Below, one piece after another: positions 1 through 64,000 of a stretch of 64,000 nt of DNA (position 1 is its first letter; each line of letters starts with the position of its first letter). The stretch is from Eledone cirrhosa (Eukaryota): contig OZ024766.1 in the NCBI GenBank assembly GCA_964016885.1, positions 9,424,001 through 9,488,000 on the forward strand. Reading direction: 5' to 3'. The position numbers were made by a program, and so were the translations under genes. The notes below the pieces were generated by a model. The model was not told where the DNA came from. It made no database searches and saw only the letters and a program-made list of their open reading frames with translations.

Positions 1-3000
1 CTACCACATTACAGCGTGGACTGGGAGCTTCTTACCATGTTACCTACACTACCACATTACAGTGTGGACTGGGAGCTTCTTACCATGTTACCTACACTAC
101 CACATTACAGCGTGGACTGGGAGCTTCTTACCGTGTTACCTCCACTACCACATTACAGCGTGGACTGGGAGCTTCTTACCATGTTACCTACACTACCACA
201 TTACAGCGTGGACTGGGAGCTTCTTACCATGTTACCTACACTACCACATTACAGTGTGGACTGGGAGCTTCTTACCATGTTACCTACACTACCACATTAC
301 AGTGTGGACTGGGAGCTTCTTACCATGTTACCTACACTACCACATTACAGTGTGGACTAGGAGCTTCTTACCGTGTTACCTACACTACCACATTACAGTG
401 TGGACTGGGAGCTTCTTACCGTGTTACCTACACTACCACATTACAGTGTGGACTGGGAGCTTCTTACCGTGTTACCTACACTACCACATTACAGTGTGGA
501 CTGGGAGCTTCTTACCGTGTTACCTACACTACCACATTACAGTGTGGACTGGGAGCTTCTTACCGTGTTACCTACACTACCACATTACAGCGTGGACTGG
601 GAGCTTCTTACCATGTTACCTACACTACCACATTACAGTGTGGACTGGGAGCTTCTTACCGTGTTACCTACACTACCACATTACAGTGTGGACTGGGAGC
701 TTCTTACCATGTTACCTACACTACCACATTACAGTGTGGACTGGGAGCTTCTTACTGTGTTACCTACACTACCACATTACAGTGTGGACTGGGAGCTTCT
801 TACCGTGTTACCTACACTACCACATTACAGTGTGGACTGGGGGCTTCTTACCATGTTACCTACACTACCACATTACAGTGTGGACTGGGAGCTTCTTACC
901 GTGTTACCTACACTACCACATTACAGTGTGGACTGGGAGCTTTTTACCGTGTTACCTACACTACCACATTACAGTGTGGACTGGGAGCTTCTTACCGTGT
1001 TACCTACACTACCACATTACAGTGTGGACTGGGGGCTTCTTACCATGTTACCTACACTACCACATTACAGTGTGGACTGGGAGCTTCTTACCGTGTTACC
1101 TACACTACCACATTACAGTGTGGACTGGGGGCTTCTTACCATGTTACCTACACTACCACATTACAGTGTGGACTGGGAGCTTCTTACCGTGTTACCTACA
1201 CTACCACATTACAGTGTGGACTGGGGGCTTCTTACCATGTTACCTACACTACCACATTACAGTGTGGACTGGGAGCTTCTTACCGTGTTACCTACACTAC
1301 CACATTACAGTGTGGACTGGCTTCTTACCATGTTACCTACACTACCACATTACAGTGTGGACTGGGAGCTTCTTACCGTGTTACCTACACTACCACATTA
1401 CAGTGTGGACTGGGAGCTACTTACCGTGTTACCTACACTACCACATTACAGTGTGGACTGGGAGCTTCTTACCGTGTTACCTACACTACCACATTACAGT
1501 GTGGACTGGGAGCTTCTTACCATGTTACCTACACTACCACATTACAGTGTGGACTGGGAGCTTTTTACCGTGTTACCTACACTACCACATTACAGTGTGG
1601 ACTGGGAGCTTCTTACCATGTTACCTACACTACCACATTACAGTGTGGACTGGGAGCTTCTTACCGTGTTACCTACACTACCACATTACAGTGTGGACTG
1701 GGAGCTACTTACCGTGTTACCTACACTACCACATTACAGTGTGGACTGGGAGCTTCTTACCATGTTACCTACACTACCACATTACAGTGTGGACTGGGAG
1801 CTTCTTACCGTGTTACCTACACTACCACATTACAGTGTGGACTGGGAGCTTCTTACCATGTTACCTACACTACCACATTACAGTGTGGACTGGGAGCTAC
1901 TTACCGTGTTACCTACACTACCACATTACAGTGTGGACTGGGAGCTTCTTACCATGTTACCTACACTACCACATTACAGTGTGGACTGGGAGCTTCTTAC
2001 CGTGTTACCTACACTACCACATTACAGTGTGGACTGGGAGCTTCTTACCGTGTTACCTACACTACCACATTACAGTGTGGACTGGGAGCTTCTTACCGTG
2101 TTACCTACACTACCACATTACAGTGTGGACTGGGAGCTTCTTACCGTGTTACCTACACTACCACATTACAGTGTGGACTGGGAGCTTCTTACCATGTTAC
2201 CTACACTACCACATTACAGTGTGGACTGGGAGCTTCTTACCGTGTTACCTCCACTACCACATTACAGTGTGGACTGGGAGCTACTTACCATGTTACCTAC
2301 ACTACCACATTACAGTGTGGACTGGGAGCTTCTTACCGTGTTACCTACACTACCACATTACAGTGTGGACTGGGAGCTTCTTACCGTGTTACCTACACTA
2401 CCACATTACAGTGTGGACTGGGAGCTTCTTACCGTGTTACCTACACTACCACATTACAGTGTGGACTGGGAGCTTCTTACCGTGTTACCTACACTACCAC
2501 ATTACAGTGTGGACTGGGAGCTTCTTACCATGTTACCTCCACTACCACATTACAGTGTGGACTGGGAGCTTCTTACCATGTTACCTCCACTACCACATTA
2601 CAGTGTGGACTAGGAGCTTCTTACTGTGTTACCTACACTACCACATTACAGCGTGGACTGGGAGCTTCTTACCGTGTTACCTACACTACCACATTACAGT
2701 GTGGACTGGGGGCTTCTTACCGTGTTACCTACACTACCACATTACAGTGTGGACTGGGAGCTTCTTACCGTGTTACCTACACTACCACATTACAGTGTGG
2801 ACTGGGAGCTTCTTACCGTGTTACCTACACTACCACATTACAGTGTGGACTGGGAGCTTCTTACCATGTTACCTCCACTACCACATTACAGTGTGGACTA
2901 GGAGCTTCTTACTGTGTTACCTACACTACCACATTACAGCGTGGACTGGGAGCTTCTTACCGTGTTACCTACACTACCACATTACAGTGTGGACTGGGAG

Positions 3001-3765
3001 CTTCTTACTGTGTTACCTACACTACCACATTACAGTGTGGACTGGGAGCTTCTTACCGTGTTACCTACACTACCACATTACAGTGTGGACTGGGAGCTTT
3101 TTACCGTGTTACCTACACTACCACTTTACAGTGTGGACTGGGAGCTTCTTACCATGTTACCTACACTACCACATTACAGTGTGGACTAGGAGCTTCTTAC
3201 TGTGTTACCTACACTACCACATTACAGTGTGGACTGGGAGCTTCTTACCATGTTACCTACACTACCACATTACAGTGTGGACTGGGAGCTTCTTACTGTG
3301 TTACCTACACTACCACATTACAGTGTGGACTGGGAGCTTCTTACCGTGTTACCTACACTACCACATTACAGTGTGGACTGGGAGCTTCTTACCATGTTAC
3401 CTACACTACCACATTACAGTGTGGACTGGGAGCTTCTTACTGTGTTACCTACACTACCACATTACAGTGTGGACTGGGAGCTTCTTACCGTGTTACCTAC
3501 ACTACCACATTACAGTGTGGACTGGGAGCTTCTTACCATGTTACCTACACTACCACATTACAGTGTGGACTGGGAGCTTCTTACTGTGTTACCTACACTA
3601 CCACATTACAGTGTGGACTGGGAGCTTCTTACCCTGTTACCTACACTACCACATTACAGTGTGGACTGGGAGCTTCTTACCATGTTACCTACACTACCAC
3701 ATTACAGTGTGGACTGGGAGCTTCTTACCGTGTTACCTCCACTACCACATTACAGCGTGGACTGT
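1..3765. repeat. 48-bp minisatellite (~78 copies, open at window start) derived from a SINE-internal segment
   Basis: Unit CTACCACATTACAGTGTGGACTGGGAGCTTCTTACCRTGTTACCTACA. It matches the single-copy segment at ~4605-4665 of the neighbouring SINE and continues at 3765-4025 into sequence homologous to 5003-5253. Confidence 0.97.
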
Positions 3766-4180
3766 GTGTATTTTTTGTCGTGACACATACACGACCTCAT
3801 TTATTTTGGACTGGATGTTGTGGTACCAACATAACTTTATAGAGAAAGGGGTGGTGTTGGTGAGAGGATGGAGTAGGGGTAGTGGGTTGGCGTGTATGTT
3901 TGGTTTGGAGGGCTCTACTGACTGTAGGTTTCGCTTCGTACATAGGCAAGGCGAGTCTTCTGTATTACTGCGTGGCGCCAAAGATCTCGGTCCAGTGACA
4001 TTGTTTTAGAGAGGTGCAAGTGTGTATTATTCTGGGTCTATTATTGTTGTTTTATTTTCTCTTCAGGTACGTGGTCCATCTAGTTTGAGTAGGTAGGTAC
4101 CCAGCAACCTTTCCAGGTGCTGTGTTGCCAGAAGCCGTCACCCCGAGCGCCCACAACCCTCAGCCCAGTGCCTGAACTCC

Positions 4181-4291
4181 ATGATGTCGTTAGTTGAGCT
4201 TGGAAAGCAGTTGCTGGACGCCGCCAAGAGGGGTGACACTGATGAAGTGAGAACCCTGATGTCAAATGGAGCCCCTTTCACTACAGACTGG
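4181..4291 (+). CDS. GABPB1: GA-binding protein beta subunit, coding exon 1 ([37 protein letters not shown])
   Basis: Closely matches the vertebrate GABPB N-terminus [33 protein letters not shown]. Donor TGG|GTAAGT at 4292; upstream acceptor ttctcttcag at 4066; in-frame stop at 4094 upstream of the ATG. Confidence 0.95.
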
Positions 4292-4440
4292 GTAAGTTTG
4301 ACCCCTTTTCTTCTTCTCTTTCTAGAACTCTAGTCAAGGATATGAAATTATTTATTGCTTCATTTCTACGTGCGTTTCAATACAGCCATAATGTCACATC
4401 CATTTGTAGAAAATAGTGAAGTACTACACTATACTCACAT

Positions 4441-5253
4441 ATCATCATCGTCATCATCATCATCATCGTTTAACGTCCATCTTCCACGCTTGCATGGGTT
4501 TGGACGGGAATTTTCCCACTTGAGGCAAGATTGGTTGTCTTGCTCGCATAGGACTGTCTGGCGGGTTTTCTACGGCTGGATGCCCTTCCTAACACCAACC
4601 ACGTTTACAGTGTGGACTGGGAGGTTTTTACCGTGTTGCCTACACGGCCACATTACAGCGTGGACTGTCTGGCGGGTTTTCTACAGCTGGATGCCCTTCC
4701 TAACACCAACCATGTTTACAGTGTGGGACTGGGAGGTTTTTACCGTGTTACCTACACGGCCACATTACAGCGTGGACTGTCTGGCGGGTTTTCTACAGCT
4801 GGATGCCCTTCCTAACACCAACCACGTTTACAGTGTGGGCCTGGGAGGTTTTTACCGTGTTACCTACACGGCCACATTACAGCGTGGACTGTCTGGCGGG
4901 TTTTCTACAGTTGGATGCCCTTCCTAACACCAACCACGTTTACAGTGTGGGACTGGGAGGTTTTTACCATGTTACCTACACGGCCACATTACAGCGTGGA
5001 CTGTGTGTTTTTGTCGTGACACCTACACAACCTCATTTATTTAGGACTGGATGTTGTGGTACCAACATAACTTTACATCGAAAGGGGGTGGTGTGGATGG
5101 GGTGGGGGTAGTGGGACGGGGGTGTATTTTGGGTAAGAGGTGCCTACTGACTAGGTTTCGCTTTGCACTTAGGCAAGGCGGGTCTTCTGTATTACTGCAT
5201 AGCGCCAAAGATCTCAGTCCAGTGACATTGTCTTGGAGAGGTGTAAATGTGTG
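4441..5253 (-). mobile_element. SINE-like element with RTE-type 3' tail and internal ~112-bp tandem repeats
   Basis: On the minus strand the tail reads ...GGACGTTAAAC(GAT)n. It shares GGTGTTAGGAAGGGCATCCAG with the other SINEs; related copies at ~19805-20050, 37760-37950, 54610-54760 and 62250-62400. Confidence 0.75.
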
Positions 5254-5254
5254 A

Positions 5255-5530
5255 GGTCGGAATTTATCAAGTCCTAGGTTTTTCTGGGTCTGCCTACTCC
5301 GTGGCTACCGTCTATTTTGATCGCCCTACACTTTTTTATACAGCTGTCGTCTTTCATGTGCATCACGTGACCATACCAACGTAGTCTTCTCTCGAGTAAA
5401 CAACATCTGATCCCTCTTATTCCTAATTTCTCCCTTAGTTCATTTATGCTTTGCCGTTCACGTATATTATTATTACACATCCAGCGGAGCATGCAAGCTT
5501 CTGTTTCTAAATTCATGCAAGTGTCCTCAA
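5255..5530 (-). mobile_element. RTE-clade LINE 3' ORF fragment
   Basis: Translation EACMLRWMC...LREKLGIRGI...RRLRWYGHVMHMKDD...GRPRKT is typical of an RTE ORF C-terminus. Confidence 0.85.
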
Positions 5531-5588
5531 AAAACTGAGCAGCCCTGCATATATATAAATATATATATTTATTAAAATAACAGATTAA

Positions 5589-5639
5589 AGTTTAAGCAAA
5601 GAATCGCTGCTTTCACCCTTAACGGGATCTTCTGAAACT
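5589..5639 (-). ncRNA. Type-I hammerhead-like fold with variant core CAGAAGA (copy 1 of 3)
   Basis: Minus strand: AGTTT-CAGAAGA-TCCC gttaa GGGT-GAA-AGCA gcgattctt TGCT-T^AAACT. Stems I, II and III all pair. Confidence 0.6.
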
Positions 5640-6165
5640 AACAAAGTCAATCTGTAAACGCAGAACTGGATATTTCAAAAAACGTTGCAACCGGAGGAAG
5701 ACAGGAAGACGATACTTTGGTTCGTGGAAACGTTCGCTGGCAAAGAACGGGAAAAAACGAATAATACGTCATTAATAGGAGCGGTGAAAAACAATTACGC
5801 GCAAAGACAGAACCAAGTTTATGGTATAAAGGAGGTCGTAGACTAATGTTCTCTAAGTGGTGCATAGAGACGTTCTCTGGCAATGAACGGAAAAAACGAA
5901 GATAATAAGTCATATGTGGAGCGTGGAGAACAATTACGCGCAAAGACAGAACCAAGTTTATGGTATAAAAGAGGTCGTAGACTAATGTTCTCTGAGGTGG
6001 TGCATAGAGACGTTATATATATATGTGTGTGTGTGTGTGTTTACATTTATGTTTACATTTGTTTAGGTCTTGTAACTTAGTAGTTCAACAAACAAGAGAT
6101 CAATAAAATATATACCAGACTTACTTGAAAAGCAAACTACTGGGTTCAATATGACTGACCCTATA

Positions 6166-6722
6166 TCATCATCATTTCATTTTACGTCCCCTTTTCCCTG
6201 CTTGCAAGGGTGGGACAGGAACTGATTCTGGCTTGATTTCTACAGCTGGATGCCCTTCCTAACACCAACCTCATTTACAGTGAGTGCTGGGTGCTTTTTT
6301 GCCGTGGCACCTCCACGACCACTTTGCAGTGGAATGATAGGGACCCCAGTCCCTATCATCTCATTTCTACAGCTGGATGCCCTTCCTAACACCAACCTCA
6401 TTTACAGTGAGTGCTGGGTGCTTTTTTGCCGTGGCACCTCCACGACCACTTTGCAGTGGAATGATAGGGACCCCAGTCCCTATCATCTCATTTCTACAGC
6501 TGGATGCCCTTCCTAACACCAACCTCATTTACAGTGAGTGCTGGGTGCTTTTTTGCCGTGGCACCTCCACGACCACTTTGCAGTGGAATCATAGGGACCC
6601 CAGTCCCTATCATCTCATTTCTACACCTGAGTAAACTGGAGCAATGTGAAATAAAGTGTCTTGTTCAAGGAAACAACACATCACCCGGTCTGAGAATTGA
6701 ACTCACAACCTTTCGATTGGAG
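6166..6722 (-). mobile_element. tRNA-derived CORE-type SINE with an internal 127-bp segment triplicated
   Basis: Same family as 25472-26280; the repeated ORF starts at 6250, 6377 and 6504 give the 127-bp period. Confidence 0.85.
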
Positions 6723-6744
6723 TAGCGAAACAATTGTAAACGGG

Positions 6745-6781
<37 letters not shown>

Positions 6782-6954
6782 ATTATTATTATTATTCTCT
6801 ACATTCCTTACATCAAACTAAAATATGTTGACAATCTTTTAATAATGTCTTCCTTGTGAAATTTATGGTCTTGTTTTTGCTTAACTAATGAATATATATA
6901 TATATATATATATCTTCTTTTTCGCCCACTTATACCTGAGAGGGTTGTAGTGGC

Positions 6955-7150
6955 AGAGTCCTCAAACACTTTTTACAGAGGGTCCTGTCAGAATATACTG
7001 TCTCCAACTAATCCAGCTGGATCCCCAACCATCTTGCTGGGGGGTCTACCCTTGGGTCTCCTACCGGTTGGTTTTGACTGTAAAATCTGTTCAGCGATTC
7101 TTTCCTGAGACATTCTAACCACATGTCCATAGTATCACAGCTGTGATCTC
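6955..7150 (-). mobile_element. RTE-clade LINE 3' fragment that seeds the adjacent 60-bp satellite
   Basis: Minus-strand translation [37 protein letters not shown]. Confidence 0.8.
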
Positions 7151-10100
7151 TCAATTCAGAGATTCTTTCCTGAGACATCCTAACCACATGTCTGTAGTAT
7201 CAGAGCTGCGATCTCTCAATTCAGAGATTCTTTCCTGAGACATTCTAACCACATGTCCATAGTATCACAGCTGTGATATCTCAATTCAGAGATTCTTTCC
7301 TGAGACATTCTAACCACATGTCCATAGTATCAGAGCTGTGATCTCTCAATTCAGAGATTCTTTCCTGAGACATTCTAACCACATGTCCATAGTATCAGAG
7401 CTGTGATCTCTCAATTCAGAGATTCTTTCCTGAGACATTCTAACCACATGTCCATAGTATCAGAGCTGTGATCTCTCAATTCAGAGATTCTTTCCTGAGA
7501 CATTCTAACCACATGTCCATAGTATCAGAGCTGTGATCTCTCAATTCAGTGATTCTTTCCTGAGACATTCTAACCACATGTCCATAGTATCACAGCTGTG
7601 ATCTCTCAATTCAGAGATTCTTTCTTCAGACATTCTAACCACATGTCCATAGTATCAGAGCTGTGATCTCTCAATTCAGAGATTCTTTCCTGAGACATTC
7701 TAACCACATGTCCATAGTATCGGAGCTGTGATCTCTCATTTCAGAGATTCTTTCTTCAGACATTCTAACCACATGTCCATAGTATCAGAGCTGTGATCTC
7801 TCAATTCAGAGATTCTTTCCTGAGACATTCTAATCACATGTCCATAGTATCAGAGCTGTGATCTCTCAATTCAGAGGTTCTTTCCTGAGACATTCTAACC
7901 ACATGTCCATAGTATCAGAGCTGTGATCTCTCAATTCAGAGATTCTTTCCTGAGACATTCTAACCACATGTCCATAGTATTGGAGCTGTGATCTCTCAAT
8001 TCAGAGATTCTTTCCTGAGACATTCTAACCACATGTCCATAGTATCAGAGCTGTGATATCTCAATTCAGAGATTCTTTCCTGAGACATTCTAACCACATG
8101 TCCATAGTATCAGAGCTGTGATCTCTCAATTCAGAGATTCTTTCCTGAGACATTCTAACCACATGTCCATAGTATCAGAGCTGTGATCTCTTAATTAGGA
8201 GATTCTTTCCTGAGACATTCTAACCACATTTCAATAGTATCAGAGCTGTGATCTCTTAATTAGGAGATTCTTTCCTGAGACATTCTAACCACATGTCCAT
8301 AGTATCAGAGCTGTGATCTCTTAATTAGGAGATTCTTTCCTGAGACATTCTAACCACATGTCCATAGTATCGGAGCTGTGATCTCTCAATTTAGAGATTC
8401 TTTACTCAGACATTCTAACCACATGTCCATAGTATCAGAGCTGTGATCTCTCAATTCAGTGATTCTTTCCTGAGACATTCTAACCACATGTCCATAGTAT
8501 CAGAGCTGTGATCTCTCAATTCAGAGATTCTTTCCTGAGACATTCTAACCACATGTCCATAGTATCAGAGCTGTGATCTCTCAATTTAGAGATTCTTTCC
8601 TGAGACATTCTAACCACATGTCCATAGTATCAGAGCTGTGGTCTCTCAATTCAGAGATTCTTTCCTGAGACATTCTAACCACATGTCTGTAGTATCAGAG
8701 CTGTGGTCTCTCAATTCAGAGATTCTTTCCTGAGACATTCTAACCACATGTCCATAGTATCAGAGCTGTGGTCTCTCAATTCAGAGATTCTTTCCTGAGA
8801 CATTCTAACCACATGTCTGTAGTATCAGAGCTGCGATCTCTCAATTCAGAGATTCTTTCCTGAGACATTCTAACCACATGTCCATAGTATCACAGCTGTG
8901 ATCTCTCAATTCAGAGATTCTTTCCTGAGACATTCTAACCACATGTCCATAGTATCAGAGCTGTGATCTCTCAATTCAGAGATTCTTTCCTGAGACATTC
9001 TAATCACATGTCCATAGTATCAGAGCTGTGATCTCTCAATTCAGAGGTTCTTTCCTGAGACATTCTAACCACATGTCCATAGTATCAGAGCTGTGATCTC
9101 TCAATTCAGAGATTCTTTCCTGAGACATTCTAACCACATGTCCATAGTATTGGAGCTGTGATCTCTCAATTCAGAGATTCTTTCCTGAGACATTCTAACC
9201 ACATGTCCATAGTATCAGAGCTGTGATCTCTCAATTCAGAGATTCTTTCCTGAGACATTCTAACCACATGTCCATAGTATTGGAGCTGTGATCTCTCAAT
9301 TTAGAGATTCTTTCCTGAGACATTCTAACCACATGTCCATAGTATCACAGCTGTGATCTCTCAATTCAGAGATTCTTTCTTCAGACATTCTAACCACATG
9401 TCCATAGTATCAGAGCTGTGATCCCTCAATTCAGAGATTCTTTCCTGAGACATTCTAACCACATGTCCATAGTATCAGAGCTGTGATCTCTCAATTCAGA
9501 GATTCTTTCCTGAGACATTCTAACCACATGTCCATAGTATCGGAGCTGTGATCTCTCATTTCAGAGATTCTTTCTTCAGACATTCTAACCACATGTCCAT
9601 AGTATCAGAGCTGTGATCTCTCAATTCAGAGATTCTTTCCTGAGACATTCTAATCACATGTCCATAGTATCAGAGCTGTGATCTCTCAATTCAGAGGTTC
9701 TTTCCTGAGACATTCTAACCACATGTCCATAGTATCAGAGCTGTGATCTCTCAATTCAGAGATTCTTTCCTGAGACATTCTAACCACATGTCCATAGTAT
9801 TGGAGCTGTGATCTCTCAATTCAGAGATTCTTTCCTGAGACATTCTAACCACATGTCCATAGTATCAGAGCTGTGATATCTCAATTCAGAGATTCTTTCC
9901 TGAGACATTCTAACCACATGTCCATAGTATCAGAGCTGTGATCTCTCAATTCAGAGATTCTTTCCTGAGACATTCTAACCACATGTCCATAGTATCAGAG
10001 CTGTGATCTCTTAATTAGGAGATTCTTTCCTGAGACATTCTAACCACATGTCAATAGTATCAGAGCTGTGATCTCTTAATTAGGAGATTCTTTCCTGAGA

Positions 10101-10267
10101 CATTCTAACCACATGTCCATAGTATCAGAGCTGTGATCTCTTAATTAGGAGATTCTTTCCTGAGACATTCTAACCACATGTCCATAGTATCAGAGCTGTG
10201 ATCTCTCAATTCAGAGATTCTTTCCTGAGACATTCTAACCACATGTCCATAGTATCAGAGCTGTGAT
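7087..10267. repeat. 60-bp minisatellite (~53 copies)
   Basis: Unit GATTCTTTCCTGAGACATTCTAACCACATGTCCATAGTATCAGAGCTGTGATCTCTCAATTCAGA; the array ends ~40 bp before the GABPB exon 2 acceptor. Confidence 0.97.
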
Positions 10268-10306
10268 GATGATATATTACATATTTTTATTTTTCTCTCT
10301 CCACAG

Positions 10307-10504
10307 CTTGGAATGTCACCATTACACTTTGCTGCTCGGAATGGTCACTTTCAAACAGCTGATGTCCTGCTGAGGGCCGGAATTAGCAGAGATGCTCGAA
10401 CCAAAGTCGACCGAACACCCCTACACGTTGCTTCCCAGGAGGGTCATGTAACTATCGTTAACCTCTTACTGGCCAATTCTGCAGATATAGAAGCTAAAGA
10501 CATG
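10307..10504 (+). CDS. GABPB1: GABPB coding exon 2 (ankyrin repeats; [14 protein letters not shown]...[13 protein letters not shown]...ADIEAKDM)
   Basis: Acceptor ctctctccacag|, donor ATG|GTAGCT, 198 nt, phase 0/0; carries the GABPB signature [17 protein letters not shown]. Confidence 0.96.
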
Positions 10505-10711
10505 GTAGCTACTCTTTTATTATCGTTTAATGTCCATTTTTCCACACTAGCATGGGCTAGACGATTTGTCCTGCTGTGAGTCAAGCCCGATCAGATGCGA
10601 TGACCGTGTCTTGCTCATATGGAACTGTTTCTGGCTTGGTTTTTACAGCTGGATGTCCTTCCTAACCCCAACCACTCTATAGTGGGCACTGGGTGCTTTT
10701 TGTCATGGCAC

Positions 10712-12305
10712 CAGGGGTGTTTGGAACATAACTTAACAAAGGTTCTTATATGAAATTATGAGGGATGGTTTTTAGATAAATATAAACACTTTAAAACCAG
10801 CTTTATGTCATAGAACCAAGGGTGTTTGGAACATAACTTAACAAAGGTTCTTATATAAAATTATGAGGGATGGTTTTTAGATAAATATAAACACTTTAAA
10901 ACCAGCTTTATGTCATAGAACCAAGGGTGTTTGGAACATAACTTAACAAAGGTTCTTATATAAAATTATGTGGGACAGTTTTTAGATAAATATAAATAGT
11001 TTTATATCATAGAAACAGGGGAGTTTGGAACATAACTTAACAAAGGTTCTTATATAAAATTATGAGGGATGGTTTTTAGATAAATATTAACACTTTAAAA
11101 CCAGTTTTATATCATAGAACCAGGGGTGTTTGGAACATAGCTTAACAAAGGTTCTTATATAAAATTATGAGGGATGGTTTTTAGATAAATATTAACACTT
11201 TAAAACCAGTTTTATATCATAGAACCAAGGGTGTTTGGAACATAACTTAACAAAGGTTCTTATATAAAATTATGTGGGACAGTTTTTAGATAAATATAAA
11301 TAGTTTTATATCATAGAAACAGGGGAGTTTGGAACGTAACTTAACAAAGGTTCTTATATGAAATTATGAGGGATGGTTTTTAGATAAATATTAACACTTT
11401 AAAACCAGTTTTATATCATAGAACCAAGGGTGTTTGGAACATAACTTAACAAAGGTTATATAAAATTATGTGGGACAGTTTTTAGATAAATATAAATAGT
11501 TTTATATCATAGAAACAGGGGAGTTTGGAACGTAACTTAACAAAGGTTCTTATATGAAATTATGAGGGATGGTTTTTAGATAAATATTAACACTTTAAAA
11601 CCAGTTTTATATCATAGAACCAAGGGTGTTTGGAACATAACTTAACAAAGGTTATATAAAATTATGTGGGACAGTTTTTAGATAAATATAAATAGTTTTA
11701 TATCATAGAAACAGGGGAGTTTGGAACGTAACTTAACAAAGGTTCTTATATGAAATTATGAGGGATGGTTTTTAGATAAATATTAACACTTTAAAACCAG
11801 TTTTATATCATAGAACCAGGGGTGTTTGGAACATAACTTAACAGAGGTTCTTATATAAAATTATGAGGGATGGTTTTTAGATAAATATTAACACTTTAAA
11901 ACCAGTTTTATATCATAGAACCAGGGGTGTTTGGAACATAACTTAACAAAGGTTCTTATATAAAATTATGAGGGGTGGTTTTTAGATAAATATTAACACT
12001 TTAAAACCAGCTTTATATCATAGAACCAAGGCTGTTTGGAACATAACTTAACAAAGGTTCGCATATAAAATTATGAGGGATGGTTTTTAGATAAATATTA
12101 ACACTTTAAAACCAGCTTTATATCATAGAACCAAGGCTGTTTGAAACATAACTTAACAAAGGTTCTTTCATAAAATTATGTGGGACGGTTTTTAGATAAA
12201 TATAAATAGTTTTATATCATAGAAACAGGGGAGTTTGGAACGTAACTTAACAAAGGTTCTTTCATAAAATTATGAGGGATGGTTTTTAGATAAATATAAA
12301 TATTT
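10712..12305. repeat. ~95-105-bp tandem repeat amplified from a MITE interior
   Basis: Unit ...GTTTGGAACATAACTTAACAAAGGTTCTTATATAAAATTATGAGGGATGGTTTTTAGATAAAT...; reverse-complement copies at 40270-40665 and 48010-48565. Confidence 0.9.
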
Positions 12306-12348
12306 TCATGACCCAATTTCTAATGTAAGTAAAAATTCTACTGTCCAG

Positions 12349-12447
12349 TTAAAGATGACCCCACTACACTGGGCTACAGAAAAGGGACATTTAACCATCG
12401 TGGAGCTGTTGATAAAGAACGGTGCTGATGTCAATGTAGACGATAAG
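12349..12447 (+). CDS. GABPB1: GABPB coding exon 3 ([33 protein letters not shown])
   Basis: Acceptor ctgtccag|, donor AAG|GTAAGA, 99 nt = one ankyrin repeat. Confidence 0.96.
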
Positions 12448-12591
12448 GTAAGAATTTTGGTTTTGGTTATTGCTTTTCTATATTTTGTGCTTTTATGTTT
12501 TGTATATATGTATTTATATACATTACTAGGAAAGAAAACACACATATCAAGCAATGCCTGTGGTTAAAGCTTTCTTAAACCTTTAGCATTC

Positions 12592-14495
12592 GTATTACTC
12601 TATATATACTGTTGTATTTTCACAGTAAAGGCTTTACCTCATATAATACCTCACATAACATTTACATTACTCTATATATACTATTGTATTGTCACAGTAA
12701 AGGCTTTACCTCTCATAATATCTCACATAACATTTACATTACTCTATATATACTATTGTATTTTCACAGTAAAGGCTTTACCTCACATAATATCTCACAT
12801 AACATTTACATTACTCTATATATACTATTGTATTTTCACAGTAAAGGCTTTACCTCACATAATATCTCACATAACATTTACATTACTCTATATATACTAT
12901 TGTATTTTCACAGTAAAGACTTTACCTCACATAATATCTCACATAGCATTTACGTTACTCTATATATACTATTGTATTTTCACAGTAAAGGCTTTACCTC
13001 ACATAATATCTCACATAACATTTACATTACTCTATATATACTATTGTATTTTCACAGTAAAGGCTTTACCACACATAATATCTCACATAACATTTACATT
13101 ACTCTATATATACTATTGTATTGTCACAGTAAAGGCTTTACCTCACATAATACCTCACATAACATTTACATTACTCTATATATACTATTGTATTTTCACA
13201 GTAAAGGCTTTACCTCACATAATATCTCACATAACATTTACATTACTCTATATATACTATTGTATTTTCACAGTAAAGGCTTTACCTCACATAATATCTC
13301 ACATAACATTTACATTACTCTATATATACTATTGTATTTTCACAGTAAAGGCTTTACCACACATAATATCTCACATAACATTTACATTACTCTATATATA
13401 CTATTGTATTGTCACAGTAAAGGCTTTACCTCACATAATACCTCACATAACATTTACATTACTCTATATATACTATTGTATTTTCACAGTAAAGGCTTTA
13501 CCTCACATAATATCTCACATAACATTTACATTACTCTATATATACTATTGTATTTTCACAGTAAAGGCTTTACCTCACATAATATCTCACATAACATTTA
13601 CATTACTCTATATATACTATTGTATTTTCACAGTAAAGGCTTTACCTCACATAATATCTCACATAACATTTACATTACTCTATATATACTATTGTATTTT
13701 CACAGTAAAGGCTTTACCTCACATAATATCTCACATAACATTTACATTACTCTATATATACTATTGTATTTTCACAGTAAAGGCTTTACCTCACATAATA
13801 TCTCACATAACATTTACATTACTCTATATATACTATTGTATTTTCACAGTAAAGGCTTTACCTCACATAATATCTCACAACATTTACATTACTCTATATA
13901 TACTATTGTATTTTCACAGTAAAGGCTTTACCTCACATAATATCTCACATAACATCTACATTACTCTATATATACTATTGTATTTTCACAGTAAAGTCTT
14001 TACCTCACATAATATCTCACATAACATCTACATTACTCTATATATACCATTGTATTTTCACAGTAAAGGCTTTACCTCACATAATATCTCACAACATTTA
14101 CATTACTCTATATATACTATTGTATTTTCACAGTAAAGGCTTTACCTTACATAATATCTCACATAACATCTACATTACTCTATATATACTATTGTATTTT
14201 CACAGTAAAGTCTTTACCTCACATAATATCTCACATAACATCTACATTACTCTATATATACCATTGTATTTTCACAGTAAAGGCTTTACCTCACATAATA
14301 TCTCACATAACATTTACATTACTCTATATATACTATTGTATTGTCACAGTAAAGGCTTTACCTCACATAATATCTCACATAATATCTACATTACTCTATA
14401 TATACTATTCTATTGTCACAGTAAAGGCTTTACCTCACATAATATCTCACATAATATCTACATTACTCTATATATACTATTGTATTTTCACAGTA
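12592..14495. repeat. 72-bp minisatellite (~26 copies)
   Basis: 24-aa periodic pseudo-ORF. Begins just after TTAA-ACCTTTAGCATT; a second array of the same unit lies on the opposite strand at 42993-43499, ending in AATGCTAAAGGG-TTAA. Confidence 0.95.
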
Positions 14496-14615
14496 CAGGG
14501 ATATTTCAACTCGTAAAATATAGATAGAAATAGTTACATCCTACGCCATGTTAGAAGAATGTTCAAATATTACTGTTTAAAGGGAGATAATCAAAGCAGA
14601 ATAATTTCTTCACTG

Positions 14616-14695
<80 letters not shown>

Positions 14696-14858
14696 TGAGA
14701 TAAATGGAAACTAGGTTTTTATACACCCCTAAATAATGACTAATTATCTATATATTATCTAATAATCTATCTATTATATATATATGAAGTAATTCGGCTA
14801 CAGAGCTTATTAGTTATGTAAGCCCAGCCTATGTAATATTTCTCTCCTTGTTATCCAG

Positions 14859-14933
14859 TTTGAACGTACCACATTAGATATTGCACATGGCAATGCACGA
14901 CAGGACATATTGCAGCTGCTGCACATGGGACAG
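14859..14933 (+). CDS. GABPB1: GABPB coding exon 4 (FERTTLDIAHGNARQDILQLLHMGQ)
   Basis: Acceptor ttatccag|, donor CAG|GTAAGT, 75 nt; aligns to the last partial ankyrin repeat of vertebrate GABPB (F.KTAFDI.IDNGN.DL.EILQ). Confidence 0.93.
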
Positions 14934-15064
14934 GTAAGTCTTATTATTGCACAGACACCGACTATGTCTGGGTATGTGTCTGTATGTGCGTAAATGTGTT
15001 TATCTAAGTATGTGTGGATCTTAAATGATATCATCATCATCGTTTAACGTCCATCTTCCACGCT

Positions 15065-15104
<40 letters not shown>

Positions 15105-15107
<3 letters not shown>

Positions 15108-15815
15108 GGTGCGGACGATATTTGTTCGCAAGATTACTGTCTAGGAAAAGATAACACAGTAGTTTTATTTTTTAAGATATATTTATCAAACTTGGGTCAG
15201 TTTGTCTTCATGACTTGTTCTTTCGATCTCACTCGATAATCCCGCCATTGGCTTTGATGACGGTCTCAAGGTGGCCTCGGAACCGGCTACAGGCCTTCGT
15301 CACTGTCCCCCGACTTAGGCCCCTAAAGGCACTTGTGATCCTGGCCTTCAGATCGTCTTTCGTATTGCAGCTAGATCTGTTGGTGTCTCGTTCCACTGTG
15401 CCCCACACAAAGAAGTCGAGGGGGGTTGCAGTCAGGCGAGCTGGGAGGCCAGATGTCAGGTGAAGTGTGGTCGACAAAGTTCTCTGACAGCCAGGCTTGG
15501 GTCTTTCGGCTGGTATGGCAGGGCGATGAGTCTTGCTGCCACACGTACGGCCTACCTGCAGTTACCTGGTCGATCCAGGGCTTTACTACCTCGCTCAGAA
15601 CGCGGATGTAGCCATCGGTGTTCAGCTTGAGGGCCTCAGGGAAGAAGTGAGGTGGGATGACGTCACCTTGACTGCTGACGACACCTAAGACCAATGTTGT
15701 TGCTGGAAACTTTGTCTGCATGACTCTGGGCACGTCTTTGGATGAGACAGCGAGCCACCTGTTGTTCTGGGAGTTGATCTTCTGGTCTTATTTGTCCTCC
15801 CGGCGCGGATTCCAA
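15105..15815 (-). mobile_element. Truncated Tc1/mariner DD37D (maT) transposon, frameshifted transposase
   Basis: VWQQDSSPCHT...WPPSSPDCNP/LDFFVW has 37 residues between the 2nd and 3rd Asp. +1 frameshift in the G run at 15420-15425; TA|CAGGGTG terminus at 15105; 5' part missing. Confidence 0.88.
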
Positions 15816-16204
15816 GAAGAAAAACGTTGCAAATGAAGGAAAACAGGAAGACGAAAGTTTGGTTCGTGAAGACGTTCCCTGCCATTGAACGGAAAAAAGC
15901 GAAGATAATACGTTGTTATGCGGAGCGATGAGAACAATTACACGCAGAGACAAAGCCATGTTTATGGTATAAATGGAGTCATTAGACTAATACTCTATTT
16001 AGGAAACCGAATGATTCTCGGCTTCGGAGTTAAGGATAATGTCAATAAATTTGTTGAACGAAAATGACAGAGGTTATTAAAATCTATATATATATGTAGG
16101 CTGATGAATTTGAGGAGCAGAAGGTGCCCTCCCCAGGTTCCCTAGAAGCTTCAGGTGGTGCAGGATTGGTTGGGTACCTGAGTCAACCCTGGGTAGTTCT
16201 CCCC

Positions 16205-16571
16205 CCTTTGGGCTTGCAATCGAAAGGTTGTGAGTTCAATTCTCGGACCGGGTGATGTGTTGTTTCCTTGAGCAAGACACTTTATTTCACATTGCTCCAG
16301 TTTACTCAGCTGTAGAAATGAGATGATAGGGACTGGGGTCCCTATCATTCCACTGCAAAGTGGTCATGGAGGTGCCACGGCAAAAAAGCACCCAGCACTC
16401 ACTGTAAATGAGGTTGGTGTTAGGAAGGGCATCCAGCTGTAGAAATCAAGCCAGAATCAGTTCCTGTATGAGCAAGACAAGGTCAGCCGACCAGACACTG
16501 CCCACAACAGGACAACCCGTCTAACCCATGCTAGCGTGGAAGAACGGACGTAAAACGGTGATGATGATGAT
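16205..16571 (+). mobile_element. tRNA-derived CORE-type SINE (5'-truncated)
   Basis: B box GAGTTCAATTC, CCTTGAGCAAGACACTT core, RTE-like tail ending GGACGTAAAACGG(TGA)n. Confidence 0.85.
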
Positions 16572-16734
16572 TGGGGAATTTTCGTGGTTGTATTTTTCTT
16601 GTTTATTGTTATTGTTTTCCTATTTTTTTACTCGATTTTTGTGTAAAAACCCCCACTGTCCCCGTCTGTTGTATTTTCCCCTCCATGTCAGCCCTTGTGG
16701 CCAATAAATGAAACCATTATTATTATTGTTGTTT

Positions 16735-17315
16735 TAAGGACGGTGGATTGGCAGTATCGGTAGAGCGTCAGACTCCATGCTTCGAGGCATAGAGTTACGG
16801 CCCTTTACGTTCTGAGTTCAAGTCCCGTCGAGGTCAACTTTGTGTTTCATCCTTACGGAGTCGATAAAATAAAGTACCAGTAATACACTGGGGTAATTGC
16901 TGGCCTTGTGCCTAAAGTAGAAACAGTTGTTACAGGGTTGATAAAATAAAGTACCAGTAATACACTGATGTAATCGCTGGCCTTGTGCCAAAAGTAGAAA
17001 CAATTGATACAGAGTTGATAAAATAAAGTACCAGTAATACACTGGAGTAATTGCTGGCCTTGTGCCAAAAAGTAGAAACAATTGATACAGGGTTGATAAA
17101 ATAAAGTACCAGTAATACACTGATGTAATCGCTGGCCTTGTGCCAAAAGTAGAAACAGTTATTACAGGGTCGATAAAATAAAGTACCAGTAATACACTGG
17201 GGTAATTGCTGGCCTTGTGCCAAAAGTAGAAACAGTTATTACAGGGTTGATAAAAATAAAGTACCAGTAATACACTGGGGTAATTGCTGGCCTTGTGCCT
17301 AAAGTAGAAACATTT
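16735..17315 (+). mobile_element. Second tRNA-derived SINE family with its ~62-bp 3' segment tandemly repeated
   Basis: A box TGGCAGTATCGGTAGAGC, B box GAGTTCAAGTCC, repeated GATAAAATAAAGTACCAGTAATACACTG...GCCTTGTGCC. Minus-strand relatives at 26440-26612, 43940-44048, 48745-49460, 49860-50670, 51170-51340 and 54971-55453. Confidence 0.85.
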
Positions 17316-17369
17316 TTTTATTGTTATTGTTTTACTGTAATGACGTATTTCTCTTCTTCCTCTTCCAAG

Positions 17370-17543
17370 AACAATCCGGATTTGACGGGATTGACGGAGG
17401 GTGAAACGGTCACCATAGAAACGACGGATGCAGAGACGTTGGCTTCGGCCGGCATCGTGAGTCACGTGATCGAGGAGGTTCCCACGACGACGGTGGTCAG
17501 CACCGCCGCCCTCCTGGAACAACAACAGCACCACCACCACCAA

Positions 17544-17575
<32 letters not shown>

Positions 17576-17757
17576 CCACCACCACCACACCCCAACACCG
17601 CCACCACAACAACAACAGCAGCAGGTGGTGGTGACGGGGACATCCGTAGATAGCCTGGAGGTCAAAGACCCCAGCGTCACCACCACCACCACCGCCGCCA
17701 CCACCAACCTTCTACCTGTCACCCTGGTCCCCACTGAAACAGCTTCACAGAAGAATG
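17370..17757 (+). CDS. GABPB1: GABPB coding exon 5 (low-complexity linker with polyQ/polyH)
   Basis: Acceptor tcttccaag|, donor G|GTACGG. The frame is open and the phases (0/1) fit the flanking exons, but sequence conservation is weak. Confidence 0.8.
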
Positions 17758-17779
17758 GTACGGCTTTATCTTTGTTGTA

Positions 17780-19235
17780 TGTGGTTTTTGTTGTGGTTGT
17801 TGTTGTTGTATGTACTGTGTTGTGGTTTGTTTAGATGATGTGATGTGATATATGTTGTGATGTATGTTGTGGTTTGTTTAGATGATGTGATGTGATATAT
17901 GTTGTGTTGTTGTGATTGTGATTGTGATGTGGTTGTGATGTTGTTGTGATTGTGATGTGGTTGTTGTTGTGATGTATGTTGTGGTTTGTTTAGATGATGT
18001 GATGTGATATATGTTGTTGTGTTGTGATTGTGATGTTGTATGTTGTGGTTTGTTTAGATGATGTGATGTGATATATGTTGTTGTGTTGTTGTGATGTATG
18101 TTGTGGTTTGTTTAGATGATGTGATGTGATATATGTTGTTGTGTTGTTGTTGTTGTGATGTATGTTGTCGTTTGTTTAGATGATGTGATGTGATATATGT
18201 TGTTGTGATGTTGTGTTGTTGTGATTGTGATGTGGTTGTGATGTTGTATGTTGTGGTTTGTTTAGATGATGTGATGTGTTGTTGTTGTGATTGTGATGTA
18301 TGTACTGTGTTGTGGTTTGTTTAGATGATGTGATGTGATATATGTTGTTGTGATGTTGTGTTGTTGTTGTGATGTTGTATGTTGTGGTTTGTTTAGATGA
18401 TGTGATGTGATATATGTTATTGTGATGTGGTTGTTGTGTGTACTGTGTTGTGGTTTGTTTAGATGATGTGATGTGGTTGTGATGTTGTATGTTGTCGTTT
18501 GTTTAGATGATGTGATGTGATATATGTTGTGTTGTGGTTGTTGTGATGTTGTTGTATGTACTGTGTTGTGGTTTGTTTAGATGATGTGATGTGATATATG
18601 TTGTGATGTTGTTGTGATTGTGATGTGGTTGTGATGTTGTATGTTGTGGTTTGTTTAGATGATGTGATGTGATATATGTTGTGATGTTGTATGTTGTGGT
18701 TTGTTTAGATGATGTGATGTGATATATGTTGTTGTGATGTTGTGTTGTTGTTGTTGTGATGTATGTTGTCGTTTGTTTAGATGATGTGATGTGATATATG
18801 TTATGTTGTGATGTGTGTTGCTGTGGTTGTGGTTGTGGTTGTGATGTGGTTGTTGTGATGTATGTTGTGGTTTGTTTAGATGATGTGATATATGTTGTGA
18901 TTGTGATGTGTGTTGCTGTAGTTGTGGTTGTGGTTGTGATGTTGTATGTTGTGGTTTGTTTAGATTATGGGATATATGTTGTTGTGATGTGTGTTGTTGT
19001 GATGTGGTTGTTGTGTTGTTGTATTGCTGTGGTTGTGTTGTTGTGTTGTGATGTGTGTTGCTGTGGTTGTGATGTTGTGTTGTGATGTGGTTGTTGTGTT
19101 GCTGTGGTTGTGATGTGTGTTGCTGTGGTGTTGTGATGTGTGGTGTTGTGATGTGTGGTGTGTTGCTGTGGTTGTGATGTGTGTTGCTGTGATTGTGGTG
19201 TTGTGATGTGTGTTGCTGTGATTGTGATGTGGTTA
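17780..19235. repeat. GT-rich degenerate microsatellite/minisatellite
   Basis: Recurrent GTTGTGGTTTGTTTAGATGATGTGATGTGATATAT motif within (GTT/GAT/GTG)n. Confidence 0.9.
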
Positions 19236-19456
19236 TAAACATTTATATTTGTTGAATTACCAACAAATTGAATATCCCTTCTGCTTATATATATATATAT
19301 ATATGAAGTAATTCCATCGGAAAAGTCCAGGAAAAAAGAGTGCTCTATGTAGGCAACAGAGCATAATTATTATTAATAAATGGAATAATTACCTTATGTT
19401 GTTTATTACATAATAATAATATATATATATATATATATCTTTCTTTTATTTTCCAG

Positions 19457-19537
19457 AAAATTCAGAACAAAGTAGTACCTCAGTTCTGGCCACACTAGCA
19501 GTACTTGCAGAGGCCACTGCACCATTCAATGCACAAA
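19457..19537 (+). CDS. GABPB1: GABPB coding exon 6 (ENSEQSSTSVLATLAVLAEATAPFNAQ)
   Basis: Acceptor ttttccag|, donor A|GTAAGT, phase 1/1; conserved GABPB motif TSVLATLA.LAEA.AP. Confidence 0.93.
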
Positions 19538-19703
19538 GTAAGTACCATCACCCCTTCCCCTCAACACACCTCCCCCTCAACACACCTCCCTATCATTATC
19601 ATAACCTTTTATGCCCGTTTTTTTTCCACTATTATACAACCCCTATATACCAGAAAACCTATATATATATATATATATTTGATATATTTTGATACCTCAC
19701 ATT

Positions 19704-19742
<39 letters not shown>

Positions 19743-20053
19743 CTGTGTGTGTGTGTATATATATATATGTATATATACACACACACATATATATATGTAT
19801 TATGTTGGTACCACAACATCCATGAGGTCGTGTAGGTGTAATGTGGCCGTGTAGGCAACACGGTAAAAACCTCCCAGTCCACACTGTAAACGTGGTTGGT
19901 GTTAGGAAGGGCATCCAGCCATAGAAAACCCGCCAGACAGTCCTATACGAGCAAGACAACCAATCTTGCCTCAAGTGGGAAAACTCCCATCCAAACCCAT
20001 GCAAGCGTGGAAGATGGACATTAAACGATGATGATGATGATGATGATGATATA

Positions 20054-20117
<64 letters not shown>

Positions 20118-20155
20118 TATGTGTAATATAATACACATTTGTCCTGTCCTGATAA

Positions 20156-20229
<74 letters not shown>

Positions 20230-20230
20230 A

Positions 20231-20261
<31 letters not shown>

Positions 20262-20326
20262 GTAATATAATACACATATGTCCTGTCCTAATAATATATC
20301 TCTCTCTATATATATATCTATTACAG

Positions 20327-20446
20327 ACCCTAGTACAGCAGAAGCTATGAGTTGGTTAGAAAGTCAAGGTATCACTATGATTTCTACAAACGATGCTGGT
20401 ATTCTCACCTCAGCTGTGGAAAGTGGTCAGTCTATTGCTCTCACAG
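20327..20446 (+). CDS. GABPB1: GABPB coding exon 7 (PSTAEAMSWLESQGITM...AVESGQSIALT)
   Basis: Acceptor ttacag|, donor G|GTAAAT, 120 nt, phase 1/1, frame continuous with exons 6 and 8. Confidence 0.88.
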
Positions 20447-20644
20447 GTAAATATGTCTGTCTGTCTGTCTGTCTGTCTGTCTAGCTATCTGTCTATCTGT
20501 CTGTCTGTCTGTCTATCTGTCTGTCTGTCTAGCTATTTGTCTATCTGCCTGTCTATCTATCTATCTGTCTGTCTGTCTAGCTATCTGTCTGTCTATCTAT
20601 CTATTTGTCTGTCTGTCTAGCTATCTGTCTGTCTGTCTATCTGC

Positions 20645-21206
20645 CCGTCGGGTGGGACCAATCCAGTTGACCACCGAGTCCATTGTCATGATCAAACCGC
20701 CACCCTCCTTCAAAAACGAAGGAGAGGCGGTTTTCCTTTGTGTGATAGCTATGGTGAAAGAGGTTGTATGGTGGACAAGGTTGAAAGGGCTGAGGTCAGA
20801 CACCTTTCTCTCCAGCCAACAACTGATTCTTTTTTTCAAATACCACTTTGGAAGAAGAATCAGGATGGAGAGAGAGGTGCTGTACCCCAGCAAGTTTTAT
20901 GAAAGGTGGGTGAAAGTGGCGAGAATGGCCCGAGTGAATGGGCCTTCTCTCTATATCAGCCTGTAGATTGAGGAAAAGGAGGAGGAGAGGAAAGGAGTAC
21001 AAGCTCTTCGTACTCCTGGAGATGAGGGTTGCACATTTTTTTTCGGGGGTATGTGTTACCCATATAAACTGTCTCCCTCTATTGGGGAAAATCGACTAAC
21101 TTTTAAATTCCATCTGTGATAACATTTTACACGTTTTTATTGTATGTAAACTTCCCCCTTTGTATTTGTCCCCTTCTTTTGTGCCCCTGTGGCTAATAAA
21201 GAAATA
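20645..21206 (+). mobile_element. Tx1/L1-like LINE 3' fragment (copy 1)
   Basis: ORF tail homologous to 22270-22589; 3' UTR ends GTGGCTAATAAAGAAAT; inserted in (TCTG/TCTA)n. Confidence 0.75.
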
Positions 21207-21504
21207 TATCTATCTGTCTGTCTGTCTAGCTATATGTCTGCCTGTCTGTCTGTCTAGCTATCTGTCTGTCTGTCTGTCTGTCTGTCTAGCTATTTGTCTA
21301 TCTGCCTGTCTATCTATCTATCTGTCTAGCTATCTGTCTGTCTATCTATCTGTCTGTCTGTCTATCTATTTGTCTGTCTGTCTAGCTATCTGTCTGTCTG
21401 TCTATCTATTTGTCTGTCTGTCTAGCTATCTGTCTGTCTGTCTGTCTGTCTGTCTAGCTATCTGTCTGTCTATCTTTATATTTATCTAGCTGTTTATCTA
21501 TTTG

Positions 21505-22828
21505 TCTCAGTACGTGATAAGATCTACAGGCACGGACGCCTCCGGCAGGGATCCTGCCAAGATGGGAGCAGGGCATTGAAACCATCTAGAACACCTCACC
21601 AAGATGGAACGCATGCTCTTCCAGTTCCTTTCGAAGAAGCAGGCTCCGCTGGTGAGGAGATCCGTCTGCTGTCAGCACCCTTCCAACGGAGGGCTGGGAA
21701 TGCCATGGCTGATGATGCGCAAACATGCGCTGAGGCTACGGCATCTTCAGGTATTCCTCACTGACCCCCAACCGGTGTGGGCACCGTTTGTGAGACAGGC
21801 CTTCCCGCAACTTGTCTCGCTGACGGAGCTGCAGTCTTGGGTCAAGCGGAGGCCGAAAAAGATGGGCGCCTGGCACGTTGAATGCGCTCAGGCGCTCACA
21901 GTCCTCTGTCAAGCGAGCACGGTAATCAGTGGAGACTCCACTTCGACATTCTATAGAGATATTGTACGTTACAAGTGCGATGACATGCTTGGAAAGACTC
22001 TGGGCGTCGAAGATGACGAGCTCACCAGTCTGTTTGGCAGGACTTTCCGCCCGGGACCTATGGACAACTTCCAAAGGTCCCTGGCCTGGCACTGCTATGA
22101 GGAGCTCAACCAGTTCGTGGCAAGATCTACAGGCACGGACGCCCCTGCAGGGATCCTTCCAAGAGGATGTGTCCAAGATGCGAGCAGGACATTGAAACAC
22201 TTGTTTTTGCAATTGTACACTGCCCGGGCGTAACCGACCTGTGGAACTATGCAGAACAACTGCTGTCGCGTATGGGACAAATCCAGTTGACTGCCGAGTC
22301 CATAGTAAGGATCAAACCGCCACCTTCATTTAAAAACGAAAGAGAGGTGGTTTTCCTCTATACACTGGCTATGGTGAAAGAGGTTATATGGTGGACGAGG
22401 TTGAGAGGACTGAGGACAGATGCCTTTTTGTGCTCCGGACAACAACTCATTCCCTTCTTTAGGTACCACTTTAGAAGGAGAATCAGAGTGGAGAGAGAGG
22501 CACTGCACCCCAGTAAATTTACTGAAAGGTGGGTGAATGTGGCAAAAATGGCCCGAGTGATTGGGCCTTCTCTGTATATAAACCTGTAGGTTGAAGAAGA
22601 GAGCAAAAGGAAGAAAGGAGCACTTGCACAACACGCTCCTGGAGTTGAGGGTTGTTCTATCTACGGGGTATTAAACAACCCATTTGTGGCGCCTCCCCCC
22701 TATTGGGGATTTCGATTGTTATAATTGTTTGTTTTATATTTTTTTTACACGACTGTATGTAAAATCCCCGGCATGTCTTTGTTTTGTCCCCTTTTCTTGT
22801 GCGCCCTTGTGGCTAATAAAGAAATATA
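21505..22828 (+). mobile_element. Tx1/L1-like LINE 3' fragment (copy 2), frameshifted
   Basis: GGLGMP motif and zinc-knuckle-like CPRC...E...HC, followed by the same 3' UTR and AATAAA end as copy 1. Confidence 0.78.
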
Positions 22829-22890
22829 TCTGTCTATCTATCTACCTACCTACCTACTTATCTACCTACCTATTTATTTATATTCACCAG

Positions 22891-23018
22891 AAGCAGGGAA
22901 GATGGCCCTCAATATATTTAAACAGCAGGGCCTGTCCCACACTGTAGCCGATGGGGAGCCACATGATCCTGTGGTTGACCCCGTTGTTGAAACAGTAGTT
23001 GGGGACACAAACGACCAG
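22891..23018 (+). CDS. GABPB1: GABPB coding exon 8 (EAGKMALNIFK...GDTNDQ)
   Basis: Acceptor ttcaccag|, donor CAG|GTATGT, phase 1/0. Confidence 0.88.
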
Positions 23019-24131
23019 GTATGTATTGTTAACTCATTTCTGCTGTTTGGAAATGGGCAAATTTAACCCCATTCAGCTCAACATTGCCCTCAATGCATAT
23101 ATCATCATCATCATTTTATGAATAACAATAATGAAATTATTGTGTACAGTGCTCAGGTGCACTACAACTCATCAAAGGTGCATGTATAGTACATAGAATA
23201 ATGTACAAATGTCAGGAAAGTGAACAGTGTATGAGTTATGATATACACACAGATATATATATATATAAATATATATACAGATATATATAAATATATATAA
23301 ATATATATACAGATATATATATATATAAATATATATACAGATATATATAAATATATGTACAGATATATATATATATAAATATATATACAGATATATATAA
23401 ATATATATAAATATATATACAGATATATATATATATAAATATATATAGATATATATAAATATATGTACAGATATATATATATATAAATATATATACAGAT
23501 ATATATATATATATATAAATATATATACAGATATATATATATATAAATATATATACAGATATATATAAATATATATAAATATATATACAGATATATATAA
23601 ATATATGTACAGATATATATATATATAAATATATATACAGATATATATATATATATATAAATATATATACAGATATATATAAATATATGTACAGATATAT
23701 ATATATATATATAAATATATATACAGATATATATAAATATATATAAATATATATACAGATATATATAAATATATGTACAGATATATATATATATAAATAT
23801 ATATACAGATATATATATATATATATAAATATATATACAGATATATATATATATAAATATATATACAGATATATATAAATATATATAAATATATATACAG
23901 ATATATACAGATATAAATATATATACAGATATAAATATATATATATATATCACAGAAAAAAAGAGAATCAGTGTTGTGACGAAAGGAATTTATTGGACAT
24001 AGCAACCAGCTCGAAGCACGATCGATGTGGTGATCAAACCTGACTCTGAAAATCGCAAGGTCCTCAGATACGTCTTGATTCTATGAAGCCATACGGCCAA
24101 CCGCATACGGACGCTTTAAGCATCCAACACC

Positions 24132-24187
<56 letters not shown>

Positions 24188-24343
24188 TTGTGTTATATAT
24201 ATGTGTGTGTGTGTTATATATATGTGTGTGTGTGTGTGTTATATATATATATATGTGTGTGTGTGTTATATATATATATATGTGTGTGTGTGTGTTATAT
24301 ATGTATGTGTGTGTTATATATATATATGTATATGTGTGTACAC

Positions 24344-24398
<55 letters not shown>

Positions 24399-24482
24399 AA
24401 AGGTAAACAGAAATAACAACACAATCAGTACAGTATATGGAAGGGATATATTAGGTTAACGCTTGATATAGCAGGAAGAGGG

Positions 24483-24518
24483 TCTTAACGTTTCGAACGC
24501 TAGTCCTTCATCAGAAGA
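24483..24518 (-). ncRNA. Minimal type-I hammerhead ribozyme (Penelope-like terminus)
   Basis: Minus strand TCTT-CTGATGA-AGGActagcgTTC-GAA-ACGT-T^AAGA; palindromic stem III; related copy at 48664-48699. Confidence 0.65.
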
Positions 24519-24705
24519 AAGAATGAGAAATAAGATAGATTGAAGGGACGGGTGGGGTGGAATTGGAAAAAATGTCTTTAGATAAAAATAACAGGTCCAT
24601 TCATGTTGACATCTCTTGCAAAACTGTTGATGCTGGCGTTTTGTGTATGATTGTGATTTTATTTGGTTTTATTTATTTATTTATTTATTTATTTCTTACT
24701 TTCAG

Positions 24706-24811
24706 AAGGTAATTACCATAGTAACAACGGACCAAACTGAGGAGGAACCTGTTATAGTGACTGTGGCGCCAGAGGTGTCAAACGAGGGAGCACTGACTGT
24801 GGAAGAAGGAG
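24706..24811 (+). CDS. GABPB1: GABPB coding exon 9 (KVITIVTTDQ...EEG)
   Basis: Acceptor ctttcag|, donor G|GTAAGA; the Q.VITIVT motif is shared with vertebrate GABPB. Confidence 0.9.
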
Positions 24812-24832
24812 GTAAGAGGCTACTGCTTGCTG

Positions 24833-24869
<37 letters not shown>

Positions 24870-24900
24870 AAAGAATAGAGGTGTAACACACAAGTTATTA

Positions 24901-25142
24901 TATATTGGTAAACGGAATAGAAAATGCTGACAAATTGTTCACAGTTGAAAAATGGTTTAATTAGGAATAAAAGAGTATTAGTGATTGTATGGGTTAGTAT
25001 TCAGTTGTGGTTTTAAGTTTTAAGTTTTTAAAACTTAAAACCACAACTGAATACTAACCCATACAATTACTAATACTCTTTTATTCCTAATTAAACCATT
25101 TTTCAACTGTGAACAATTTGTCAACATTTTCTATTCCGTTTA

Positions 25143-25150
<8 letters not shown>
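24901..25150. repeat. Near-perfect ~250-bp palindrome (arms ~120 bp) within TA repeats
   Basis: TATATTGGTAAACGGAATAG...GTGGTTTTAAGTTT pairs with AAACTTAAAACCAC...CTATTCCGTTTACCAATATA; two substitutions seen between the arms. Confidence 0.92.
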
Positions 25151-25173
<23 letters not shown>

Positions 25174-25471
25174 CATCATCATCATCATCACCGTTTTACG
25201 TCCGTTCTTCCACGCTAGCATGGGTTAGACGGGTTGTCCTGTTGTGGGCAGTGTCTGGTCGGCTGACCATGCCTTGCTCATACAGGAACAAATATATTAC
25301 ACAGAGAAGTGTGTTACACAGTGAGATGTGTGTAAAGAATTATTACATGTGAGTTTAACCGTTACTGTATGGCAAACAACACCTACAGGTTAACAATTAA
25401 ATAGAAAGAACACGAAGTCAGAATCAAATCTCCGAAGTAGAGTTTTAAATTACCAACCTTATAACTCCTAA

Positions 25472-26280
25472 ATGGAGGCACATGGCTTAGTGGTTAGAGC
25501 ATTGGCCTTGCAATCGAAAGGTTGTGAGTTCAATTCTCAGACCGGGTGATGTGTTGTTTCCTTGAGCAAGACACTTTATTTCACAATGGAGGCACATGGC
25601 TTAGTGGTTAGAGCATTGGCCTTGCAATTGAAAGGTTGTGAGTTCAATTCTCAGACCGGGTGATGTGTTGTTTCCTTGAGCAAGACACTTTATTTCACAA
25701 TGGAGGCACATGGCTTAGTGGTTAGAGCATTGGCCTTGCAATCGAGAGGTTGTGAGTTCAATTCTCAGACCGGGTGATGTGTTGTTTCCTTGAGCAAGAC
25801 ACTTTATTTCACAATGGAGGCACATGGCTTAGTGGTTAGAGCATTGGCCTTGCAATCGAAAGGTTGTGAGTTCAATTCTCAGACCGGGTGATGTGTTGTT
25901 TCCTTGAGCAAGACACTTTATTTCACAATGGAGGCACATGGCTTAGTGGTTAGAGCATTGGCCTTGCAATCGAAAGGTTGTAAGTTCAATTCTCAGACCG
26001 GGTGATGTGTTGCTTCCTTGAGCAAGACACTTTATTTCACATTGCTCCAGTTTACTCAGCTGTAGAAATGAGATGATAGGGACTGGGGTCCCTATCATTC
26101 CACTGCAAAGTGGTCGTGGAGGTGCCACGGCAAAAAAAGCACCCAGCACTCACTGTAAATGAGGTTGGTGTTAGGAAGGGCATCCAGCTGTAGAAATCAA
26201 GCCAGAATCAGTTCCCGTCCCACCCTTGCAAGCAGGGAAAAGTGGGACGTAAAATGGAATGATGATGATGATGATGATGA
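25472..26280 (+). mobile_element. tRNA-derived CORE-type SINE with five tandem 114-bp heads
   Basis: Heads start at 25472, 25586, 25700, 25814 and 25928, each with A box TGGCTTAGTGG and B box GTTCAATTC; a single body and (GAT)n tail follow. Confidence 0.9.
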
Positions 26281-26313
26281 CACACATTTATATATATTTG
26301 TCTCTATTCACAG

Positions 26314-26396
26314 AAGAACCTCCACCAGCAAAGAAGTGTAGGCTAGACATTGAAGAAGAACAAACAGAAACTGTACAACTGACGGACATCTTAGAG
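26314..26396 (+). CDS. GABPB1: GABPB coding exon 10 (EEPPPAKKCRLDIEEE...; NLS)
   Basis: Acceptor ttcacag|, donor GAG|GTACTG, phase 1/0; matches the vertebrate EEPPAKR NLS region. Confidence 0.9.
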
Positions 26397-26652
26397 GTAC
26401 TGTACTAGTATATATATATATATATTATTCAGAATAATAATTGTTTCTACTATTGGCACAAGGCCAGCAATTACCCAGTACATTACTGGTACTTTATTTT
26501 ATCGACCCCGTAAGGATGAAAGGCAAAGTTAACCTCGGCGGGATTTGAACTCAGAATGGCAAGGGCCGTAACTCTGTGCGTCAAAGCATGGCGTCCGACC
26601 CTCTACCGATACTGAATAATAAATGAAGACATTCACATAATCAAAATATATG

Positions 26653-26714
26653 TTTTATTATATATATTTCGAAGGTACTGTGCTGTTTTTTCAGTATGTC
26701 CTCGTCAGATAAAA
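26653..26714 (-). ncRNA. Type-I hammerhead ribozyme (TTTTAT/ATAAAA family)
   Basis: Minus strand TTTTAT-CTGACGA-GGAcATACTG...CAGTACcTTC-GAA-ATATATAT-A^ATAAAA. Confidence 0.72.
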
Positions 26715-26805
26715 TACATGAATTGATGTATGACATGCCTCAACTGTCTTGATAGTTCAATTCTAGTATTATATATATATATATTTCCAGTATTATATAA
26801 ATATA

Positions 26806-27300
26806 CTAGCAGTGGTACCCGGCGTTGCACGGGATTAGGTATTGTGAAATATATAACTGCCTTAGCTAAGCTTAGTATTGCCACAACCACGGCTGGCAAA
26901 GAAGTAAGGGTCTGGTGGTACGTAAGTAAGCAACACTGTGGCTTAAAACGGCAGGAAGAAGTTGTGTGCACTTACCAACTGTTTGGGGAATGAGTGTGAG
27001 ATTTGTCTTGAGCAAGGGTGGCAGAATAACCGGAGGCAGCAGACAGCCAGGCATACAGATAGATATTATAAGGGCGCGACGTTATATGTATGTATCTATC
27101 TAAAAAGAGAAAGACTAAGAATTATAGAGAGAGATCGCTAAATCGCCTAATGCAGTCCCTAGGGCATTGAAAATTTGAAATTTCTTTTGCTCAGAACACA
27201 CCCTGAAACATAAGTATTACATATGTAAAGTTTGAAAACAGTCGGTTGTGTGCTTCTCTAGTTTTAGGGATTCAAACTCACACACACACAGACAGACATC

Positions 27301-27320
<20 letters not shown>
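26806..27320 (-). mobile_element. Non-autonomous Helitron-like element
   Basis: Minus-strand 3' end has a CCCGTGCAACGCCGGG hairpin followed by ...CTAG|T; 5' end reads TATATAAACTGAGGATGTCTGTCTGTGTG. Confidence 0.6.
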
Positions 27321-27355
<35 letters not shown>

Positions 27356-28224
27356 CAAATATAAATTATCGAGAATCGCATTTCGGCCCACGAAATAACG
27401 AAAAACAACCTCCGAGATGTGTGGCAAGTGCTCAATGATTCAGATGAACCAGAGCTATAACAAACGTTAAAGACCAAACACACTGAGACGATGGTTAAAC
27501 CATCATCCGCACAGCCAAAAAAAAACGAGCAAGTAATTCGAGTCAAACAAATAAAAATATCTGTGATTGAAAATTTACCCGAACCCCTGGAAGGTTGGTA
27601 AAATCCAGTATTTGGGTTTCTGCGGCTCCTAAATCAAGTACTGTCCGTTTACATAAATAATGTCAGGCTTCTGGTAAGATGATTGAACAAGGAAGCCACT
27701 TTTTCAACAGGTTTTAGTTCAATGCTCATACAAGGAGTGACTATTGCTGACCCCACGCGGGGGATCGGCAAGGGAGGCAACCCTTATATCAGGCGAATGA
27801 ATTCAGTTGTGTATACTTTTGCAAGAATGCAAAAACATCACAAATCGAATAGAGTTCTCAACAGAAGGGGTTAAAGTTAACATAAGCTATTCATTCATAA
27901 ACCAGAGCTATATATTTCCTGGGTAGTTGGGTGAGTGTCTGTGGGTCAGGCAAACTATTAGGGACCTGATCCCTAATGTCATTTGGTATTGCTATTGTGT
28001 TCTGTTGGGGAAACTTCAGCAGTCATTTGGGGAGATTTCTTCTCTATGTCTCTATGAGGAGTTACAGGTCCTTATATGTAAATAAAGTACCAGTCTTGTA
28101 CTGGGGTTGATCCTTCCTCTATATCTTTTTCTAAATGAGAGTCCCCGTCTAAATGCCACTGAAATCAACTTTGCCTTTCATCCAATATAATTAATACCAG
28201 TCAAGTACTGGGGGTCGATTCTTC

Positions 28225-31200
28225 CTCTCTCTCTCTTTGTCTTTCTCTCACACACTCTCACTCTCTCGAACACCCTCTCACATTGTCTGTCTCTCTCAGT
28301 ACAGTGCCTCACTCTCTCTATATCTCTGTGTCTCACTCTCTCTCTCTCTCTCTGTCTGTCTGTCTCTCTCCCTCACACACTGTCACACTCCTTCTCCCTC
28401 ACACTGTCACGCTCTCTCTCTGTCTGTCTCTCTCTCCCTCACACACTTTCACTCTCTCTGTCTCCCTCACACACTGTCAGACTCTCTCTCTCTCCCTCAT
28501 ACACTGTCACACACTCTCTTTCCCTCCCTCACACTCTCTCACACACTGTCACACTCTCTCTCTCTGTCTGTCACACTCTCTCCCTCACACACTGTCACAC
28601 TCTCTCTCTCCCTCACACACTGTCACACACTCTCTTTCTCTCTCACACACTGTCACACTCTCTCTCCTTCATACACTGTCACACTCTCTCTCTCTCTCCT
28701 TCACACACTGTTACACTCTCTCTTTCCCTCCCTCACACACTGTCACACTCTCTCCCTCATACACTGTCACACTCTCTCTCTCTCTCCTTCACACACTGTT
28801 ACACTCTCTCTTTCCCTCCCTCACACACTGTCACACTCTCTCCCTCATACACTGTCACACTCTCTCTCTCTCTCCTTCACACACTGTTACACTCTCTCTT
28901 TCCCTCCCTCACACACTGTCACACTCTCTCCCTCATACACTGTCACACTCTCTCTCTCTCTCTCCTTCACACACTGTTACACTCTCTCTTTCCCTCCCTC
29001 ACACACTGTCACACTCTCTCCCTCTCTCCTTCACACACTGTTACACACTCTCTTTCCCTCCCTCACACACTGTCACACTCTCTCCCTCATACACTGTCAC
29101 ACTCTCTCTCTCTCTCCTTCACACACTGTTACACTCTCTCTTTCCCTCCCTCACACACTGTCACACTCTCTCCCTCTCTCCCTCACACACTGTCACACAC
29201 TCTCTTTCTCTCTCACACACTGTCACACTCTCTCTCCTTCATACACTGTCACACTCTCTCTCTCTCTCCTTCACACACTGTTACACACTCTCTTTCCCTC
29301 CCTCACACACTGTCACACTCTCTCCCTCATACACTGTCACACTCTCTCTCTCTCTCCTTCACACACTGTTACACTCTCTCTTTCCCTCCCTCACACACTG
29401 TCACACTCTCTCCCTCATACACTGTCACACTCTCTCTCTCTCTCCTTCACACACTGTTACACTCTCTCTTTCCCTCCCTCACACCACTGTCACACTCTCT
29501 CCCTCTCTCCTTCACACACTGTTACACACTCTCTTTCCCTCCCTCGACACTGTCACACTCTCTCCTCTCTCCTCTCATACACTGTCACACTCTCTCTCTC
29601 TCTCCTTCACACACTGTTACACTCTCTCTTTCCCTCCCTCACACACTGTCACACTCTCTCTCTCTCTCCTTCACACACTGTTACACTCTCTCTTTCCCTC
29701 CCTCACACACTGTCACACTCTCTCCCTCTCTCCCTCACACACTGTCACACACTCTCTTTCTCTCTCACACACTGTCACACTCTCTCTCCTTCATACACTG
29801 TCACACTCTCTCTCTCTCTCCTTCACACACTGTTACACTCTCTCTTTCCCTCCTCACACACTGTCACACTCTCTCCCTCATACACTGTCACACTCTCTCT
29901 CTCTCTCCTTCACACACTGTTACACTCTCTCTTTCCCTCCCTCACACACTGTCACACTCTCTCCCTCATACACTGTCACACTCTCTCTCTCTCTCTCCTT
30001 CACACACTGTTACACTCTCTCTTTCCCTCCCTCACACACTGTCACACTCTCTCCCTCTCTCCTTCACACACTGTTACACACTCTCTTTCCCTCCCTCACA
30101 CACTGTCACACTCTCTCCCTCATACACTGTCACACTCTCTCTCTCTCTCCTTCACACACTGTTACACTCTCTCTTTCCCTCCCTCACACACTGTCACACT
30201 CTCTCCCTCTCTCCTTCACACACTGTTACACACTCTCTTTCCCTCCCTCACACACTGTCACACTCTCTCCCTCATACACTGTCACACTCTCTCTCTCTCT
30301 CCTTCACACACTGTTACACTCTCTCTTTCCCTCCCTCACACACTGTCACACTCTCTCCCTCATACACTGTCACACTCTCTCTCTCTCTCCTTCACACACT
30401 GTTACACTCTCTCTTTCCCTCCCTCACACACTGTCACACTCTCTCCCTCATACACTGTCACACTCTCTCTCTCCCTCACACACTGTCACACACTCTCTTT
30501 CTCTCTCTCACACACTGTCACACTCTCTCTCCTTCATACACTGTCACACTCTCTCTCTCTTTCCCTCCCTCACACACTGTCACACTCTCTCCCTCTCTCA
30601 CACACTCACACTCTCTCTTTCCCTCCCTCACACTCTCTCTCTCTCTGTCTCCCCCCCCTCTCTCTCACTCAATCCACATCTCTCCATCTCTCTCCCTCTC
30701 TCACACACTCACACTCTCTCTTTCCCTCCCTCACACTCTCTCTCTCTCTGTCTCCCCCCCCTCTCTCTCACTCAATCCACATCTCTCCATCTCTCCATCT
30801 CTCTCCCTCTCTCACACACTCACACTCTCTCTTTCCCTCCCTCACACTCTCTCTCTCTCTGTCTCCCCCCCTCTCTCTCACTCAATCCACATCTCTCCAT
30901 CTCTCCATCTCTCTCCCTCTCTCACACACTCACACTCTCTCTTTCCCTCCCTCACACTCTCTCTCTCTCTCTGTCCCCCCCCCTCTCTCTCACTCAATCC
31001 ACATCTCTCCATCTCTCCATCTCTCTCACACACTCACACTCTCTCTTTCCCTCCCTCACACTCTCTCTCTCTCTCTGTCTCCCCCCTCTCTCTCACTCAA
31101 TCCACATCTCTCCATCTCTCTCCATCTCTCACACACTCACACTCTCTCTTTCCCTCCCTCACACTCTCTCTCTCTCTCTCTGTCTCCCCCCCCTCCTCTC

Positions 31201-31610
31201 TCTCACTCAATCCACATCTCTCCATCTCTCCATCTCTCTCCCTCTCTCACACACTCACACTCTCTCTTTCCCTCCCTCACACTCTCTCTCTCTCTCTGTC
31301 TCCCCCCCCCTCCTCTCTCTCACTCAATCCACATCTCTCCATCTCTCCATCTCTCTCCCTCTCTCACACACTCACACTCTCTCTTTCCCTCCCTCACACT
31401 CTCTCTCTCTCTCTGTCTCCCCCCCTCTCTCTCACTCAATCCACATCTCTCCATCTCTCCATCTCTCTCCCTCTCTCACACACTCACACTCTCTCTTTCC
31501 CTCCCTCACACTCTCTCTCTCTCTGTCTCTCCCCCCCCCTCTCTCTCACTCAATCCACATCTCTCCACATCTCTCCATCTCTCACTCCATCTCTCCATCT
31601 CTCTCTCCCT
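28225..31610. repeat. CT/CA-rich compound minisatellite directly upstream of the last GABPB exon
   Basis: CACACACTGTCACACTCTCT and CACTCAATCCACATCTCTCCATCT modules; source of the spurious 1374-aa and 1115-aa ORFs. Confidence 0.92.
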
Positions 31611-31614
31611 CCAG

Positions 31615-32361
31615 ACACCAGAAGAAGTGACCCCGGAGGAGCGCCACCACCACCACCACCACCAGCAGCAGGCCCCTGCGGGGGAGCCGGACGCCCAGGA
31701 CGAGCTGCGTCGCCAGCTGGAGGAGATGAAGCGCCAGGCGGAGTCGTTCAAGCAGCAGCTGATGGTGAAGGAGCAGGAGGCGGCTGTGTACAAGAGGCGC
31801 CTCACCGAGATGGGCATGGGCAAGGAGGAGGCCGCGACCGGCGTAGCGGGCGATGACGCCGGACACACGGACCTGGGCGGCGGCGGCGTCGTCGTCGAGG
31901 GCGACGCTGTGACCACTGGCGTAGGGGTCATCGTCGAGGAGGAGGCGGAGGGGGGGGAGGAGGAGGAGGATCAAGAAGGGAGCGCGACGGACGTCGTCGA
32001 GGACGAGACCGTGGGCGTCGTCGTTGCCGCGGCGACGGAGGAGGAGGAGGGCGGCGGCGGGCTGGAAGGGGGGGGCGACGCCCCGCCGACCGTGGCCTTC
32101 GTCCCCGGCAACCTGGTCGTCGAGACGGTGACCATCTCGAAGGAGGAGGCGGCGGGGGAGGAGGAGGACGTGGTCGGATGCGAGGCTGTCGCTCCTGGCG
32201 ACGAGGGTGTTGTTGTTGCTGTTGTTGGAGATGATGGTGATGCTGCTGGTGATGATGGTGTTGGTGATGGTGATGGTGGTGGTGATGATGGTGATGGTGA
32301 TGGTGGTGGTGTTGTGGCTATCAAAGATGAACCACTGACCATTAAGACTGAACCAGCTTAG
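31615..32361 (+). CDS. GABPB1: GABPB terminal coding exon 11 (leucine-zipper/tetramerisation helix plus long acidic tail)
   Basis: Acceptor ctccctccag|. DELRRQLEEMKRQAESFKQQLMVKEQEAAVYKRRL matches vertebrate [35 protein letters not shown]. Stop TAG at 32359-32361. Confidence 0.92.
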   Translation, partial: TPEEVTPEERHHHHHHQQQAPAGEPDAQDELRRQLEEMKRQAESFKQQLMVKEQEAAVYKRRLTEMGMGKEEAATGVAGDDAGHTDLGGGGVVVEGDAVTTGVGVIVEEEAEGGEEEEDQEGSATDVVEDETVGVVVAAATEEEEGGGGLEGGGDAPPTVAFVPGNLVVETVTISKEEAAGEEEDVVGCEAVAPGDEGVVVAVVGDDGDAAGDDGVGDGDGGGDDGDGDGGGVVAIKDEPLTIKTEPA

Positions 32362-33380
32362 ATAAATGATGGTGGTGGTGGTGGTGGTGGTGGTGGTGGT
32401 GTTGGTGGCGGTGTGGCTATCAAAGACCAACCACTGACCAATGATGATGATGGTGGTAATGGTGGTGGTGGTGGTGGTGTTGTGGCTATCAAAGACCAAC
32501 CACTGACCAATGATGATGATGGTGGTAATGGTGGTGGTGGTGGTGGTGTTGTGGCTATCAAAGACCAACCACTGACCAATGATGATGATGATTGTGGTGG
32601 TGGTGGTGGTGGTGGTGGTGTTGTGGCTATCAAAGACCAACCACTGACCAATGATGATGATGATTGTGGTGGTGGTGGTGGTGGTGGTGGTGTTGTGGCT
32701 ATCAAAGACCAACCACTGACCAATGATGATGATGATTGTGGTGGTGGTGGTGGTGGTGGTGGCGTTTACAGATGAACCACTGACCAATGATGATGATGGT
32801 GGTGGTGTTGTGGCTATCAAAGACCAACCACTGACCAATGATGATGATGATTGTGGTGGTGGTGGTGGTGGTGGTGGCGTTTACAGATGAACCACTGACC
32901 AATGATGATGATGGTGGTGGTGTTGTGGCTATCAAAGACCAACCACTGACCAATGATGATGATGGTGGTGGTGGTGGTGGTGGTGTTGTGGCTATCAAAG
33001 ACCAACCACTGACCAATGATGATGATGGTGGTAATGGTGGTGGTGGTGGTGGTGGTGGTGTTGTGGCTATCAAAGACCAACCACTGACCAATGATGATGA
33101 TGGTAATGGTGGTGGTGGTGGTGGTGGTGGTGTTGTGGCTATCAAAGACCAACCACTGACCATTAAGACTGAACCAGCTTAGATAAATGATGGTGGTGGT
33201 GGTGGTGGTGGTGGCGTTTACAGATGAACCACTGACCAATGATGATGATGATGGTGGTGGTGGTGGTGGCGTTTACAGATGAACCACTGACCAATGATGA
33301 TGATGATGGTGGTGGTGGGTGGTGTTGCAGCAGCTATGAAAGACAAACCACTGACCATTAAGACTGAACCAGCTTAGATA
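32362..33380 (+). repeat. Tandem copies of the GABPB C-terminal coding segment in the 3' UTR
   Basis: Repeated GTGGCTATCAAAGACCAACCACTGACC; ACCATTAAGACTGAACCAGCTTAG recurs with stops at 33180-33182 and 33375-33377. Confidence 0.9.
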
Positions 33381-35531
33381 AATGATGGTGGTGGTGGTGG
33401 TGGTGGTGATGATGATGATGGTAATGGTGGTGGTGGTGGTGGTGGTGATAGTGTTGGTAGTAGTGGTGGTGGTGTTGGTAGTAGTGGTGGTGGTGGTGTT
33501 GGTGTTGGTAGTAGTGGTGGTAGTGGTGGTGGTGGTGGTGGTGTTGGTAGTAGTGGTGGTGGTGGTGTTGGTGTTGGTAGTAGTGGTGGTGATAGTGTTG
33601 GTAGTGGTGGTGGTGGTGATAGTGTTGGTAGTAGTGGTAGTGGTGGTGGTGTTGGTAGTAGTGGTAGTGGTGGTGGTGATGGTGTTGGTAGTAGTGGTTG
33701 TTGTGGTAGTGTTGATGGTATTAGTGGTGGTGTTGATGGTGTTAGTGGTGGTGTTGATGGTGTTAGTGGTGGTGATGATGGTAATAGTAGTGGTGGAGGT
33801 GTTGATGATGGTATTAGTGGTGGTGTTGGTGGTAATAGTAGTGGTGGTGTTGATGGCAGTGGTGGTGGTGTTGTTGATAAGGATGGAATTAGGGTGGCTG
33901 CTAAAGATGAACAGTTGACTGTAGACTGAGCCAGTTTACAAAGGTGGCGGTGGTGGTGGTGGTGTTGATGGCTATTAAGAGTGAGGTGGTGGTGGTGGTG
34001 GTGGTGTTAGTACAGACTTTAGAATAAGGTGGTGGTGGTGGTGTTGATGGCTATTAAGAGTGAGGTGGTGGTGGTGGTGGTGGTGTTAGTACAGACTTTA
34101 GAATAAGGTGGTGGTGGTGGTGGTGGTGTTAGTACAGACTTTAGAATAAGGTGGTGGTGATGGCTATTAAGAGTGAGGTGGTGGTGTTGATGGCTATTAA
34201 GAGTGGGGTGGTGGTGGTGGTGTAGATGGCTATTAAGAGTGAGGTGGTGGTGGTGGTGGTGGTTGGTTAAGCTCAAATAAAGGGGGAAGATGTTTGAGTT
34301 AGCCGATTGTGGGAGAAAAAATAACACACAACAATTATGACAATGGTGGTGGTTGTTGCAACCAGCATTGACAACAACTACCACCGTCAAAAGCCACCAA
34401 CCACTACTACCACCATCAAAAACCAACCACTACCATCAGAAGCCACAAACCACTACCACTACCACCACCATTAACACCTAACCACTACCACCACCATTAA
34501 CACCTAATCATAACCACTACCATCAGAAGCCACAAACCACTACCACTACCACCACCATTAACACCTAACCATTACCACTACTATCAGAAGCCACAAACCA
34601 CTACCACTACCATTAACACCTAACCACTACCAGCACCATTAACACCTAACCACTACCACCACCACCACTATTAACACTTAACCACTACCATCAGAAGCCA
34701 CAAACCACTACCACTACCACCACCATTAACACCTAACCACTACCACCACCATTAACACCTAATCATAACCACTACCATCAGAAGCCACAAACCACTACCA
34801 CTACCACCACCATTAACACCTAATCATAACCACTACCATCAGAAGCCACAAACCACTACCACTACCAGCACCATTAACACCTAACCACTACCACCACCAC
34901 CACTATTAACACTTAACCACTACCATCAGAAGCCACAAACCACTAACACTACCACCACCATTAACACTTAACCACTACCACCACCATTAACACCTAACCA
35001 CTACTAACCGCTACCACCACCACCACCATTAACACTTAACCACTACCACCACCATTAACACCTAACCACTACTATCTGCTACCACCACCACCACCATTAA
35101 CACTTAACCTCTACACCTGTTAGCAACAACACTCAGCCGCCATCATTGCTACCATCAACAAGCACTACCATCATCAACTAGAACAAACATCACCATAAAC
35201 CACGAGCACCACTACAAACCATCACCATCATCATCAACTACAGCCAACCATCACCATCATCAACAACTGCAGCCAACCATCACCACCATCAACACCACTA
35301 ACTACTAGACGCCAACTCCATCACTGCCATCAACCACTACACCCAACCACCACTACCACTACTAACGACGAGACACCATGTATTGAGTCCGTAATTGGAA
35401 TATTATCATTTGATTGTATGTGTGTAGGCATCCATATGTATATGTATGTATATATATACATGTGTATGTATGTGTGTAGACAGGCATCTATGTCTGTGTG
35501 TATGTATGTATATAGATATATATATGTCTAT

Positions 35532-36130
35532 GTTGGTGCTACTGGTAACATGCATCCCAGTACAACCTGTCCCATGGTCGGGTCGTTGGCGACTAAACTG
35601 GCAACCCCACCAAGGTTTCTTGGTGAGGAGGGTGACTTTGGACATCCTGCAGGACTAAAAACAAAACCTGTCAAAGGGCAAAGGAGCTCTTAAGAGTCAA
35701 TGGCCATCCAAAATCACCGGGAGAGATGACCCCTTAGCCTTTGTCAAGGCAGAATTCTAGGAGAAGGAAAACTCTGATATAACACCTGCAACCCTGATGG
35801 TATCCAATGATGTTGACTTGTTCTTCTTTTTGGTAAATATCATCTTGGTTAAGAGAGTGGGACTGACTTTGTGCAGTGCCTTTGCTCACTATAAAAGCTT
35901 CACGGCACAGGCATTGCTTTATATCTGGAGATCTCTCTGCACTTGCCGTCACATGGTACCATGGGCCCAGCACTATGTGTCAATAATTGTCACAAGTGTA
36001 GTGTTTGTACCAGAGTTTTCATGTCGCTGGCTGGACTAAAATGTCACACTCGTTCAGTGCATCGGTAGGGGTTCTCCTACATGGATATAAAGTAGTGGCC
36101 GTACTCGAAAACGAGTTGGCAGCCACCATA
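35532..36130 (+). mobile_element. Dispersed repeat, probable LINE (RTE) 5' region; near-identical copy at 46127-46645
   Basis: Direct sequence identity between the two copies; the second copy abuts RTE ORF sequence at 46900-47430. Confidence 0.65.
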
Positions 36131-36680
36131 TGTCTATGTATGTGTGTAGAAAGGCATCTATTTGTCTGTGTGTATGTATGTATATAGATATATATATGTC
36201 TATGTATGTGTGTAGAAAGGCATATATTTGTCTGTGTGTTTGTATGTATATAGATATATATATATGTATGTATATTCTTAGGTATATACTAAAGTACTTA
36301 TGTATACAGACATATACACCTGTATGTATATACTTCAGTACATATATATATATACAGATCTATATAATGTATGTATACAGACATATATGCTCGTATATAT
36401 ATATATATAATGTATATACTTATGTACGTATGTGTGCAGGCATATATGCCTCTATGTATATATAATGTATGAATGCGTGTATAACTGAGTGAATGAGTGT
36501 ATATACATATATATATATATCAGTTCTGTATCAGCAAGACATGGTCACATGACCTGGCATTGCTCACAATAGGATAACCTGTCTAACCCATGCCAGCGTG
36601 GGAAAGTGGATATTAAGCAGAAATGATGATATATATATATACATATATATGTATGTGTGTATGTATATATATATATATAT

Positions 36681-36807
36681 AGTTTTAATATAGATGAGAT
36701 TCTACAGGACTAGAACTGTTTCATTCTTGAGAAATCATCAGGAATCCTGATGATTTCTCAAGAATGAAACAGTTCTAGTCCTGTAGAATCTCATCTATAT
36801 TAAAACT
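36681..36807. ncRNA. Perfect 63-bp-arm palindrome made of two back-to-back hammerhead cores
   Basis: GATTC-CTGATGA-TTTCTcaAGAAT-GAA-ACAG ttctagtc CTGT-A^GAATC on the minus strand; mirror image on the plus strand; centre at 36744. Confidence 0.72.
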
Positions 36808-37148
36808 TTTATACTCTGCTATGTATTGAGTACCTTACTTACTGTGGTTACCTCCGATTCAACCCGGAATAACTTACCTATATATATATATATATATATA
36901 TGTAGGTAGGAGGTGAGTTTTATTGTAGCACAATAAAGTAATGCAAATATCGGATAAGTAGCACTCAACAGTTTATAGGACTGGAGTATAAATAATATAA
37001 AATCAAAAGATGGTTAAAGGAGTTCCATGTATTTTATTATGCGCATTTCAAAAACAAATGTCATCATGCAATAATATTTGTTGCAAATATATGTTGATTT
37101 AAAACTGCACTATCCACAAGTGTTTTTTAGCCTTCATATCATGTTCTG

Positions 37149-37215
37149 TTTTATCTGATGAAAACACAAATATTATTGCATGATGATGTTTGTTTTTGAA
37201 ATGCGCATAATAAAA
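37149..37215 (+). ncRNA. Type-I hammerhead ribozyme
   Basis: TTTTAT-CTGATGA-AAAC(long stem II)GTTTTT-GAA-ATGCGCAT-A^ATAAAA; palindromic stem III. Confidence 0.72.
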
Positions 37216-37635
37216 TACATGGAACTCCTTTAACCATCTTTTGATCTTATATATATATATATATATATATATATAGGAGGTGAGTTTTATTGTAGCACAA
37301 TAAAGCAATGCAAATATCGGATAAGTAGCACTCAACAGTTTATAGGACTGGAGTATAAATAATATAAAATCAAAAGATGGTTAAAAGAGTTCCATGTATT
37401 TTATTATGCGCATTTCAAAAACAAATATCATCTCAGTATTAAAGGCTCTCTCTCTATCACTCATTTCTCTTCCTCTCTCCTTCTTATATTCCTCCCACGT
37501 CATCCTTTATTTTCTTTCTTCCTCTTCCTTCTTGTTTTCCCAATCTCATATATCCATCTTATTTTATTTTTTCATATGTTGATTTAACACTTCACTGGTC
37601 GCAAGTGTTTTTTTAAACTTCATATAATGTCTCCC

Positions 37636-37706
37636 TATTTTATCTGATGAGAACGCAAGTATCGTCCCATGATGATATTTGATTTTGAAATGCGCATAAT
37701 AAAATA
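37636..37706 (+). ncRNA. Type-I hammerhead ribozyme (diverged copy of 37149)
   Basis: TATTTTAT-CTGATGA-...-GAA-ATGCGCAT-A^ATAAAATA; 8-bp stem I. Confidence 0.68.
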
Positions 37707-38111
37707 CATGGAACTCTTTTAACCATCTTTTGATCTGATATTATATATATATGTGTATATATCATCATCATCATCGTTTAATGTCTATCTTCTACGCTAG
37801 CATGGGTTTGGGCGGGAATTGTGCCACTTGAGGCAAGATTGGTTGTCTCGCTTGTATAGGACTGTCTGGCGGGTTTTCTATGGCGGGATGCTCTTCCTAA
37901 CACCAACCACGTTTACAGTGTGGACTGGGAGGTTTTTACCGTGTTACCTACATATATATATTTGTTTGTTATGTGTGTGTGTATATATATATATATATAT
38001 GTATGTGTGTATGTATATATATATGTATGTATATATATATATGTATATATATATATATGTCTGTATATATGTATGTGTGTATATATGTGTGTGTGTGTGT
38101 GTGTGTGTATG

Positions 38112-38142
<31 letters not shown>

Positions 38143-38549
38143 TTGTATATGTATATATATATATATCTGTCTGTAACTAAATAATCGAAAAAAAAAAAAA
38201 AAAAATCAGACAGATTTTATTATTGATTTATTGATTTTTTGTGTAAAACTGTTTGAAATGTCCTTTTTAAAAAAAAACAACAAAAACAAAAAAATGGCAT
38301 GCATGAATGTCACAACACATTTACACTCACTCTCATAATATTTTCATATAAATATGGCTGTGTGCCTGCGTAACCAATTGTTGTTGTTGTTGATATTATT
38401 ATCTCTGTGGAGGTTGATAAAAATGGTACCTGTGATACATTGGAGTTGATGAATTCATCGGCTTTCCCCATCCTTTCAAAATTGTTGCCCTTGTCCCTAA
38501 ATCAGAAACTATTTGAAGGTCAATTTTGCCTTTCATGCCTGTACTCGTT

Positions 38550-39420
38550 TGTGAAGGCACATGGCTTAGTGGTTAGAGCATTGGGCTTGCAATCGAAAGG
38601 TTGTGAGTTCAATTCTCAGACCGGGTGATGTGTTGTTTCCTTGAGCAAGACACTTTATTTCACATTGCTCCAGTTAACTCAGCTGTAGAAATGAGATGAT
38701 AGGGACTGGGGTCCCTATCATTCCACTGTAAAGTGGACGTGGAGGTGCCACGGCAAAAAAAAAGCACCCAGCACTCACTGTAAAGTGGTCGTGGAGGTGC
38801 TCTCCCTAATATTACATCAAGGTTGACTATACGGAATGACCAGTTCTATCCAGTGGTGAACCAACAAACCTAAATATATATATGGAGGCACATGGCTTAG
38901 TGGTTAGAGCATTGGGCTTGCAATCGAAAGGTTGTGAGTTCAATTCTCAGACCGGGTGATGTGTTGTTTCCTTGAGCAAGACACTTTATTTCACATTGCT
39001 CCAGTTTACTCAGCTGTAGAAATGATATGATAGGACTGTGTGTGTGACAGCTCACACCTATACAGGTTTAGCTGGCCTCCAAGGTATATCTTGTTGGAGA
39101 TGTCTTGGGTAACTTAATGATATGGACCCCAGTCCTATCATCTCATTTCTACAGCTGAGTAAACTGGAGCAACGTGAAATAAAGTGTCTTGCTCAAGGAA
39201 ACAACACATCACCCAGTCCAAGAATTGAATTCACAACCTTTTGATTGCAAGCCCAATGCTCTAACCACTAGGCCATGCGCCTTCACTTTTACTCAGCTGT
39301 AGAAATGAGATGATAAGACTGGGGGTCCCTATCATTAAATTACCCAAGACAACCTCCAACTAGATATACCTTGGAGGAGGCCAGCTAAACCTGCGTAGGT
39401 GTGAGCTGCCACGCACAAAC
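38550..39420. mobile_element. Cluster of CORE-type SINE copies in both orientations
   Basis: Heads at 38553 (+), 38883 (+) and ~39283 (-); inverted tail segments at 39035-39135 and 39315-39420. Confidence 0.8.
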
Positions 39421-39474
39421 TCTTTTACCTGCTCCAGCCATCTGCAGTTTTAAGTACCAGTAATGTACATCAAT

Positions 39475-40045
39475 TATCAAGTCAAGAGTACTCAAACTGT
39501 ACGGTCATATAAAAAGAACAACTCATGGTGTGAGTAGGTTAAGGTTGGCTGGTAAGAGAAGCTGAGGCTGGCAGCCAAAACTATGGCTTGATAATGTCAA
39601 CCTAGACTTGATCTCTGCTGTTGGTGATCAAAAGGTATTATATATTCCTGGAAGGAAGGTTGGCTGGTAAGAGAAGCTGAGGCCGGCAGCCAAAACTATG
39701 GCTTGATAATGTCAACCTATGTCAACCTAGACTTGATCTCTGCTGTTGGTGATCAAAAGGTATTATATATTCCTGGAAGGAAGGTTGGCTGGTAAGAGAA
39801 GCAGAGGCCGGCAGCCAAAACAATAGCTTGATAATGTCAACCTATGCACTAGACTTGATCTTTGCTCTTTAAACTCTGCTGTTGGTGATCAAAAGGTATT
39901 ATATATTCCTAGAAGGAAGGTCGGCTGGTAAGAGAAGCAGAGGCCGGCAGCCAAAACAATGGTTTGATAATGTCAACTTATGGACTGGACTTGATCTTTG
40001 CTCTTTAAACTCTGCTGTTGGTGATCGAACTTTGTGGAGTCATGG
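39475..40045 (+). mobile_element. RTE LINE 3' fragment with ~120-140-bp internal tandem repeats
   Basis: Translation KSRVLKLYGHIKRT...EGR.AGKRSRGRQPKQWFDNV. Confidence 0.7.
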
Positions 40046-40249
40046 CTGATCTAGTATTTATATAAAACAATGAAGACACATTTCAGAAAGCAATATACTT
40101 TATTTCCCGTCAATAGATTGGAGGAAAACATTGTCTTTAATACAATTTTCTCTTATTCTTTTGAAAAATAAAATTTTACTTTTCCATCAATAGTATTTTA
40201 AAATCTGAAATATAGATTTCCTTTTTCATTTTTCTTCCCGAATATTTAA

Positions 40250-40685
40250 CCCTTTCAATACCAAATAACTCCTGGTTCTATGATACAAAACTGTTTGTTT
40301 TAAAGTGTTTATATTTATCTTAAAACCTTCCATCATAATTTTATCTAAAAACCTTTGTTGAGTTATGTTCCAAACACTCCTGGTTCTATGATACAAAACT
40401 GTTTGTTTTAAAGTGTTTATATTTATCTAAAAACCTTCCATCGTAATTTTATCTAAAAACCTTTGTTGAGTTATGTTCCAAACACCCCTGGTTCTATGAT
40501 ATAAAACTTTATTTTAAAGTGTTTATATTTATCTAAAAACCTTCCATCATAATTTCATGTAAGCACCTTTGTTAAGTTATGTTCCAAACACCCTTTAAAG
40601 TGTTTATATTTAAAAACTTTCTATCATAATTTCATTTAAGAACCTTTGTTAAGTTATGTTCCTAGAAATTTGGTAACGAAAGGGG
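40250..40685. mobile_element. piggyBac-like MITE with internal ~105-bp tandem repeats
   Basis: TTAA|CCCTTTCAATACCAAA ... TTTGGTAACGAAAGGGG|TTAA: TTAA target duplication and CCCTTT-type terminal inverted repeats. Confidence 0.75.
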
Positions 40686-40929
40686 TTAAAGTATTGTTGG
40701 GCTGGGGTGTAGATGAATGTATGAGGGTGGCTGGGATAGATGTATGAATATAGAGAATTAAATTACACACACACACACATGTGTATACAGACACACAGGA
40801 CAAACCATCTAATTAAAAACTATTTAAAATGGAAAAAAAAGAGAAATTAAAAAAAAATTTTAACTTAAATACACCCCCTCCACCCTAAACCTAGTCTTTG
40901 TTTTTTTTTTCGGAGCCCGAGGGGGAGGG

Positions 40930-41089
40930 GAGTAGGGTCTTTTAAATTTTATTGAAAGATTTTTTTTTTTAATTTTTAAAAATTTATTTTAACCCCCCCC
41001 ACACCATCCCATCCACCGCTCCACAAGATTTAGTGGTTCGGTAGAATGTTGTTGCGTCATTATAATCCCTGGGGCTTCTACCAGCACAA
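40930..41089 (-). other. GTF2A2: Probable non-coding terminal (3'-UTR) exon of GTF2A2
   Basis: Strong minus-strand acceptor ttttttcttcatttcag| at 41090; AATAAA on the minus strand at 40983-40988 and 40948-40953; matching donor 3 nt after the stop. Lower boundary approximate. Confidence 0.55.
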
Positions 41090-41434
41090 CTGAAATGAAG
41101 AAAAAAATATATATATATATATCGTAACTATAATAAAGGGAGGAATGTCCCAAATATATTTTTTTATCCTGCTAGTAAAATAAGTTAGATAACTTTGAAT
41201 AAATAATGAATATTACATGATTTATCTACTAAATTTCGTAGCTGATAATTAAACATAAATATTCTCATATATAATAATTGCTTATTTGAATATTCACTTC
41301 TTTTAAAATTTTCAAATGTCTACACTTCCAGTTAGCATCCGTTATATTATAACACTTATTACATGGCTTATATAAACATCCATATATTGTATCGTTGTAT
41401 AAGGTTTAATTACATTTCACTGTAATGCAGTTTC

Positions 41435-42165
41435 ATCATTCATTTCACGTCTGCTTTTTCCCTGCTTGCAAGGGTGGGACGGGAACCGATTCTGGCTTGA
41501 TTTCTACAGCTGGATGCCCTTCCTAACACCAACCTCATTTACAGTGAGTGCTGGGTGCTTTTTTGCCGTGGCACCTCCACGACCACTTTACAGTGGAATG
41601 ATAGGGACCCCAGTCCCTATCATTTCATTTCTACAGCTGAGTAAACTGGAGCAATGTGAAATAAAGTGTCTTGCTCAAGGAAACAACACATCACCCGGTC
41701 TGAGAATTGAACGCACAACCTTTCGATTGCAAGGCCAATGCTCTAACCACTAAGCCATATGCCTCCATGTGCAATTTATATATAATATTGTCTTTTTTAA
41801 TGTATCATGGATTACTTTACTGATTGGAGGCACATAGCTTAGTGGTTAGAGCATTGGCCTTGCAATCGAAAGGTTGTGAGTTCAATTCTCAAACCGGGTG
41901 ATGTGTTGTTTCCTTGAGCAAGACACTTTATTTCACATTGCTCCAGTTTACTCAGCTGTAGAAATGAGATGATAGGGACTGGGGTCCCTGTCATACCACT
42001 GTAAAGTGGTCGTGGAGGTGCCACGACAAAAAAGCACCCAGCACTCACTGTAAATGAGGTTGGTGTTAGGAAGGGCATCCAGCTGTAGACATCAAGCCAG
42101 GATCAGTTCCCGTCCCACCCTTGCAAGCAGGGAAAAGTGGACGTAAAATGATGATGATGATGATG
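41435..42165. mobile_element. Head-to-head inverted pair of full-length CORE-type SINEs
   Basis: Minus copy ~41435-41767 and plus copy 41826-42165, ~58-bp spacer. Confidence 0.9.
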
Positions 42166-42427
42166 ATTACATGAGACAGTGTAACACAGTCTTTATTCAA
42201 TTTCTATGTATTATATATTGTCAATTACGATTTTATTTGATGTATCATATCTACATGTATATATATATTTGCATATAATATCAATATACACACTACACAT
42301 GCTAGCAGAAAGCCACCCGTGGGGGTGGTTTTTCTGCTAGTATATATAACAAAGAAAGAGTGGTAAGATATACCAGGTTGACCATAATGCACCAGAGTAC
42401 TTGATACTTAGGGTAGTAGAGTGGGTA

Positions 42428-42555
42428 ATAGGAAAAGAGTCAGGACCCCGACGACTGAGTTCTGGCCATTTCAACAGCCAGATCTGAACTAGGTTTGGGT
42501 CTAGCTGTCGAAACAGCCGGAGCTCAGCCGTCGGGGGTCCTTACTCTTTTCCTAT
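42428..42555. mobile_element. ~128-bp fold-back MITE-like hairpin
   Basis: ATAGGAAAAGAGTCAGGACCCCGACG... pairs with ...CGTCGGGGGTCCTTACTCTTTTCCTAT; pairing continues through the centre. Confidence 0.7.
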
Positions 42556-42571
42556 ATAATAATATATATTT

Positions 42572-42620
42572 GTTTCAGAAGATCCAGTTAAGGGTGAAAG
42601 CAGCGATTCTTTGCTTAAAC
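42572..42620 (+). ncRNA. Hammerhead-like fold with CAGAAGA core (copy 2 of 3)
   Basis: GTTT-CAGAAGA-TCCAgttaaGGGT-GAA-AGCA gcgattctt TGCT-T^AAAC. Confidence 0.55.
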
Positions 42621-42756
42621 TTTAATCTGTTATTTTAATATATATAGAAGCCAGAATCAGTTCCCGCCCCACCCTTGCAAGCAGGGAAAAAGCGGACGTA
42701 AAATGAAATGATGATGATGGTAGAAAAAGAGTGAAAGAAAGAAGATAACCAACCTT

Positions 42757-42900
42757 CTATTTCTGAGGCTCCCCTTTGCCATCACATGCGACAATCTTCA
42801 CTTTTTCAACTTTAGCAATTTCTTGGACATCTCGGAACTCCACATTCTCCAAGACAAACGTCCAGACATTGTCACAGAAGCGGTACGTGTTCAAATGTCC
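42757..42900 (-). CDS. GTF2A2: TFIIA gamma, coding exon 3 ([23 protein letters not shown]...[15 protein letters not shown])
   Basis: Invariant TFIIA-gamma motif [10 protein letters not shown]...KVKIVACD; acceptor ctccag|; stop TAG at 42759-42757. Confidence 0.97.
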
Positions 42901-42992
42901 CTGGAGGTGATAAAGAAAGAAAAGAAAAAATATGGAACTTATATCAACATCATTATCAGCTAGAGAATAAATACCAAAATCTCGTAGATTCG

Positions 42993-43499
42993 ATATTATG
43001 TGAGGTAAAGCCTTTACTGTGAAAATACAATAGTATATATAGAGTAATGTAAATGTTATGCGAGATATTATGTGAGGTAAAGCCTGTACTGTGAAAATAC
43101 AATAGTATATATAGAGTAATGTAAATGTTATGTGAGATATTATGTGAGGTAAAGCCTTTACTGTGACAATACAATAGTATATATAGAGTAATGTAAATGT
43201 TATGCGAGATATTATGTGAGGTAAAGCCTTTACTGTGACAATACAATAGTATATATAGAGTAATGTAAATGTTATGTGAGATATTATGTGAGGTAAAGCC
43301 TTTACTGTGAAAATACAATAGTATATATAGAGTAATGTAAATGTTATGTGAGATATTATGTAAGGTAAAGTCTTTACTGTGACAATACAATAGTATATAT
43401 AGAGTAATGTAAATGTTATGTGAGATATTATGTAAGGTAAAGCCTTTACTGTGAAAATATAATAGTATATATAGAGTAATGTAAATGCTAAAGGGTTAA
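42993..43499 (-). repeat. 72-bp minisatellite (~7 copies), same unit as 12592-14495, with a TTAA|CCCTTTAGCATT end
   Basis: Reverse complement of the array in GABPB intron 3. Confidence 0.92.
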
Positions 43500-43756
43500 A
43501 CCCAGTTTCTCTCCCAGTTCATCCAAGCTCTGCTTTTCTCTCACATTTACATTGCACAGCCAATGAAGTATGGTTGCTTCATTTCTCTCCAGTATATGCA
43601 TGTCTTCTGCACTCACAGCCCACGTTTCATTACCATGCAGCCTTGCACTTCACTCAAGCATCATATATATAAATAAAAACACCTAGACCCATCCAACCCT
43701 TGCTAGCAGGGAAAGCAGACGTTAAATGATGACGATGATGATGATGATATACATAC

Positions 43757-43861
43757 CTTAAATGAGACTCTGTTTCGTACACGACTTGCTAGGGCTGCAT
43801 TGATGGCCCTATCAAACTGTAACAGCACCTTAAGGGCAAGTTGTGGGGTTATTTGTCCACA
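43757..43861 (-). CDS. GTF2A2: TFIIA gamma, coding exon 2 ([35 protein letters not shown])
   Basis: Acceptor tttttacag|, donor AAG|GTATGT, 105 nt; matches human [32 protein letters not shown]. Confidence 0.97.
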
Positions 43862-44154
43862 CTGTAAAAAGAGGAAACACATATAACATTATATTCACGA
43901 TCACCATCATATTTCACACACACACACATATATATATATATAATTGTTTCTACTATTGGCACAAGGCCAGAAAATTACCCAGTGCATTACTGGTACTTTA
44001 TTTTATCGACCCCGTAAGGATGAAAGGCAAAGTCAACCTCGGCGGGATATATATATAATGCGATGAAATACCAATGATGGTTGGCAAATCACTGACGAGG
44101 GACTAATTTTATATGTAACCCATGTGCAACCACGCAGTATTCCACTTTCTTCTC

Positions 44155-44202
<48 letters not shown>

Positions 44203-44243
44203 TTAATAAATGTGAAGACTAAAATACAAATGTTTTTAGTTTA

Positions 44244-44292
44244 GTTTCAGAAGATCCTGTTAAGGGTGAAAGCAGCGATTCTTTGCTTAAAC
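44244..44292 (+). ncRNA. Hammerhead-like fold with CAGAAGA core (copy 3 of 3)
   Basis: GTTT-CAGAAGA-TCCTgttaaGGGT-GAA-AGCA gcgattctt TGCT-T^AAAC. Confidence 0.58.
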
Positions 44293-44369
44293 ATTAATCT
44301 GTTATTTAATATATATATATATATATATATACATACACACACACATCTATATACATAAATATGCGTGTC

Positions 44370-44408
<39 letters not shown>

Positions 44409-44563
44409 TATCCCCCCAAAAATGTATACACTTCAACAGCCTGTACGGGTGATCAAAGTGTGTAAACATTTTTTAGGGACACCGTGTGTATATATATAGC
44501 TTACACATACATATTTACATAGATTATATACATCAGAATCATTTTACGGACACATACGCATTT

Positions 44564-44616
<53 letters not shown>

Positions 44617-44810
44617 GTATATATATATACATATATATAATTGAATATAAAATTGAATATATATATATGTGTATATATATCTATACATATATATATATGT
44701 GTATATATATATATATATTTATATATACATATATTAACACACGTGTTTTATAGATATGCACGTGTATTTATACGCATATAAATAATCATATATTTACATG
44801 CGTGTGTATG

Positions 44811-44858
<48 letters not shown>

Positions 44859-44955
44859 TATATATATAACAAAATCCAGCAAAAAGGGGTAAAGACAAAC
44901 ACAGAACCCCCTAAAAATATAAAAACAAGGTGCCCCCTATATAGCTATAAAGACA

Positions 44956-44998
<43 letters not shown>

Positions 44999-45011
44999 TG
45001 TATATACTGAC

Positions 45012-45083
45012 CTGAATAAATTCATCCAGACTTTCTTGTAAAGTGTTTCCAATGGTTGTATTGCGATATAATTGGTAACTCAT
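45012..45083 (-). CDS. GTF2A2: TFIIA gamma, coding exon 1 ([24 protein letters not shown])
   Basis: Matches human [24 protein letters not shown]; donor CAG|GTCAGT. Confidence 0.97.
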
Positions 45084-45480
45084 GGTTCTTTTAGTGTGTA
45101 TATATATACATATATATAAAAATATATCTATGTATGTAAATATATATATATATATGTGTGTGTATGTATATTTATGTAAATATGTTATCCTCTCATATAT
45201 ATATTTCGGTGTAGATGTCTGGGACTTCGAAGTCCCTGTCACACGTTTCTACTTAGAAATATTTACATATATATAAATATATATATGTATATATATGTTA
45301 TATGTGTGTATATATATATATATATATGTGTGTATATATATATATCAATATATATATTTCTACACTCTACCACAAGTATTGAGTGCTTTGTCAGTTAATG
45401 TTTAATATATTACGTTATATTAAACACACATTATTATATATATATATATACATATATATAGATAGATGTATATATATATG

Positions 45481-45515
<35 letters not shown>

Positions 45516-45816
45516 GTATATATATATATATACAGATGTAATGTGAATGCCTGTAAATACAAACGATGGCAAAACAAAACAGAGAGAGAGAAAGAGACTG
45601 ATAGAGAGTAAGTTAATAGGAGAGGGGGAAAAGAGAAACAGTATAAGAGGAGAGAGAGAAAAAAGAGGAAGATATATTAAAAGAATAAAGGGAGAAAGAG
45701 AGTGACAGAGAGTGGAAAGTGTAAAAGAGTTAAAGAAAGAGATAGATAAATAAAAGGAGGGAGGGAGAGAAGGAAAGACTAGAAGCAAGAAGAAAGAGAG
45801 GGAAAGAAGTGTAATT

Positions 45817-45830
45817 GACCAATCGGAAAC
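45817..45830. promoter_or_regulatory. Candidate CCAAT (NF-Y) box with adjacent CGGAA in a unique island upstream of GTF2A2
   Basis: GACCAATCGGAAAC fits RRCCAATSRG; lies in non-repetitive, CpG-containing sequence ~730 bp upstream of the ATG. Confidence 0.35.
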
Positions 45831-46899
45831 GGCGTTATAAATTAACCAACGGTGTTACCATTACAAGCGGTGTTTCTAAAGGGCAGATAACGCTGGACAG
45901 GCATTTAATGAGACATTACATAATTAACTCCCCTTGAAAATGTGTATATGGGGGGAAGGGTAGTGTAGTGGGCAGTCATTATAATTTGTGTGGGTGTACG
46001 TTGGTGTATAGTAGTCCCTTCTATGTATGTGTGTGTATATATGTATGTTTGTATGGATGTGTATATGTTTGTATGTATGTATGTGTATATATGTATGTGT
46101 GTGTATATATGTATGTTTGTATGTATAGGTTTCTTGGTGAGGAGGGTGACTTTGGACATCCTGCAGGACTAAAACAAAACCTGTCAAAGGGCAAAGGAGC
46201 TCTTAAGAGTCAATGGCCATCCAAAATCACCGGGAGAGATGACCCCTTAGCCTTTGTCAAGGCAGAATTCTAGGAGAAGGAAAACTCTGATATAACACCT
46301 GCAACCCTGATGATATCCAATGATGTTGACTTGTTCTTCTTTTTGGTAAATATCATCTTGGTTAAGAGAGTGGGACTGGCTTTGTGCAGTGCCTTTGTTC
46401 ACTATAAAAGCTTCACGGCACAGGCATTGCTTTATATCTGGAGATCTCTCTGCACTTGTCGTCACATTGTACCATGGGTCCAGCACTATGTGTCAATAAT
46501 TGTCACAAGTGTAGTGTTTGTACCAGAGTTTTCATGTCGCTGGCTGGACTAAAATGTCACACTTGTTCAGCGCATCGGTAGGGGTTCTCCTACATGGATA
46601 TAAAGTAGTGGCCGTACTCGAAAACGAGTTGGCAGCCACCATGTATGTATGTATGTATCAATAAATGTATGTATGTATGTGTCAATAATTGTCACAAGTG
46701 TAGTGTTTGTACCAGAGTTCTCAAGTCACTGGCTGGACTAAAAAGTCACACTCGTTCCGCGCATCGGTAAGGGTTCTCCTACATGGATATAAAGTAGTGG
46801 CCGTACTCGAAAACGAGTTGGCAGCCACCATATATGTTTGTATGTGTAACAAAATAACAAAACACACACACACGCGCACACAACACAACAACATCAACT

Positions 46900-47430
46900 G
46901 CCACCCCCACCACCACAGCAACCTTGACAGTGAAATCTCACTTAGGATTAGGAAAGCAAGTGATGCTTTCGGAAAGCTAGAAAGGCGACTCTGGGGTCGG
47001 CGAGACATATGCAAGAGGACAAAGGTAAAGGTGTACAAGTCATGTGTGCTCTCTTGTCTTCTTTATGCCTGCGAGACCTGGGTCACATATCGACACCACA
47101 CTAAGCAATTGGACCGTTTCCATCAGATGTGTCTCAGACGGATCCATGACATTCACTGGAGGGACCACATCAGTGATGTCGAGATTTTGGAAAGCTCTAT
47201 GTGTGACAGTATAGAAGCTCTTGTGCTTAAGGAACGACTGCGTTGGAGTGGTCACCTTGCCATGATGAAGGATTCTAGAATACCAAAACAACTCTTTTAT
47301 GGGTTAAAGTAAAACGACCGCCACATAAACCAAAAAAGAGGTATAAGGATTCCTTGAAAGCCTCTTTGAAAGACGCTAACATCTCTGCTGATACATGGGA
47401 AAATATTGCTGCTGATCGTAATAAATGGTT
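46900..47430 (+). mobile_element. RTE-clade LINE ORF fragment
   Basis: LDSEISLRIRKASDAFGKLERRLW...TKVKVYKSCVLSCLLYACETW...LRWSGHLAMMKDSRIPKQLFYG. Confidence 0.9.
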
Positions 47431-47535
47431 AATAAAGAAAGCATTGTTGTCGTCGTTATTATTATTGTTATTATTATTATTATTATTGTTATTAATGTAT
47501 ATGTGGGTATGTATATATATGTGTGTGTATATATA

Positions 47536-47578
<43 letters not shown>

Positions 47579-48663
47579 TTTTTATTTTATTTTATTTTTT
47601 TATTTATTTATTATTTTTTTTTCTCCTCGTGCAATGGCCATACTCGATAACGAGGGGGCAGCCATCATGTGTGTGTATGTATATATGTTTGTATGTGTGT
47701 GCGTATATATGTTTGTATGTATGTGTATATGTATGCACGTACGTATGGATGTATATGCGTGTATGTATATGTTTCTGTATGTGTGTATATATAGATATGC
47801 ATATATACATATGTATATATACCCTAACCCTTACTAAAGCCCTAACTATAAACCCTAAACTTCAAACTAAATTTAACTTTGATCCTAACTCAAACCCTAA
47901 ACCCTATTTCTAACCGTTAGCCATAATTTGAACCCTATTCCTAACATTAACCCCTTCTCTAAACCTTAATCCTAACCACAGTTAGGATATTTCATTAAAA
48001 ATGTGGTAATAAAAGGGTTAAAGTGTTTAGATTTATCTAAATTTATTTTAATTTATCTAAGTGTTTAGATTTATTCCAAACACCCCTGGTTCTATGATAC
48101 AAAACTGTTTGTTTTAAAGTGTTTATATTTATCTAAAAACCTTCCATCATTATTTTATGTAAGAACCTTTCTTAAGTTGCGTTCCAAACACTCCTGGTTC
48201 TATGATACAAAACTGTTTTAAAGTTTTTATATTTATCTAAAACCCTTCCATCATAATTTATGTAAGAACCTTGGTTAAGTTATGTTCCGAACACCCCTGG
48301 TTCTATGATAGAAAACTGTTTGTTTTAAAGTGTTTATATTATCTAAAAACCTTCCATCATTATTTTATGTAAGAACCTGTGTTAAGTTATGTTCGAAACA
48401 CCAGCTTAAAGTGTTTATATTTATCTAAAAACCTTCCATCATAATTTTATGTAAGAACCTGTGTTAAGTTATGTTCCAAACACCAGCTTAAAGTGTATAT
48501 ATTTATCTAAAAACCTTCCATCATAATTTTATGTAAGAACATGCTTTAAGTTATGTTCCACCAACTTAATAATGAGAAAAAAACCCCCCTGAAATAACAA
48601 AGCAAACAACACAGTACAATGAAGAAATATATTAGTTTTATGCTTGATACAGTAGGCAAAGAG

Positions 48664-48699
48664 TCTTAACGTTTCAGAGACTAGTCCTTCATCAGAAAA
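48664..48699 (-). ncRNA. Minimal type-I hammerhead ribozyme (24483 family)
   Basis: Minus strand TTTT-CTGATGA-AGGactagtcTCT-GAA-ACGT-T^AAGA. Confidence 0.6.
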
Positions 48700-49572
48700 T
48701 AGAATGAGAAATTAAAGAAGAAAGAGAAACGTTATGTGATAATAATTGTTTCTACTTTTGGCACAAGGCCGGCAATTAACCCAGTGTATTACTGGTACTT
48801 TATTCTATCGACCCCGTAAAGATGAACGGTAAAGTTAACCTCGGCAGGATTTGAGCTCTGAACGTAAAGGGCTACAACTTTATGTTGCATGATTTCTACT
48901 ATAGGCACAAGGCCAGCAATTTTTTTTGGAGGGGGGGGGGGGTCGATTAAATCGACATCAGTACGTTACTGGTACTTTATTTAGCGACCCCGTAAGAACG
49001 AAAGGCGAAGCTAATTCCTAGAGATATAAAAAAAAGACCGACCTAACTTTGGTGGGATTTGAACTTAAACCACAAGATAATAATGGTTTCTGATTTAGGC
49101 ACAAGGCCGACAATTTTTTTTTTTTTTTGAGTAGGAGTTAATTAAATCGACCCAACTGCATTACTGGTACTTTATTTAGCGACCCCGTAAGAACGAGAGG
49201 CGAAGATAATTCCTAGAGACATAGAAAAAAAAGACGAAGCTAACCTCGGCGGGATTTGAGCTTAAGCCACAAGATAATAATTGTTTCTACTTTGGGCACA
49301 AGGCCAGCAAATACACAGTACATTACTGGTACTTTATTTTATCGACCCCGTAAGGAAGAAAGGCAAAGTTAACCTCGACGGGATTTGAACTCAGACTATA
49401 AATGTAAAGAGATGTAACTATGCCTAGAAAGCCTGGCGTCCAACCCTCTACCGATACAGCCAAATAATATTAACAGCAATAATTATAATAACAACAACAG
49501 TATTAAAACTAATAATTTCTGAGCGAATACGAAAGTCCGGCTTGTCTGAGTTATTCAGCTTTACACGCCAAA

Positions 49573-49743
49573 ATGGCGGACGGGATGAGGGCTTCGGAGA
49601 GACAAACTCTGGGACAATTCGCCAAATCGCAGACGAAATACGGAACTGCCAGTATCCCAGTTAGATGGAACTCAAATTTTGTCAAACACAGAGTAGTGTC
49701 TACAGATTCTTTGGTTGGCATCGCCCTTAAATATGGTGTATCG
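49573..49743 (+). CDS. LYSMD2: LysM-domain protein (LYSMD1/2-like), first coding exon A: N-terminus plus first half of LysM
   Basis: ...TKYGTAS...FVKHRVVSTDSLVGIALKYGVS| resembles LYSMD1/2 RSYGS...HRV..GDTLQG.ALKYGVT|. Donor TCG|GTGAGT. The ATG sits in a YY1-like CAAAATGGCGG. Paralogue assignment (1 vs 2) is not resolvable. Confidence 0.88.
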
Positions 49744-51364
49744 GTGAGTGCAGCTTCCATCCTTGTTTTTTCCTTATCTTCTCTTACATTCATCAAAGAT
49801 ATTTGCTTTCAGTTTTACAATAAACAACAACAGCCTTTATTTATTTAAGAGAATAAATAATTGTTTCTACTTTTGGCACAAGGCCAGCAATTATCCGAGT
49901 GTATTACTGGTACTTTATTTTATCGAGCCCGTAAGGATGAAAGGCAAAGTTAACTTCGGCGGGATTTGGACTCAGAATGGCCATAAATAATAACAAATAA
50001 ATATGATGCTTTCAGCTTTTGTCACGAGGTTAGCTACTTAAAGGGGATGGAACGGGTGGGCAGGCGAGTCAGTTGATTAAATCGATCACAGTGAATTACT
50101 GGTACTTTATTTTATCAACGTACACAGAATCAAGGGGCCGTAACTCTATGCCAATTTTTTTTTGAGGGGGAGGTGAAAGTCGATTAAATCGACTTTCACC
50201 TTCCTCCAGTGAATTACTGGTACTTTTATTTTATTGACAGACGTAAGGATGAAAGGCAAAGTTAACCTTGGCGGGATTTGAACACAGAACGTAAAGAGCC
50301 GGACCTCTATGCCGATTTTTGGGGGGAGGGGAAAGTCAATTAAATCAACCTCAGTGTGTTACTGGTACTTTATTTTATCAACCACTGTAAGGATGAAAAG
50401 CAAGATTAACCTCGGCTTCATTTGAATACAGAACGTAAACGGCCGGAACTCTATGCCAATTTTGAGGGCTAGCAATTTGAAGGGATGTGGTGGGGAGTCA
50501 GTTAATAAAATCGACTCCAGTGTATTACTGGTACTTTATTTTATTGACCACCGTAAGGATGAAAGGCAAAATTAACATCGGCGGGATTTGAACAGACAAC
50601 GTAAAGGGCCATAACTTTGTGCCACGAATCAGGGTGTCCGACGCTCTACCGATCACTGCTAATTGTACCGCCTTTATCTATAATTGATAATAAATAAATA
50701 TGGTTTCTGCTTTTGTCACAAGATCACACACACATACACACATACATACGTACACACACATACACACACACATACATACACACACACATACATACAACCA
50801 CACCTACACACAACCACACATGCATACACACACACTTACATACATACACAAACATACAAACATACATACACATACACAAACATACAAACATACAAACACA
50901 CATACACAAACATACAAACAAACACGCATTCATAAAAACACATACACACAAACACATACAAACATACATACAAATACATACAAACAAACACACACACATA
51001 CACAAAAACACATACACACACACACACATACAAACACACACATACAAACAAACACACATACACAAAAACATACACACAAACATACAAATACATAGAAACA
51101 CACACACATACAAACAAACACACATTCATAAAAACACATACACACAAACACACACATACATACATATGATTGTTACTAGTTTTAGCACAAGGCCAGCAAC
51201 TACCGCAGTGTATTACTGGTACTTTATTTTATCAACCCTGTAAGGATGAAAGGCAAGGTTAACTTCAGCGGGATTTGAACTCAGAACATCATAAAGGGAT
51301 GTAACTCTATGCTGCAAAGCAGGGTGTCTGACGCTCTTCCAATATATATCATCATCATCATCAT

Positions 51365-51945
51365 CATCATTTTACGTCCGCTTTTCCCAGCATCTCTCCA
51401 CTCGTCACGGTCCTTCGTCATCTCCACCGTGAGCTTCAATGATCTGAGGTCTGTTCTCACCACCTCCGCCCATGTTTTTCGTGGTCTACCTCTACCACGT
51501 CTTCCTTCAACTGGCATTTCCTGGCACTTCTTCATCCATCGGTCATCCTCCATGCGCATCACATGTCCATACCACCTCAGTCTCCTCTCCCGTACACTAC
51601 ATTCTATCCCTCTCAGACACAGTTTCTCTCTCAACACATTTATGCTGGGTCGTTCACGCACATTTACACTGCACATCCAACGGAGCATGCTTGCCTCATT
51701 TCTCTCCAGCCGTTGCATATCCTCTGCAGTTGCTGCCCATGTCTCACTACCATGCAGCATCGCTCTCCTCACACAGGCATCATACAACCGGCCTTTCATA
51801 CGCAGGGAGAAACCCTTCTTCGTCAGCAGAAGAAGCAGCTCCCTAAACTTCTTCCAACCCGTCCTTATTCTATATACTATGGCCTCGGAACACCCTCCTC
51901 CCATGCTAATCTGATCTCCTAGGTACCGGAAGCTATCCACCACTT
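51365..51945 (-). mobile_element. RTE-clade LINE 3' ORF fragment
   Basis: VDSFRYLGDQI...KGRLYDACVRRAMLHGSETW...RRLRWYGHVMRM...GRGRPRKTW. Confidence 0.93.
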
Positions 51946-52007
51946 CTATATATATATATATTAAAATATAAGTATTAATAAAATAGATGTTCTTTTGATC
52001 AATTAAA

Positions 52008-52058
52008 TTTTATTATACATATTTCGGATGTACAACAGTACGTCCTCATCAGACAAAA
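52008..52058 (-). ncRNA. Type-I hammerhead ribozyme (TTTTAT/ATAAAA family variant)
   Basis: Minus strand TTTTGT-CTGATGA-GGAcGTAC tgtt GTACaTCC-GAA-ATATGTAT-A^ATAAAA. Confidence 0.72.
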
Positions 52059-52234
52059 TATAATGATACATGACATACCCTGAGATGTTAAATGGTTAAG
52101 ATTTAATCAAGGTAATAACTCCTGAAAATCATTTTACCGTTGAGTGCTTCCAATCTACTGTAAAACTCATTCTTTGACATAATCATCGAATATCGTTTAA
52201 CAACTTAATACTTATATATATATATATATATATC

Positions 52235-52880
52235 ATCATCATCGTTTTACGTCCGCTTGTCCCTGCTTGCATGGGTGGGACGGGAACTGTTTCTGGCTTG
52301 ATTTCTACAGCTGGATGCCCTTCCTAACACCAACCTCATTTACAGTGAGTGCTGGGTGCTTTTTTTCCGTGGCACCTCCACGACCACTTTACAGTGGAAT
52401 GATAGGGACTCCAGTCCCTATCATCTCATTTCTACAGCTGAGTAAACTGGAGCAATGTGAAATAAAGTGTCTTGCTCAAGGAAACAACACATCACTCGGT
52501 CTGAGAATTGAACTCACAACCTTTCGATTGCAAGGCCAATGCTCTAACCACTAAGCCATGTGCCTTCACATAATATATATATATATATATATATATATGG
52601 ACCGAGTGATGTGTTGTTTCCTTGAGCAAGACACTTTATTTCACATTGCTCCAGTTTACTCAGCTGTAGAAATGAGATGATAGGGACTGGGGTCCCTATC
52701 ATTCCACTGTAAAGTGGTCGTGGAGGTGCCACGGCAAAAAAGCACCCAGCACTCACTGTAAATGAGGTTGGTGTTAGGAAGGGCATCCAGCTGTAGAAAT
52801 CAAGCCAGAATCAGTTCCCGTCCCACCCTTGCAAGCAGGGGAAAAAGCGGGCGTAAAATGAAATGATGATGATGATGATA
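52235..52880. mobile_element. Head-to-head inverted pair of CORE-type SINEs separated by (TA)n
   Basis: Minus copy 52235-52567; plus 5'-truncated copy 52600-52880. Confidence 0.88.
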
Positions 52881-53184
52881 TGTGTGTGTGTGTGTGTGTT
52901 TGTATTGGTTTATACATCTCGCTTGTAATTTTGGCAATATATACTAAAGTATGTACCAAAGTATATTTTGAGTTATCTCCCTTTTTTTTGTTTTTTTTTA
53001 AATTCATAATTACTATGATTTTATATAATTTTGTGTAGGTGTATATATGTATACATATATACACACATACATACATATATACATATATATATATATCTAT
53101 ATCTATTCTTATAATAAATATATATCATCATCATGATTATCATATAAATATATATGTATATATATATATATATATATATTTATA

Positions 53185-53488
53185 TACGTTATTCCGGGTT
53201 GAATCGGAGGTAACCACAGTAAGTAAGGTACTCAATACATAGCAGAGTATAACAGATTCCTGATGATTTCTAATGAATGAAACAGTTCTAGTCCTGTAGA
53301 ATCTCATCTATATTAAAACTGTTATACTCTGCTATGTATTGAGTACCTTACTTACTGTGGTTACCTCCGATTCAACCCGGAATAACGTACATTTTAGCAC
53401 TCCCTGTGCCCCTTATAACCCAGATTCCTGATGATTTCTAATGAATGAAACAGTTCTAGTCCTGTAGAATCTCATCTATATTAAAACT
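53185..53488 (+). ncRNA. Tandem hammerhead dimer (168-nt unit) with inverted 5' arm; retrozyme/Penelope pLTR-like
   Basis: AGATTC-CTGATGA-TTTCtaatGAAT-GAA-ACAG ttctagtc CTGT-A^GAATCT occurs twice (cores at 53260 and 53428). 53185-53255 is the reverse complement of 53319-53389. Flanked by (TA)n. Confidence 0.78.
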
Positions 53489-53764
53489 ATATATTTATAT
53501 ATATATATATATATATTTATATACATATATATTTATATACATATATATTTATATATATATATATATATATATATAATGTTACATAGTAGAGTTTGCTTCA
53601 TCCTATGCTGCAATATACGCACCTGTATAAATATAAATGAAGTATTTCCGTGGGAAAGGTACAGGAAAATATATATATATATAAATAACATTTACAAGTA
53701 TATTTACACACACTTCAAATCAACCCCCCCGCTCTCTCTCTCCGATAACACCACTTTCTCCACT

Positions 53765-53778
53765 GTTACTATGGAAAC
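53765..53778. promoter_or_regulatory. RFX X-box motif GTTACTATGGAAAC
   Basis: Exact fit to the GTHNYY-AT-RRNAAC consensus, inside a ~250-bp unique island between the two LysM exons. Confidence 0.45.
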
Positions 53779-54264
53779 GACCTTTAACCTCCTCCCCCCA
53801 AAGCAAACAGCCCACTCCTCTGTTGAGCTCACCTCATCTCATGTATATTTAGCCTATGTAGATAAGATAAGTTCTAAACCAAGTAAATCTCCATTGTTTG
53901 AACTGCTGTAGCTACAGTCAGCTCTTCACAGCCTAAAATATACGTTATATATATATATACTCATCATTTTATGTCCGCTTTTCCCTGCTTGCAAGAGTTG
54001 GGCAGGTTCTATTCAGCACAGCATCTCTCCATTTGTCACGGTCCTTTGTCATCTCTTCTACGAACAATCTGAGGTCTGCTCTCAACACCTCCACTCATGT
54101 TTTTCGTGGTCTTCTTCCTTCCACTGGGATTTCTTGACACTTCTTTACCAGCCGGTCATCCTCCATGTCCATACTATCGCAGTCTTCTCTCCCACATACT
54201 ACACTTTATATATATATATATAACATGGTGTTTTTATTAAATATGGATTTGAAAACAATCCTAT

Positions 54265-54600
54265 CATTATTTCATTTTACGTCTGCTTTTTCCCTGCTTG
54301 CAAGGGTGGGACGGGAACTGATTCTGGCTTGATTTCTACAGCTGGATGCCCTTCCTAACACCAACCTCATTTACAGTGAGTGCTGGGTGCTTTTTTTGCC
54401 GTGGCACCTCCACGACCACTTTGCAGTGGAATGATAGGGACCCCAGTCCCTATCATCTCATTTCTACAGCTGAGTAAACTGGAGCAATGTGAAATAAAGT
54501 GTCTTGCTCAAGGAAACAACACATCACCCGGTCTGAGAATTGAACTCACAACCTTTCGATTGCAAGGCCAATGTTCTAACCACTAAGCCATGTGCCTCCA
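54265..54600 (-). mobile_element. Full-length CORE-type SINE
   Basis: Same head, core and tail as other copies; further plus-strand copies at 56127-56410, 57756-58160 and 61075-61405. Confidence 0.88.
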
Positions 54601-55469
54601 TATATAAATGTGGTTGGTGTTAGGAAGGGCATCCAGCTGTAGAAAACCCGCCAGACAGTCCTATGCGAGCAAGACAATCACTCTTGCCTCAAGTGGGAAA
54701 ACTCCCGTCCAAACCCATGCAAGCGTGGAACACGGACGTTAAACGATGATGATGATGATGATATATATATATATATAATCACATGTCTTAGGGGTTAGAG
54801 CATTGGCCTTGCAATCGAAAAGTTGTGAGTTCAATTCTCAGACCAGGCGATGTAAACATTGATGCAATTCAATTCAAGCACTCAACATACTTCTTCCACA
54901 GAGGAATGACGGAGTATATTTAGAATAAAACGCGAAGTAGTTTCAGATGCTAACATCCTTTATTGATAATTGTTTCTACTTTTGGCACAAGGCCAGCAAT
55001 TACCCAGTGTATTACTGGTACCTTATTTTATCGACCCTGTAATAATTGTTTCTACTTTAGGCACAAGGCCAGCAATAATCCCAGTGTATTACTGGTACTT
55101 TATTTTATCGACCCTGTAATAGTTGTTTCTACTTTTGGCACAAGGCCAGCAATTACCCCCAGTGTATTACTGGTACTTTATTTTATCAACCCTGTAATAA
55201 TTATTTCTACTTTTGGCACAAGGCCAGCAATTACCCCAGTGTATTACTGGTACTTTATTTTATCAACCCCGTAATAATTGTTTCTACTTTTGGCACAAAG
55301 CCAGCAATTACCCCAGTGTATTACTGGTACTTTATTTTATCGACCCCGTAAGGATGAAAGGCAAAGTTAACCTCGACTGGATTTGAACTCAGACCGTAAA
55401 GGGAGGTAACTATGCTGGAAAACATGGCGTCCGACTCTCTACTGATACTGCCAATCCTTTATTGATAAT

Positions 55470-55542
55470 GCTGTGATATATATTTCAATGATTCGTGGCC
55501 ACGCGATTCCGTGTACCCAGTGTCATGACCTCATCAGACAGC
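55470..55542 (-). ncRNA. Type-I hammerhead ribozyme with long stem II
   Basis: Minus strand GCTGT-CTGATGA-GGT...ATT-GAA-ATATATAT-C^ACAGC, followed by AATAAA. Confidence 0.62.
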
Positions 55543-55627
55543 TTCTTACATAAGGTTACGTTCCAGAGGCAATCCAAATTGAAACAGAGAGTACTCAATA
55601 TTGTTGAAATGGGGTCCTGACTATTTT

Positions 55628-55707
<80 letters not shown>

Positions 55708-55987
55708 ATGTTACATAGTAGAGTTTGTTTCATCCTATGCAGCAATATACGCACCTGTATGTGTATAAATATAAATGAAGTATTTCCGTGGGAAAGGTAC
55801 AGGAAAAAATATATATATATATATAAGTAGCACTTATATATATACATATATATATATAGATTTTGAATTCATATGACTCCAGTTCCCCAGTGAATTAACA
55901 ACCCAACAAGGAACTGGGCATATCAGAGTATTGACAATATCATACACCTAAACAACATATGTACTTGTCTATACCACACTAATTCAA

Positions 55988-56042
55988 ACTGCCTGAAGAG
56001 GTCACAGCCAAAGATGGCTGTCACTGAAATATATATAGCAGT
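55988..56042 (+). ncRNA. Type-I hammerhead ribozyme
   Basis: ACTGC-CTGAAGA-GGTcACAGCCA aaga TGGCTGTcACT-GAA-ATATATAT-A^GCAGT, immediately followed by AATAAA. Confidence 0.78.
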
Positions 56043-56091
56043 AATAAACGAAGCTAAATTTTAATCATTTGACTTTTATTTAACTTTATTT

Positions 56092-56125
<34 letters not shown>

Positions 56126-56432
56126 GGTTCAATTCTCAGACCGGGTGATGTGTTGTTTCCTTGAGCAAGACACTTTATTTCACATTGCTCCAGTTTACTC
56201 AGCTGTAGAAATAAGATGATAGGGACTGGGGTCCCTAACATTCCACTGTAAAGTGGTCGTGGAGGTGCCACGGCAAAAAAGCACCCAGCCCACACTGTAA
56301 ATGAGGTTGGTGTTAGGAAGGGCATCCAGCTGTAGAAATCAAGCCAGAATCAGTTCCCGTCCCACCCTTGCAAGCAGGGGAAAGCGGATGTAAAATGATG
56401 ATGATGATATATGTATATAGATAATATATAAT

Positions 56433-56470
<38 letters not shown>

Positions 56471-56621
56471 TACATTGACAATGGAAATCTTATTGATGAA
56501 ATAAAGTTGAACTATCAGAGATAAGGGTTGTCTTTGTCACAGTCACATTAAGAGCTACATATATATATATATGTATATATATATATGTGTATCTATATGT
56601 ATGTATATATATATGTATGTG

Positions 56622-56658
<37 letters not shown>

Positions 56659-56671
56659 GTGTATATATATG

Positions 56672-56702
<31 letters not shown>

Positions 56703-56728
56703 GTATATATATATATACCTAAAATATA

Positions 56729-56762
<34 letters not shown>

Positions 56763-56815
56763 CCTAAAATATATGTATATGTGTATATATATATATATAT
56801 ATCACCTAAAATATA

Positions 56816-56864
<49 letters not shown>

Positions 56865-56931
56865 ACACATATATATATATATATACACATATATACATAT
56901 ATATATACACACACATATATATATACACACA

Positions 56932-56991
<60 letters not shown>

Positions 56992-57004
56992 CACATACAT
57001 ATAC

Positions 57005-57067
<63 letters not shown>

Positions 57068-57084
57068 CACATACATAATTATAC

Positions 57085-57126
<42 letters not shown>

Positions 57127-57194
57127 TCCCACAAAATATACAACACTTTGATTAGAATGCTGTTGAAGTGTGTATACATTTTTTGGGAACATCC

Positions 57195-57259
<65 letters not shown>

Positions 57260-57640
57260 CACCTCTCAAAGGCGATGACACACGACCGTGACCTCTGGCG
57301 TCACGCAGTAATACAGAGTACCCGACCTCCCATGGGTACAAGCTTAAGCATATAGACAATATGCCCCCACACCCTCCTACTGCAAGGTGGTCGTGGAAGT
57401 GCCACGGCAGAAAAGCACCCAGCCCACACTGTAAAGTGGATGTGTAGGGGCCACGAAAAAGCACCCAGCACTCACTGTAAATGATGTTGGTGTTAGGAAG
57501 GGCATCCAGATGTAGGTATCAAGCCAGAATCAGTTCCTGTATGAGCAAGGCATGGTCAGCCGACCAGACACTGCCCACAACAGGACAACCCGTCTAACCC
57601 ATGATAGCGTGGAAGAACGGACGTAAAACGGTGATGATGA

Positions 57641-57758
<118 letters not shown>

Positions 57759-58679
57759 AGGCACATGGCTTAGTGGTTAGAACATTGGCCTTGCAATCGA
57801 AAGGTTGTGAGTTCAATTCTCAGACCGGGTGATGTGTTGTTTCCTTGAGCAAGACACTTTATTTCACATTGCTCCAGTTTACTCAGCTGTAGAAATGAGA
57901 TGATAGGGACTGGGGTCCCTATCATTCCACTGCAAAGTGGTCGTGGAGGTGCCACGGAAAATAAAAAGCACCCAGCACTCACTGTAAATGAGGTTGGTGT
58001 TAGGAAGGGCATCCAGCTGTAGAAATCAAGCCAAATCAGTTCCTGTATGAGCAAGGCATGGTCAGCCGACCAGACACCGCTCACAACAGGACAACCCGTC
58101 TAACCCAAGCTAGCATGGAAGAACGGACGTAAAACGGTGATGATGATGATGATGATGATGATACACACAGTGATAAAAGTTTTTTTTTCTTATTTTGCTT
58201 TGTTTGACGCGTCCAATCTTTAGCCTATCTCTGACGTTGAAGGCAGAGAGCCAGACATTCATACCTAAATATATGTCGGGTGTGCCAACGACTCCCTCGG
58301 GTGACATACACTATACCGAGAATTGGTTACATGGAACATGGAATGATAAGGTAGTGGGTTCAGATCCTTGGAGCAGGTAGGTACTGTCGTGCTGTGTTCC
58401 TGAGCAAGACACCTCATTTCATTATAGGGCTCGGATCTCACCCCCAGCTCATTAAAATAAAAATACTGAAGGAATGTCGAATAAGAACGCACAGGAGCAG
58501 GGGGCCAGCTACACCTACCTAGCTGTGATGTGTATCAAACATACATATATATCTCACCGCTGGCCTCTGTCTATGACAGGGTGGTAGTAGTACACAATAA
58601 GCCTAAGCCCCTTCACCACAAGGACATAAGAAGACTTAATAATCATCACTTGAGAGCGCATATATACAACAGCAACTTG

Positions 58680-59790
58680 ACAGGGCTGGGGTCCCTATCA
58701 TTAAAACACCCTAGAAACCTTTGAGATACAACCTTGTAGGAGGTCAGCTAAACCTACATAGGTGTGAGATGTAACAACATGATAGGACTGGGGTCCCTAT
58801 CATTAAAACACCCAAGAAACCTCCTATGAGATGCAACCTTGTAGGAGGCCAGCTAAACCTACATAGGTGTGAGCTGTAACAACATGATAGGACTGGGGTC
58901 CCTATCATTAAAACACCCTAGAAACCTTTGAGATACAACCTTGTAGGAGGCCAGCTAAACCTACATAGGTGTGAGCTGTAACAACCTGATAGGACTGGGG
59001 TCCCTATCATTAAAACACCCTAGAAACCTTTGAGATACAACCTTGTAGGAGGCCAGCTAAACCTACATAGGTGTGAGCTGTAACAACCTGATAGGACTGG
59101 GGTCCCTATCATTAAAACACCCTAGAAACCTTTGAGATACAACCTTGTAGGAGGCCAGCTAAACCTACATAGGTGTGAGCTGTAACAACCTGATAGGACT
59201 GGGGTCCCTATCATTAAAACACCCTAGAAACCTTTGAGATACAATCTCATAGGAGGCCAGCTAAACCTACATAGGTGTGAGCTGTCACAACAACAACAAC
59301 ATGATATGACTGGGGTCCTTATCATTAAAACACTCAAGAAACCTCCACTGCTCTACAACTGCGCAGAACGCCAACTAAACCTACATATGTCATGACGTGA
59401 CAGGACTGGGGTCTTTATCACTAAAATACTCATGAGATACAACCAAACAGGACACCAGCTAAACCTACATAGGTGTAAGCTGTAATATGACAGGACTGGG
59501 ATTTGTATCGTTAAAATATTCAAAACACCTCCTACGAGATACTACAAACTGGACACCAGGTAAAGCTACATAGGTGTGAGTTGTATATCATGATAGGACT
59601 GGGAAATTTATCACTAAAACACTCAAGAAACTTCCTACGAGATATAACCAAACTGGACAGTAATTAAACCTCCATTGGTGTAAGCTGTAATATGACAGGA
59701 CTGGGATCTTTATTGTTAAAATATTCAAAAAACCTCTTACAAGATATAATCAAACTGGATGCCAGCTAAACCTACATAGGTGTGAGCTGT
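58680..59790. repeat. 102-bp tandem repeat derived from a SINE tail, diverging towards its 3' end
   Basis: TGATAGGACTGGGGTCCCTATCA recurs at 58885, 58987 and 59089; monomeric relative at 39310-39420. Confidence 0.88.
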
Positions 59791-59895
59791 AAACTTCATT
59801 TTTCATATATTTTTTCTCACTATTTTTTTTTCTATTATCTTTCACGCATCCACTCATCATTATACACACCATTCATTGTACACAAACAGTTACTC

Positions 59896-59991
59896 ATGTC
59901 GCAGCTAAAAGACTTAGGTGGACAGTATATTCGCCACACTATTCACAACCAGGAGTCCTTAATAGGTATAGCACTAAAATACCAAGTTTCA
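59896..59991 (+). CDS. LYSMD2: LysM-domain protein, alternative exon B: a second, different first half of LysM (MSQLKDLGGQYIRHTIHNQESLIGIALKYQVS)
   Basis: H.......SL.GIALKY.VS| aligns with exon A. Consensus donor TCA|GTAAGT; acceptor AG at 59888-59889 after a ~100-nt AG-free, pyrimidine-rich tract. Confidence 0.8.
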
Positions 59992-60227
59992 GTAAGTATT
60001 GTTAACTTTTTGGGGGTACCACATTTCTAACGAAATACACCGCGGGGTAGATGAGGGAGGGTTTGGTCTGGCAGGGTCGGGGTTATGGTTTTGGGAATAA
60101 TTTTCTTCCACATATGTTGTAAATACATGCAATACTTGTCCCTCTCTTTCTCTCATACACTGATTTATGTACACACCTTACCTTCTCCCTGCTGCACACA
60201 CATACATACACATCAATGTATTTCTCA

Positions 60228-60286
<59 letters not shown>

Positions 60287-60380
60287 TAACCAAAGATTAA
60301 TATGGTTCATTGATTACTCAATGAATATAGTTTTTACAATAGATTAAAAGCACTCTACAGTGAAGTTTTCTGGAGTTATT

Positions 60381-60660
60381 AATATTATTCAGAATATTAA
60401 TAAATGAAGAAATTCACATAATCAAAATATATGTTTTATTATATATATTTCGAAGGTACTGTGCTGTTTTTTCAGTACGTCCTCGTCAGATAAAATACAT
60501 GAATTGATGTAAGACCGTTTGGGAATGTCATACATTAATTCATGTATTTTATCTGACGAGGACGTACTGAAAAAACAGCACAGTACATTCGAAATATATA
60601 TAATAAAACATATATTTTGATTATGTGAATTTCTTCATTTATTAATATTCTGAATAATAT
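60381..60660. ncRNA. Inverted repeat (~130-bp arms) holding two divergent hammerhead ribozymes (60434-60495 minus; 60547-60608 plus)
   Basis: TTTTAT-CTGACGA-GGAcGTACTG...CAGTACaTTC-GAA-ATATATAT-A^ATAAAA on each strand. Confidence 0.75.
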
Positions 60661-60844
60661 ATATATATATATCAATGATATAAATAAATGGAAACTATAT
60701 TTATAAAACCATATATATGGTTTTATAAATATAGTTTCCATTTATTTAATATCATTGATATTATACTCCAGAAAATCTGTCGAGTGCTTCGAATCTGTTA
60801 TAAATATATTTGTTGAATTACCAACAAATTAAATATCCCTTTTG

Positions 60845-61074
<230 letters not shown>

Positions 61075-61424
61075 TGGAGGCACATGGCTTAGTGGTTAGA
61101 GCATTGGCCTTGCAATCGAAAGGTTGTGAGTTCAATTCTCAGACCGGGTGATGTGTTGTGTCCTTGAGCAAGACACTTTATTTCACATTGCTCCAGTTTA
61201 CTCAGCTGTAGAAATGAGATGATAGGGACTGGGGTCCCTATCATTCCACTGCAAAGTGGTCGTGGAGGTGCCACGGCAAAAAAGTACCCAGCACTCACTG
61301 TAAATGAGGTTGGTGTTAGGAAGGGCATCCAGTTGTAGAAATCAAGCCAAAATCAGTTCCCGTCTCACCCTTGGAAAAGTGGACGTAAAATGATGATGAA
61401 ATGATGATATATATATATATATAA

Positions 61425-61795
61425 TGTGGGTAGATTAGAGAGAAACGAAGCCTGCATGCTCCGATGGATGTGTAATAGTAATATACGCGAATGGCAAAGC
61501 ATAAATGAATTGAGAGAGAGACTGAGCATAAGAGGAATCAAATGCTGTGTGCAGGAGAGGCGGTTGCGTTGGTATGGACATGTGATGCGTATGAAGGATG
61601 ACAGCTCCATAAAAAGGTGCAGAGCACTAGAAGTCGATGGAAACCGCGGAGTGGGGAAACCCAAGAAGACCTGGGATGAGGTGATAATAGCCGACCTTAC
61701 CCATTTACACCTCTCAAAGGCGATGACACACGACCGTGACCTCTGGCGCCACGCAGTAATACAGAGTCACCGAACTCCCATGGGTACAAGCTGAA
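61425..61795 (+). mobile_element. RTE-clade LINE 3' fragment fused to a SINE-type tail (to ~62095)
   Basis: LERNEACMLRWMC...RRLRWYGHVMRMKDD...GKPKKTWDEV. Confidence 0.88.
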
Positions 61796-62474
61796 GCATA
61801 TAGACAATATGCCCCCACACCGTCCCACTGCAAGGTGGTCATGGAGGTGCCACGACAAAAAAGCACCCAGCCCACACTGTAAAGTGGACGTGTAGGCGCC
61901 ACGGAAAAAAAGCACCCAGCACTCACTGTAAATGAGGTTGGTGTTAGGAAGGGCTTCCAGCTGTAGAAATCAAGCCAAATCAGTTCCTGTATGAGCAAGG
62001 CAGGGTCAGCCGACCAGACACTGCCCACAACAGGACAACCCATCTAACCCATGCTAGCATGAAAGAACAGACGTTAAACGGTGATGAAGATGATGGGTAA
62101 ACATATTATCCCATTACAATTAGTAATTAAATGCTGTTAATCCTTGATTGTTATATATAAAGTGTATATATATATATATATATTTATACACATACACACA
62201 TATATATATATATAGTCATACATATAAATAAATAAATGTATGTGTGTGTTGGTGTTAGCAAGGGCATCCAGCCGTAGAAAACCTACCAGATAGTCCTATA
62301 CCAGCGAGACACGGTCACCCGACCAATCTTGCCTCAAGTGGGACAACTCCCGTCTAACCCATGCTAGTGTGGAAGATGGACGTTAAACGAAGATGATGAT
62401 GATATATATTTATACATATGTATAGATATGTATGAATGTGTGTGTATGAGTATATATATATATATATCTATCTA

Positions 62475-62705
62475 GGGTGGGTAAAATTCCCGAGATCCAT
62501 GGACGAGTTCTCTCCAGCGGTCTCTGTCCCTCATTATCGCTGCCATGTCCTGCGTCTCCAACAGACCAGTGTCTGTCCTTAGGGCATCAACATACGTTAA
62601 CCTTGGTCTTCCTCTTCCAGTGTGTCCATGTAGGGGCTCCCACAGGAGCACTGAGTGCAATGTCAACTCTGGATGTCGGTGAGCATGTCCAGCTAACCTC
62701 AGTCT
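62475..62705 (-). mobile_element. RTE-like LINE 3' fragment
   Basis: RLRLAGHAHRHPEL...LLWEP.HG...RGRPRLTYVD. Confidence 0.8.
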
Positions 62706-62706
62706 A

Positions 62707-62742
<36 letters not shown>

Positions 62743-64000
62743 CACACTCATACATATATAAACACATAAACACTCACATGTATATGTATATATATATATG
62801 TATATACAAATATATATACACACTCACATATATAAACACATAAACACTCGCATATATATGTATATATATGTATATACAAATATATATATACACAATCACA
62901 CATATAAACACATAAACTCGCATATATATGTATATACAAATATATATATACACAATCACACACATATATATAAACACATACACTCGCATATATATGTATA
63001 TACAAATATATATATACTCACTCACATATATATAAACACATACACTCGCATATATATGTATATATATATGTATATACAAATATATATATACACAATCACA
63101 CACATATATAAACACATATACACTCGCATATATATGTATATATATATGTATATACACAATCACACACATATATATAAACACATATACGCTCGCATATATA
63201 TGTATATATATGTATATACAAATATATATATACACAATCACACACATATATATAAACACATAAACTCGCATATATATGTATATATATATGTATATACAAA
63301 TATATATATACACACTCACAAACATATAAACACATATACACTTGCATATATATGTATATACAAATATATATATACTCACTCACACATATATAAACACATA
63401 CACTCGCATATATATGTATATATATATATGTATATACAAATATATATATACACACTCACACACATATAAACACATATACACTCGCATATATATGTATATA
63501 TATATGTATATACAAATATATATATACACTCACACACATATAAACACATATACACTCGCATATATATATGTATATATATATGTATATACAAATATATATA
63601 TACACAACCACACACATATATATAAACACATATACACTTGCATATATATGTATATACAAATATATATATACTCACTCACATATATATAAACACATACACT
63701 CGCATATATATGTATATATATATGTATATACAAATATATATATACACAATCACACACATATAAACACATATACACTCGCATATATATGTATATATATATA
63801 TGTATATACACAATCACACACATATAAACACATATACACTCGCATATATATGTATATACAAATATATATATACTCACTCACACATATATAAACACATATA
63901 CACTCGCATATATATGTATATATATATGTATATACAAATATATATATACACTCACACACATATAAACACATATACACTCGCATATATATATGTATATATA
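62706..64000. repeat. TA/CA-rich degenerate minisatellite
   Basis: Recurrent TAAACACATATACACTCGCATATATATGTATATACAAAT unit running to the window end. Confidence 0.9.

Follow-up and report, generated by a model that had tools for sequence, protein, structure and literature searches.

The locus examined here raises the question of whether a gene of the octopod Eledone cirrhosa joins different exons, each encoding the first half of a LysM domain, to one shared second half. The original prediction described two such exons, A and B, in the 64-kb window (the whole stretch of DNA that was analysed) and proposed that both are spliced onto a single second half. We searched the window together with the next 200 kb downstream, 264 kb of an assembly of 3.0 Gb. 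Positions above 64000 continue the window numbering, and contig positions are obtained by adding 9424000. The following features were located.

49573..49743, plus strand: exon A, the ancestral start exon, encoding a LysM first half; 171 nt, own ATG, phase-0 donor GTGAGT
59787..59887, plus strand: AG-free zone of 101 nt before exon B, with a branch-point-like TTCTCAC at 59814 and a distal pyrimidine tract
59896..59991, plus strand: coding part of exon B, an alternative start exon encoding a LysM first half; 96 nt, own ATG, donor GTAAGT
59992..64000, plus strand: intron after exon B, continuing past the window end
78976-79122 (contig 9502976-9503122; L005:4976-5122), plus strand: exon C, a third start exon about 15 kb past the window
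89171-89553 (contig 9513171-9513553; L006:5171-5553), plus strand: shared exon, whose phase-0 start encodes the second LysM half, located by profile match
95438-95546 (contig 9519438-9519546; L007:1438-1546), plus strand: likely alternative last exon, ending EADC, recognised by that ending
96211-96682 (contig 9520211-9520682; L007:2211-2682), plus strand: main last coding exon

Exon layout of the LysM gene

Exons A and B were found as described. Each has its own ATG and a GT donor, and the two stop at one and the same KYxVS position, in phase 0. Exon A encodes the conserved N-terminal E..YG motif followed by LysM β1 and α1, and exon B measures 102 nt if it is counted from the AG at 59888-59889. 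A profile built entirely from non-cephalopod first halves (44 of 44) revealed scores of 37.0 bits for A, 26.7 bits for B and 18.9 bits for C over the 264 kb. The next match scored 9.2 bits and the best match in a reversed-sequence control 8.4 bits; the three halves stand so far above both that they are not chance matches. Exon C and the shared exon lie beyond 64000, outside the DNA on which the original prediction was based. Across the whole window and the 200 kb after it, no further first-half variant rose above background, and elsewhere in the genome only a weak match was obtained (contig C4, E 3.4).

The second-half profile matched a single exon in the 264 kb with a score of 66.4 bits (next match, 9.1 bits), and the genome-wide search returned one match each for the second half, A and B. 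This lone second-half exon indicates one gene, and tandem paralogous genes were ruled out on the same ground. Between A and B there is indeed no second-half exon, and the arrangement that had been named as contradicting the prediction, a separate second-half exon for each first half, was not what we found. The introns leading to the shared exon span 39.4 kb from A, 29.2 kb from B and 10.0 kb from C, and the products predicted with the main last exon comprise 341, 316 and 333 aa, respectively. Several variable exons of equal phase lie upstream of one constant exon, and we hold this layout, three first halves and one shared second half in one gene, with high confidence. With 3 variable exons in 264 kb, it is not a large variable-exon array. 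The shared half that had been predicted is supported by the genome search, by the isoforms of Octopus bimaculoides and by contigs of a relative, but there are three variable halves rather than two. The Pfam LysM genome search missed the split domain and returned two other places. An unsplit LysM exon was observed elsewhere, on the minus strand of contig C23:9522127-9522237 (L002; 33.5 bits).

A TFIIA-gamma gene was observed on the minus strand of the window (45012-45080, 43790-43867 and approximately 42780-42900), in head-to-head orientation to exon A. The ATG of exon A lies 4.5 kb from the first coding exon of this gene, which sets a limit to how far the LysM gene can extend in the 5′ direction; the two genes may share a promoter region. 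The window also contains, at 28163-32361, a 3.1-kb stretch without AG on the plus strand, which begins with low-complexity CT/CA repeats; the ORFs of more than 1100 codons in this stretch are probably spurious.

The AG-free zone before exon B had been taken as evidence of regulation. The zone and its TTCTCAC are present, but AG-free zones of at least 95 nt occurred 52 times on the plus strand and 46 times on the minus strand of the window, so that by length the zone is indistinguishable from background and was rejected as a regulatory mark. The 20 bases upstream of the AG of exon B contain 11 pyrimidines, a value that 41% of all AGs reach, versus 14-17 of 20 at the three downstream acceptors. 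A distant-branch-point rule, written post hoc after exon B had been seen, was fitted in the window by nine AGs on the plus strand, including that of B, and by four on the minus strand; between A and the shared exon, nine AGs fitted, including those of B and of the shared exon. Because such zones are common, the pyrimidine content is poor and the rule fits other AGs, the acceptor at B is only a candidate, and a functional acceptor at 59888-59889 is possible. Judged from its sequence, the zone could belong to an acceptor that works with a distant branch point and follows a non-coding leader exon, or it could be a pyrimidine-rich stretch of 5′ UTR. Exon B may have its own start site, or transcripts may enter it by splicing from a non-coding leader. 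A tandem satellite with units of approximately 70-77 nt was observed within 58800-59790 of the window and stops right at the AG-free zone, and its last unit before exon B was very abundant in the sequencing runs labelled X1-X4. Among sequencing runs of unrecorded kind, exon B was without cover in 4 runs and exon C in 2 of those, which speaks neither for nor against their use.

At the 3′ end, many mollusc orthologues have a second C-terminus with an acidic tail and a Cys (DTDC, DTEC, ETCC). The likely alternative last exon of E. cirrhosa was located by its ending alone, a profile search for it having given no match; combined with three starts, it would make up to six isoforms possible. That the terminal Cys is a lipidation site is speculation. 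His/Ser/Gly/Pro runs enlarge the shared and last exons compared with O. bimaculoides (L006:5350-5385, L007:2250-2540).

Predicted isoforms in octopods and their spread in molluscs

The O. bimaculoides cluster contains four members, three of which are the RefSeq isoforms X1, X2 and X3 (XP_052833590-592), which are automatic predictions. All three map to one 18.6-Mb contig; they start, each at its own Met, with an A-type, a C-type and a B-type half, respectively, and are identical in sequence from the junction onward. In E. cirrhosa, exons B and C have their own Met where these isoforms start, with intact frames and donors. Whole-exon identity was 55/57 for A (X1), 33/49 for C (X2) and 20/32 for B (X3), the last being the conservation in a related species that the original prediction had asked about for exon B, and the LysM half of the shared exon was identical at 24 of 26 residues. 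Between the two octopods, B and C were 63-67% identical and A was 96% identical, and in B and C the LysM core residues stay in frame.

In a relative, Logan contigs of at most 1.3 kb carried an A-type half (P0012, partial) and a C-like half (P0011, P0013) with an identical remainder, and exons joined on contigs this short are most simply explained by spliced RNA. Each protein contained exactly one variable exon in both the O. bimaculoides models and the contigs of the relative. The isoform with A and B halves in tandem, which had also been proposed, was absent from the four-member O. bimaculoides cluster and among the proteins of 119-382 aa. For E. cirrhosa itself, we infer the splicing of A, B and C from these orthologues, by which the three are likely used as mutually exclusive start exons of one LYSMD1/2-type gene.

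The junction was surveyed in 251 proteins, of which 135 (of up to 400 aa) had a parsable junction. Proteins were grouped when at least two shared the same 40 residues after the junction, giving 17 groups. More than one first half was found in four of these, namely Octopus, the relative (Logan contigs) and two Biomphalaria sets. The other 13 differed only elsewhere; they comprised Magallana, scallop, Mercenaria, Haliotis, Patella, Babylonia, Liolophura, decapod crustaceans, a weevil and a bivalve-like record, for which isoforms missing from the annotation are weak evidence for lack of a switch, and the survey covered 15 of the 83 members of the Magallana cluster.

In Biomphalaria glabrata (XP_013067988/989), the first half of X1 is A-type and that of X2 is a short alternative start, with the switch at the same junction. 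Four accessions exist for the X2 protein, consistent with several leaders or tails that are not translated. Bulinus and Plakobranchus proteins also carry the snail alternative type, and the alternative halves of Biomphalaria and Bulinus are identical over 22 residues. A tree of 22 columns placed cephalopod B and C together (89/97) and apart from the snail alternatives (92/88); a joint origin of the cephalopod and snail alternative halves was not rejected (p-AU 0.174). Two different LYSMD1/2-type proteins on different contigs were observed in Candidula unifasciata (P0044, P0032), which suggests a gene duplication in this species.

The exchanged half domain and its possible role

The AlphaFold model of the B-type O. 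bimaculoides X3 revealed a strand (residues 10-15), two helices (22-29 and 33-40) and a second strand (53-57). This β-α-α-β core had a pLDDT of 89-96, although the alignment behind the model is mostly A-type and thus favours a good fold. The junction, after residue 32, falls between the two helices. The top Foldseek match of the model was the human LysM structure 2DJP (E 1.2e-3), which was also the best solved-structure match in a sequence search (E 1.8e-10). The variable exon would accordingly supply strand 1 and helix 1, and the shared exon is predicted to supply helix 2 and strand 2.

Residues 1-30 of the A-type model were of low confidence. Y23 and G24, which lie in this segment, were invariant in the 45 A-type proteins chosen, as was N65 (45/45), and G49 was present in 44 of 45. 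Such invariance within a disordered tail suggests that the YG motif serves to bind a partner. Exons B and C lack this motif, as do all alternative halves. Among 83 distinct first halves from the stored proteins, 73 had the YG motif, with Gly at helix-1 position 49 in 72 and Arg in the remaining one, from a chiton; the 10 without it comprised five that keep Gly, which look like truncated A-type models, and five alternative halves with Ser (four) or Ala (one). With exons B and C of E. cirrhosa added to these five, the helix-1 glycine was lost in 6/7 alternative halves across cephalopods and snails, always to Ser or Ala. The swap is not universal, as exon B of E. cirrhosa keeps Gly; exon C has Ala, and the B residue differs between the two octopods. 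In Drosophila, the two red alleles carry G51S and N67H; the excerpts of PMC5068940 describe both sites as conserved from rice to man. The 16-residue spacing of G49 and N65 equals that of G51 and N67, and, taken with the conservation, G49 apparently corresponds to the residue mutated in this pigment mutant.

All three O. bimaculoides isoforms passed the Pfam LysM cut-off (26.6-32.9 bits), which single exons of E. cirrhosa did not reach. The nearest relatives are LYSMD1/2-named proteins, and the likeness extends past LysM, including a conserved helix after the linker. Hydropathy was scanned over five exon products and four isoforms, and neither a signal peptide nor a membrane helix was found (maximum 0.99 over 19 residues). 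Judging by its domain, its relatives and the lack of a membrane segment, the gene is a member of the LYSMD1/2 (red/lmd-2) family, and its protein looks cytosolic. LYSMD3/4 differ in this respect. Squid LysM2 is likewise reported to have no hydrophobic segment (PMC10844198).

Worm LMD-2 and mammalian LYSMD1/2 are reported to associate with GLO-3/HPS1, a subunit of the Rab32 exchange factor, and to raise the activity of that factor, and their loss to enlarge gut granules and melanosomes; the excerpts of that paper (PMC11289520) give the HPS1 binding without assigning it to a part of LYSMD. As far as the excerpts of PMC11289520 and PMC5068940 go, the orthologues of worm, fly and mammals have an intracellular role in the biogenesis of lysosome-related organelles, fly red being a pigment mutant (PMC5068940). 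Rab32 and HPS genes also act in fish iridosomes, and the excerpts of that paper mention neither LYSMD nor cephalopod chromatophores (PMC13079938).

Because the protein looks cytosolic and its orthologues activate Rab32, an adjustment of Rab32 activation is more probable than a diversification for immunity. We consider it reasonably probable that exclusive start-exon choice yields three cytosolic versions of a cofactor that tune Rab32/38 on lysosome-related organelles. Each start exon would be driven by a separate promoter or preceded by a separate non-coding leader; A, which lies head-to-head with TFIIA-gamma, would be the general form, and B and C would be confined to some cell types. The missing YG motif and the mostly replaced helix-1 glycine are predicted to weaken or redirect binding of the HPS1-type exchange factor or Rab32, a role of the first-half swap deduced from sequence. 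B and C would then act as cofactors of adjusted or reduced activity on particular organelles, for example pigment granules; a pigment-cell role of the isoforms is a guess.

A broader proposal is that cephalopods and heterobranch snails, separately or by shared ancestry, swap half the LysM of a Rab32 exchange-factor cofactor by promoter choice, installing the glycine change of the fly pigment mutation as a normal isoform and setting how large certain cell-type-specific organelles are or what they become, chromatophore pigment granules or ink melanosomes for example. We regard this as doubtful.

The same three isoforms can be read otherwise. The original prediction placed the domain in a pattern-recognition setting, and a cytosolic sensor of peptidoglycan or chitin fragments, its specificity set by the variable half, would follow if the swap alters glycan binding. 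The fold matches sugar-binding LysM domains, and the variable exon encodes strand 1, the next loop and helix 1, which we take to be part of the usual LysM sugar groove. A crayfish LysM gene affects antimicrobial responses, as summarised in PMC5068940, a shrimp LysM has an antimicrobial effect according to a title cited in PMC10844198, and squid LysM2 was classed by homology as a cytoplasmic recognition protein (PMC10844198). The pattern-recognition framing is doubtful and a glycan sensor improbable: the signal peptide or anchor of a surface or secreted LysM receptor is absent by hydropathy, orthologue genetics and biochemistry indicate organelle biogenesis (PMC11289520, PMC5068940, both in part), zebrafish LysM mRNAs were unresponsive to bacteria as summarised in PMC5068940, and a repertoire of three variants is small.

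Alternatively, the start exons might mainly be new promoters for tissue-specific expression, with the protein changes in B and C amounting to relaxed drift between equivalent forms. The much faster divergence of B and C than of A between the octopods and the differing glycine of B speak for drift. On the other hand, the same near-invariant glycine was lost in six of seven alternative halves, always to Ser or Ala, the YG is missing in all, and the alternative half is unchanged over 22 residues between Biomphalaria and Bulinus; we consider this reading unlikely. Still less credible, and in our judgement highly improbable, is that B and C are cassette exons or remnants, either with B spliced after A as an extra half domain or with both barely used. 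The AG before B is in frame with exon A and has a distant-branch-point-like layout; however, no A+B form was among the O. bimaculoides proteins retrieved, and B and C have intact frames and donors and their own Met at the isoform starts.

Three natural versions that differ only in the domain first half and the N-terminal motif would form a ready set for mapping the exchange-stimulating surface of LYSMD1/2, and the isoforms are a concrete candidate for cephalopod specialisation of pigment and secretory organelles. If the three forms are equivalent, they are ordinary alternative promoters, already present in the automatic annotation.

Comparison with known systems

The RefSeq isoforms of O. bimaculoides and B. 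glabrata likewise join different LysM first halves to one remainder at the same junction. They are automatic models; the present analysis adds how the exons are laid out in the genome of another octopod, how the motif and the glycine vary, and in which groups the switch occurs. A literature search, with subscription journals mostly outside its reach, found no paper describing a LysM half switch; pearl-oyster LysM4 and LysM6 have transcript variants, with no such half-domain detail in the excerpts of PMC13663368. LYSMD1/LYSMD2, C. elegans LMD-2 and Drosophila red (CG12207) resemble the octopod protein in having a single N-terminal LysM, no membrane segment and 2DJP as the best structure. The intron that splits LysM appears old, as arthropod-like fragments also read through at that position. 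In fly red, which has two N-termini, both mutated residues are found in both isoform classes (G51/G74, N67/N90; PMC5068940, in part); the red switch therefore appears to lie upstream of the domain, unlike that of the octopod. The word "isoform" is absent from the main text of PMC11289520.

In clustered protocadherins and UGT1A, duplicated variable first exons are joined to constant exons, and in arthropod Dscam, alternative exons encode half a domain. The octopod gene has no sign of the large array or stochastic choice of protocadherin- or Dscam-type diversification. It is similar to all three systems in placing variable exons on constant exons, and to Dscam in its half-domain exons; it differs from them in that three variants, serving as start exons rather than internal cassettes, alter a cytosolic domain of 45 residues.

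Follow-up and report, generated by a model that had tools for sequence, protein, structure and literature searches.

Results

The locus at 53185-53488 of the window, by which we mean the whole 64,000-nt stretch of DNA analysed, is built around a 68-nt direct repeat whose two copies (53253-53320 and 53421-53488) are 100% identical and spaced 168 nt apart. As the sequence-only reading had claimed, both copies conform to the type I hammerhead (53254-53304 and 53422-53472, both on the forward strand), with predicted cuts after 53298 and 53466. The first hammerhead is followed by the remainder of a pseudo-LTR (53305-53320, forward strand) that runs to a family end we call end A (ATTAAAAC), and the second by the same segment (53473-53488, forward strand), which there reaches (TA)n. 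Between the two repeat copies lie a tail of ~69 nt leading from end A to a second end, end B (53321-53389, forward strand), delimited by loose ends of reads and by its fold and carrying a terminal hairpin with an A/C-rich loop (53366-53381), and a 31-nt stub (53390-53420, forward strand) that read depth shows to be scarce in the family and that likely represents the first bases of the element interior. Read joins identify the last three nucleotides of the stub, ACC (53418-53420, forward strand), as a microhomology at the join responsible for the 168-nt spacing.

Upstream of the first hammerhead, and meeting it through a shared CAG, is an inverted arm (53185-53255, reverse strand) that pairs with 53319-53389 over 71 bp and turns end B outward onto (TA)n, placing hammerhead 1 inside the loop of the 71-bp hairpin. 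An inverted copy of the unit had been said to precede the hammerheads; the arm is indeed there, but it copies only the tail behind the hammerhead and not the whole unit. The perfect 71-bp hairpin (53185-53389), likely intronic, is what we take to be a candidate substrate for A-to-I editing. TRF tracts on the left (53042-53186, a TA-rich microsatellite and the target) and on the right (53488-53575, (TA)n) bear out the earlier placement of the element within (TA)n. TRF called no period of 168 at the locus, where the repeat is 1.4 units long. The GC content of the 168-nt unit is 38%, no ORF of at least 110 aa overlaps the element and no LTR was found, so that the locus is non-coding with a GC below 50%, as a retrozyme would be.

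Each hammerhead comprises a 6-bp stem I (AGAUUC/GAAUCU), the CUGAUGA box, the opposed nucleotides U10.1 and U11.1, a 3-bp stem II (UUC/GAA) capped by a UAAU loop, then GAAA, a 4-bp stem III (ACAG/CUGU) with an 8-nt loop (UUCUAGUC) and the cleavage triplet GUA; the CUGANGA, GAAA and NUH core elements and helices I-III that define type I are present in both copies. The U.U pair at 10.1-11.1 occurs in all four copies of the window, where the usual G-C closure of helix II is absent, and among the variant rows listed for the mapped runs none falls at either U.U position. This pair, flagged from the outset as atypical, is unusual indeed, yet it has a precedent in the axolotl ribozyme HHR_Amex2, described in PMC7229834 as having U.U at the base of helix II and as cleaving. 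The Rfam hammerhead models that had been suggested as a check returned no match, either at the gathering score or up to E=10. Rfam also gave miRNA-like matches at the locus, which we discarded as the hairpin and the TA tracts.

A further family member, anticipated near 36681-36880, was located at 36681-36877 and is 95-97% identical. It consists of an inverted hammerhead with end A outward (36681-36746, reverse strand), which retains five of the six stem I pairs and has a predicted cut after 36703, and of a forward hammerhead in which the 5' strand of stem I is largely missing and which continues through the tail to end B and then into (TA)n (36742-36877, forward strand). The stub of 53390-53420 is absent from 36681-36877. 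The two loci are mirror cases, the tail being inverted and end A forward at 53k, and end A being inverted and the tail forward at 36k. Within each locus both hammerheads have the same loop II variant, UAAU at 53k and UCAA at 36k, as expected if the pieces of a locus stem from one template. All four hammerhead-bearing pieces (53253, 53418, 36742-36746) begin near the 5' edge of stem I, at about -4 to +6 relative to it, and not at the cut site, and in the three pieces with an intact stem I the hammerhead always lies 16 nt before end A. An adjoining inverted copy is present at both family loci of the window, and all four element ends abut (TA)n, end A at 53488 and 36681 and end B, ~69 nt past end A, at 53185 and ~36877.

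Our own hammerhead descriptor found 11 matches in the window, compared with a mean of 0.005 (maximum 1) in 200 dinucleotide shuffles, none of which had a match with a stem I of at least 6 and a stem III of at least 4 pairs. Other hammerhead families with a palindromic helix III, of the minimal type found in Penelope-like elements (PLEs), are seen with their C3 at 37155, 37644, 55993 and 60553 on the forward strand and at 60489, 55537, 26708 and 24514 on the reverse strand, with further hammerheads of this type at 52052 and 48695 (reverse strand). Those in ~60300-60660 and ~36900-37260 have the build of the present family, an inverted piece, a forward piece and (TA)n. Pattern scans gave 0 matches in metagenome contigs and 0 in viral contigs, and the one match in a genome contig (L001) was set aside as chance, with neither a helix III nor a cleavage triplet following it.

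To gauge the family beyond the window, we mapped four (X18, X2, X1 and X5) of the 20 runs listed for the locus onto the 168-nt unit, taken as 53321-53488, at 82% likeness. X18 consists of raw reads from a RAD library and X2 of contigs, whose depth is no copy number; X18, X2 and X1 come from organism A and X5 from organism B, and the library types of X1 and X2 are not on record. The best runs hold 45-50% of the words and may not carry the exact locus, runs X6-X16 contain small shares of them, and no RNA run is among the 20. In X18, 7,209 of 12,467,656 reads mapped, with a depth of ~4,900 at the peak over the hammerhead, 3,400 over the tail and 2 over 53393-53416. Depths over hammerhead, tail and stub were 2.26 million, 1.78 million and 878 in X2, 12,487, 33,178 and 5.9 in X1, and 90,427, 38,523 and 0 in X5. 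The stub thus reaches 0.02-0.06% of the neighbouring depth in X18, X2 and X1, the raw-read ratio (~0.04%) agreeing with the contig ratio, and the terminal modules exceed it ~2,000-fold. A copy number of ~7,000 can be derived from X18 only given uniform coverage and a 2.8 Gb genome and, because RAD coverage is non-uniform, is an order of magnitude at most.

None of the pieces listed continues from the stub into the hammerhead. The two longest stub-bearing pieces listed (X1 record 5, of 415 nt with 1 difference, and X2 record 11, with 11 differences) run from tail to stub and depart at 53420, and stub-bearing contigs extend up to 355 letters beyond that point. The hammerhead is usually preceded instead by a different, T-rich stretch that joins at 53418 (463 X18 reads, median 60 letters) and whose motif has 0 matches elsewhere in the window at up to 3 mismatches. 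Since tail-stub pieces leave at 53420 and the T-rich upstream enters at 53418, the stub is likely the continuation of the tail within a longer element, and the two listed contig pieces suggest that it is likely the start of the element interior; the 463 reads with their shared upstream and the stub contigs that run on together indicate that longer forms exist. Stub and hammerhead likely joined over the shared 53418-53420, so the 168 nt would be an accident of the join and not the unit of the family. With a depth of 878 in X2 the stub is not unique, and there may be a rare 168-nt subfamily. We rejected splicing as the source of the stub-hammerhead join, which retains the CAG while the stub contigs cease matching before it, and likewise an amplified tandem unit of 150-450 bp, the size expected of a retrozyme, in view of the stub depth, the stubless 36k copy and the missing TRF period. 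As a separate observation, what usually precedes the hammerhead is a T-tract whose final CAG sits at the 5' edge of stem I, much like a 3' splice site.

Loose ends of reads and contigs locate the outer ends of the family. (TA)n loose ends lie behind 53385 in 489 X18 reads and behind 53389 in 31 X2 contigs, and in organism B the loose ends behind 53385/53389 are (AC)n. Among the joints listed, opposite-strand joints of the two mirror types recur at 53322/53425, 53322/53443, 53425/53425 and 53425/53444. Tandem hammerhead joints link 53484-53488 to 53418 with 7-11 letters between, and hence other spacings (~75-80 nt) occur. The tail hairpin (53366-53381), just before end B, resembles the stem-loop at which reverse transcription starts in an Anolis element. 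In organism B, position 53366 is a C (10,267 of 10,502 depth) and 53381 a G in the loose ends, likely a compensatory change in this hairpin.

Conservation across copies, which had been proposed as a check, was examined in the mapped runs: the core is nearly fixed while loop II varies. Per-position differences across the family amount to 5-68% (X2) and 24-71% (X18) in loop II, compared with 0.05-0.8% (X2) and 5-9% (X18) at the core and stem positions listed. Because loop II varies and the core does not, we consider it likely that selection acts on the motif as a ribozyme of the parent element. The commonest loose ends on either side give a stem I of GGCUUC/GAAGCC, two compensatory changes away, which appears to belong to the commonest subfamily; the two sides were read from different consensus lines and not from single molecules. 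Loop III holds a central CUAG palindrome in register; pairing of two copies is predicted at -12.8 kcal/mol and the hairpin at -1.4, in keeping with the dimer model of PMC4209133. Isolated hammerheads left to fold freely did not obtain the active shape and did no better than shuffles (z ~0), a result that is uninformative because the core contacts are unscored. The hammerhead would likely be active in the RNA of the parent element as a stem-III-swapped dimer.

The setting at 53k changes what such a dimer could do. Folding energies were computed with ViennaRNA, and a pseudoknotted dimer across the hairpin loop falls outside its scoring. In the predicted folds, the swapped dimer is favoured over two monomers by 8.7 kcal/mol when the inverted arm is left out; once the arm is included, the 71-bp hairpin encloses hammerhead 1 in its loop, a nested dimer would cost +101 kcal/mol, and a cut monomer paired to the arm would form a duplex of -133 kcal/mol. 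With the arm present, folding as two monomers lies 11.8 kcal/mol above the free ensemble, a cost that the arm does not raise. The 168-nt circle is predicted at -26.1 kcal/mol, against -17.7 for shuffles (z -2.5, 6 of 500 as stable), and is 57% paired, against 51%. The transcript of 53240-53490 that had been put forward for an in vitro cleavage test omits most of the inverted arm and would not mimic the real transcript.

The element had also been assigned to a sense LYSMD intron. A LysM half-exon with a GT donor does lie upstream (49573-49742, same strand) and is 96% identical to an O. bimaculoides protein, which identifies the host as an octopus. The window yielded no exon carrying the remainder of the domain, and a motif search for the second LysM half gave nothing convincing; an intronic setting is likely from the sequence. 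The forward strand carries a second LysM first-half exon at 59897-59992, with the same codon phase at its end and likewise a GT donor, and the element lies between the two, which would be either alternative first exons or tandem paralogues.

Elsewhere in the window, exons encode ankyrin repeats (10253-12564, forward strand), a weak C2H2 zinc finger (35895-36065, forward strand) and TFIIA gamma (43706-43888, reverse strand). A 48-bp tandem array occupies 1-3814, with related short copies at 4605-5037, 57379-57480 and 61811-61931. Three partial tRNA-like matches (38562-38619, 38893-38950 and 41835-41892) are probably heads of a tRNA-derived SINE. The segments 21580-22589, 46704-47312, 51281-52009 and 61408-61794, which have no Pfam match, are what we take to be 3' fragments resembling LINE ORF2 ends (Tx1-like and RTE-like).

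Discussion

Using a combination of sequence anatomy, read depth and folding, we propose, with a probability of roughly three in four, that the locus is one hammerhead-bearing PLE insertion in (TA)n, cut down to its terminal modules. It is made of three pieces with defined joins, its outer ends are common to the second locus and to other copies, and its stub is rare. It has a pseudo-LTR hammerhead near its 3' end, an optional tail, an inverted copy with partial tandems, and an AT-microsatellite target, the structure of a truncated PLE insertion. Published PLE insertions show 5' truncation, partial tandems, an adjoining inverted copy, an optional tail and a bias towards (TA)n (PMC8557442); two reverse transcription start sites flank the tail at an A/C-rich stem-loop in the Anolis element (PMC11167929); and internal microhomology deletion between pseudo-LTRs is known in PLE derivatives (PMC3846280). 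PLEs make up 6.83% of O. vulgaris (supplement of PMC13282606). The proposal of a ribozyme retroelement family that yields a 168-nt circle accordingly survives in part: the hammerheads are real, the family is mobile and non-coding and its link to PLEs is the best one, but the 168-nt unit and circle are not supported in view of the stub depth and the inverted arm. In 139 of the 163 stop-free segments of the window, RT or GIY-YIG Pfam matches numbered 0, and with no ORF linked to the family no PLE clade can be named.

From PLE biology we infer how such an insertion might arise. A PLE RT/GIY-YIG protein, encoded elsewhere, would nick AT-rich DNA such as a TA tract, and cDNA synthesis would begin at either of two fixed sites, end A and end B, which enclose the tail. 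Close to the 5' edge of the hammerhead the RT would usually halt or switch template, and microhomologies of 2-4 nt would unite the pieces, directly or inverted. At this locus, reverse transcription would have proceeded from end A through the downstream hammerhead and jumped at ACC from just upstream of it to the start of the interior, unless the interior was deleted later; the tail and the upstream hammerhead would then have been copied, and the inverted tail, joined through CAG, would have completed the insertion. We suggest that the hammerhead at the 53k locus is a passenger, and that pairing of the product with the inverted arm would make a free 168-nt circle unlikely.

The ~2,000-fold excess of the terminal modules over the stub could also mean that hammerhead and tail form a short non-autonomous element of ~135 nt with source loci of its own, SINE-like and moved in trans by a PLE protein. 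The four window pieces that begin at the 5' edge of stem I and the several subfamilies with a conserved core would suit such an element, and non-autonomous PLEs with pseudo-LTRs have been published (PMC8557442). Against it stand the longer upstream shared by the 463 X18 reads and the stub contigs that run on beyond 53420, and heavy 5' truncation is in any case normal for PLEs. We regard this alternative as unlikely.

We judge it distinctly unlikely that the locus is a retrozyme caught at birth, in which one PLE microhomology deletion has set two hammerheads 168 nt apart in an intron and the RNA between them is excised and circularised. Were it true, it would reveal a one-step route from PLE to retrozyme, and the swapped-dimer hammerhead with its U.U pair, which is conserved in thousands of copies, most of them starting at its 5' edge, would mark where the PLE template RNA or cDNA ends. 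That PLE origin is combined with a working newborn retrozyme, whose intronic hammerheads both cut and free a 168-nt RNA or circle, seems very unlikely to us. Both cores are intact and in sense to the upstream LysM exon donor, the model still allows monomers to fold inside the hairpin loop, and a pseudo-LTR origin of retrozymes has been proposed (bioRxiv 2026.07.22.740005); circle release here, if true, would be a direct test of that origin for animal retrozymes. Conversely, the product would be held by the upstream arm and the nested dimer blocked, and stem II is weak (3 bp plus the U.U). PLE hammerheads are, moreover, often weak: in bioRxiv 2026.07.22.740005 one of nine Xenopus dimers cleaved and the other eight showed no cleavage in vitro, and the Anolis PLE hammerhead required protein (PMC11167929).

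A true non-LTR retrozyme family, in which tandem 168-nt units are transcribed, cut, circularised and reinserted and this locus is a 1.4-mer, we consider highly improbable, since its claims (two intact type I hammerheads at that spacing, 38% GC, a length bordering on the 170-400 nt range, the axolotl U.U precedent (PMC7229834), a circle that folds somewhat better than shuffles and the stub depth of 878 in X2) meet a stub at 0.02-0.06% of family depth and at 0 in organism B, no stub-to-hammerhead run among the pieces listed, the departure of the two longest at 53420, a stubless 36k copy, no TRF period and a circle only 57% paired.

Two closely spaced hammerheads are insufficient for calling a retrozyme, and hammerhead-bearing PLE ends form a class that is already known and is abundant, as the 11 descriptor matches in this 64-kb window alone attest. 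What the sequence points to here is an octopus variant of the swapped-dimer U.U hammerhead, with a short helix II and a palindromic loop III. In the literature searched, whose coverage is incomplete, we found no account of this family or variant under octopus or cephalopod hammerheads or self-cleaving ribozymes; the main text of bioRxiv 2026.07.22.740005, in the parts available, names no mollusc, and two 14-nt family probes are absent from the Octopus Naiads listed in the PMC8557442 supplement, Naiads that have no canonical hammerheads there.

The 5'-truncated insertions of EN+ PLEs (PMC8557442, PMC3846280, PMC11167929) resemble the locus in having a type I hammerhead near the 3' end, two ends that bound the tail, a head-to-head inverted piece, a partial tandem, an AT-microsatellite target, microhomology joins and internal deletion. 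In contrast, and counting against the proposed reading, the tail is ~69 nt here, compared with a published 30-40 nt, and the hammerhead here has a short, U.U-closed helix II, a 4-bp helix III and an 8-nt loop. Non-LTR retrozymes of Acropora, Mytilus and axolotl (HHR_Amex2) are likewise non-coding, low in GC and PLE-related, with closely spaced, directly repeated type I hammerheads (PMC7229834; bioRxiv 2026.07.22.740005). Unlike in these, the 168-nt spacing here is not the unit of the family, there are no arrays, the inverted arm pairs with the would-be monomer, and the predicted self-pairing looks weak.

The minimal PLE hammerheads (PMC4209133), including the variant of Drosophila virilis Penelope, share with the present motif a palindrome in helix or loop III that suits a dimer. 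In D. virilis Penelope an intron ends at helix I, and here, too, a likely 3' splice site (T-tract, CAG) ends at the 5' edge of helix I. The minimal type differs in its helix II, which is short here and not of 6-8 bp, in the G10.1-C11.1 pair, which U.U replaces, and in helix III, a real 4-bp stem here and not a tiny palindromic one. With U.U at the base of helix II and a likely dependence on dimers, the hammerhead described here is HHR_Amex2-like and stands closer to the axolotl ribozyme than to the minimal PLE type.
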